This document shows, piece by piece, positions 1-19,460 of a stretch of DNA of 19,460 bases. Position 1 is the first letter of the stretch. Each line of letters begins with the position of its first letter. Made by a program: the position numbers and the translations under genes. The notes beneath the pieces were generated by a model. That model was not told the origin of the DNA. It saw only the letters and a list, made by a program, of their open reading frames with translations, and did no database searches. Source of the DNA: a virus (lineage: Duplodnaviria; Heunggongvirae; Uroviricota; Caudoviricetes); IMG/VR virus record IMGVR_UViG_2693429706_000003, one strand, 5' to 3'.

Positions 1-573
1 ATGTTTTGCGAAGAAAAAGTAGCTCAAATGGCTGCATACCTACTTCTTAAGCGAGGTGGGCGCATGGCATATCTGAAATTGATGAAGTTGCTCTATCTGT
101 CTAACCGCCAGTCGATTTTGAAGCATGGCAGGATGATCGGCGAAGATAGCCTTTACTCTATGAAATTTGGACCAGTCATGTCGAATACGCTGAACTTGAT
201 TCGCGGTAAGGCTGAAGGCATTGGTGACTACTGGTACAACTTGATAGAGACGAACGGGCATAATGTATCGTTGCGTTCAGATCCGAGGGAAATGGATGCA
301 GACGAGGTCTTTGATGAATTGAGTCGTGCAGATATCCGGATTTTAGATGAAATCTATTCTCGGTATGGGCATATGAACCGATTTGATCTCGCAAATATGA
401 CGCATCTAGAAAGCGTTTGTCCAGAGTGGCACGATCCTGGCAATTCTCGTAAGCCTATAGACCTGAAAGAAATGCTGATCAGTGAGGGTAAAAGCGAGGA
501 TGAGGCTAATCGCATAATTGGCAAAATGGAAGAATCTCAGAAACTTAAGGAATTTTCTTTGCAATTATCATGA
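1..573 (+). CDS. Panacea (DUF4065)-domain protein, SocA/PanA-like putative antitoxin; the true start may lie upstream of the window
   Basis: 190-aa ORF starting at window base 1. N-terminal segment 'VAQMAAYLL..LKLMKLLYLSNRQ..MKFGPVMSNTL' fits the Panacea signature (KLxKLLY ... GPV) as I recall it. Low GC relative to the E. coli-like flank. Stop overlaps the next start (ATGA at 570-573). Confidence 0.55.
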   Translation: MFCEEKVAQMAAYLLLKRGGRMAYLKLMKLLYLSNRQSILKHGRMIGEDSLYSMKFGPVMSNTLNLIRGKAEGIGDYWYNLIETNGHNVSLRSDPREMDADEVFDELSRADIRILDEIYSRYGHMNRFDLANMTHLESVCPEWHDPGNSRKPIDLKEMLISEGKSEDEANRIIGKMEESQKLKEFSLQLS

Positions 574-989
574 CGGATTATCAGCCATACAGGAAAGGAA
601 CTGTGCTTGCCCCAACTGGGCCATGCAATCATCTTCATGTGATTTGTAATGATCCTGTTTATTACCCCGTTAACGATTGTTATTGTGTTTTAGTTGTTAA
701 TATTTCTAGTATCAAGGATGGTGTCCCCCACGATCCGTCTTGCGTCTTGAATTCTGGTGATCATCGCTTTATCAAGCATCCAAGTTATGTTGTTTACGCT
801 GAAGCTATAATTTGGCGAGTGGATAACATGGTTAGAAAGCAGCGATCGGGTGAGATTTCTGTTCATGATGATATGCCAGAAGCTACATTCAATAGAATTC
901 TGGACGGTTTTGATATCTCTGATGAAGTTACGCCAAAGAACCTTAAATTTAAAAATAAATATTGCGTATCATCTATTGATGATGAGTAA
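570..989 (+). CDS. hypothetical protein, putative toxin/effector partner of the Panacea-domain protein
   Basis: 139-aa ORF coupled to the upstream gene by an ATGA overlap. Visibly AT-rich. Cys/His-rich N-terminus ('GPCNHLHVICND...DCYC'), no obvious transmembrane segment, no family recognised. Confidence 0.45.
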   Translation: MTDYQPYRKGTVLAPTGPCNHLHVICNDPVYYPVNDCYCVLVVNISSIKDGVPHDPSCVLNSGDHRFIKHPSYVVYAEAIIWRVDNMVRKQRSGEISVHDDMPEATFNRILDGFDISDEVTPKNLKFKNKYCVSSIDDE

Positions 990-1028
990 ACAACAGGAAT
1001 TGTTTCGGTATAACTTCAGGAGTTTTCT

Positions 1029-1202
1029 ATGGAAGATCAAAAAGCAACCAAGCCACAGGTTAAGTTCGACACAATGAAAGCATTCGCAGGTATGGGTGCT
1101 GCTGTTGAAGTTCTGATGAAGGCTGCTCCTAATGCGTTCACTCACGCTACTGTCTCTGGTAAAGAGCAGCAGGGTAAGCTTCGTCGTCGCAAAGCAGCAT
1201 GA
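1029..1202 (+). CDS. small hypothetical protein (57 aa), below the ORF-track length cutoff
   Basis: ATG at 1029 preceded by AGGAG at 1017-1021. Encodes MEDQKATKPQVKFDTMKAFAGMGAAVEVLMKAAPNAFTHATVSGKEQQGKLRRRKAA. Codons are mostly E. coli-preferred (GGT, GCT, CGT, GTT, CTG, AAA, GAA). Stop at 1200-1202 is followed directly by an intrinsic terminator. Confidence 0.4.
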   Translation: MEDQKATKPQVKFDTMKAFAGMGAAVEVLMKAAPNAFTHATVSGKEQQGKLRRRKAA

Positions 1203-1221
1203 TCATAGCTGGTGCTTTTTG

Positions 1222-1250
1222 AAAACCCGCCTTTAGGCGGGTTTTTTATT
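1222..1250. terminator. rho-independent terminator at a convergent junction, probably bidirectional
   Basis: AACCCGCC (1224-1231) / GGCGGGTT (1236-1243) stem with TTTA loop, then a T6 run on the plus strand and an A-rich tract on the other side. Lies between the plus-strand cassette and the minus-strand PrtN-like gene. Confidence 0.7.
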
Positions 1251-1531
1251 TAGTGATGTTCTTTGCCCTTCTGTTTGCTTGTTCTGACCTGTTCCCACTC
1301 GATACGTCCTTCTTCTCGTCTTTTGTCTATGTATTCCGCAAGATCCTGAATATTGATGCAACGTTTTGCTTTTTGTGATGTGCCGATGCGATATGTTGGA
1401 ACGGGCAACTTACAAGCGTTTGCTTTTGCTTCTGCCGTGGCTGGACTCATGCCAAAGTACTTTTGGCTAACTGCTGAGAGTTCAATGTTAGGGGTATTGA
1501 ATTCAGCCATCAGTAAAAACAAGGTGTTCAT
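1250..1531 (-). CDS. PrtN-family (pyocin-activator-like) small DNA-binding protein, possible excisionase/regulator
   Basis: Motifs 'MNTLFLLMAEF', 'LPVPTYRIGTSQKA' and 'IQDLAEYIDKRR' recalled as typical of the PrtN family. Start chosen at ATG 1531 (GGAGAA SD 4 nt upstream) rather than the ORF-track start at 1558. Confidence 0.55.
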   Translation of the reverse strand: MNTLFLLMAEFNTPNIELSAVSQKYFGMSPATAEAKANACKLPVPTYRIGTSQKAKRCINIQDLAEYIDKRREEGRIEWEQVRTSKQKGKEHH

Positions 1532-1567
1532 AATTTTCTCCATCAAAACCGGCTGCACCCGGGAAAA

Positions 1568-2143
1568 TCATAATTCTGTGCTGGTGGCAGGAATTAATTT
1601 CTGCCAGATAGCGGAAACATATTTTGCCTGATGACGGGCATCAGCCATGGCGTTGTGCCGTTCGCCATCGAAAGGCATGTCCATTTTGGGGTCGAATCCG
1701 ATGGAACGCCCAAGCGTAACGATCGTGCGTACATCGTGGTCATTCCAGTATGCCCACGGACAGATTTGTCCTGCTCGCTCATAAGCTCCACGTAAAATTA
1801 CGTTGTCGAAGGTGGCTCCGTTACCCCAGACTTTTAAATATTTCGTATTGTCTGCGTGCCGGTTAATGAAATGATTTAGTTCTGAGAGAGCATCGCTGAT
1901 CGACAAAGTATCATCAATACAGATTGCAGCTCGTGCTTCAGGGCTTTGTTTCAACCACCACAGGATGGTATCGCCGTCAGGTGTAGCTCCTTGCCCCATA
2001 GCACTTTCCAGGCTAACAACCGTATAGAATTCTTGTCCGATGTCTCCGGTTTCTGGAGTGAAGAACACCGCGCCAATGGAAACGATCGGTGCATCCTTAT
2101 TTTTCCCCATCGTCTCAAGGTCGATCATTAAGTTGTTCATCAC
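1568..2143 (-). CDS. DnaQ-like DEDDh 3'-5' exonuclease (phage-type)
   Basis: 191 aa with Exo I 'IDLETMG', Exo II 'VWGNGATFDNVIL' and Exo III 'HNAMADARHQAKY' motifs. Start overlaps the stop of the upstream DUF551 gene. Confidence 0.8.
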   Translation of the reverse strand: MMNNLMIDLETMGKNKDAPIVSIGAVFFTPETGDIGQEFYTVVSLESAMGQGATPDGDTILWWLKQSPEARAAICIDDTLSISDALSELNHFINRHADNTKYLKVWGNGATFDNVILRGAYERAGQICPWAYWNDHDVRTIVTLGRSIGFDPKMDMPFDGERHNAMADARHQAKYVSAIWQKLIPATSTEL

Positions 2144-3027
2144 TTCACCTCCTGCGGCGGTTCTGGTAGCGGAATCCAGTGGGTTACCTCTTTGAGATAC
2201 AGGTCTTCGCCATCACCGTCAACCCAAGTGGGATCGCCATCATTAAACCAGTCGCCATATACGCCGACCTGAGTGTTGGGGATGTGTGGCGGGTAGTTGT
2301 TTTTAAAGTCAGCCGCTAACGCATAGCATTGTCGCTCTCCCATTTCTGGCATTCGATCACTACAGCTTATCCAACTATCCGGAGTTACCGGATAGTTGCG
2401 CATTGCGACCTTTAATGCCTCATAGAAGCAACCTTTCAGATTGTTGAACTGACGCCCATTAAGAGGACCGTGTTCAGTAAGCATGTTGCGTAATTTCCAT
2501 GCCGCGTCGTTTACTTCGTTGGATGACAGGGGAGGCAACTTGTAAGTTTGGCTTACAGGTTCGGCACCATGAAGCATGGCGCCGCTCCGCTCTATGCCAT
2601 CCAGCGCGATTCGCAGTGCCTGAATTGTGGTAGAGCTATCGTTTGGGGCTATTCCATATCGCTCGAATACAGCTAAATGGTTGCGCATAATCTCAGGCGT
2701 AAGCTCTTTGTAAGCATAAGCAAGAGGCTCTGATGCATTATCCGGCACAACCGACGCAGGCGCGGCAGCATAAACAGGAATAACGTCAGCTTGCTCTTTA
2801 TTGCTTTCATCAGTTAAAGCCCAGAATAATTTCCCGGCCGGATGTTTGAAAATATAAGCAACTGGATCTGCTTCCAGCGATGCCAGTGCAATTTTAAATG
2901 CGGTAAGTATGTTGTTAACCACACCTATTTCGAATGCTATTTCACTACATACAAACGATTTATCGTCTATTATCGACTCAATTCCGGTAATCGTGTTCTG
3001 TAACCATTCTTTGGTAAGAGTATTCAT
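2140..3027 (-). CDS. DUF551-domain phage protein
   Basis: 295 aa. C-terminal 'GDWFNDGDPTWVDGDG...THWIPLPEPP' resembles the DUF551 tail seen in lambdoid early-region proteins. ATGA overlap with the exonuclease gene. Confidence 0.55.
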   Translation of the reverse strand: MNTLTKEWLQNTITGIESIIDDKSFVCSEIAFEIGVVNNILTAFKIALASLEADPVAYIFKHPAGKLFWALTDESNKEQADVIPVYAAAPASVVPDNASEPLAYAYKELTPEIMRNHLAVFERYGIAPNDSSTTIQALRIALDGIERSGAMLHGAEPVSQTYKLPPLSSNEVNDAAWKLRNMLTEHGPLNGRQFNNLKGCFYEALKVAMRNYPVTPDSWISCSDRMPEMGERQCYALAADFKNNYPPHIPNTQVGVYGDWFNDGDPTWVDGDGEDLYLKEVTHWIPLPEPPQEVK

Positions 3028-3029
3028 AA

Positions 3030-3221
3030 CTATTTCACTTTAATCTCAATATTTCGCAGCTTTAGCTCTACTGGCAGGTCTGACTTTCCTGTTAACGCTA
3101 ATGCGAGATTTTCAGGAGTAATGAGAGCAGTTATTGTTTTCCCTATTGCCAGACGAATAATCATTCGTATCTCGCGATCGTCACATGCTCCCGGTCGAAC
3201 AATTGATATTTGTCCGATCAT
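3030..3221 (-). CDS. small hypothetical phage protein
   Basis: Start chosen at the internal ATG (MIGQISIV...) because AAGGAGAG sits 4-5 nt upstream. The ORF-track version extends to 3251. Confidence 0.4.
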   Translation of the reverse strand: MIGQISIVRPGACDDREIRMIIRLAIGKTITALITPENLALALTGKSDLPVELKLRNIEIKVK

Positions 3222-3222
3222 C

Positions 3223-3810
3223 TCACTCTCCTTTGATGCGAATGCCAGCAAGCCAGTTTCTTATGCCGATATATTCAGCGTTCCTGAAACCGCTTTTTAC
3301 ATATATAAATGGCAAGCGAAGATTGTGACCATTGGCTGCCAGGTAGTCTTTACAACCCTGTTCGGTGAAACAGCAGGTAACGAATTCATCAATATCTTTC
3401 ACAGCAACGCGCCGCCATTTTTCTGGTGGTTCCCGAAAGTTTTCATGAAGTAGTTCGAGACGACGACTTTGGAGTTTATTGGCTTCATTGCTATCTTCAT
3501 CAACCCAGACAATCCGGTCATAGTCATAATCAGCATCAACAACAATTTCGCGCTTTTGATACACACAAAACATAGGGTCTGACGTTATTCGATTATCCTG
3601 TGTTCGAATGTTTTCACCGATGATGCCAAACGAATCTGGCGTAGGTTTTGTCTGTAACTCTTCGATACGTTCAGCCAGCGCCGCGCACTTGGCCTCAGCT
3701 TCAGCAAATTTACGCACCAGGTACTCAGCGTTTGTTTCGTTCACTTTCAGATCTCGCGGTACACATTTCCCGCGAAGAAACCCTTCCATTTCGAAAACAT
3801 TCATGCGCAT
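3223..3810 (-). CDS. hypothetical early-left phage protein with N-terminal coiled coil (possibly Ead/Ea22-like)
   Basis: 195-aa ORF with 'AEAEAKCAALAERIEELQ' coiled-coil segment. Start region overlaps the stop of the HD-domain gene; the ATG at 3804 (MNVFEMEG) is the ATGA-coupled alternative. Confidence 0.5.
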   Translation of the reverse strand: MRMNVFEMEGFLRGKCVPRDLKVNETNAEYLVRKFAEAEAKCAALAERIEELQTKPTPDSFGIIGENIRTQDNRITSDPMFCVYQKREIVVDADYDYDRIVWVDEDSNEANKLQSRRLELLHENFREPPEKWRRVAVKDIDEFVTCCFTEQGCKDYLAANGHNLRLPFIYVKSGFRNAEYIGIRNWLAGIRIKGE

Positions 3811-4337
3811 TTGCGTAACCCCGATAACTCGTTAAAACGTTCCATAAACATCCCGTAGGCATGGCCTGGTGACAGTGGAATAACTTTGAACATCTCTGTC
3901 GCCGGGATACCTTCCAGTACAGGCCAGAAAGAACCATCATCAAGCCCGAGATCGCGGCGTTCGGTTGCCAGCATAATGAGATCGGCATATTTCACTGGCG
4001 TGCTCATAACAGGAGGTAACCCGTATTTCTCACGGATTACGGCGTCTATTTTTTCTTCCATCCGTTTATAGTCAGGAAGAAGGCGTTTCAGTGGTGCGGG
4101 GATGTCCTGACAATATGCTTCTGTTGCATCATGCATTAACGCTTCAAAAGCAAATTCCTGCGGTACCAGCTGGCTGCAAAGCACCGCATGTTGGGCGACG
4201 CTGTAGAAGTGTGAAAGATGTCCTGCAAAGCGACAGATATTTGAAAGGGAAACCGCGATATCGTTAATAACGATGTCGTCTTTATTTATCTTGTCATAAT
4301 AAAAATGCTTCCCGGAAAAAGTTTTAATAAATGACAT
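3801..4337 (-). CDS. yfdR: HD-domain phosphohydrolase (5'-deoxynucleotidase YfdR-like)
   Basis: HD motifs ('HLSHFYSVAQHAV', 'ALMHDATEAY'). Start at MSFIKTFSGK with GGAGAA SD, giving 178 aa, the length I recall for CPS-53 YfdR. N-terminal sequence matches my memory of YfdR. Confidence 0.7.
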   Translation of the reverse strand: MSFIKTFSGKHFYYDKINKDDIVINDIAVSLSNICRFAGHLSHFYSVAQHAVLCSQLVPQEFAFEALMHDATEAYCQDIPAPLKRLLPDYKRMEEKIDAVIREKYGLPPVMSTPVKYADLIMLATERRDLGLDDGSFWPVLEGIPATEMFKVIPLSPGHAYGMFMERFNELSGLRKCA

Positions 4338-4464
4338 TTTGTTCTCCACGTATATGCACTGCACCGCGCTGAATTCTGGTAAAAGGAAGCCCTCACCATT
4401 CGGTGATTATTGAGTTAATTACGTTTCCATAAATGCCCCCGCAGGGGCATTTGCAGTAATGAAA

Positions 4465-5289
4465 TCAGGCGGTGAAAGTACCAATAAAGGTTTCTACTTT
4501 GCTGTCTTTGAATTTCTCAACAAGCAGATCACGAAATTCGTTAGCCATTTCTTCCTGCACCGCTTCCAGCTGAATAATGCGCAGAACCAGTACAGGACGA
4601 TCGCCAGTGATAATGCTGAGGCGTAATTTAAATGGACGTTCTTTCAGGCCTTCAAACGGAACGCATTTAAATTCAAATGCCACTGGCATAATGTCTTTGG
4701 TCTTCGCTTCGACAGACTCCATCAGGGAGCGTTTGCCGCTGAAGTCATTATCTTCAAAATCAGCGGTCTGGTTCGCTTCAATTGTGATTTTACGGATCGC
4801 CGCAGCCGCTTTGGTTGCCTGAATGGTGTCACCATTAGCATCAAAGCCCACAAGGTAGTCGGCCCAGTCTTCAATCCATTCTGCCAGTGACTTCTGGGAG
4901 TTACGCTCGCCATTAACAGACAACAGAGCAGAGAACGGTGCTGTCTTTTTCAGTTTGAGAGTGGCAGTGTTATCTGCGTGACCTGGCTCATCAATAGTAC
5001 CCAGGTTAAGCACACTGACGGCACGCATATTATCGGCATCGATAAAGCAGCGGGTGCCTTCATCTGCAAGATCTTTAGAATAACGGGTAAAGTCATCGAT
5101 GCTGGCAGTGGAAAGCGCACCACGGAAACGGAAACGATTTAAATTAAATTTTTCCAGATCATGAATGCGGAAATTCTCAGGCAATGCCACAGCATCGGCA
5201 CCAATCTTACTGATGATTTCATTAACACCCTGAGCAGAAATAAGGGCATGGATTTGATTAATTGCGGTTGCGTCTAAGTTATGAGACAT
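4465..5289 (-). CDS. yfdQ: YfdQ-like protein (DUF2303), function unknown
   Basis: 274-aa ORF with GAGGA SD 7 nt upstream. Size and synteny (directly upstream of the yfdR-like gene) match CPS-53 yfdQ as I recall it. Confidence 0.6.
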
Positions 5290-5354
5290 AATCAGTCCTC
5301 ACTATATAAAGATATTCAGTGATGAGATAAATAATCAGTTAATTAAGAACGATA

Positions 5355-5717
5355 TTAATGACCTGCTGCGCGTAGTTTTCCGTCAGGTTCACCGGCAAGA
5401 GTCAGTAATTGTCCCTGGTCTTCCTGCAGAATAGTCAGGCGACCACCGCGATTGACATACATCGGTGTTTCGGTGGTGTCTTCTTCGGAAATTTTCCCGC
5501 GGTTAGTCGGGCGAACATATGAGAGTTTGTGTTTGATTTTCACACGGTTCTCATCAAATGGTTCGATTTCCAGGTTGAGCGAGACCTTACCTTTGGTTTT
5601 CGTGTTCATCACACCGGAAGCGACTTCACTGAGAACTGCGCCGATTTTGGTTTCAAATACGCCGCCGTCCAGCTCCCCGATAAATGCCTGCACATCAGTA
5701 CTGCGTTCGCTAGCCAT
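5355..5717 (-). CDS. yfdP: YfdP-like hypothetical protein, first gene of the leftward operon
   Basis: Start chosen at ATG 5717 (MASERSTDV...) with GAGGAG SD 7 nt upstream, giving 120 aa. The ORF-track start at 5903 has no SD. Confidence 0.5.
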   Translation of the reverse strand: MASERSTDVQAFIGELDGGVFETKIGAVLSEVASGVMNTKTKGKVSLNLEIEPFDENRVKIKHKLSYVRPTNRGKISEEDTTETPMYVNRGGRLTILQEDQGQLLTLAGEPDGKLRAAGH

Positions 5718-5765
5718 TTTGCTGCTCCTCATCATATCGACCCTGCAAGGTCGGTTAGTTTCTCC

Positions 5766-5854
5766 ACAAAACAGAGAAGAACACCTGCGGTGGCAGCCGC
5801 CCGGATGGATTGGGTTATGAGCCCGTCGTCCGGTGATGCTCTTCTCTGTTTTGT
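5766..5854 (-). other. 15-bp perfect inverted repeat with a 59-nt GC-rich spacer; candidate structured cis-acting RNA in the early-left leader
   Basis: ACAAAACAGAGAAGA (5766-5780) is the exact reverse complement of TCTTCTCTGTTTTGT (5840-5854). The spacer holds further short complementary runs (CCGGA 5801-5805 / TCCGG 5829-5833). Confidence 0.4.
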
Positions 5855-6337
5855 AAAAAGAGCGGTACCAGCCGGAAGCAAGTGTACAAACTGGTACCGC
5901 CAAAGCAGTGGCTGTTGTGGTGACCGGTGCTGATCTCCGGCTTGCGGTTATTTCAGACTCTCACGGGCGTTTAATTGCCCCGCCGAACAGCTCTTTTCCG
6001 CAATAGCTGCAATGTCTTTCGCGCATCAGCCTGCGCATTCACCACAACGCTGAGAGCACTTAGCCAGTTACGGCACCACACTTTGTCGCGGTTCCATAAA
6101 TGCCCTCATCGTTGCACCCTGGTCTCTTCCCAGGCGTCAAACCGAATCGCCACGCTGGTTAGGCGTCTTATCAGCATCATCATTGACTTGCACATTCCGG
6201 CTACCTGGTTTGTTTGCTCGAGCAAGGAGTGGATTGTCCCCTTTAACGTCCCCAGACCGCTAACGACGCATGTGCCATACGCCGTGTTACAACCAAATTT
6301 AGTTTAATCTTGCCTGTGTTATGTTTCTTTTAGATAC

Positions 6338-6365
6338 ATTATGTATCTCAAGGGTACATTGTCAA
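6338..6365 (-). promoter_or_regulatory. candidate PL-like early-left promoter with an embedded operator
   Basis: Minus strand reads TTGACA (6365..6360), a 16-nt spacer, then CATAAT (6343..6338). Operator-like ATGTACC-N5-GATACAT lies inside the spacer (plus 6341..6359). Confidence 0.45.
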
Positions 6366-6368
6366 GTA

Positions 6369-6392
6369 TAAAAAAACCTGCCGAAGCAGGTT
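6369..6392 (-). terminator. intrinsic terminator downstream of the cI-like gene
   Basis: CCTGC (6377-6381) / GCAGG (6386-6390) stem with CGAA loop. The A8 run at 6369-6376 on the plus strand is the U-tract on the minus strand. It sits 12 nt past the cI stop. Confidence 0.5.
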
Positions 6393-6403
6393 ATAAATAT
6401 TGA

Positions 6404-7078
6404 TTAGGCCTTTATTTTGTATCTTCTTGGTTTTCCTGAGAAAATCACTGTACCAATTATAGAGCAATTACCGTTGATCTTAATGTAAGGTTCAGGCCAG
6501 TTTGGGTTTAATGCTTTGAGGTAACGCTGTGTTCCATCTTCTATCAACCGCTTGAAGGTGGTTTCGCCTGTATCGTGCATCAATGCAATAACGTCGTCAC
6601 CGTGGCAGGCAGGGACTTCAGGATCAACAAAAATCATGTCTCCCGGGCGGTACTCATCAATCATTGAATCACCAATCACCCGCAAGATATAAGTCATTTC
6701 GCCACAGGGTACAGGGCAGGGATAAGTTTCTGCTGTGCTCAAATCAACCTCAGAATAGCCAACTTCTTTCCATGCTCCGGCCTGTACCCATGATATGACA
6801 GGGACTAACGTTATTTGTTTGTTAGTAATTGAAACATCAGGTTTTTTTGTGATGTTTGTTGTCTGGTGTTCTTGATCAAGCCATCCGACAGGCAGGTCGA
6901 AACATTTTTCGATGTGCCGTGCCATGCTGTCACCGATATTTTTAGTAGCACCATCTCCCATAAACCTGCTGGTCTGGGTTGGCTCGCGATCAATCATGGT
7001 GGCAAAGGAAGAATTCCCGCCAACACCATCTCTCAGTTTTCTGGCGTTAGACCGCCGGATGTCATGGACTGTTTTCAT
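6404..7078 (-). CDS. cI: CI-like prophage repressor (N-terminal HTH plus C-terminal S24 LexA-type peptidase domain)
   Basis: 224 aa. C-terminal 'VIGDSM' nucleophile-Ser motif and downstream Lys ('TTFKRL') typical of the LexA/CI autocleavage domain. Divergent from the cro-like gene, with operators between them. Confidence 0.85.
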   Translation of the reverse strand: MKTVHDIRRSNARKLRDGVGGNSSFATMIDREPTQTSRFMGDGATKNIGDSMARHIEKCFDLPVGWLDQEHQTTNITKKPDVSITNKQITLVPVISWVQAGAWKEVGYSEVDLSTAETYPCPVPCGEMTYILRVIGDSMIDEYRPGDMIFVDPEVPACHGDDVIALMHDTGETTFKRLIEDGTQRYLKALNPNWPEPYIKINGNCSIIGTVIFSGKPRRYKIKA

Positions 7079-7094
7079 AACGAAATTAAAACCT

Positions 7095-7113
7095 TTGTAC
7101 CGATAGGGTACAA
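7095..7113. promoter_or_regulatory. operator palindrome, OR site nearest cI
   Basis: TTGTACC-GATAG-GGTACAA, 7-bp perfect inverted arms around a 5-bp spacer. Confidence 0.55.
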
Positions 7114-7144
7114 GTATCTTGAAGGTTCATCTCAATCATGTAAT

Positions 7145-7163
7145 ATGTATATCGGAGGTACAT
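7145..7163. promoter_or_regulatory. second operator-like site overlapping the cro SD and the candidate PR -10
   Basis: ATGTATA-TCGGA-GGTACAT, same half-site family and spacing as 7095..7113 and 6341..6359. Candidate PR: -35 TTGAAG (7119-7124), -10 TAATAT (7141-7146). Confidence 0.4.
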
Positions 7164-7168
7164 ATTGT

Positions 7169-7369
7169 ATGAAAGCGTATTGGGACTCTTTAACCAAAGA
7201 ACAGCAGGGCGAGTTGGCCGGAAAAGTTGGCTCAACACCAGGCTACTTACGGCTGGTTTTCAATGGTTATAAAAAAGCCAGTTTTGTGCTGGCTAAAAAA
7301 CTTGAGCAATGCACGTCAGGTGCAATTACGAAATCTGACTTAAGACCGGATATCTATCCGAAAGATTAA
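7169..7369 (+). CDS. cro: Cro-like HTH regulator
   Basis: 66-aa ORF with GGAGG upstream and an HTH-like segment 'QGELAGKVGSTPGYLRLVFNGYKK'. The ORF-track version from 6866 is antisense to cI and was rejected. Confidence 0.6.
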   Translation: MKAYWDSLTKEQQGELAGKVGSTPGYLRLVFNGYKKASFVLAKKLEQCTSGAITKSDLRPDIYPKD

Positions 7370-7400
7370 CAGAACACCTTCAATTTTTAACCACAGAACG

Positions 7401-7964
7401 ATGAGGCTAACCGTGGGTAAGCATCACTGGAAAGTAGAAAAACAGCCTGAGTGGTACGTGAAAGCTGTCAGAAAAACTATCGCGGCGTTGCCGGGAGGTT
7501 ACGCTGAAGCTGCTGAGTGGCTGGATGTAACAGAGAACGCTTTATTCAACCGCCTTCGTGCAGATGGCGATCAGATTTTCCCGCTGGGATGGGCAATGAT
7601 TTTACAGCGCGCGGCTGGCACTCACTACATTGCGGATGCTGTCGCACAGTCTGCTGGTGGGGTGTTTGTATCGCTTCCTGAACTTGAGGAAGTAGAGAAC
7701 GCCGATATAAACCAGCGCCTGCTGGAAGTCATCGAACAGATCGGGAGTTACTCAAAGCAGATTCGTTCGGCAATCGAAGATGGGGTAGTGGAGCCACACG
7801 AGCAGACAGCAATTAATGATGAGTTGTATCTGTCAATTTCGAAGCTCCAGGAGCATGCAGCACTGGTCTACAAAATCTTTTGCGCTCCAGAAAAGAGTGA
7901 CGCCCGCGAGTGTGCAGCTCCGGGCGTCGTGGCGTTTTGTGTCTGTGGAGAAACTAACGCATGA
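7401..7964 (+). CDS. CII-like phage regulatory protein (YdaT/CP76 family, tentative)
   Basis: 187-aa ORF directly after cro. Family call rests on position and overall resemblance only. An alternative GTG start at 7413 has an AGG 6 nt upstream. Confidence 0.45.
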   Translation: MRLTVGKHHWKVEKQPEWYVKAVRKTIAALPGGYAEAAEWLDVTENALFNRLRADGDQIFPLGWAMILQRAAGTHYIADAVAQSAGGVFVSLPELEEVENADINQRLLEVIEQIGSYSKQIRSAIEDGVVEPHEQTAINDELYLSISKLQEHAALVYKIFCAPEKSDARECAAPGVVAFCVCGETNA

Positions 7965-9109
7965 ACAGTTTAACGGCAAATAACCGTTTGTCGCAACAGC
8001 TGGTGGTCAGCGTCGCTGAACACCTGTTGTTACGGCATGAATGCAGATTACCAAATCACCTGGCTGTAAGTAACCACAGAGAACTTTACCTGACTGTGGG
8101 GGGCGAGTTGTGCAGGAACTTAACCGCTGGTTTCGTGACGGAAGAGGGCTTTATGTCCATGTTATTCGTTGGGAGCCAGAAACACAGCGCGTTATCTATC
8201 TTCGCAAAGACTACCCGCATGAGTGCTTTAGTCCTTTGTGGAAATTCAGGCGTGATTTTGTTGAGTGTGAAGGACCACCAGCACATTGATTCTGCCATTC
8301 CGGGACGTTACACTGTTCAGGCACCTTATAAAGCGGGTGTCGGGATTGGCGTCCTGGAAATGTTATCGGCGATATATGACGCGCCAGCGTCTTTTTTATC
8401 GTCTGCGTCTGTGCACACCCAAATTATGGTGGGCTGGACGGGGGCACCGAAAGGTGCGCCGGTTTCCGATAACGCCGGTTACGCCAACCCCGTTCAGTTC
8501 ACCACCAGCGAAATTGGCGTTTCCGGTGGTGAAGGTAATTCACTGTTATCGGAGACTGCCATCATGGCTACGATCCCAACCCTCACTCAACCTGAAATTG
8601 CCATCGTTGATGGTCAGGCTGTTACTTCATCCCTGGCTGTTGCCAACTTCTTCTCCAAACGTCATGACGATGTACTGAAAAAGATCCGCACGCTTGAATG
8701 TTCCGCATCATTCACTGCCCGCAATTTTTCGGTGAGTGATTACACCGATTGCACAGGCCGCAAACTACCTTGCTATCAAATAACCCGCGACGGCTTTGCG
8801 TTTCTTGCTATGGGTTTCACGGGTAAACGTGCTGCCCAGTTCAAAGAGGCATACATCAATGCCTTTAACCAGATGGAGAAACAGCTTTCAAAGCCCGCTG
8901 TACCGAGCGACGTTGCACATAACGCCAGCGTTCTCTATTCCTACATTTCATCAATTCATCAGGTCTGGTTGCAGCAGCTTTATCCCATGCTGGAAAAAGC
9001 TGAATCACCTCTGGCTGTAAGTCTGTATGACCGAATTAACGATGCGGCATTTCTTGCCCGTCTTATTCATTCGTCGCTGAACTCTTCAGAGGTAAGGGGG
9101 CGCAAATGA
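7961..9109 (+). CDS. Rha-family phage regulatory protein with a ~200-aa unrecognised N-terminal region (may instead be two genes, with Rha starting at ATG 8564)
   Basis: Residues from 'MATIPTLTQPEIAIVDGQAVTSSLAVANFFSKRHDDVLKKI' match the Rha domain as recalled. ATG 7961 overlaps the upstream stop (ATGA). Third-position GC favours frame 2 over the alternative frame in 8101-8220. GGAG lies 9 nt before the internal ATG 8564. Confidence 0.5.
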   Translation: MNSLTANNRLSQQLVVSVAEHLLLRHECRLPNHLAVSNHRELYLTVGGELCRNLTAGFVTEEGFMSMLFVGSQKHSALSIFAKTTRMSALVLCGNSGVILLSVKDHQHIDSAIPGRYTVQAPYKAGVGIGVLEMLSAIYDAPASFLSSASVHTQIMVGWTGAPKGAPVSDNAGYANPVQFTTSEIGVSGGEGNSLLSETAIMATIPTLTQPEIAIVDGQAVTSSLAVANFFSKRHDDVLKKIRTLECSASFTARNFSVSDYTDCTGRKLPCYQITRDGFAFLAMGFTGKRAAQFKEAYINAFNQMEKQLSKPAVPSDVAHNASVLYSYISSIHQVWLQQLYPMLEKAESPLAVSLYDRINDAAFLARLIHSSLNSSEVRGRK

Positions 9110-9330
9110 TCCGGAATATTTTCAAACGATTTACCAATCAGACTTTCCGTTGTCCTCGCCCCGGTCAGTGGTACACCACGCCTGCAGGGCATGTTCTACG
9201 TGTTAGCCTGGTTGACCGTGAATGTCAGAAGGTGATTTGTGAACCGCTGGGCCGTAATTACCGCGTCAGTATGCCGCTTATAGCCTTTCGCTCCGGAAAA
9301 AACATGAAGCATCTCGGAGGTGCGGCATGA
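9106..9330 (+). CDS. small hypothetical protein
   Basis: 74-aa ORF with ATGA overlaps to both neighbours (9106 with the Rha stop, 9327 with the O-like start). Confidence 0.4.
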   Translation: MIRNIFKRFTNQTFRCPRPGQWYTTPAGHVLRVSLVDRECQKVICEPLGRNYRVSMPLIAFRSGKNMKHLGGAA

Positions 9331-10319
9331 GCCTGTTAATGACATCCCAGCCCATTGTGATAAATCGTGATCTTGCATGCCGTATTGGTCTGAATGAGGC
9401 AATTGTGTTGCAGCAGCTTCATTACTGGCTGAATGAAACGAATTCAGGCACTGAGCATGGCGGAATTCGCTGGGTTTATAACACGACAGAACAGTGGCTG
9501 GAGCAGTTTCCGTTCTGGTCAGAGTCCACTCTGAAACGCACATTTGCAAGCCTGAAATCACTTGGGGTTTTGCGTCGCGAGCAACTCAATAAATCGAAGC
9601 GTGACATGACCAACTTCTACACGATCAACTATGAAAGTGAGCTTTTAGAAGAGGTCAAAGTGAACGAATCCATCAGGTCAAAATGCACTTCTCCATCGGG
9701 TCAAAGTGACCTGATGGATGGGCGCAAAATGACACGATCCATTGGTTCAAAACGACACGCTGTCATCGGGTCAAAATGGCCCAATGATCTTACAGAGAAT
9801 ACAACAGAGATTACTACAGAGAATAAAACCTCTTCTCGTCCGGACGCTTCGCAACCGGACACGCAAACGGCTGAACAGGAGTTTTTAACTCGCCATCCTG
9901 ATGCGGTTGTATTCAGCCCTAAAAAGCGCCAGTGGGGAACGCAGGATGATTTGACCTGCGCACAGTGGCTCTGGAAAAAAATCATCGCCCTGTACGAGCA
10001 GGCCGCCGAATGTGACGGCGAGGTGGTTCGTCCCAAAGAACCGAACTGGACAGCCTGGGCAAACGAAATTCGCCTGATGTGTGTGCAGGATGGTCGTACT
10101 CACAAACAAATCTGCGAGATGTACAGCCGCGTCAGCCGCGATCCGTTCTGGTGCCGTAACGTGCTCAGCCCGTCGAAGCTGCGGGAAAAATGGGATGAGC
10201 TTTCCCTGCGCTTATCGCCGTCCGTCAGCACATACACAGAAAAACGCGAAGACCCATATTTCAAATCCAGTTACGACAACGTGGACTACAGCCAGATCCC
10301 GGCAGGATTCAGGGGGTGA
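9327..10319 (+). CDS. phage replication initiator (lambda O-like N-terminal domain, possible DnaT-like C-terminal region)
   Basis: 330 aa with GGAGG SD 6 nt upstream. N-terminal 'RIGLNEAIVLQQLHYWL' resembles the Phage_rep_O winged helix. Iteron-like repeats sit inside the gene, as with ori in lambda O. Confidence 0.65.
   Translation: MSLLMTSQPIVINRDLACRIGLNEAIVLQQLHYWLNETNSGTEHGGIRWVYNTTEQWLEQFPFWSESTLKRTFASLKSLGVLRREQLNKSKRDMTNFYTINYESELLEEVKVNESIRSKCTSPSGQSDLMDGRKMTRSIGSKRHAVIGSKWPNDLTENTTEITTENKTSSRPDASQPDTQTAEQEFLTRHPDAVVFSPKKRQWGTQDDLTCAQWLWKKIIALYEQAAECDGEVVRPKEPNWTAWANEIRLMCVQDGRTHKQICEMYSRVSRDPFWCRNVLSPSKLREKWDELSLRLSPSVSTYTEKREDPYFKSSYDNVDYSQIPAGFRG
9671..9779. repeat. four ~15-bp direct repeats inside the O-like gene, candidate replication-origin iterons
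   Basis: CATCAGGTCAAAATG (9671), CATCGGGTCAAAGTG (9694), CATTGGTTCAAAACG (9740), CATCGGGTCAAAATG (9765). Confidence 0.6.
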
Positions 10320-10321
10320 GC

Positions 10322-10810
10322 ATGAGTATTTTGAATGAAGTTCAGAAATTCATTGAAGCCCATCCGGGCTGTACTTCCGGAGACATTGCGGATGCTTTTG
10401 CAGGTTACTCACGGCAGCGCGTTCTGCAGTCAGCAAGCAAGTTACGTCAGAGTGGGCGTGTGGCTCACCGTTGTGAAGGAGATACACGCAGACATTTCTC
10501 GCGCCTGACTGAGAGAGCGCAGGAGCCGGAACCACAACCAGTTCGTGAAACCAGACCTGTGCGCAAGTTCTATGTCGGCACTAACGACCCCCGGGTGATT
10601 TTGTGCCTGACCCGCCAGGCTGAAGAACTGGAGTCGAGGGGCTTATACCGTCGTGCTGCAACGGTGTGGATGGCGGCATTCCGTGAAAGCCACTCCCAGC
10701 CAGAACGAAACAATTTTCTGGCGCGTCGTGAACGGTGTTTACGGAAAAGCAGTAAGCGGGCTGCATCAGGTGAAGAGTGGTATCTCTCAGGGAATTACGT
10801 GGGGGCTTAA
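10322..10810 (+). CDS. PerC-family transcriptional regulator-like protein
   Basis: 'AEELESRGLYRRAATVWMAAF' matches the PerC/Pch core as recalled. AGGGGG SD precedes ATG 10322; a GTG at 10316 is the ORF-track alternative. Confidence 0.5.
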   Translation: MSILNEVQKFIEAHPGCTSGDIADAFAGYSRQRVLQSASKLRQSGRVAHRCEGDTRRHFSRLTERAQEPEPQPVRETRPVRKFYVGTNDPRVILCLTRQAEELESRGLYRRAATVWMAAFRESHSQPERNNFLARRERCLRKSSKRAASGEEWYLSGNYVGA

Positions 10811-11463
10811 TGAGTAATAAATATTGCCAGGCGCTGGCGGAACTGCGGAACAAACCAGCCCATGAACTGAAGGAAGTGGGCGATCAGTGGCGCACGCCGG
10901 ACAACATTTTCTGGGGAATTAACACCCTGTTTGGCCCGTTTGTTCTGGATCTGTTCACTGACGGTGATAACGCCAAATGTGCTGCGTATTACACGGCGGA
11001 AGACAACGCGCTGGCGCATGACTGGTCAGAACGCCTTGCGGAGCTTAAAGGTGCTGCCTTTGGTAATCCCCCATACAGCCGCGCCAGTCAGCATGAGGGG
11101 CAATACATCACCGGCATGCGTTACATCATGAAGCATGCCAGTGCCATGCGTGATAAAGGCGGGCGCTATGTTTTCCTGATCAAAGCTGCCACCAGCGAAG
11201 TGTGGTGGCCGGAAGATGCAGATCATATTGCTTTTATTCGCGGGCGTATTGGTTTTGAACTGCCTGCCTGGTTTATCCCGAAGGATGAGAAGCAGGTGCC
11301 GACAGGCGCTTTCTTCGCTGGTGCTATTGCTGTTTTCGACAAGACCTGGAAGGGACCGGCAATCAGCTACATCGGGCGCGATGAACTTGAGGCATGTGGT
11401 GAGGCCTTTCTGGCGCAGGTTCGCCAGCAGGCAGAAAAACTGGTCAGGGAGATGGCGGCATGA
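10810..11463 (+). CDS. phage Dam-like N6-adenine DNA methyltransferase
   Basis: 'FGNPPYS' catalytic motif. ATG 10810 overlaps the upstream stop (TAATG); the stop overlaps the next start. Confidence 0.7.
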   Translation: MSNKYCQALAELRNKPAHELKEVGDQWRTPDNIFWGINTLFGPFVLDLFTDGDNAKCAAYYTAEDNALAHDWSERLAELKGAAFGNPPYSRASQHEGQYITGMRYIMKHASAMRDKGGRYVFLIKAATSEVWWPEDADHIAFIRGRIGFELPAWFIPKDEKQVPTGAFFAGAIAVFDKTWKGPAISYIGRDELEACGEAFLAQVRQQAEKLVREMAA

Positions 11464-11786
11464 CGACGTTAACTCAATGCCAGCAGCAGGTGCTGGATAT
11501 GCTGATTTCTTATCAGAAAGAACGTGGCTTCCCGCCAACCAATCAGGAGGTGGCAACCATGCTGGGATACCGTTCAGTGAATGCAGCGGTGGAGCATCTT
11601 CGCGCACTGGAGAAAAAAGGCGTCATCACGATAAAGCGTGGCGTGGCCCGGGGCATCACGCTTCATACCGCGGTGAAGGACGACGACAGCGAGGCGGTCG
11701 GTATCATCCGCGCACTGCTTGCCGGTGAGGAGAACGCCAGGTTGCGTGCAGCCCACTGGTTACATGAGAGGGGCCTGAAAGTATGA
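11460..11786 (+). CDS. LexA N-terminal DNA-binding-domain protein lacking the S24 peptidase domain
   Basis: 108 aa. 'LTQCQQQVLDMLISYQKERGFPPTNQEVATMLGYRSVNAAVEHLRALEKKGVI' parallels the LexA winged HTH. No GDSM/Lys peptidase motifs. Confidence 0.7.
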   Translation: MTTLTQCQQQVLDMLISYQKERGFPPTNQEVATMLGYRSVNAAVEHLRALEKKGVITIKRGVARGITLHTAVKDDDSEAVGIIRALLAGEENARLRAAHWLHERGLKV

Positions 11787-12172
11787 AGCTAATACTGCCT
11801 TTTCCGCCCAGCGTGAACACGTACTGGCGACACCCCAACAAAGTGGCGTTTGCAGGTAAGAGCCTGATAAGCGCGGCGGGGCGCAAATTCCAGAGCGCGG
11901 CGTGTGCAGCAATAGTTGAGCAGTTACGTCGTCTGCCGAAACCAACGTCGGCACCTGCTTCAGTGGAGATCGTGTTGTTTCCTCCGGATAACAGGATCCG
12001 CGATCTGGACAACTATAACAAGGCGCTGTTTGACGCCCTGACCCACGCGGGGGTGTGGGAAGACGACAGTCAGGTGAAAAGAATGCTGGTGGAGTGGGGA
12101 CCGGTTATCCCGGAAGGGAAGGTCGAGATCACTATCAGTAAGTACGAGAAAACGGCGGGTGCAGCTGCCTGA
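11783..12172 (+). CDS. rusA: RusA Holliday-junction resolvase
   Basis: 129 aa with the RusA N-terminal motif 'LPFPPSVNTYW' and acidic 'DLDNYNKALFDAL' segment. Confidence 0.85.
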   Translation: MKLILPFPPSVNTYWRHPNKVAFAGKSLISAAGRKFQSAACAAIVEQLRRLPKPTSAPASVEIVLFPPDNRIRDLDNYNKALFDALTHAGVWEDDSQVKRMLVEWGPVIPEGKVEITISKYEKTAGAAA

Positions 12173-12191
12173 TTAAGAGGAGAAACGAAGT

Positions 12192-13001
12192 ATGAATAAT
12201 CTGATGGTCATTGATGGTATTGAAGTTCGTCGTGATGCTTATGGGCGTTACAGCCTGAACGATCTGCATCGCGCAGCAGTAGCATCTGGTGCAAATGCCA
12301 GAACCAAGGAGCCAGGAAAGTTTCTTTCCAGCCAACAAACTGTTGAGCTTGTTCATGAATTAACCAACACCCAGAATTTGGGTGTTGACCCGGTGAGTGT
12401 GATTCATGGGGGAAATGAACGGGGAACGTATGTCTGTAAGGAACTGGTGTATGCCTATGCAATGTGGATCAGCCCGTCATTCCATCTGAAGGTGATCCGT
12501 ACTTTCGATATGGTAACCAGCGCGCCGGAAAAGTTATCCGGACAGGCTGCTGACAAGATGCAGGCTGGCGTGATCCTGCTGGACTTTATGCGCCGGGAGT
12601 TAAATCTGTCTAACTCTTCAGTGCTTGGTGCCTGTCAGAAACTCCAGGAGGCTGTTGGCTTACCGAATCTGGCACCGCGCTATGCCATTGATGCACCTGC
12701 TGACGCGCCTGATGGCTCAAGCCGCCCGACGCTGTCGCTGAGTGCACTGCTGAAGCAGTATGGTATCCGCCTGACGGCTAATCAGGCATATCACCAGATG
12801 GTGAAGCTGGGGATCGTCGAGCAGCGCGAACGATACAGCCGTACCGGGATTAACAACATCAAAAAATTCTGGTCGCTGACGGCGAAAGGCTGCATGTTCG
12901 GCAAGAACATCACCAGTCCCGCAAATCCGCGTGAGACGCAGCCGCATTTCTTCGAATCCCGATTCCCTGAGCTGTTAAAGCTGCTCGATACCGTTCATTG
13001 A
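12192..13001 (+). CDS. KilA-N domain protein (antirepressor-like)
   Basis: N-terminal 'YSLNDLHRA...GTYVCKELVYAYAMWISPSFHLKVIRTFD' fits KilA-N as recalled. Confidence 0.65.
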   Translation: MNNLMVIDGIEVRRDAYGRYSLNDLHRAAVASGANARTKEPGKFLSSQQTVELVHELTNTQNLGVDPVSVIHGGNERGTYVCKELVYAYAMWISPSFHLKVIRTFDMVTSAPEKLSGQAADKMQAGVILLDFMRRELNLSNSSVLGACQKLQEAVGLPNLAPRYAIDAPADAPDGSSRPTLSLSALLKQYGIRLTANQAYHQMVKLGIVEQRERYSRTGINNIKKFWSLTAKGCMFGKNITSPANPRETQPHFFESRFPELLKLLDTVH

Positions 13002-13002
13002 G

Positions 13003-13998
13003 GTGACCGTGAGAGCACTACTGACCCCTGAAATTGCCCCGCGTATGGGGATCGTATTGTTCAGGCCAGGTTCAGAGCTGATGCCCCTGTTTATGCAGGG
13101 GCGTGTCCTGCTGGAGCCTGAGCCGGAACGTTATTCATCTTTCGCCAGTGGTGCCGTTCCGGCGGTATCACAACCGCTGGCGGATGATCCTGCCGTTCGG
13201 GCCGTGTTCCGCAATGAGGCAGTGATCCGTCGTGCTGGTGGCGTGGAATGTCTTGAAAGCTGGTTACTTCGTGAAAAAGGCTGCCAGTGGCCTCATTCCG
13301 ACTGGCACAGCGAGAACATGACCACAATGCGACACGCTCCGGGCGCAATCCGTCTGTGCTGGCACTGCGATAACCAGCTGCGCGATCAGTTCACGGAACG
13401 GCTGGAATCAATGGCAACGGATAACTGTGCCCGCTGGGTGTTGTCTGTAGTCCGTCGGGATCTCGGTTTTGATGATAACCATGCCGTGACAATGCCGGAA
13501 CTGTGCTGGTGGCTGATTCGTAATGACCTGGCGGATGCCTTACCTGAAAGCGCAGCCCGTAAGGCGCTGAGATTACCGAAACCTGTTGTGCCGTCTGTCA
13601 CCCGGGAGAGTGACCTTGTGCCTTCGGTTCCTGCCACCAGCATCATCCAGGATAAAGCGAAAAAGGTGCTGGCGCTGAAAGTGGATCCGGAGTCGCCGGA
13701 GTCTTTTATGTTACGCCCAAAACGCCGCCGCTGGGTTAATGAAAAGTACACGCGCTGGGTTAAGACACAGCCGTGTGCATGTTGTGGAAAGCCTGCTGAT
13801 GATCCCCACCACCTGATAGGCCACGGTCAGGGTGGAATGGGTACAAAAGCGCATGACCTCTTTGTGTTGCCTTTGTGCAGAAAGCATCACGACGAGCTGC
13901 ATGCGGATACCGTGGCATTTGAAGAGAAGTATGGCTCCCAGCTGGAGCTGATATTTCGTTTTATCGATCGTGCGCTGGCAATAGGCGTGCTGGCCTGA
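13003..13998 (+). CDS. DUF968-like protein with C-terminal Cys/His (HNH-like) motif
   Basis: 331-aa ORF. C-terminal 'CACCGKPADDPHHLIGHG...LPLCRKHHDELH' is a Cys/His cluster of HNH type. GTG start overlaps the KilA-N stop. Confidence 0.5.
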   Translation: MTVRALLTPEIAPRMGIVLFRPGSELMPLFMQGRVLLEPEPERYSSFASGAVPAVSQPLADDPAVRAVFRNEAVIRRAGGVECLESWLLREKGCQWPHSDWHSENMTTMRHAPGAIRLCWHCDNQLRDQFTERLESMATDNCARWVLSVVRRDLGFDDNHAVTMPELCWWLIRNDLADALPESAARKALRLPKPVVPSVTRESDLVPSVPATSIIQDKAKKVLALKVDPESPESFMLRPKRRRWVNEKYTRWVKTQPCACCGKPADDPHHLIGHGQGGMGTKAHDLFVLPLCRKHHDELHADTVAFEEKYGSQLELIFRFIDRALAIGVLA

Positions 13999-14015
13999 TT
14001 TTGTGGAGAAAGTTG

Positions 14016-14387
14016 ATGCGTGATATTCAAATGGTTCTTGAACGTTGGGGGGCATGGGTGGCAAATAATCACGAGGATGTGGAATGGTCATCTGTTGCTG
14101 CAGGTTTTAAGGGATTAATTCCTTCGAAAGTAAAATCCCGCCCGCAATGTAGCGATGACGATGGCCTGATCATTAGCTCTGCAATGACAGTTCTTAAGAA
14201 AAAGGAACCGTATCAATACGAATTACTGGAAATGTATTATGTGTATGGGGTTACATTACGGGCGTTGGGGGTAAAACTGGGGATATCACTTAATCAGGTT
14301 GTTATCAGACTGCAGAAAGCTGAAGGGTTTATTGACGGTTGTCTGGCAATGTTGGGGGTATCTTTAGAAATTGATTGTTACATATAG
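14016..14387 (+). CDS. antitermination protein Q (QuuD/phage-21-type)
   Basis: Start at ATG 14016 with GGAGAA SD. 'MRDIQMVLERWGAWVANNHEDVEWSSVAAGFKGLIPSKVKSRPQC' closely matches my memory of DLP12 QuuD. Last gene of the early-right operon. Confidence 0.75.
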   Translation: MRDIQMVLERWGAWVANNHEDVEWSSVAAGFKGLIPSKVKSRPQCSDDDGLIISSAMTVLKKKEPYQYELLEMYYVYGVTLRALGVKLGISLNQVVIRLQKAEGFIDGCLAMLGVSLEIDCYI

Positions 14388-14425
14388 TAATAAATTCAAT
14401 CAAAGTAAATAATCATATTTTATTA

Positions 14426-14460
14426 TAACCTCCTGATGATACCTGTTCATCGGGAGGTTA
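14426..14460 (+). promoter_or_regulatory. 14-bp stem-loop that sequesters the SD of the downstream AT-rich ORF
   Basis: TAACCTCCTGATGA (14426-14439) pairs with TCATCGGGAGGTTA (14447-14460): 13 Watson-Crick pairs plus one G-U, 7-nt loop. The right arm contains GGGAGG, 5 nt before ATG 14463. Confidence 0.45.
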
Positions 14461-14462
14461 TT

Positions 14463-15080
14463 ATGGATAAAAATGTAGAGCATGTATTAGTTGATGCAAT
14501 TGAAAATAAGCAATCTTTAACAGTCGTTTACTTAGGAGGGAGCCAGCCCGGAACATTAAGGAATATTTCTCCGATTAGTATAAATGGGGATAAATTGCGG
14601 GCAAGATGCCATAGTTCTGGAGCAGTAAAGGTTTTCAATCTTGGGAAAATACAGTTACCCAGTGACTCCTGCGCGGTATCTATGCACTATGGAGATTTAG
14701 AAGTTAAAGCTTATGAGACGATGCAGAGCGTAAATGACAACTTTCATGCCCTTTATCCTGAAGGACGATGGGGTGTTGATTTTAATGAGCATCGCTTTGC
14801 TTTATTTGATTTTTTTAAAAACGGGAAACGAAAAAAAACGGCATTTATGGCAATTGAGTTCAGGGAAAGAGATGAAGAGAAAATAATAACAGGTGTAACA
14901 ATTGATATTGGTATATCTGGAACAGTGATTTCTGAGAAGTCCCGAATCCCAAAAAGACGACCATGGGTAGTGGTTGGTCCCGAACACGGAGAATACAGTA
15001 CTTATTCAACTTTGGACAAGGCTGCTACAGCGTTTTTTGAGAGGCTTTCGTTGATAGCATCCGGCCTGGAAGATAATTGA
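14463..15080 (+). CDS. AT-rich hypothetical cargo protein with a possible N-terminal WYL-like domain
   Basis: 205 aa from ATG 14463. Markedly lower GC than its neighbours. 'LTVVYLGGSQPGTLRNISPISINGDKLRARCHSSGAVKVFNLGKIQL' fits the WYL-type pattern (Y...R.I.P...L.A.C...+.F.L.+I) by eye. Confidence 0.5.
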   Translation: MDKNVEHVLVDAIENKQSLTVVYLGGSQPGTLRNISPISINGDKLRARCHSSGAVKVFNLGKIQLPSDSCAVSMHYGDLEVKAYETMQSVNDNFHALYPEGRWGVDFNEHRFALFDFFKNGKRKKTAFMAIEFRERDEEKIITGVTIDIGISGTVISEKSRIPKRRPWVVVGPEHGEYSTYSTLDKAATAFFERLSLIASGLEDN

Positions 15081-15208
15081 TTTTATGTTTGGTATTCAGA
15101 GTTCGCCGTGCTTAAGAAAGTCAAGATTCTAAAAATACTGAATGAGCTACTTGTGTTATAACAAAAATGCTATTAGTGTGTTAAGAGTGGTTACTTCGCC
15201 ACACAACT

Positions 15209-15236
15209 TAAACCCGCCACTGAGCGGGTTTTTTGT
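15209..15236 (+). terminator. rho-independent terminator (possibly tR'-like)
   Basis: AACCCGC (15211-15217) / GCGGGTT (15224-15230) stem with CACTGA loop, then a T6 run. Confidence 0.7.
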
Positions 15237-15356
15237 ACCTGTAAACTTGGTGCAGTACAGTAAACACGCTGGTGGTCGTGAATACTGACTTTTTATCTTG
15301 CTGGATTTTTAGACAAGAGTTATTGGTATGTCATGTTAACCAGAAGGGAAAAAGAC

Positions 15357-15560
15357 ATGCTAAAACAGCAAGATATGACAGAAACCGCCGCCGCAGTCCT
15401 TCATTTCTTACCTGCTGACAAGTGGGTAACGCCACGCATGATGACGAGAACTACCGGAGTAAGCGAAGCCCGGTGCCAGTTAATACTGACTCAGTTAGTT
15501 CTGGCGGGTCTGGCGAAGGATAACGGCGGGTACGGGAATAAATTCAGACGCTGCCAGTAA
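15357..15560 (+). CDS. small hypothetical protein, possibly winged-helix DNA-binding
   Basis: Start chosen at ATG 15357 (AAGGGA SD 7 nt upstream), 67 aa. 'VTPRMMTRTTGVSEARCQLILTQLVLAGL' looks HTH-like. Confidence 0.4.
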   Translation: MLKQQDMTETAAAVLHFLPADKWVTPRMMTRTTGVSEARCQLILTQLVLAGLAKDNGGYGNKFRRCQ

Positions 15561-15710
15561 TGGCGGTTTCCTGCTGTGAAAATGGGCGGCTGGTGGGTGT
15601 TGGTAGCACCTGCCAGCCATTCGCTCATGCTTACTGGTCACAAGCGAACCACGGCCCACTGCTTTAGCGCAAAAGCAGAGTGAGCCTACCAGAGTTACGC
15701 TTACTGATCC

Positions 15711-16763
15711 ATGAAAAATACTGTAAAAATAAACAGTGCTGATTTAATCAACGCTGATTGCCTGCATTTTATTCAGTCCCTGCCTGATGATTCCATTGAC
15801 CTGATTGTTACCGATCCGCCGTACTTCAAGGTGAAACCCAACGGCTGGGACAATCAGTGGAAAGGGGACGAAGATTACCTTAAGTGGCTGGACCACTGTC
15901 TGGCCCAGTTCTGGCGGGTGTTAAAACCTGCCGGAAGCCTTTACCTGTTCTGTGGGCATCGCCTGGCATCTGATATTGAGATCATGATGCGTGAACGTTT
16001 CAACGTGCTTAACCATATCATCTGGGCGAAGCCGTCCGGACGTTGGAATGGGTGTAATAAAGAAAGTCTGCGCGCATATTTTCCTGCCACAGAGCGCGTT
16101 CTGTTTGCTGAACATTACCAGGGGCCATATCGCGGCAAAAGTGACGGCTATGCGGCAAAAGAAAGGGAACTCAAACAGCACATAATGGCACCGCTGATAT
16201 CGTATTTCAGGGATGCTCGTGCCGAACTGGGTATAACGGCAAAACAAATTGCCGAAGCCACAGGTAAGAAAAATATGGTTTCCCACTGGTTTGGTGCCAG
16301 TCAGTGGCAGTTGCCGAATGAGGCTGACTATCGGAAGTTACAGGCACTGTTTTCCCGTATAGCGGCAGAGAAGTTTCAGGAACAACAACTGGAACAACCA
16401 CACCACCAGCTGGTGGCATCTTATGATTCACTGAATCGCAAATATTCTGAATTGCTGGATGAGTTTAAATCTCTCCGGCGCTATTTCTCCGTATCAGTCT
16501 CCGTGCCTTATACCGATGTCTGGATGCATAAACCCGTTCAGTTCTACCCGGGTAAACATCCGTGTGAGAAACCGGCGGATATGCTCAGGCAAATAATCAA
16601 TGCCAGTAGTCGACCTGGTGATCTGGTTGCTGATTTTTTTATGGGATCCGGTTCCACAATAAAAGCAGCAATGGCGCTGGGGCGTCGGGCCTTAGGTGTT
16701 GAGCTTGAGTCAGAGCGGTTTAACCAGACAGTGAAAGAGATAAACGAGCTGGTGGGGAAATAA
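15711..16763 (+). CDS. orphan beta-class amino DNA methyltransferase (N6_N4_Mtase family, probably N6-adenine)
   Basis: 350 aa. 'DLIVTDPPYF' (motif IV) near the N-terminus and 'DFFMGSGSTIKAAMALGRRALGVE' (motif I, AdoMet binding) near the C-terminus give the beta-class order. No restriction endonuclease gene adjacent. Confidence 0.8.
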   Translation: MKNTVKINSADLINADCLHFIQSLPDDSIDLIVTDPPYFKVKPNGWDNQWKGDEDYLKWLDHCLAQFWRVLKPAGSLYLFCGHRLASDIEIMMRERFNVLNHIIWAKPSGRWNGCNKESLRAYFPATERVLFAEHYQGPYRGKSDGYAAKERELKQHIMAPLISYFRDARAELGITAKQIAEATGKKNMVSHWFGASQWQLPNEADYRKLQALFSRIAAEKFQEQQLEQPHHQLVASYDSLNRKYSELLDEFKSLRRYFSVSVSVPYTDVWMHKPVQFYPGKHPCEKPADMLRQIINASSRPGDLVADFFMGSGSTIKAAMALGRRALGVELESERFNQTVKEINELVGK

Positions 16764-16830
16764 TCTGGTGTCCACGTCAGGTGGCCTTTTTATTTCCATT
16801 ACACAGCACCCGCATCTGCGAGGTGGGGTT

Positions 16831-16878
16831 ATGAAATCCATGGATAAGTTAACAACGGGTGTCGCCTATGGCACCTCA
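16831..16878 (+). CDS. 5' fragment of an S21-type pinholin gene, truncated by the assembly gap
   Basis: GAGGTGGGG SD then 'MKSMDKLTTGVAYGTS', matching the dual-start N-terminus (Met1/Met4) of phage 21 / DLP12 EssD holin as recalled. The ORF runs into the N block. Confidence 0.55.
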
Positions 16879-16888
16879 NNNNNNNNNN
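16879..16888. other. assembly gap (10 N)
   Basis: Literal run of n characters. Contiguity between the prophage and copA cannot be assumed. Confidence 0.99.
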
Positions 16889-16955
16889 CGCATCCGGCAG
16901 TCATGCGTCGATGCCAAATGCGCCACCCTAAAGCAGCGCATCCGCAATGATGTAC

Positions 16956-19460
16956 TTATTCCTTCGGTTTAAACCGCAGCAACCGGTTGGCGTTACTCAC
17001 TACGGTAATCGACGAGAGCGCCATTGCCGCTCCGGCAACTACCGGGTTAAGCAGTGTTCCAGTGAACGGCCACAAAATACCGGCGGCGACCGGAATACCG
17101 ATACTGTTGTAGATAAACGCACCGAGCAGGTTCTGCTTCATGTTGTGCAGCGTTGCGCGGGAAATAGCGAGCGCATCCGCAACGCCCATCAGGCTATGGC
17201 GCATCAGGGTAATCGCCGCGGTTTCAATGGCAACATCACTGCCGCCACCCATCGCAATGCCGACATCCGCCTGAGCCAGCGCTGGCGCGTCGTTAATGCC
17301 GTCGCCCACCATTGCCACCTGACGTCCTTCACTTTGCAGATGTTTGATCGCTTCGGCTTTACCGTCCGGCAGCACCCCGGCGATCACCTCATCAATCCCT
17401 GCTTCTTTGGCGATCGCATTGGCGGTGGTTGGGTTATCCCCGGTCAACATCACCAGACGATATCCCGCTTTATGCAGGCGTTGCAGCGCCGCCACGCTAT
17501 CACTACGCAATGGATCGCGTACAGCCAGCAGGGCTACTGCTTTCCCGTCAATCGCCAGCAGCACAGGCGTTGCTCCTTGCGATGCCTGAGCTGAAATATC
17601 GGCTTCAATCGCTTTAGTATCGACTTGCTGATCATTTAACAACGCCTGATTGCCCAGCAATAACGCATGACCTTCAGCTTCACCGCTCACGCCCAGCCCG
17701 CGCAATGTGCGGAAACCGTTGACCTGCGGTAGCTGCATATCGCCTGCTTTATCGAGGATCGCTCGTGCCAGCGGATGGCTGGAACCTTGTTCCAGTGCCG
17801 CCGCCAGACGCAATGCCTGCGCTTCATCAACATCAGCAAATGTTTTCACTGCGACAACCTGCGGCTTCCCTTCGGTCAGCGTCCCGGTTTTATCGAACAC
17901 GACGGTATCGAGTGTACTGGCGCGTTGCAGCGCGTCGGCGTCCCGCACCAGCACGCCAAACTCAGCCGCCCGCCCGACGCCGGAAATAATCGACATCGGC
18001 GTCGCCAGCCCCAGCGCACACGGACAGGCGATAATCAGTACCGTGGTGGCAATCACCAGGGTATAAACAATTTGCGGTGCCGGACCAAAGAAGTACCAGA
18101 TTGCCGCACTGACCAGCGCAATCACCACCACCACAGGTACAAATACGGCTGAGATTTTATCCGCCAGCTGACCGATTTCTGGCTTGCTGCTCTGGGCCTG
18201 GCGCACCATGCGAATGATCCGTGACAGCGTGGTATGGCTGCCAACCGCACTGGCACGAAACAGCACACTGCCGTCCTGTACCACTGTCCCGGCATGGACG
18301 CTTTCGCCTTCGCCTTTTTGCTGTGGGATTGGTTCGCCCGTCAGCATCGCTTCATCCAGCCATGCTTCGCCCTGGGTAATCTCGCCATCTACCGGCACGC
18401 GATCGCCGGTCGTCAGGCGCAGTAACATCCCTGGCTGAACTTCCGCCAGCGGCACGCTTTTTTCACCCTCTGCGGTGACCACTCGCGCCGTCGGTGGGGT
18501 TAAATCGAGTAATTTCTCCAGCGCCTTAGAAGAACGCTGACGTGCGCGCGCTTCCAGCATATGGCCGAGATTAATCAGACCGATAATCATCGCACTGGCT
18601 TCATAGTAAAGATGCCGCGCTTCCATCGGGAACCACTGCGGCCACAGGTTGACGCTCATCGAATAGAGCCACGCCACACCCGTTCCCAGCGCCACCAGCG
18701 TATCCATCGTCGCTGCACCGTTCAGCAGGCTTTTCCATGCACTGCGGTAAAAATGGCCGCCGGCGAAAACCATCACTGCCAGGGTTATCAGGCCGATAAC
18801 TAACCACAAGCTGCGGTTGTCAGCGGTGACCATCATGTTATCGCCGATCATCCCCCAGACCATTACCGGGATACCCACAGCCAGTGCAACAATTGCCTGC
18901 CAGCGGAAGCGCTTCATCGTAGCTACGGCGGTTTCTTGCTGGCGCTCGCGGCGTTTAGCGTCATCTTCAATCGCTTCCGCACCGTAGCCCGCTTTTTCCA
19001 CCGCCTGCACTAAATCTTGTGGGGAGGCACTGCCCATCACCAGCGCAGTACGCTCCGCCAGGTTTACCCGTGCCTGAGTGACGCCCGGTACGCTTTGCAG
19101 CGCATTTTGTACGCGGGTGACACAGCTGGCGCAGCTCATGCCGCTCAGCAGCAACTGCTGGCTGTCATCGTCATCGGCGGTCGCTGCCGGAAGCGCCTCA
19201 GAAACCGCTGTCAGTGCTTCCGACGGGATTGATGACTCCGCCAGCGGTTTAGCCTTTGGGTGGCTTACAGATGCGTCATAACCCGCTTGTTTGATGGTTT
19301 CGATCAGCTGTTCTGCACTGGCAGTCCCGGTAACGTGCGCTTCAGTGATAGACACATCCGCCTGCTCAACATCCGGGCGCTGTTCAAGACTTTCTTTCAC
19401 GCGTTTAACGCAGTGACCGCAGGACAGGCCGTCCAGGGTCAGGTCGATAGTTTGTGACAT
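16956..19460 (-). CDS. copA: copper-exporting P1B-type ATPase CopA
   Basis: 834 aa, full length. Two N-terminal CxxC metal-binding domains (GLSCGHC, GMSCASC), CPC membrane motif, DKTGT phosphorylation site, GDGINDAP hinge. Sequence matches E. coli CopA as recalled. Confidence 0.95.
19254..19260 (-). promoter_or_regulatory. copA: copA programmed -1 ribosomal frameshift slippery heptamer (C CCA AAG)
   Basis: Minus-strand CAC CCA AAG GCT at codons His67-Pro68-Lys69. A -1 slip reads CCC AAA GGC TAA, ending a 70-aa product, the size reported for CopA(Z). Confidence 0.6.

Follow-up and report, generated by a model that had tools for sequence, protein, structure and literature searches.

The two genes that open the 19,460-nucleotide stretch of viral DNA analysed here (the window) are likely to form a type II PanAT toxin-antitoxin cassette, a predicted function; a lambdoid Escherichia coli prophage carries them as a moron at its attachment-site end. 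The upstream gene, panA (ORF1), encodes a stand-alone Panacea-domain protein, and the downstream gene, panT (ORF2), encodes a small protein with a predicted MazF-type fold. An earlier note, made from the DNA sequence, had read the pair as a toxin-antitoxin or abortive-infection module with a novel effector. The toxin-antitoxin part of that reading is now supported by a genuine PanA, by linkage of the two genes in 24 of 24 loci, by their mobility as a unit and by a validated member of the same toxin cluster. The effector, by contrast, is not new, since ORF2 falls into the published PanT cluster T6, and structure prediction followed by Foldseek searches gives it a MazF fold.

Layout and prophage setting of the cassette

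Both reading frames lie on the same strand (Table 1). The ATGA motif that joins them, already noticed in the first reading of the sequence, is indeed present, implying translational coupling of panA and panT. ORF3 begins 39 nt 3' of panT on the same strand and is probably co-transcribed with the pair. We regard it as phage backbone outside the toxin-antitoxin module, judging from its distribution: it occurs in phage mEp460 without panAT and is missing beside panAT in other contexts. The hairpin that follows is the first terminator-like element past panA-panT-ORF3 and separates these genes from the convergent xis gene; the terminator scan was run on an identical locus (L001), where positions 9221-9246 correspond to 1221-1246 of the window. 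A promoter scan of the region 5' of panA, again in an identical locus, returned one weak sigma-70-like site, a yield no higher than that from shuffled sequence.

Table 1. Features at the cassette end of the window (positions are those of the window).
Feature	Position	Strand	Description
panA (ORF1)	1..573	+	190-aa stand-alone Panacea (DUF4065) protein, predicted antitoxin; PF13274 match, RefSeq name
panT (ORF2)	570..989	+	139-aa predicted toxin, PanT cluster T6; predicted MazF/Kid/CcdB-type fold with two extra C-terminal helices
panA stop/panT start	570..573	+	ATGA overlap, read directly from the sequence
ORF3	1029..1202	+	57-aa phage protein; phrog_2741 (E 8e-36); AGGAG ribosome-binding site
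Terminator-like hairpin	1221..1253	+	Intrinsic-terminator-like; 11-bp stem followed by a T run

Complete genomes and phages place the cassette in an order in which the integrase and a phage-borne 5' fragment of dusA (the attachment site) are followed, after a spacer of about 250 bp, by panA-ORF2-ORF3 and, on the opposite strand beyond ORF3, by a PrtN-type excisionase gene (xis), an exonuclease gene and the remaining early-left genes. The earlier note was thus right to put the cassette at the end of the element, with its plus-strand genes facing the minus-strand early-left genes. Bases 1-1300 of the window are 99-99.9% identical to the Escherichia phages SKA5 and Lys8385Vzw, and prophages with the cassette occur in 205 of 5,426 complete E. 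coli genomes (about 4%), with intact reading frames and at least 99% identity. The 1-1300 segment is matched in 565 E. coli genomes, of which 205 carry the cassette and 360 only the ORF3/xis part. Phage mEp460 likewise shares the ORF3/xis part and lacks the cassette; its slot, with integrase/attP on one side and ORF3 on the other, is filled by an unrelated gene for a 177-aa protein (gp23; L029, 2784-3317), for which a Pfam scan gave no match. Absence of the cassette from the 360 genomes and from mEp460, together with the exchanged content of the slot, marks panA-panT as an exchangeable moron at the prophage end. The position between integrase/attP and ORF3 looks like a cargo hotspot.

The cassette has a GC content of 41.4% and ORF2 one of 38.6%, compared with 49.4% for the window, which ranks them among the lowest 6% and 4%, respectively, of same-sized windows. 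The low GC content noted earlier therefore stands, although not as a contrast with all of the remaining prophage, since the stretch at 14.0-15.4 kb is lower still. That region includes a 214-aa ORF (14436-15080, plus strand) that had no match in a Pfam scan and may represent a further moron; flanked by the genes for the Q antiterminator and a DNA methylase, it lies where the window is most AT-rich (36-40% GC). In one E. coli genome, a 'WYL domain-containing protein' is annotated somewhere in the Q-to-methylase stretch.

Elsewhere, the window is a mosaic with respect to a dusA prophage of strain WP4-S18-ESBL-09 (L030), to which it is 99.8% identical over 1-2154, 96.7% over 3705-5902 and 97.5% over 9317-13994, while the intervening segments differ. 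A 382-aa protein with Ash and Rha phage-regulatory domains (7961-9109, plus strand) is encoded downstream of a cI-like S24 repressor gene (6404..7078, minus strand). Nine Ns at 16880-16888 represent a scaffold gap. Prophage sequence reaches to about 16878; its last part before the gap comprises the Q antiterminator, an ORF of unknown function, the DNA methylase and the first portion of a lysis gene. Host DNA follows the gap. The host part (16956-19460, minus strand; 58% GC) is a chromosomal gene for an 834-aa CopA-like P-type ATPase with two HMA domains, whose start codon coincides exactly with the window end. A contiguous prophage-host junction across the gap was found in none of the 5,426 complete E. 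coli genomes, and the adjacency of prophage and copA is therefore an assembly join and not evidence for the integration site.

The Panacea protein

The Panacea/DUF4065 signature that had been recognised in ORF1 was borne out by the HMM search, in which residues 27-137 matched PF13274 (SocA_Panacea) with an E-value of 2.2e-19 and a score of 70.9 bits (cut-off 25.7); RefSeq names the protein 'Panacea domain-containing protein' (WP_000458584.1). PanA is without an N-terminal DNA-binding domain, and the Pfam scan revealed no domain besides Panacea. A tail of about 50 residues extends beyond the Pfam domain, and both its length and its pattern are kept in 22 cognate PanAs, which makes this C-terminal tail a candidate neutralising element.

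The first gene starts at the very first base of the window, and the earlier note had proposed extending the contig upstream to confirm its start. Identical loci supply this upstream sequence, with GAGG located 8 nt 5' of the ATG at window base 1. The N-termini of PanA homologues follow the pattern M-[FY]-x-E-x-K-x-A-Q, and ORF1 begins MFCEEKVAQ. By these sequence criteria, the ATG at base 1 is the true start of ORF1. A comparable start, MIFSEQKVAQ, was obtained by correction for the PanA of Pseudomonas moraviensis (Kurata et al. 2022, PMC8832971).

The PanT protein, its family and its predicted fold

RefSeq/PGAP annotation starts ORF2 at GTG 603, giving a 128-aa protein (WP_014640052.1) and hiding the ATGA overlap. 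ATG 570, which yields the ATGA-coupled 139-aa form, is the better call because residues 1-11 of this form are conserved, with the pattern M-T-x-Y-x-P-Y-R-K-G-T in 31 homologues. Lacking them, the 128-aa form would be expected to be unstable or inactive. The protein collection that we searched holds both forms, each on about 1,000 contigs.

Searches of Pfam, NCBIfam and PADLOC gave no credible family match for ORF2; the sole family match was phrog_19071, of unknown function. We discounted as noise a Pfam ICMT match (E 0.05, 18 residues) and NCBIfam DapC matches, which scored 17 bits where the cut-offs exceed 500. The PADLOC-DB v2 defence models matched none of ORF1, ORF2 and ORF3 at E up to 1. 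The view that ORF2 matches no recognised family thus holds for these databases, but not for the literature, where the family is catalogued as PanT cluster T6. Searching 1.84 billion representatives with a family profile, we recovered at least 2,724 clusters (50% identity) at E up to 1e-3, and 946 at E up to 1e-10. This large PanT family has no Pfam model: PemK_toxin (PF02452) did not match ORF2 at E up to 1, and a Pfam scan of 121 diverse relatives returned no PemK_toxin and no other plausible model, with three isolated weak matches that we regard as noise.

The AlphaFold2 model of ORF2, built with 32 homologues, reached a pLDDT of 92.7 and a pTM of 0.86. The best 50 Foldseek matches in the PDB were all MazF/EndoA/MoxT-type toxins (probability 1.0, TM 0.65 on target), a search of BFVD returned phage 'PemK-like' proteins, and the match to the MazF family agreed across three libraries. 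The model thus assigns ORF2 the MazF/CcdB-type SH3-like barrel fold, to which it adds, compared with MazF, two C-terminal helices (residues 104-116 and 122-131).

Sequence comparison did not detect this relationship. Searching PDB sequences with the family profile (hmmsearch) yielded nothing at E up to 10, and hhalign of two family profiles (A2, 26 sequences; A5, 121 sequences) against E. coli MazF and a five-member MazF/Kid/EndoA/ChpBK alignment gave probabilities of 0.1-0.5%, so that no residue mapping onto MazF can be claimed. The MazF/Kid/EndoA/ChpBK profile was checked against the PDB. The catalytic residues of E. coli MazF are R29, at the start of strand 2, and T52, at the end of strand 3. 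By eye, in an alignment without statistical support, H21 of ORF2 starts strand 2 at the place of the MazF arginine and S/T47 ends strand 3 at the place of the threonine.

Seven polar positions are almost invariant among the 121 diverse relatives: H21 (121/121), S/T47 (119/121), D55 (117/121), C58 (118/121), H65 (118/121), S/T72 (121/121) and Y76 (119/121). Two further conserved residues, G113 and S117, sit in the extra C-terminal helices. ORF2 had been described as Cys/His-rich, which is modestly true of the protein itself (6 Cys and 6 His, 8.6% of residues) but not of the family, where only H21, C58 and H65 are kept. H23 and C26, which contribute to this appearance in the E. coli protein, are not conserved; a four-ligand zinc cluster was considered and rejected, as H23 is replaced by F/Y and C26 by L/M/I/V in most distant relatives.

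Linkage of panT to panA

Scanning one genome per species, we found 26 loci with relatives of ORF2, distributed over Enterobacterales, Methylococcales, Burkholderiales, Sphingomonadales and Rhodobacterales. Upstream sequence could be used for 24 of these loci, from alpha-, beta- and gammaproteobacteria; each of them has a PanA-like ORF whose end lies within about 30 nt of the toxin start, and each of the 22 upstream proteins scanned carries PF13274. In these loci, homologues of ORF2 are thus always adjacent to Panacea genes, as expected if the earlier reading of the pair as a module was correct. Overlaps of 4 or 1 nt between panA and panT are frequent in the homologous loci and in the T6 rows of the published Dataset S1.

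The genes around the pair vary strongly. In Enterobacter, Klebsiella and Citrobacter prophages (L031-L034, 3432-4453), the cassette lies within the tail operon, flanked by a Prok-JAB/NlpC-P60 gene and a J-like tip gene. In Proteus and Providencia (L038, 1657-4408), it occupies the end of a prophage, with an Abi_2 gene or with ATPase and protease genes as neighbours, and in Aureimonas it is located among transporter genes in a non-phage setting. As the flanks are wholly different between these contexts, panA-panT is an autonomous unit.

Published cluster T6

PanA and PanT were defined by Kurata et al. (2022, PNAS, PMC8832971), who catalogued 88 toxin clusters. Their Dataset S1 lists under T6 'Yersiniaceae bacterium 2016Iso4' (WP_101821906.1; antitoxin followed by toxin, A|T, overlap -1), Pantoea septica LMG 5345 (overlap -4) and entries from Proteus, Pluralibacter and Photorhabdus (PMC8832971). 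Two of these are among our loci: L007 is strain 2016Iso4, and its toxin is identical to WP_101821906.1 and 56% identical to ORF2, while L008 is P. septica LMG 5345, with a -4 overlap that matches Dataset S1. On this sequence evidence, ORF2 belongs to cluster T6.

The same cluster includes the PanT of P. moraviensis, assigned by HHpred to the 'EndoA/PemK/MazF-family RNAses' and part of a validated toxin-antitoxin pair (PMC8832971). This PanT is toxic in E. coli and neutralised by its PanA; it specifically blocks 35S-Met incorporation, as the MazF control does, and spares thymidine incorporation, and what has been reported for it is translation arrest only (PMC8832971). The tie between ORF2 and this validated toxin rests on the authors' clustering. 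Of the 25 predicted PanTs examined in the same study, 8 had no toxic effect on E. coli, among them the prophage pairs of E. coli MOD1 and Salmonella phage Emek, both of cluster T1 (PMC8832971). We considered these two pairs as members of the ORF2 family and rejected them, as they are T1 and not T6; their lack of toxicity nonetheless means that toxicity of a predicted PanT is not guaranteed.

Proposed mechanism and alternative explanations

We propose that one mRNA carries panA and panT, whose translation would be coupled via the ATGA motif, and that the stand-alone Panacea protein PanA would bind PanT directly and thereby hold the toxin inactive. A stand-alone Panacea protein can directly neutralise a toxin, and Panacea has also been proposed as a possible sensor (PMC10440598). 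Once PanA is lost or degraded, or in response to a phage-derived cue, PanT would be freed and, with its MazF-type fold, shut down protein synthesis, leading to growth arrest. Its fold and the phenotype of its relative suggest that PanT is probably an endoribonuclease, which would most likely cut mRNA, tRNA or rRNA. For the prophage, the cassette might serve addiction or phage defence.

A defence role is suggested by location and neighbours, and it is possible, if rather unlikely, that the same module acts in anti-phage abortive infection, with Panacea sensing phage and freeing PanT so that translation stops before the phage cycle completes. Such a function would contest an addiction or 'selfish' role and leave the molecular architecture as proposed. 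The cassette indeed occupies a variable moron slot by attP, which holds an unrelated gene in mEp460, and is present in only 205 of the 565 E. coli genomes matching bases 1-1300; Abi_2 and other defence-like genes are its neighbours in Proteus and Providencia. However, PADLOC models gave no matches, our literature search found no phage-defence test of any PanAT pair, and the PanT family is also present outside prophages. A further alternative is that the pair, although conserved, does not work as a toxin-antitoxin system in E. coli, because PanT is non-toxic there or has only a phage or foreign target. The 8 of 25 PanTs without toxicity, including those of the T1 prophage pairs of MOD1 and Emek, speak for this, but we hold it to be improbable in view of the strict co-inheritance with PanA and the ATGA coupling across about 30-87% identity, the frames kept intact at ≥99% identity in 205 complete E. 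coli genomes, and the toxicity of the tested T6 member in E. coli.

Other alternatives concern the chemistry of the toxin. PanT T6 might borrow the MazF/CcdB scaffold and use a metal or catalytic centre of His21, Asp55, Cys58 and His65 to hit a component of translation, dispensing with MazF-type cleavage. These four residues are near-invariant in the 121 relatives, and none of them is known to act in MazF catalysis, for which E. coli MazF uses R29 and T52; hhalign detected no sequence similarity to MazF, and the extra C-terminal helices hold the conserved G113 and S117. We nevertheless think a different chemistry unlikely, as the match to the MazF-family RNase fold is consistent in three libraries, the tested T6 homologue behaves as the MazF control in metabolic labelling, and H21 and S/T47 (119/121) stand, by eye and without statistical support, at the places of the MazF Arg and Thr. 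To combine such a non-MazF enzyme, built around a His21/Asp55/Cys58/His65 centre, with a Panacea phage sensor into an uncatalogued abortive-infection system is more speculative again, and we consider this combination decidedly unlikely. That PanT poisons DNA gyrase in the manner of CcdB, instead of acting on translation, seems most improbable: all better structural matches are MazF/Kid-type RNases, and the tested T6 member inhibits protein synthesis specifically and not thymidine incorporation.

The type II PanAT reading gives a name and a likely function to a 'hypothetical protein' that about 4% of complete E. coli genomes encode and corrects the RefSeq start of panT from GTG 603 to ATG 570. 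Our data add little new biology: the 2022 publication already described the PanT family, paired it with PanA and showed one member to be toxic. The biochemistry of T6 is nevertheless of interest, because a MazF fold here carries conserved His, Asp, Cys and His residues in an unusual combination.

Comparison with known toxin-antitoxin systems

Of the systems with which the cassette can be compared, CcdAB of the F plasmid is linked to it through the general toxin fold, and CcdB ranks below all MazF-type RNases as a structural match to ORF2. SocAB, a type VI system of Caulobacter crescentus, shares the SocA_Panacea domain of its antitoxin with PanA, whereas ORF1 scores 14.4 bits against the NCBIfam SocA equivalog model NF047745, far below its cut-off of 190. 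SocA is a ClpXP adaptor, and its partner SocB targets the beta sliding clamp and is unrelated to MazF-fold toxins.

MazEF and Kid-Kis (PemIK) are likewise small bicistronic operons in which the antitoxin gene comes first, and translation is the target that they share with the tested T6 relative, the PanT of P. moraviensis. They differ from the cassette in both components. Their antitoxins are the AbrB- or RHH-type proteins MazE or PemI, where the prophage pair has a Panacea protein, and PanT departs from MazF/PemK in its conserved residues (H21, D55, C58, H65) and its two added C-terminal helices.

The closest likeness is to the PanAT pair of P. moraviensis itself (PanT WP_083201923.1, PanA WP_083354365.1). 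Both pairs belong to cluster T6 and encode the antitoxin before the toxin with an overlap of 1-4 nt; both PanAs are without an N-terminal domain and begin alike (MIFSEQKVAQ in P. moraviensis, MFCEEKVAQ here), and the EndoA/PemK/MazF-like prediction for the P. moraviensis toxin agrees with the fold found for ORF2. The two differ in their genomic setting, as the P. moraviensis pair is chromosomal ('NotPhage' in Dataset S1), whereas the cassette described here is carried by a lambdoid prophage next to attP.

Follow-up and report, generated by a model that had tools for sequence, protein, structure and literature searches.

The early-left leader and its modules

The window, by which we mean the whole 19,460-nt stretch of DNA analysed here, belongs to a lambdoid prophage of the mEp460/Ayreon/cdtI/Stx2c/SfV type, with 98–99% identity around the element that we call M4 in similarity searches. 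E. coli, Shigella, Salmonella and Klebsiella commonly harbour lambdoids of the SfV/mEp460/e14/ST64B/LLS type, among them some with Shiga toxin. Between the cI-like repressor gene and the first leftward gene of this prophage, the following features are found, all on the minus strand.

6404-7078, minus strand: cI-like repressor gene, with a Peptidase_S24 domain (Pfam)
6375..6392, minus strand: terminator of the cI-like repressor gene, a GC hairpin followed by TTTTTT
6338..6365, minus strand: early-left promoter pL, with a TTGACA −35 element (6365-6360), a 16-nt spacer and a CATAAT −10 element (6343-6338); 11/12 matches in a consensus scan
6063..6300, minus strand: M1, a conserved structured leader RNA (similarity matches and consensus fold)
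5914..6048, minus strand: M2, an RNA whose layout appears cloverleaf-like, with closing stem GUUGUGGUGA (6048-6039) / UCACCACAAC (5923-5914)
5855..5900, minus strand: M3, an intrinsic terminator, stem GCGGUACCAG/CUGGUACCGC followed by UCUUUUU; −21.2 kcal/mol
5756..5860, minus strand: M4, a 25-bp outer stem closing a three-way junction (repeat finder and folding)
5779..5841, minus strand: core three-way junction of M4, with a 7-bp base, arm 1 (CCGGA...UCCGG) and arm 2 (GCGG-CUGCCA-CCGC)
5812..5824, minus strand: anticodon-arm mimic GGG-CUCAUAA-CCC at the tip of arm 1, inside the invariant core GACGGGCUCAUAACCCAAUCCA (5806-5827)
5737..5754, minus strand: small hairpin CCGACCU-UGCA-GGGUCGA between M4 and the ribosome-binding site (hairpin scan)
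5355..5717, minus strand: first early-left gene, a YfdP homologue of 120 aa (ORF list, sequence and annotation of relatives)

The transcript from pL is predicted to start near 6331. Operator-like palindromes overlap the promoter (repeat finder), and the record of phage Ayreon has a promoter annotated at the same position. The yfdP-like gene starts with an ATG, whose A is at 5717, behind a Shine-Dalgarno sequence AGGAG at 5725-5729; its product has no Pfam family, and a YfdQ/DUF2303 gene follows it leftward.

An earlier, sequence-only reading described the region as an ORF-poor leader of ~690 bp that has no N-like gene. The length does not stand, because pL lies just left of the cI terminator, leaving about 614 nt of the leftward transcript between pL and the yfdP-like gene; the paucity of ORFs does. 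Apart from a TTG-started upstream extension of the yfdP-like ORF through M4, no minus-strand ORF in 5718-6400 exceeds 49 aa, and most of the ORFs there have TTG or GTG starts. Neither an N-like Pfam match among the leader ORFs and neighbours tested nor a conserved small Arg-rich ORF of the N type just downstream of pL was found in the leader. A degenerate boxA-like sequence, UGCUCUCA, occurs at 6058-6051 before M2 (pattern match), with no boxB-type hairpin identified. The prophage is an N-less lambdoid of the SfV/mEp460/e14 type.

Sensitive similarity searches show the leader to be a mosaic of independently conserved modules, M1, M2 and M3+M4, each with its own relatives. The ~600-nt "empty" leader of N-less lambdoids is in this sense a chain of conserved folded RNAs. 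None of M1, M2 and M4 belongs to an Rfam family: with Rfam 15 at gathering scores, only C4 and isrK were matched in the whole window, both outside the leader, and at E≤10 no credible match was obtained in 5600-6420.

M1 has a folding energy of −73.5 kcal/mol on the minus strand versus −58.4 on the plus strand, and its consensus fold contains 7 compensated pairs among 4 distant copies. Phage P1 has the same module between trnI and ban, and in a phiV10-like phage it lies just before tRNA-Arg. M2 is more widespread, with copies in 159 phage records (T1-like, N4-like, Vi01-like, P22-like, lambda-like and P1-like) and in at least 120 IMG/VR contigs. Members of the family have a 7-bp closing stem, a 5-bp hairpin GCGCA-GGCUGA-UGCGC, a variable domain of 27–169 nt and, abutting the closing stem, a last 5-bp hairpin GCCGG-AGAUCAGCA-CCGGC. 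The window copy is made up of the same parts, namely the closing stem, GCGCA-GGCUGA-UGCGC, a variable domain and GCCGG-AGAUCAGCA-CCGG(U), and by our own reading this layout resembles a cloverleaf. Both hairpin loops are invariant, and 5 nt of one are complementary to 5 nt of the other, which makes them candidates for loop-loop pairing. In an alignment of 41 M2 sequences, assembled by joining the conserved 5′ and 3′ parts through an artificial AAAA linker and gathered with a search pattern that fixed the first hairpin, 95.5% of cells pair versus ≤50% with the partners slid, none of 500 shuffles reaches any measure, and closing-stem positions show up to 5 pair types. Among 63 distinct contexts of M2, a boxA-like (U/C)GCUCUUU lies just upstream in 20 and a terminator-like site ≤150 nt downstream in 22; tRNA genes lie within 400 nt in eight, all on the same strand, and in one context a tRNA-Pro gene is nested in the variable domain. 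M2 does not fit hammerhead, twister, pistol or HDV-like ribozymes, retron RNA or tmRNA, as we take these structures to be.

A terminator and a conserved three-way junction

The inverted repeat at the left end of the leader, noted before as a perfect 15-bp repeat around a 59-nt spacer with further internal stems, is exact both by sequence and by repeat finder: ACAAAACAGAGAAGA occupies 5766-5780, its exact reverse complement 5840-5854, and 59 nt separate the two. By our own arithmetic (19460 × 100 / 4^15), about 0.002 perfect 15-bp repeats with arms ≤100 nt apart are expected by chance in 19.5 kb. The arms extend to 25 nt (5766-5790 / 5830-5854) with 84% complementarity as DNA, and the mismatches become G.U pairs on the minus-strand RNA. 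The RNA of 5755-5865 on that strand folds at −51.2 kcal/mol versus −27.2 ± 3.5 for 200 dinucleotide shuffles (z = −6.8), none of which does as well. Its predicted fold is Y-shaped, a long stem with two inner hairpins that form a three-way junction, in keeping with the internal stems expected. From the end of the repeat element to the first leftward start codon we measure 48 nt, where about 50 had been estimated.

A second repeat of 10 bp had been noted just upstream, and this too is exact (GCGGTACCAG 5862-5871 / CTGGTACCGC 5891-5900, by repeat finder). On the leftward transcript it forms an intrinsic terminator whose position is conserved: a GC hairpin ending ≤3 nt from a T run is found at the M3 position in 50/58 distinct relatives of the class found in early-left leaders (class A), with different stem sequences, and the distance from the end of the T run to the junction base is 13 nt in nearly all of them. 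Since M3 precedes M4, M4 is transcribed only after read-through of M3. The U tract of M3 doubles as the start of the long stem of M4; pairing of this tract with GGAGAAA extends that stem to 5756-5860. The string CGCUCUUUUU within M3 was considered as a boxA and rejected, as relatives carry CGUCCUUUUU, CGCCCUUUUU or GCAUUUUUUU in its place and it is just the terminator tail.

M4 belongs to a family that we find in 71 phage records. A scan for the core pattern identified more than 120 IMG/VR viral contigs, and a scan of genomes gave 25 contigs, all but two from about 15 genera of Enterobacterales. Carriers include SfV, ST64B, cdtI, Stx2c phages, LLS and the e14 prophage of K-12. M3 and M4 recur together (5756-5900) in SfV, SfIV, ST64B, Klebsiella and Salmonella phages and e14 of E. 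coli K-12. With our covariance model the window copy scores 78.6 bits, and LLS has a full class A M4 scoring 76.9 bits. LLS also contains another terminator-plus-long-stem unit, farther upstream of M4.

All three helices covary across related prophages. In an alignment of 21 representatives, with the three helices specified beforehand, 93.8% of cells in the junction helices pair versus ≤52% with the partners slid, and the covariation score is 0.30 versus 0.145 for shuffles (0/500 reach it). The outer stem differs wholly in sequence between groups, with matching partners in each (ACAAAACAGAGAAGAGCAUC, ACGCAACACACGAGAGCAUC, CACAAUACCAAAGGCG, UGGCCUG), and in 43/48 distinct class A copies it is 20–27 bp long with at most one mismatch. 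Across these 48 copies the outer-stem pairs comprise 896 Watson-Crick, 169 G.U and 9 A.C. The large excess of G.U over A.C implies that the helices form in the leftward RNA rather than in its complement or in a DNA cruciform. Thermodynamic and comparative results agree with the earlier suggestion of a structured RNA element, and we conclude that the inverted repeat closes a conserved, strongly structured RNA in the early-left leader.

Two settings of M4 can be distinguished; all copies examined lie in early or late leaders of phages and prophages. Class A, to which the window copy belongs, has a constant order: a GC hairpin with a T run, the 20–27-bp stem, the junction, UGGAGAAAC, a small hairpin with a (U/G)GCAG loop, and the ribosome-binding site of the first gene. 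The small hairpin occupies the place of 5737..5754 in the window, and its stems are unrelated in sequence among the relatives. The gene that follows varies (two YfdP types, a YfdR-like, two RdgC-like and an excisionase-like gene, and xisE in e14), which shows that M4 is not tied to any one gene. Class B is found in Klebsiella-type lambdoids, whose leader between Q and the lysis genes carries a tRNA array (Asn, Phe, Thr, Arg) with M4 as its final member. Here it begins 5–6 nt past the CCA end of the preceding tRNA and is followed by a terminator. All 12 distinct class B copies have a closing stem of 7 bp followed by CCA, or of 6 bp, one unpaired base and CCA; the window copy, in contrast, has its 25-bp stem and no CCA.

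Likeness to the anticodon arm of CAU tRNAs

Arm 1 of M4 is tipped by a loop, CUCAUAA, on three G-C pairs. This is the anticodon-arm signature of a CAU-anticodon tRNA such as E. coli tRNA-fMet or tRNA-Ile2 (ileX, as in P1), with a 7-nt loop, U33 and a conserved anticodon on GGG/CCC. Fourteen nucleotides, CGGGCUCAUAACCC, are identical to the anticodon stem-loop of the E. coli initiator tRNA, a gene that every one of the 5426 E. coli genomes carries at 100% identity, with a median of four sites per genome. The 22-nt core GACGGGCUCAUAACCCAAUCCA that contains the arm is invariant in the M4 alignment, an apparent invariance inflated by a search pattern that fixed the core and by the close relationship of most copies. 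When the flanks were held fixed and the triplet was left free, CAU was found in more than 120 contigs versus 4 distinct real variants, which are UAU (in two backgrounds), AAU and CCU; the third position is never changed. The loop triplet is thus nearly invariant while the stems vary. A defective copy in e14 has the loop UUAAUAA.

The likeness extends beyond the loop. Class B copies have the 7-bp closing stem, the CCA and the spacing of a tRNA within an array. In our own reading of the sequence, the length of arm 1 approximates that of an anticodon-plus-D stack, and the stem with arm 2 that of an acceptor-plus-T stack. Among CAU tRNAs, the Klebsiella form is nearer to tRNA-Ile2 than to the initiator tRNA-fMet. 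The window copy departs from a tRNA in its 25-bp stem and its lack of CCA.

M4 is nevertheless not a canonical tRNA. ARAGORN, in bacterial and mitochondrial settings including the armless modes, made no call in the window, nor did it at the class B copies; with the Rfam tRNA model the neighbouring tRNAs are called and M4 is not. Class B copies match no Rfam family. M4 lacks a D arm and a T loop and does not form a cloverleaf. We therefore describe M4 as tRNA-like rather than as a tRNA, because the resemblance is limited to the anticodon arm, the position and the acceptor stem with CCA, and tRNA detectors are negative. That it is a structured RNA module derived from a tRNA seems to us very probable.

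Full-text literature searches found no paper containing the core sequence strings of these RNAs and no description of phage tRNA-like decoys that match them, and searches on ymfH together with RNase III returned unrelated papers only. The Pas sRNAs differ from M4 in being terminator-ended sRNAs of the Hfq type (PMC13192938). With no Rfam family and no paper found to contain its core, we regard M4 as an undescribed tRNA mimic or tRNA-like RNA in an unusual setting.

Several known RNAs offer partial parallels. The thrS operator is an anticodon-arm mimic in an mRNA leader and is bound by ThrRS. M4 likewise places a copy of an anticodon stem-loop in an mRNA leader near a translation start; unlike the operator, it has no synthetase gene downstream, the next gene varies, and the module is also free-standing in tRNA arrays. 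Species 1 and 2 RNAs of T4 are stable non-tRNA RNAs in a phage tRNA cluster, much as class B M4 is an unannotated structured RNA co-transcribed with phage tRNAs; we know of no anticodon-arm mimicry in the T4 species. We also considered pairing of the loop's CUCAU with AUGAG at the downstream start, and rejected it: it fits some relatives (...CCAUGAGU) and neither the RdgC-type starts nor that of the window.

Processing, possible roles and alternatives

How might M4 act? Our best reading, in which belief and doubt are about equal, is that M4 is a mimic module derived from a CAU tRNA, that RNase III cuts the class A duplex, and that the freed RNA acts via its anticodon-like arm. In class A, RNase III would cut the 20–27-bp duplex, freeing the junction as a small RNA and separating the untranslated leader from the early-left mRNA; the class B unit would instead be released by tRNA-processing enzymes. 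Once free, M4 may present its anticodon-like arm, in mimicry or as a decoy, to a reader of the anticodon arms of tRNA-fMet, tRNA-Met or tRNA-Ile2. Candidate targets are the 30S P site with IF3, MetRS, TilS and an anticodon nuclease.

These parts differ in strength. An RNase III step at the class A stem is plausible, if a little short of probable. The proposal is based on E. coli RNase III, the lambda N leader and T7 sites. RNase III substrates have about two turns (≥20 bp) of nearly uninterrupted duplex, and the window stem offers 25 bp. Like the RNase III hairpins of the lambda N leader and of T7 early mRNA, M4 presents a near-perfect duplex of 20–27 bp a short distance ahead of the first gene's ribosome-binding site. 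It differs from them in having a conserved junction, with its invariant core, enclosed by the duplex, and its cleavage is putative. The suggestion that the repeat is a processing signal is in this way kept alive by the 25-bp stem, as far as the duplex is concerned.

A role of M4 in trans, as a mimic, is more tentative, and we think it unlikely as matters stand. It is possible that such mimics are decoys that shield CAU-anticodon tRNAs (fMet, Met, Ile2) from anticodon nucleases; alternatively, they may compete at the ribosomal P site, or for MetRS or TilS. If these RNAs are indeed released and active, they would add a class of phage tRNA mimics, timely given tRNA-targeting defences and phage counter-measures. 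One leader RNA copies the anticodon arm of a methionine-type tRNA, and the same RNA is a hidden extra unit in phage tRNA arrays. If the reading is true, the 22-nt core and the 7-nt loop are small genetic targets in phages that grow on K-12 (Ayreon, LLS, mEp460). More speculative, and in our judgement rather improbable, is the broader idea that M4, M2 and M1 constitute an unrecognised repertoire of phage tRNA mimics ("pseudo-tRNA" units) that would be located in arrays or early leaders, excised by RNase P or RNase III, and active in trans, with M1 and M2 separately serving as an RNA-only antiterminator.

The main rival to a trans-acting mimic is a role of M4 purely in cis, in the processing, stability or translation of the early-left operon, as for the RNase III hairpin of the lambda N leader, with a junction that has no role of its own. 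Much about class A is consistent with this: M4 keeps its position, behind a conserved terminator and ahead of the ribosome-binding site of whichever gene comes first, its duplex is maintained at ≥20 bp, and a second conserved hairpin follows it. Such a role leaves the invariant 22-nt core unexplained, however, and likewise class B, where a 7-bp stem with CCA sits in a tRNA array and the next element is a terminator, not a gene. We consider a purely cis role somewhat unlikely.

It has also been suggested that M4 could be a put-like RNA, that is, a nascent structure that attaches to RNA polymerase and lets it read through later terminators. The put consensus is two stem-loops of about 70 nt, located between an early promoter and the terminators that are overridden; HK022 has one copy in each early operon, and put RNA binds the beta-prime zinc-binding domain, suppressing termination without protein factors. 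Like the put RNAs of HK022 and HK639, M4 is structured and sits in the early leader of an N-less lambdoid, and there are further terminators beyond it (in Ayreon, one is annotated behind the second gene). The authors of the LLS study, who found N missing from that phage, made the same guess of a put-like mechanism (PMC12315714).

Our results argue against this for M4. We located HK022 putL and putR by their mutual similarity, with the site confirmed by the annotations of HK75, O276 and HK639, and built a covariance model from seven put sequences that include these two; as positive controls, putL scores 96.6 bits and putR 48.4 bits, both being in the training set. With filters off and E≤10, the model finds no match in 5700-6400 or in the leaders of Ayreon, mEp460 and e14. 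On the ST64B locus it gives a single match of 8.7 bits (E 1.5) at the end of the repressor gene, so that nothing is detected in the leader sequence of the window or of the four relatives. Local alignments of the leader to putL and putR score the same as shuffles, and the put family is confined to 21 phage records, with no relative of the window among them. Placement is no better. M4 lies behind the first conserved terminator rather than upstream of it, it has no copy in the pR operon, and class B copies sit in tRNA arrays of Q-controlled late leaders, where put function would make no sense. Put RNA has two stems in a V, whereas M4 is a three-way junction. M4 is not a put RNA by sequence, structure or placement, and a put-like function for it appears very unlikely. 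If any part of the leader acts in a put-like way, M1 and M2, being upstream of the terminator, are better-placed candidates; lying ahead of the conserved terminator, they could form an RNA-only antitermination device unrelated to put.

Might M4 instead have no function as RNA, being a tRNA gene in decay or a palindrome that acts at the DNA level (a site of recombination or protein binding, or a small mobile repeat)? Its partial likeness to tRNA and the exchange of leader modules between phages as a mosaic could be accommodated in this way. Against it, three helices are preserved across genera by compensatory changes, and a DNA cruciform would not tolerate the one-strand bias of 169 G.U to 9 A.C. 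A dispersed repeat of the REP, ERIC or MITE kind was rejected on several counts: the window holds a single copy of M4 (and no other copy of M1 or M2), a search with the whole leader gives a median of one matching site per E. coli genome, and the position in the transcript is constant, unlike that of such repeats. We judge this explanation highly improbable.

The notion that the region is coding, whether for a small N-like factor or for extra N-terminal residues of YfdP, has next to no likelihood: a 182-aa TTG-started ORF (5355-5903) does stay open through M4, and an Arg-rich 25-aa ORF (5961-6038) lies within M2, but neither has a Pfam match, the ATG at 5717 has a good Shine-Dalgarno sequence of its own, M4 homologues are 63, 64, 65, 66, 84 and 88 nt long, differences that are not multiples of three and so imply that no reading frame is kept through M4, and the Arg-rich ORF begins inside an invariant RNA motif of M2 and meets a stop after 10 codons in a distant copy. 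Current annotation nonetheless calls these RNA stretches hypothetical proteins: the M3+M4 stretch is annotated as the protein YmfH (ymfH) in e14 of K-12, and "hypothetical" ORFs are annotated in mEp460 and Ayreon.

The M2 RNA and its neighbours in the early-left leader

Besides the tRNA-like RNA M4, the N-less pL leader contains three further conserved modules, M1 to M3, together with several smaller features.

Features of the pL leader (window coordinates)
6063-6300 (-): M1, a conserved structured leader segment, from similarity and consensus fold
6051-6058 (-): boxA-like sequence accompanying M2
5914-6048 (-): M2, a cloverleaf-like RNA
5961-6038 (-): 25-aa Arg-rich ORF (MRRLMRERH...)
5855-5900 (-): M3, intrinsic terminator
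5737-5754 (-): small hairpin separating M4 from the ribosome-binding site, loop containing (U/G)GCAG

M2 is present in 159 phage records from very diverse families; at least 120 contigs of IMG/VR also carry it. None of these records annotates it, and it has no match in Rfam. Its closing stem covaries, the two hairpin loops never vary and are mutually complementary, and a variable domain ranges in length from 27 to 169 nt. In one copy (L236), a tRNA-Pro gene sits inside this variable domain. The Arg-rich ORF within M2 starts at an AUG that lies in the invariant motif AUGCGCAGGCUGAUGCGC. In a distant copy of M2 the frame stops after 10 codons, and its N-like look is therefore a by-product of the RNA motif.

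M1, for which a comparison of four copies gave a consensus fold with seven compensated pairs, has a counterpart in the trnI-ban spacer of phage P1 (AF234172 71010-71194). It also lies directly upstream of tRNA-Arg in a phiV10-like phage, and is found in further prophage leaders.

What the sequence-only reading had listed as a second inverted repeat is the intrinsic terminator M3, whose position, though not its sequence, is kept in 50 of 58 relatives. This terminator precedes the entire early-left operon, in a phage without an N gene. The (U/G)GCAG-loop hairpin recurs at the same position in relatives, sometimes in two copies, with unrelated stem sequences; it may serve for protein binding or for processing.

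Related and possibly related RNAs in other phages and prophages

Loci concerned
L282 1200-1325 and 1519-1606: pL-leader elements of phage LLS
L131 3062-3124: diverged M3 and M4 of an E. coli K-12-type e14 prophage (45.3 bits)
L023 597-675 and L025 3747-3825: late leaders of Klebsiella-type lambdoids, led by an isrJ-like sRNA
L004 1231-1302 and 1508-1563 (ban-operon strand): weak M4-model matches in P1
L005 1866-1937 and 2143-2198 (ban-operon strand): weak M4-model matches in RCS47

Phage LLS has been studied in the laboratory, and N was reported to be absent (PMC12315714). Its pL leader contains a full class A M4, the long-stemmed leader form, preceded upstream by a second terminator-like hairpin and then a long-stem element of another kind (ACAACGUGAAAGCGCACUC...GAGUGCGCUUCCAGUUGUGG); L160 has a similar one at ~7210-7300. 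In e14, the M4 copy has the loop UUAAUAA. There M3 and M4 fall in the interval that separates xisE from the repressor gene ymfK, within an ORF that annotation calls YmfH; it is therefore unlikely that this ORF encodes a protein.

In the Klebsiella-type late leaders the isrJ-like sRNA (56-60 bits) comes first; between two and four tRNA genes stand behind it, and after these class B M4, the short-stemmed form ending in CCA. The short pR'-type transcript is therefore crowded with RNA genes. The matches in P1 and RCS47 (22-31 bits, E 0.0003-0.05) lie downstream of the P1 tRNA genes, antisense to the annotated plp and upl; they hint that this stretch may encode more tRNA-like RNAs, instead of or besides those small proteins.

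RNA genes within ORF 7961-9109

8321-8397 (+): isrK (Rfam, 61.5 bits)
8422-8509 (+): C4 antisense RNA (Rfam, 82.8 bits)

Both Rfam matches (8321-8509) fall within a 382-aa ORF (7961-9109). They coincide with its Pfam 'Phage_ASH' match (aa 117-212, ~nt 8309-8597), after which comes a Rha domain. Either the ORF is an artefact of annotation that spans a c4/isrK-antirepressor immunity unit of the P1/Gifsy type, or this stretch is of dual use.

Follow-up and report, generated by a model that had tools for sequence, protein, structure and literature searches.

A WYL-domain protein lacking a helix-turn-helix, encoded behind a Shine-Dalgarno-masking hairpin between Q and the putative PR' of an E. coli lambdoid prophage

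Why does a lambdoid prophage carry a gene for a 205-residue protein between Q and its lysis genes, and why is the ribosome-binding site of this gene placed within a stable hairpin? These questions were raised by a 19,460-nucleotide stretch of Caudoviricetes DNA (IMG/VR record IMGVR_UViG_2693429706_000003), which is referred to here as the window. An earlier note, made from the letters alone, had described the gene as AT-rich cargo with a sequestered Shine-Dalgarno (SD) sequence and a possible WYL-like domain, and compared its position with that of Shiga toxin. We examined the locus, its protein, and the hairpin by computational analysis.

The cassette and its late-control neighbor

The element hosting the gene was shown to be an E. 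coli lambdoid prophage. The relevant portion is arranged as follows.

14016–14387, + strand: Q antiterminator gene of the Q21/Q933 family, 123 aa from the RefSeq ATG (PF06530, E = 5.2e-48)
14388–15150, + strand: low-GC accessory cassette of ~760 bp with one gene, between Q and PR'-leader-tR' (15151–15234)
14388–14424, + strand: AT-rich spacer forming the left edge of the cassette, 27% GC (by composition)
14463–15080, + strand: WYL-domain protein lacking a helix-turn-helix (HTH), 205 aa, RefSeq WP_000360285.1 (by translation; full-length match to phrog_8498, E = 3e-126)
15081–15150, + strand: AT-rich, cargo-specific 3' flank forming the right edge of the cassette, 34% GC (by composition)
15151–15205, + strand: inferred Q-dependent late promoter PR' and initial transcribed leader (by homology alone)
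15210–15234, + strand: intrinsic terminator tR', a GC-rich stem and T6 (by folding and homology)
15357–15560, + strand: small protein of 67 aa with a possible winged-helix motif, the first gene past tR' (phrog_331, E = 3e-26)
15711–16763, + strand: N6-adenine DNA methyltransferase (PF01555, E = 2e-42; PADLOC MTase_II, E = 2e-152)

The coordinates of Q follow the RefSeq annotation in S88 and E47. Its product matched the Q21 structures (6P18/6JNX) at E = 2.6e-10 and is 57–59% identical to the Q proteins of Stx phages. The open reading frame (ORF) lies 75 nt downstream of Q on the same strand and has a GC content of 39.6%, with 26.7% in the Q–ORF spacer and 34.3% in the 3' flank, as compared with 52.7% for the early-right genes (7401–14000); the earlier description of AT-rich cargo located between Q and the holin gene was hence borne out. 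The spacer at 14388–14424 is little conserved and contains an 11-nt indel relative to the P0002-type relative. In phages without the cargo, homology to the window starts at ~15151–15162, and the distance from Q to PR' is 16 nt in PA28 versus the 760-bp cassette of the window. The same slot carries unrelated cargo in PhiR40_1, RM10386/mEp460_4F5/cdtI, phiP27, and ev243. The cassette is an insertion of deviant base composition between elements that adjoin each other in relatives, as expected of a moron. Beyond tR', the 67-aa protein (a RefSeq CDS in E47) gave weak MarR/TrmB matches, and the methyltransferase gene is followed in complete genomes by the holin gene (gene order from E47). In such genomes, holin and lysozyme genes flank the cargo on its far side.

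The putative PR' consists of a −35 element TTGTGT (15151–15156), a 17-nt spacer with CAAAAAT, and a −10 element TAGTGT (15174–15179), with +1 at ~15186 and the leader TAAGAGTGGTTACTTCGCCACACA at 15182–15205; it was the best + strand hit of a position weight matrix (PWM) in 15120–15215. This block is collinear with its counterpart in the 933W-like phage PA28 (TTTACG-16-TATCAT-ga-TAAGAGTGGTTACATTGCCACGCA), which starts 16 nt past the Q stop, and also with PhiR40_1 and mEp460_4F5/RM10386. SfV and Ayreon, which have a different Q family, share with the window only the part from the terminator onward, and their deposited records mark a terminator at the homologous position. The tR' transcript is predicted to fold as AAACCCGC-CACUGA-GCGGGUUU followed by U's, though 15210–15234 was not called by the terminator scan. 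A PR' located directly after Q was also considered and rejected, as 14360–14430 contains no credible sigma-70 site and does not resemble the promoter block of PA28.

The earlier note took the terminator to belong to the cargo. Together with the ~60 nt before it, this terminator is instead the conserved PR'-leader-tR' cassette, which is common to ~850 E. coli genomes without the ORF at 89–97% identity. The gene thus has no private terminator because it borrows tR'. Since PR' (~15151–15186) is downstream of the ORF, the gene is situated between Q and PR' and outside the Stx-type late transcript. The proposed analogy with Shiga toxin did not hold in this respect: stx comes after tR' and requires Q for its expression, whereas the present gene precedes both PR' and tR'.

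A WYL domain without a DNA-binding partner

As judged by sequence comparison, the 205-aa ORF is a real gene under purifying selection; dN/dS was 0.23 at a dS of 0.82 between it and its 71%-identical relative, which resides in a Stx-converting prophage (L068). An in-frame upstream ATG at 14436 in the ORF listing yields a 214-aa product, but this position is out of frame in that relative, so that 14463 was assigned as the start. The relative preserves both the SD and the start codon. Two domains were distinguished in the protein.

14463–14654, + strand: residues 1–64, a single helix and then a WYL barrel of Sm/SH3-like type with five strands
14721–15059, + strand: residues 87–199, a C-terminal alpha-beta5-alpha domain whose loop at residues 134–167 is variable and of low confidence

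In the AF2 model, the barrel begins at approximately residue 18 after the single helix and exhibits the five-stranded Sm/SH3-like fold of WYL domains. It is joined to the C-terminal domain by a disordered linker. The window protein itself matched PF13280 with 16.5 bits (E = 0.0085), which is below the gathering threshold of 21.8 bits. At E ≤ 0.01, however, 36 of 100 family members matched this model (best, 4.8e-8), and one of them (P0180) exceeded the threshold with 29.7 bits and aligned to the family profile over 168 columns. The motif of the window protein reads Y23-x-G25-G26-S27-x-P29-G30-x-x-R33, plus K56, F58, and K62. The 100-sequence alignment has four invariant residues, Y23, G26, R33, and K56, and all of them fall within the WYL domain. 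Furthermore, the family profile "..YhGGSqpGavReIaP.." aligned with YEGGSTPGRTREVTP of DriD (residues 172–205) at E = 8e-5. The earlier suggestion of a WYL-like N terminus was hence substantiated for the first ~64 residues by the fold and the family-level Pfam hits. The W-Y-L triad is not kept; with the register of the third strand set by eye against the typical WYL pattern, this strand reads D-K-L-R-A-R-C (residues 43–49; family consensus, K-V-R-A-R-C), and the triad is replaced by K/L-R-A. The basic and aromatic residues of the ligand pocket are retained, as in DriD and CapW, whose WYL domains bind ssDNA (PMC12041258, PMC11662680). From motif and model fold, we infer that the pocket of the present protein may do the same.

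The N-terminal winged HTH of CapW, BrxR, DriD, and PafBC is absent, and no HTH family was matched in Pfam or NCBIfam. The C-terminal ~115 residues matched no recognised family, in agreement with the earlier description of this part, and no hit with E < 1e-3 emerged when viral folds were searched in BFVD. Its conserved positions are GW (102–103), FKNGK (118–122), RPW (166–168), A187, and F191; in a five-sequence alignment (A3), K119 and G121 of FKNGK are near-invariant and K122 is invariant. Matches to PsiB and frataxin were observed near the noise level. PADLOC-DB v2 gave no significant defence match, its only hits being two weak CRISPR-associated WYL models (E = 0.0014 and 0.0066).

The family comprises 954 clusters at 50% identity (E ≤ 1e-3), or 191 clusters at E ≤ 1e-30. 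Nearly all members are 185–210 aa long and always stand alone; in the longer ones, the additions are limited to a zinc ribbon or to extensions of no recognised type, which offer no functional fusion clue. The ~950 clusters are not the sporadic, degenerate homologues that were considered a possible outcome. Truncated copies are few (P0003–P0006). Carriers amounted to 51 of 5426 complete E. coli genomes, and a homologue was present in only 2 of 50,697 sequenced phage genomes. A literature search found no paper mentioning the protein and no experiment on any family member.

Members were found in the lysogeny modules of temperate phages, where they directly adjoin CI repressors. Others neighbor Rha or follow Q, and still others occur in defence islands of bacteria. 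In three cases (L073, L074, and L077/78), the homologue immediately follows a CI-like gene, co-directional with it and divergent from cro; in L085/86 and Pseudoalteromonas phage PY3, it is convergent with a CI or LexA-family repressor. The defence-island members have no repressor partner, and their neighbors are GmrSD/HEPN/NERD, an Mrr-nSTAND3 protein with an SMC-like ATPase, and an OLD-family nuclease with an HD protein. Several homologues, including L013 and L014, sit amid housekeeping genes, and no conserved neighbor gene was detected across ~15 distinct contexts. The recurrent siting by CI and in defence islands suggests a protein that lysogens produce and that takes part in conflicts of phage with host or of phage with phage; judged from genomic context only, a defence or fitness role is plausible.

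The hairpin over the ribosome-binding site

Translation of the gene is expected to depend on three short elements upstream of the ATG.

14421–14426, + strand: −10-like hexamer TATTAT of a hypothetical promoter, with its start at ~14433, within the left hairpin arm
14425–14461, + strand: SD-sequestering stem-loop (left arm, 14425–14439; loop, 14440–14446; right arm, 14447–14461)
14452–14457, + strand: Shine-Dalgarno GGGAGG, 5 nt before the ATG at 14463 (read from the sequence)

The hairpin, ATAACCTCCTGATGA / TACCTGT / TCATCGGGAGGTTAT, has a stem of 15 bp (14 Watson-Crick pairs and one G.U) and a 7-nt loop. The sequestration of GGGAGG by CCUCC of the left arm was confirmed, the stem being one pair longer than the 14 counted before. 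In computed foldings, the SD was wholly paired in all transcripts having both arms. The z-score of the hairpin was −5.4 in a 76-nt window and −3.9 in a 101-nt window, and none of 200 shuffled sequences folded equally well. The computed cost of opening the ribosome-binding site was 18–22 kcal/mol with both arms versus ~3–5 kcal/mol for transcripts starting at ~14433.

In the 71%-identical relative, 31 of the 37 hairpin nucleotides are identical and the left arm differs at 2 of 15 positions, as compared with a 50% difference at synonymous sites. The hairpin is conserved among the after-Q relatives and missing from homologues in other contexts. Stem changes in the relative were one-sided (C-G to U-G, U-G to U-A, and G-C to G.U) plus one mismatch, with no doubly compensatory change between the only two diverged sequence types. 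The stem, GC-rich like that of an intrinsic terminator, is followed by UUAUUAU (5 U in 7), and the initial UUAU of this tract can pair with AUAA at the base of the stem. The U-tract is interrupted, the consensus terminator scan made no call at the site, and no canonical terminator was found between Q and the ORF. Stem-loops or terminators occur directly 3' of Q in every cargo-bearing relative examined, and those of PhiR40_1 and RM10386 are + strand terminators.

In PWM scoring, the candidate promoter does not rise above background, and the −35 that the window offers it is poor. Its hexamer reads TATAAT in 12 IMG/VR loci and TACAGT in the same register of the P0002 type, where TGAACA lies 16 nt upstream; T1, A2, and T6 are kept in all three sequence types.

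Proposed role and comparison with known systems

The explanation that we favor, with a probability of about 0.5, is that the gene encodes an accessory factor that senses ssDNA and is produced in lysogens, with the hairpin shielding it against early read-through transcription. The WYL pocket would bind single-stranded nucleic acid, as do those of DriD, CapW, and BrxR, and a protein without a DNA-binding output domain would either sequester its ligand or contact other proteins through the C-terminal domain. Made in the lysogen, such a product may serve exclusion or defence, or may tune the ssDNA/DNA-damage signal. The hairpin would uncouple the gene from the strong early transcription that reads through from PR to Q: transcripts entering from Q carry both arms, so that they would be partly terminated by the stem and UUAUUAU and translationally masked by ~20 kcal/mol, while those starting at ~14433 from the hexamer at 14421–14426 would lose most of the left arm and expose the SD. 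A broader proposal, which we regard as speculative, extends this to the whole HTH-less WYL family (~1000 clusters) as a stand-alone ssDNA-signal module of lysogeny slots, such as the rex-like position after cI and that between Q and PR'. The module would act as an excluder, or as a decoy intercepting the alarm of CapW, BrxR, or DriD, with the hairpin gating translation by transcript identity; early read-through copies would be silenced and only transcripts starting inside the stem translated.

A simpler alternative to insulation is that the gene comes last among the delayed-early genes and is weakly expressed in lytic growth. A developed form of this idea is a counter-defence decoy made on induction as the last gene of the PR operon, which soaks up ssDNA signalling to CapW/BrxR/DriD-like regulators of CBASS or BREX, the hairpin only keeping its dose low. 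The gene is indeed on the strand of Q and follows it with no canonical terminator between them, and the protein retains a sensor-type pocket motif without an output domain. Lambda prophage induction is reportedly limited by CBASS activation through CapW (PMC11662680); blunting this activation would thus benefit a phage. However, location in chromosomal defence islands and beside CI, as with rexAB, fits expression in the lysogen better than lytic anti-defence, the ~20 kcal/mol required on read-through transcripts would almost abolish translation, and just 2 of the sequenced phage genomes carry a homologue; we therefore consider the decoy rather unlikely. The protein might alternatively modulate the lysis-lysogeny decision, sensing ssDNA as a sign of DNA damage and acting through its C-terminal domain on a repressor, an antirepressor, or RecA to tune induction. 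This appears improbable, since the 224-aa repressor of the window, annotated as XRE family (6404–7078), is 7 kb from the gene, the PsiB and frataxin matches are near noise, and the defence-island members lack a repressor partner.

The remaining readings concern the hairpin itself. It may chiefly terminate the Q transcript or stabilise its 3' end, with the SD overlap being incidental and the gene largely silent cargo, in line with the post-Q stem-loops of cargo-bearing relatives and the five U's after the stem. The interrupted U-tract and the negative scan argue against this, as do purifying selection on the gene and the preserved SD and start codon; silent genes would decay, although the few truncated copies do exist. 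We hence assign this reading a low probability. Conditional opening of the fully paired SD by temperature or a ligand, which had been proposed earlier, is very improbable. An RNA thermometer must melt at ~30–42 °C, but the predicted free energy was −25.5, −22.8, and −20.7 kcal/mol at 30, 37, and 42 °C, respectively, and the predicted minimum-free-energy structure was the same up to 90 °C, so that the hairpin is not a thermosensor. A riboswitch is likewise disfavored, because the stem is a simple helix that closes a 7-nt loop and lacks any pocket, and an Rfam scan of the leader and hairpin found no family at the gathering score.

Most of what is known about WYL domains concerns their role as ssDNA sensors in transcription factors that turn on DNA-damage responses and immune operons. 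The present family has the same sensor domain without a DNA-binding output. It is widespread and stand-alone, and it occupies sites at which phages place lysogen-expressed genes and bacteria place those for defence. Should it bind ssDNA, the protein would represent either a new factor for exclusion or defence that consists of one gene, or a sponge for the signal of WYL-regulated immunity, and either outcome would bring new logic to the ssDNA alarm pathway. The Q–PR' cargo hotspot is distinct from the Q-dependent stx slot, which refines the map of a medically relevant lineage including Stx prophages, and a simple hairpin would part hotspot cargo from early transcription.

Several known systems resemble this locus in part. 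Like stxAB of 933W-like phages, the gene occupies the Q-to-holin interval in the same phage lineage; unlike stxAB, which is downstream of PR'-tR', it is not part of the Q-antiterminated transcript. As in Hendrix-type morons, a gene of foreign GC content is inserted in a hotspot slot between elements adjacent in related phages, but the cassette has only a candidate promoter and no terminator of its own, unlike an autonomous moron. Distant homologues directly after cI recall lambda rexAB, which together with sieB-type genes represents the exclusion genes expressed in lysogens, although the window protein is related to Rex and Sie proteins neither in sequence nor in fold. Transcript-specific translation by means of a hairpin that masks the ribosome-binding site is known for e (lysozyme) and soc of phage T4. 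As in those genes, long read-through transcripts hold their SD in a stable stem-loop, and a start inside the stem would free it; the internal promoter differs here in being a weak consensus match and a candidate only. The closest relatives of the sensor domain are found in the wHTH-WYL-WCX regulators DriD, CapW, BrxR, and PafBC, from which the window protein differs in its unconserved W-Y-L triad and in a C-terminal domain of ~115 aa, as compared with ~82 aa for the WCX of DriD, to which no similarity is demonstrable; in those regulators, WCX builds the ssDNA crevice and the dimer. It also has neither the winged HTH nor the three-helix bundle, and is therefore not a DNA-bound regulator of the DriD/CapW type.

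The cargo ORF in its prophage

The window is an E. coli lambdoid prophage; among 5426 complete E. coli genomes, 51 contain prophages that match its 14380-15240 stretch at 99.9-100% identity. In a complete genome, Q and the cargo ORF are followed by a 67-aa gene and a DNA methyltransferase gene, and then by holin, lysozyme and structural genes, indicating that the apparent truncation of the prophage at copA (16956-19460, minus strand) probably reflects scaffold joining or masking and not biology. A run of 10 N lies at 16879-16888, between the methyltransferase end (16763) and copA. The low-GC ORF, the SD-pairing hairpin and the terminator described in the earlier note were all found, the last as a GC-rich stem with T6.

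Features around the ORF
14463-15080, plus strand: the ORF, 205 aa
15151-15205, plus strand: putative Q-dependent late promoter PR' and leader, from homology with the PA28-type block and the lambdoid layout
15210-15234, plus strand: putative late terminator tR', a GC-rich stem then T6

The GC content was 39.6% for the ORF, 26.7% for the upstream spacer and 34.3% for the 3' flank, versus 52.7% for the early-right genes. Against its 71%-identical relative with the same after-Q layout (P0002 type), dN/dS was 0.23 at dS 0.82, which together with the large protein family indicates that the ORF is a real gene. A small number of copies in E. coli prophages (P0003-P0006, L022 6001-6369 and L071) are truncated or split, at 115-144 aa, so that the ORF decays in some lineages.

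The Q-to-PR' slot

The PR'/qut/tR' cassette of lambdoid phages lies just downstream of Q and comprises a promoter, a pause site that depends on sigma, and a terminator. The 933W-like Stx2 phage PA28, whose Q shares 57% identity with that of the window, has TTTACG-16-TATCAT-ga-TAAGAGTGGTTACATTGCCACGCAGTCGAACCCGCCGATGCGCGGGTTTTTTT within 16 nt after the Q stop codon, and a collinear block, TTGTGT-17-TAGTGT-gt-TAAGAGTGGTTACTTCGCCACACAACTTAAACCCGCCACTGAGCGGGTTTTTT, occupies 15151-15234 downstream of the ORF. PhiR40_1 and mEp460_4F5/RM10386, which encode related Q proteins, also have this block, located beyond their respective cargo, and SfV and Ayreon (different Q, 250 aa) have only the terminator and the sequence beyond it in common with the window. 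On the basis of these collinear blocks and the known layout, 15151-15205 was read as PR' with its leader and 15210-15234 as tR'. The segment with this block is common to approximately 850 E. coli genomes without the ORF, which indicates that the terminator formerly assigned to the ORF is not its own. Judged by sequence comparison, the Q-PR' interval is a cargo hotspot.

Cargo in the Q-PR' slot of other phages
PhiR40_1: 148-aa gene, minus strand
RM10386/mEp460_4F5/cdtI: two-gene cassette (182 and 308 aa), minus strand
phiP27: 409-aa gene, plus strand, with a 14-bp stem before it
ev243: OmpC-like porin gene

The sister phages with unrelated cargo in this slot are loci L002, L005-L007, L009 and L010. 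A homologue of 71-73% identity is present in an Stx-converting prophage (L068/L069, 6642-7882), where Q, the hairpin and the gene layout are the same as in the window; the methyltransferase there is followed by two subunits, A (RIP family, 319 aa) and B (SLT_beta, 89 aa). The putative PR' leader contains a short conserved stem, GUGGU...GCCAC (15187-15202), inside a TAAGAGTGGTTAC(T/A)T(C/T)GCCAC block common to all phages with the window's Q family; this stem possibly contributes to the signal for pausing or Q loading used by Q933-type antiterminators. On the minus strand, 15202-15338 resembles the enterobacterial sRNA STnc130, below the Rfam threshold (31.6 bits, gathering score 55; E 0.024); the match overlaps tR' and the sequence preceding the 67-aa gene.

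The hairpin over the ribosome-binding site

The hairpin at 14425-14461 consists of 15 bp (one G.U), rather than the 14 first counted, and a 7-nt loop; the proposed pairing of CCUCC with the GGGAGG SD, located 5 nt before the ATG, is present. Its folding energy is -22.8 kcal/mol (z -5.4), which none of 200 shuffles equalled, and it matched no family in an Rfam search. An RNA thermometer, as the earlier note had suggested, was excluded because the stem is predicted to retain -20.7 kcal/mol at 42 °C and to remain folded at 90 °C. Across 53 IMG/VR loci the stem changes were one-sided only, the majority type being G-C to G.U, and three loci had a C.A mismatch together with a weakened SD. The P0002 type retained the stem, with U-G and U-A as replacement pairs plus a single mismatch, and the spacer upstream of it contained an 11-nt indel and many substitutions; no doubly compensatory change was found in these loci or in the P0002 type. 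The left arm differs from the P0002 type at 2 of 15 positions, versus 50% of synonymous sites, indicating that it is constrained. Conservation thus extends to the after-Q P0002 type but not to homologues in other genomic contexts, which have no such hairpin, tying it to the after-Q setting. At a single locus, L040 (IMGVR_UViG_2563366940_000006, upstream of 4001), the left arm is swapped for an unrelated, presumably transposon-derived sequence that joins within the loop, so that the SD is unmasked in this natural allele.

Opening of the RBS was computed to cost 18-22 kcal/mol with both arms in the transcript, versus 3-5 kcal/mol with a 5' end at 14433-14436. A -10-like hexamer is placed exactly for such a start (TATTAT in the window, where its score is within background; TATAAT in 12 loci; TACAGT in the P0002 type, with TGAACA 16 nt upstream). 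The hairpin is best read as an insulator of the ORF from early-operon read-through, which would be partly terminated there; read-through transcripts would be translationally masked, and only self-initiated transcripts would be translated. A stem-loop was located directly 3' of Q in all cargo-bearing relatives, with a clear plus-strand terminator in two, and the hairpin might likewise be a terminator and the ORF largely silent cargo; set beside the constraint on the ORF, this appears improbable.

An in-frame ATG at 14436 within the left arm (ORF listing) would add 9 residues to give a 214-aa ORF, and would be a leaderless start if the transcript began at 14436; in the P0002-type relative this ATG falls in another reading frame. 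Inside the hairpin, a sigma-70-like minus-strand site (14449..14422, TGAACA-16-TATAAT, 10/12 matches) is directed into the 3' end of Q. Its PWM score of 8.5 exceeds the 95th percentile for random windows of 141 nt, and the P0002-type relative has a weaker version of the site. As a candidate anti-Q promoter, it was likened to lambda PaQ.

The WYL family and its putative role

The ORF protein scored 16.5 bits against PF13280, under the Pfam threshold of 21.8 bits, and 36 of 100 relatives matched this model (best E 4.8e-8); one family member exceeded the threshold and aligned with the family across both domains. The family profile matched the solved structures of DriD, BrxR, CapW and PafC, with which it shares the motif Y-x-GGS-x-PG-x-x-R-x-I-x-P. 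An AlphaFold model based on a 100-sequence alignment (mean pLDDT 85.8; barrel 94-98) was superposed by Foldseek on CapW (1.4 Å, 69 columns) and BrxR (1.1 Å, 65 columns). These profile matches and the modeled fold identify the N-terminal domain as WYL, in agreement with the earlier reading by eye, and the W-Y-L triad is absent from the ORF protein. Residues 87-199, again assigned to no known domain, are predicted to form alpha-beta5-alpha with a variable low-confidence loop (134-167), and may be a divergent WCX domain. The alignment contained no conserved acidic or histidine residue in this domain, which favours a role in binding or oligomerisation over an enzymatic one.

An exhaustive HMMER search using a five-sequence profile gave 954 clusters (50% identity) at E<=1e-3 and 191 at E<=1e-30, nearly all members being 185-210 aa with end-to-end matches. 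In the 100-sequence alignment Y23, G26, R33 and K56 are invariant, and G25, S27, P29, G30, P37, A47, F58, K62, G102, W103, K119, G121, P167, A187 and F191 near-invariant. PHROGs lists the protein as phrog_8498, function unknown; its WYL assignment is already known from RefSeq, which names it "WYL domain-containing protein" in some genomes, and a literature search found no paper on it. The new elements are a large two-domain family without an HTH, its placement in lysogeny modules and defence islands, the Q-to-PR' hotspot and the constrained RBS-masking hairpin.

Genomic positions of homologues
Directly after a CI-like repressor gene, divergent from cro (rexAB position): L073, L074, L077/78
Convergent with a CI or LexA-family repressor: L085/86, Pseudoalteromonas phage PY3
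Adjoining Rha: L019-21, L075
In defence islands: FRG/GmrSD/HEPN/NERD; SMC-like ATPase and Mrr-nSTAND3 protein; OLD-family nuclease and HD protein
In other variable islands
Among housekeeping genes: two cases

In PY3 the homologue lies between integrase and repressor. Across the contexts compared, distant homologues share no conserved partner gene. In L077 (repressor at 5570-5986) and its L073/L074 equivalents, the CI-like repressors that immediately precede the homologue are only 138-152 aa, with a weak Phage_CI_repr HTH match and seemingly no self-cleavage domain, which puts the induction route of these prophages in question.

DriD and CapW bind ssDNA via the WYL domain (PMC12041258, PMC11662680), and the strongest conservation of the family falls on this same pocket. 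Together with the contexts of homologues, this suggests, at a probability of roughly 0.5, that the ORF protein is a stand-alone accessory factor that binds ssDNA, is made in the lysogen and takes part in phage-host or phage-phage conflict. Such a pocket could also serve a lytic-phase ssDNA decoy against WYL-regulated immunity, which is unlikely beside the homologues in lysogeny modules; a modulator of induction is rather doubtful beside the homologues in defence islands.

In comparison with wHTH-WYL-WCX regulators, the ORF protein is without an HTH; it matched no HTH model and its modeled barrel comes after one single helix, which places it outside that architecture. The slot had been compared to that of Shiga toxin, and the ORF does lie within the Q-to-holin interval; however, its position between Q and PR' puts it outside the Q-antiterminated late transcript, whereas stx is within it.

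Follow-up and report, generated by a model that had tools for sequence, protein, structure and literature searches.

The window, one strand of 19,460 nucleotides from a tailed-phage prophage (Caudoviricetes; IMG/VR record IMGVR_UViG_2693429706_000003), carries a second DNA methylase in a cassette with the order terminator, 67-aa winged-helix ORF, approximately 135-nt RNA leader, methylase, terminator and holin. Upstream lie the antiterminator gene Q and an AT-rich WYL-like ORF, followed by the 67-aa ORF, and downstream of the methylase lies the start of the holin gene. The features of the locus and its context are the following.

10810..11463 (or from 10777), plus strand: phage Dam-type N6-adenine methyltransferase, first methylase of the prophage (context; PF05869)
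14001..14387, plus strand: late-gene antiterminator Q (context; PF06530 Phage_antitermQ, E 5.2e-48; phrog_79)
14436..15080, plus strand: AT-rich WYL-like cargo ORF between Q and the cassette, outside the cassette (phrog_8498, E 3e-126)
15151..15179, plus strand: candidate late promoter pR', picked by eye and from its position only, with a weak consensus match (-35 TTGTGT at 15151-15156, 17-nt spacer, -10 TAGTGT at 15174-15179)
15210..15235, plus strand: intrinsic terminator hairpin AAACCCGC-CACTGA-GCGGGTTTTTTG (tR'-like), the 5' boundary of the cassette
15357..15560, plus strand: conserved 67-aa protein, predicted winged helix (phrog_331, E 4.6e-26; AlphaFold2 model)
15577..15710, plus strand: conserved structured RNA leader of the methylase, about 135 nt (fold energy, covariation, covariance model)
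15583-15587/15654-15658, plus strand: leader helix P1
15588-15601/15605-15618, plus strand: leader helix P2
15620-15625/15643-15648, plus strand: leader helix P3
15659-15665/15672-15678, plus strand: leader helix P4
15682-15688, plus strand: conserved leader motif GAGCCUA, with the methylase AUG 23 nt further on
15711..16763, plus strand: M.EcoGII-family beta-class N6-adenine DNA methyltransferase, 350 aa, ATG start (PF01555)
16763..16790, plus strand: terminator-like hairpin between methylase and holin (consensus scan: 8-pair stem, T-rich tail)
16831..16878, plus strand: 5' end of an essD-type holin gene, broken by an N run (translation MKSMDKLTTGVAYGTS)

The methylase at 15711 is the second of the prophage, as the initial annotation had it. 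The Dam-like ORF matches Pfam PF05869 with an E-value of 1.2e-45 and 155.7 bits, passing the gathering score of 28.1, and RefSeq names the equivalent 654-nt CDS "phage N-6-adenine-methyltransferase". The WYL-like ORF has a GC content of 40%, and its Pfam WYL match reaches only 16.3 bits, below the cutoff. The slot that it occupies, between Q and the cassette, is variable and holds other genes in relatives.

Judged from its sequence, the second methylase is an intact M.EcoGII-family beta-class N6-adenine enzyme, a kind of enzyme that is already known. Residues 29-341 match Pfam PF01555 (N6_N4_Mtase) with an E-value of 2.2e-42. Motif IV (DPPY; aa 35-38, nt 15813-15824), a dead form of which would have counted against the proposal of the initial annotation, is intact, as is motif I (FFMGSGS; aa 309-315, nt 16635-16655), and we assign the enzyme to the beta class because motif IV precedes motif I. 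The Pfam match and the motif order bear out the proposed orphan beta-class amino-methyltransferase, as does the absence of an endonuclease gene next door: we find none beside the methylase in the window, nor in 20 or more related phages. The protein is 100% identical to the methylase of phage mEp460 and 89% identical to the reconstructed ancestor Anc291. Its alignment with M.EcoGII runs over the full length with 2 gaps and 281 of 349 residues identical (81%, an approximate value since the reference is a machine-read copy from the PDF supplement of PMC11551740 with a few reading errors), which places it in the class of non-specific adenine enzymes of E. coli prophages to which the annotation had alluded. 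In the target-recognition region (residues 160-237), 60 of 78 residues are identical to M.EcoGII (77%) and 18 (23%) differ; specificity can shift with few substitutions.

M.EcoGII is a characterised non-specific adenine DNA/RNA methyltransferase (Murray et al. 2018, PMC5778455). It is active when cloned alone (PMC5778455), and both its silence in lysogens and its toxicity have been reported (PMC5778455, PMC12707154). Anc291 methylates DNA and RNA in vitro (PMC11551740). PhiOS31_p25 from Serratia phage vB_SspS_OS31, 64.5% identical to the methylase, protects against HinfI, PfeI, SchI, Hin1II, Tru1I and TasI, and ARM81ld_p56 from Aeromonas phage phiARM81ld, 53% identical, is reported to be without sequence specificity (PMC7556043). 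Because the members at 89%, 81%, 64.5% and 53% identity are all reported as non-specific or relaxed, we infer from family membership that the methylase would modify adenines in essentially any sequence context.

The small ORF is, by its conservation, a real gene. RefSeq annotates it as a 204-nt CDS in near-identical prophages (a 75-aa version starting at 15333 is also possible), and the protein has 150 homologs, some of which NCBI calls "TrmB family transcriptional regulator". Of the 92 loci with a methylase at least 80% identical, 91 have this ORF upstream of it. Its product is predicted to be a stand-alone winged helix: the AlphaFold2 model (pLDDT 87.6) has helices H1-H2-H3 followed by a beta-hairpin, and its best matches in a fold comparison are winged-helix domains. 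Against Pfam, the matches to MarR_2, TrmB and DprA_WH are all sub-threshold; there is no HTH_3-type match, and no Pfam HTH family reaches threshold. A likeness to Z-alpha domains (TM 0.84 to 1qbj) was set aside as a clue to function. As we read the sequence, the Asn and Tyr of helix 3, which are diagnostic of Z-alpha, lack conservation; the matches are also weak, with E-values of 5e-3 and above, and ordinary winged-helix domains reach equal scores.

Between the small ORF and the methylase, directly 5' of the methylase start, lies a conserved structured RNA that occurs specifically with this methylase family. The initial annotation passed over this leader, the most regulator-like element of the locus, which lies in the 150-nt gap between the two genes. 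It folds into a three-way junction plus one hairpin, with an MFE of -55.4 kcal/mol (z -3.05), and the sequence of its single-stranded parts is highly conserved. We judged covariation against slid and shuffled controls. In a plain MAFFT alignment 83% of the cells are paired (33-44% in slid controls); for 56 distinct sequences the figure is 88.9% (controls 29-45%), and for leaders from 37 species genomes 86% (controls 32-38%). Among the 56 sequences, 29 of the 31 pairs are changed on both sides. A covariance model of the leader finds one match per locus, always 5' of the methylase. A scan with the pattern only puts the methylase start exactly 23 nt downstream in 120 of 121 matches. Among the methylase-linked matches in genomes, the start codon lies exactly 23 nt on in 35 of 36, the last having a gap of 164 nt; the other 42 matches to the pattern are not followed by a methylase, and the covariance model does not recognise them. 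There is no Shine-Dalgarno sequence within about 12 nt of the methylase AUG.

The leader is a candidate new RNA family. At Rfam 15 gathering scores the only matches in the whole window are C4 and isrK, both elsewhere, and the plus strand from 15575 to 15713 has no match even at E-values up to 10. Below threshold, Rfam gives one match only, to STnc130, which lies on the minus strand and ahead of the small ORF. We also considered AgvB/AsxR-type anti-sRNAs and StxS (PMC4104026, PMC7547250) as a source of the conserved non-coding parts and discarded them, as Rfam gives no such match. The authors of the M.EcoGII study (PMC5778455) mention neither the position between Q and holin, nor the leader RNA, nor the winged-helix ORF. 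We found no description of the leader or the small ORF in a literature search of incomplete coverage, so that an earlier description is possible.

Several further elements of leader structure were tried and not retained. When 14 very divergent leaders are aligned with plain MAFFT and folded with RNAalifold, only P1 is recovered and the unequal hairpins are misaligned, which we remedied with a seed set of more similar sequences and a covariance model. On the seed set RNAalifold proposes an alternative fold with the helices AUGGG/CCCGU, AGGC/GCCU, and a pairing of the P3 loop with the residues just before the AUG (GAUCA/UGAUC). Across the 56 sequences these helices are 57-91% paired, with no more double changes than in shuffles (347 of 500 reach the observed value). 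The leader-to-start pairing GAUCA/UGAUC is conserved, but its compensatory change is not significant, and we keep the alternative fold that includes it as hypothetical. A fifth hairpin seen by eye, P5 (AGCC...GGCU), is 50% paired in the model alignment, equal to controls; differences in register between clades may mask it. Duplexes between loop and start codon, computed for each sequence, have partners that differ by clade and follow no common rule. We also compared the accessibility of the start region with that of dinucleotide-shuffled leaders. The mean predicted z is -0.83 across relatives; accessibility is much lower in Vibrio phages and certain enteric phages, slightly raised in the N15 and phiKO2 types, and in the window equal to shuffled leaders (z -0.01). 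Being mixed across the family, accessibility therefore gives no general support to simple sequestration of the start. Our best guess is that the leader may tune translation of the toxic methylase in cis, perhaps through a small ligand or a bound protein, for which the methylase and the winged-helix protein are candidates.

The position of the methylase is conserved across phages. SfV, Ayreon, mEp460-type prophages, Stx2 phages and phages of Hafnia and Providencia have Q, a terminator, the small ORF, the methylase, a terminator and the holin in this order. N15 and phiKO2 have the methylase directly behind the annotated late promoter and terminator, and in PY54, VHML, and Vibrio and Aeromonas phages it adjoins the holin. 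In many Shiga-toxin phages the cassette lies directly upstream of stx2. The initial annotation had placed the methylase in a cargo slot. The slot from Q to the lysis genes does hold cargo; the linkage of methylase and holin, however, is kept from E. coli to Vibrio and Aeromonas phages, and the methylase is therefore a long-standing late-operon gene.

The cassette is bounded by terminators. The upstream one (15210..15235) is a perfect inverted repeat of 8 bp with a T run behind it, and SfV and Ayreon have a terminator annotated at the homologous site; for the hairpin behind the methylase (16763..16790), the corresponding annotation is found in SfV, Ayreon, phiKO2 and N15. Homology with other phages begins at 15162-15211. 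The late promoter pR' is a candidate placed from its position only: each of its hexamers (15151..15179) matches consensus at 3 of 6 bases, and a consensus promoter scan reports no late promoter, this candidate included. In relatives, a sigma-70-like hexamer pair is found just upstream of the conserved GTTAAGAGTGG...terminator block, as TTTACA-16-TATGCT in the relative L092, TTGCGG-17-TATCCT in phiP27 and TTGCAT-17-TAAGAT in SfV. The promoter pR' is constitutive, yet its transcripts terminate at tR' in lysogens (PMC7547250).

Four other readings of the locus have to be weighed against a late-operon methylase with an RNA leader. That the methylase is a sequence-specific orphan whose role is epigenetic or regulatory, as with Dam, CcrM and YhdJ, seems very improbable. 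CcrM, M.RsrI and YhdJ have the same beta-class fold, the best-matching relatives of solved structure are sequence-specific enzymes (E about 1e-24), and the differences from M.EcoGII in nearly a quarter of the target-recognition residues could be read the same way. The solved relatives match only in the catalytic core, however, while M.EcoGII matches over the full length; the NCBIfam models for the YhdJ type (PRK11524; 110.6 bits, cutoff 292) and for CcrM (68.6 bits, cutoff 830) fall far below their cutoffs, and the more diverged Serratia and Aeromonas enzymes are still relaxed or non-specific. We give scarcely any credence to the cassette being an inactive relic of a decaying prophage with no present function. 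This reading draws on the holin, which is interrupted in the window and followed by copA. The interruption falls on a run of 10 N at 16879-16888, and a 601-bp query across the holin-copA junction has no single match with at least 80% coverage in any of 5,426 complete E. coli genomes. RefSeq annotates essD at the holin position in near-identical prophages, and in complete genomes the same prophage runs on with essD, rrrD, Rz and the terminase. Because no complete genome spans the junction and complete genomes continue into the lysis genes and terminase, the apparent truncation at the holin is most likely a scaffold join. Also against decay, the three elements are all intact and match those of the viable phages mEp460, cdtI, Ayreon and SfV exactly or almost so, and at least 80% of the 1.86-kb region is present in 965 of the 5,426 genomes.

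The two remaining alternatives concern the elements upstream of the methylase. The conserved 135-nt gap could encode a small protein or hold conserved promoter or operator DNA instead of an RNA structure, given that a 35-aa ORF (15576..15683) overlaps it and that its unpaired stretches are strongly conserved in sequence. We regard this as hardly tenable: the stems carry compensatory double substitutions in 382 cells against 40-74 in slid controls, the length of P2 shifts between clades by non-multiples of three (for example 31 nt in E. coli and 26 nt in N15), and a consensus scan finds no promoter-like site in the gap. The other alternative, which the initial annotation had suggested in calling the small ORF an HTH-like controller, is that small ORF and methylase form a pair like those of restriction-modification systems, with the 67-aa protein acting as a C protein that represses or times transcription of the methylase. 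The real ORF and its DNA-binding-type fold, modeled as a winged helix, stand from that proposal, and in its favour a small fold of this type sits directly upstream of the methylase, the two being tightly paired in phages of E. coli, Salmonella, Hafnia and Providencia with a gap that stays at about 150 nt. The role of a restriction-modification controller is not supported, and we consider it unlikely. No endonuclease gene is present; the protein is modeled as a winged helix, unlike the Xre-type HTH of known C proteins; the gap holds RNA structure and no recognisable promoter; and no C-box-like operator is found upstream of either gene, only an unconvincing 14-nt inverted repeat with 79% complementarity. 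N15, phiKO2, PY54 and Serratia phage OS31 moreover lack the small ORF upstream of the methylase yet keep leader and methylase, and M.EcoGII works alone. The winged-helix protein is an accessory partner, not required for methylase activity.

A late gene that is silent in lysogens and methylates progeny DNA against restriction is thus the most likely reading of the methylase, because lambdoid, N15-like, Vibrio and Aeromonas phages share the position between Q and holin and terminators flank the gene; its silence in the lysogen, in particular, is suggested by those terminators and by the position downstream of Q. We consider it quite probable that the locus is a late-operon methylase cassette of a lambdoid prophage, with late expression and an anti-restriction role. 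Under this proposal, the methylase would be transcribed only once Q allows RNA polymerase through the terminators downstream of the late promoter, and would then be made alongside the lysis and structural proteins. It would stay off in the lysogen, to which an enzyme of this kind is toxic. It would mark progeny DNA ahead of packaging, and the marked DNA would be shielded from m6A-sensitive restriction enzymes in the next host.

The methylase family is very common in E. coli, and EcoGII-type enzymes are widely used reagents in chromatin footprinting, MadID and RNA m6A tools. How such a toxic methylase is silenced in lysogens and dosed in the lytic cycle has so far only been guessed at. Its placement at the head of the late operon, with terminators before it, makes the regulation question concrete and testable, as does a deeply conserved structured leader that keeps a fixed distance to a start without an ordinary ribosome-binding site. 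Should the leader not be a switch, what remains is an ordinary member of a known enzyme family. If it is a switch that responds to a protein or ligand, it represents a new class of regulatory RNA and a handle for the controlled expression of EcoGII-type enzymes.

Among known systems, the com-mom operon of phage Mu invites comparison. There a toxic gene for DNA modification comes last among the late genes and is silent in lysogens, and the small protein Com, by binding an mRNA hairpin, controls its translation. Both systems have a small ORF and a structured mRNA beside a start codon without a normal ribosome-binding site. They differ in that Mom is not a methyltransferase, that the small protein of the window is modeled as a winged helix without the Cys4 zinc finger of Com (it contains only two cysteines), and that its ORF lies upstream of the RNA and does not overlap the target gene. 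Like Mom, the methylase would be a toxic, broad anti-restriction modifier that is kept silent in lysogens (PMC12707154). We put forward, tentatively and with more doubt than confidence, that the leader is an undescribed RNA family acting as a post-transcriptional safety switch, either an operator to which the methylase or the winged-helix protein binds, or a riboswitch for a metabolite, for example SAM or SAH, and that the lineages have plugged a winged helix, a Com-like zinc finger or no small protein into this module; the operator would then be a functional analogue of Com-mom made from different parts. The enzyme family is known to bind and methylate RNA. The E. coli thrS leader, the operators of T4 genes 32 and 43, and riboswitches offer an analogy only: they too are structured, conserved 5' leaders, set at a constant spacing to the start of a nucleic-acid-binding enzyme, whereas the methylase leader matches no Rfam family and the occlusion of its start is inconsistent across the family. 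The likeness to the C proteins of Type II restriction-modification systems is confined to the small upstream ORF with a DNA-binding-type fold beside a methylase; the fold class is another, the endonuclease is absent, and the ORF is dispensable in many relatives.

The closest comparison for the enzyme itself is M.EcoGII (and M.EcoGI) of E. coli O104:H4 C227-11, also of the beta class and with 349 aa to the 350 aa here. M.EcoGII and the methylase of the window are both prophage-borne and without an endonuclease, with DPPY and FxGxG intact. Among the loci compared, the nearest public relative of M.EcoGII is that of phage 1720a-02 (93%), which has the same layout of small ORF, leader and methylase. 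The genes for PhiOS31_p25 and ARM81ld_p56 lie, as in the window, just before the holin with the same RNA leader upstream. Unlike the window, Serratia phage OS31 has no winged-helix ORF, and phiARM81ld has a Com-like zinc-finger ORF between leader and methylase. A Com-like ORF likewise occurs at this place in Vibrio relatives.

The 150-nt gap between the small ORF and the methylase gene is a structured RNA, a leader (15577..15710) that lies within a cassette of terminator, small ORF, leader, methylase and terminator, followed by the holin. The annotated features of the window are:

8321-8397, + strand: isrK, Rfam gathering-level match, 61.5 bits
8422-8509, + strand: C4 antisense RNA, Rfam gathering-level match, 82.8 bits
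10810..11463: the other methyltransferase of the prophage, phage Dam-type (PF05869, E 1.2e-45)
14001..14387: antiterminator Q (PF06530), upstream of the cassette
14436..15080, + strand: WYL-like ORF, AT-rich (40% GC), 205/214 aa, phrog_8498, between Q and the cassette
15151-15179: weak candidate late promoter pR', proposed from the better promoters that relatives have at the equivalent place
15210-15235: terminator hairpin, perfect and followed by a T run, 5' of the small ORF
15357..15560, + strand: small ORF, 67 aa, phrog_331
15711..16763, + strand: methylase, 350 aa, Pfam PF01555 (N6_N4_Mtase), E 2.2e-42, nearly full length
15813-15824, + strand: catalytic motif DPPY (aa 35-38), intact
16635-16655, + strand: SAM-binding motif FFMGSGS (aa 309-315), intact
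16763-16790: terminator-like hairpin between methylase and holin, from a consensus scan
16831: start of the essD-type holin, downstream of this second hairpin
16956..19460, - strand: copA, downstream of a run of N

The leader fold has a five-pair closing helix (P1), a 14-pair hairpin (P2), an interrupted hairpin (P3) and a separate hairpin (P4), with a folding energy for the window sequence of -55.4 kcal/mol (z -3.05 versus shuffles). Nucleotide similarity across 15574-15718 is kept in Providencia and Serratia phages, even without the small ORF, and the leader can be seen by eye in phiKO2, N15, PY54, VHML, and Vibrio and Aeromonas phages, where the hairpin sequences vary and the pairing is kept. 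In a plain MAFFT alignment of 20 leaders, 83% of the cells are paired versus 33-44% in controls with the pairing partners slid, and 18 pairs have changed on both sides versus 6-11. A covariance model built from this alignment and run on 94 related loci finds exactly one leader in each of 62, always on the coding strand and with the methylase next downstream, or else a Com-like ORF and then the methylase. For 56 distinct leaders, 88.9% of the cells are paired (controls, 29-45%), a value somewhat inflated by fitting that alignment to the covariance model, and with which the MAFFT result and the raw sequences agree; compensatory changes occur in 29 of the 31 pairs, and none of 500 shuffles matches any observed measure. 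We also considered a hidden coding region, which is ruled out because hairpin lengths differ between clades by amounts that are not multiples of three.

Scanning viral contigs with the leader sequence pattern alone, ignoring the gene, we obtain 121 matches, and in 120 the methylase starts exactly 23 nt after the conserved GAGCCTA motif. The remaining match (L348:2146-2252, a single viral contig) is an internally deleted methylase, in which the leader is fused to the 3' part of the gene (...EKPAEMLQQ onward) and the catalytic DPPY half is gone. Species-representative genomes match the pattern in 78 places. A methylase lies downstream in 36 of these, 35 at 23 nt and that of Pseudaeromonas at 164 nt; the record titles are mostly Enterobacterales (plus Pseudaeromonas), with three other names, and the matches score 69-144 bits with the covariance model. 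The other 42, nearly all in unrelated taxa, have no methylase downstream, and the covariance model recognizes none of them. In this independent set of species genomes, 86% of the cells are paired versus 32-38% in controls. The leader matches nothing in Rfam 15, even up to an E-value of 10, and a literature search of incomplete coverage found no description of it. Within that coverage the conserved structured leader appears to be new, and it is a candidate for a new RNA family.

The gene that follows is largely as the initial annotation described it. The PF01555 match and the motif order, DPPY and then FFMGSGS, agree with the beta-class methyltransferase proposed there; it is unrelated to the Dam-type enzyme (PF05869), so that one prophage does encode two unrelated adenine methyltransferases, and the ORFs and Pfam domains of the window include no endonuclease gene nearby. 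A catalytically dead motif IV had been contemplated, and DPPY is intact. The methylase on its own is ordinary: it belongs to a characterized family, and an identical protein is already public in phage records (the annotated "DNA methylase" of mEp460, 100% identical). The enzymes of phages cdtI, Ayreon and SfV are 98-99.7% identical to it, and 965 of 5,426 complete E. coli genomes carry 80% or more of the 1.86-kb region.

By sequence, the window methylase belongs to the M.EcoGII family. The guess of a relaxed-specificity enzyme is borne out by 81% identity to the non-specific M.EcoGII over 349 residues with two gaps, measured against a reference from Supplementary Table S1 of PMC11551740 that was machine-read from the PDF with a few obvious reading errors. 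Split by region, identity is 89% for the N-terminal catalytic part, and residues 160-237, the target-recognition region, are 77% identical. The reconstructed ancestor Anc291, likewise an active non-specific enzyme (PMC11551740), is 89% identical to the window protein. More distantly, the Serratia phage OS31 enzyme (64.5% identity) shields DNA from six m6A-sensitive restriction enzymes with differing sites, and the Aeromonas phiARM81ld enzyme (53%) is reported to have no sequence specificity (PMC7556043). Because M.EcoGII, Anc291 and these distant tested members are all non-specific or broadly protective, non-specificity is, on these comparisons, a property of the whole clade that holds the window methylase, and we infer non-specific adenine methylation for it too. 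Curated models of sequence-specific beta-class orphans are not reached (YhdJ type, 110.6 bits versus a cutoff of 292; CcrM, 68.6 versus 830), and solved structures align to the methylase in the catalytic core only.

The small ORF is a genuine gene, with about 150 homologs that range down to roughly 50% identity and share an invariant core, RCQLILTQL; the 50%-identical versions occupy the equivalent site, 149-150 nt upstream of the same methylase. Of 92 loci whose methylase shares 80% identity or more, 91 have the small ORF beside the methylase, as do about half of those in the 60-70% class; the methylase loci of N15, phiKO2, PY54 and Serratia OS31 lack it. Cloned on its own, M.EcoGII is active (PMC5778455). 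The description of the small ORF as HTH-like is correct: a confident AlphaFold2 model (25 sequences, pLDDT 87.6) predicts three helices and a beta-hairpin in a winged-helix topology. Foldseek with this model returns only winged-helix domains (Z-alpha, IclR N-terminal domains, TrmBL2, SelB), all weak (E >= 5e-3), and the Pfam matches (MarR_2, TrmB, DprA_WH) are all sub-threshold. Winged helices may bind DNA or RNA. The suggestion that it is a restriction-modification controller is not supported: the protein is unlike controller proteins, the endonuclease is absent, and we see no convincing operator repeats. Some homologs are mosaic, with a "TrmB-named" N-terminal half and a window-type C-terminal half (alignment A4, proteins P0052-P0057), which suggests recombination inside this 200-nt gene. 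The final codons of the small ORF overlap a hairpin (window 15550-15567; L084:2330-2365 in a related locus). Phage 1720a-02 and O157-type relatives have a strong terminator, GCCTTCAG-TCC-TGAAGGCTTTTTTATTT, directly before the leader, so that some phages carry two serial terminators upstream of the methylase; the window counterpart is degenerate, GCTGCCA-GTAA-TGGCGGTTTCC.

One complete genome has a near-identical prophage in which lysozyme, Rz, terminase and structural genes come after the holin, and the annotations of SfV and Ayreon read Q, terminator, small ORF, methylase, terminator, holin. With Q of other types, and with other cargo separating Q from the first terminator, the cassette order recurs in 1720a-02, Stx2a_1447 and phiP27, and likewise in Hafnia and Providencia phages and in E. 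coli and Salmonella prophages. In Stx2a_1447 and phiP27 the methylase is followed by tRNA genes and stx2 genes; in the annotated 1720a-02 record the next gene after the methylase is stx2A, truncated and with a resistance marker. N15 and phiKO2, both linear-plasmid prophages, have an annotated late promoter and terminator, directly the methylase, then the holin, and the methylase adjoins lysis genes also in PY54, in VHML and in phages of Vibrio and Aeromonas. The lambdoid late promoter is constitutive and terminated just downstream in lysogens, and Q lifts the termination on induction (PMC7547250). On the simplest interpretation of this and of the gene order, no gene of appreciable size would precede the methylase in the late transcript, and the methylase would be silent in the lysogen and expressed alongside lysis and packaging. 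This interpretation fits the reported behavior of M.EcoGII, which is prophage-encoded, silent in its native strain and harmful on expression (PMC5778455), as well as the proposed anti-restriction role. The consensus promoter scan does not report the candidate pR'. The fixed late-operon placement of this family, from lambdoid to N15-like to Vibrio phages, appears to be new within the incomplete literature coverage.

As for the role of the leader, no Shine-Dalgarno sequence is found at the normal distance from the methylase start codon, the spacing of that codon from GAGCCTA is fixed, and the junction and loop nucleotides that stay unpaired are conserved all the way from E. coli to Vibrio. Vibrio and Aeromonas phages have a Com-like zinc-finger ORF between leader and methylase; Com-type proteins are the translational regulators used by phage Mu for its toxic mom gene. 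In the N15-like phages Val-yong3 (Vibrio, L100:1362-1478) and phiARM81ld (Aeromonas, L102:1362-1577) this ORF is small and Cys-rich, and the leader precedes it at an equivalent short distance. One copy in these phages is mis-annotated as "RNA polymerase subunit P". Together these features suggest that this dangerous enzyme is controlled post-transcriptionally and in cis. As the means, sequestration of the start region is not convincing: the alternative helices, though conserved, show no covariation, the per-sequence duplexes with the start region have partners that vary by clade, and the predicted start-site accessibility goes down in some clades and up in others, with no change in the window. 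For this reason we keep translational control in cis as a hypothesis with about an even chance of being right, and each specific candidate for the effector, be it the enzyme, the winged-helix protein or a metabolite, is less probable than that.

A run of ten N at 16879-16888 interrupts the holin, with REP-like sequence between the N run and copA. A 601-bp query spanning the holin/copA junction matches over at least 80% of its length in none of the 5,426 complete E. coli genomes. Since the N run lies at the junction and no complete genome joins both sides, the junction is probably a scaffold join or misjoin and not the sign of a prophage remnant. The ORF at 14436..15080 has a Pfam WYL match under the cutoff (16.3 versus 21.8 bits) and the RefSeq name "WYL domain-containing". 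In relatives its slot holds a reverse-strand 483-aa AAA_15/AAA_21 ATPase, reverse-strand ORF pairs or a 1.2-kb ORF, and it looks like a variable, possibly defense-gene, hotspot. On the minus strand, the Rfam model of the Enterobacterial sRNA STnc130 matches 15202-15338 below threshold (31.6 bits versus a gathering cutoff of 55, E 0.0088); the match ends at the bidirectional-looking terminator 15210-15235 and may represent a convergent sRNA like those described at pR' moron sites (PMC4104026). Finally, isrK and the C4 RNA make 8321-8509 (+ strand) of this lambdoid prophage a P1/P7-type antirepressor-control RNA region, contained in the span of ORF 7961..9109.
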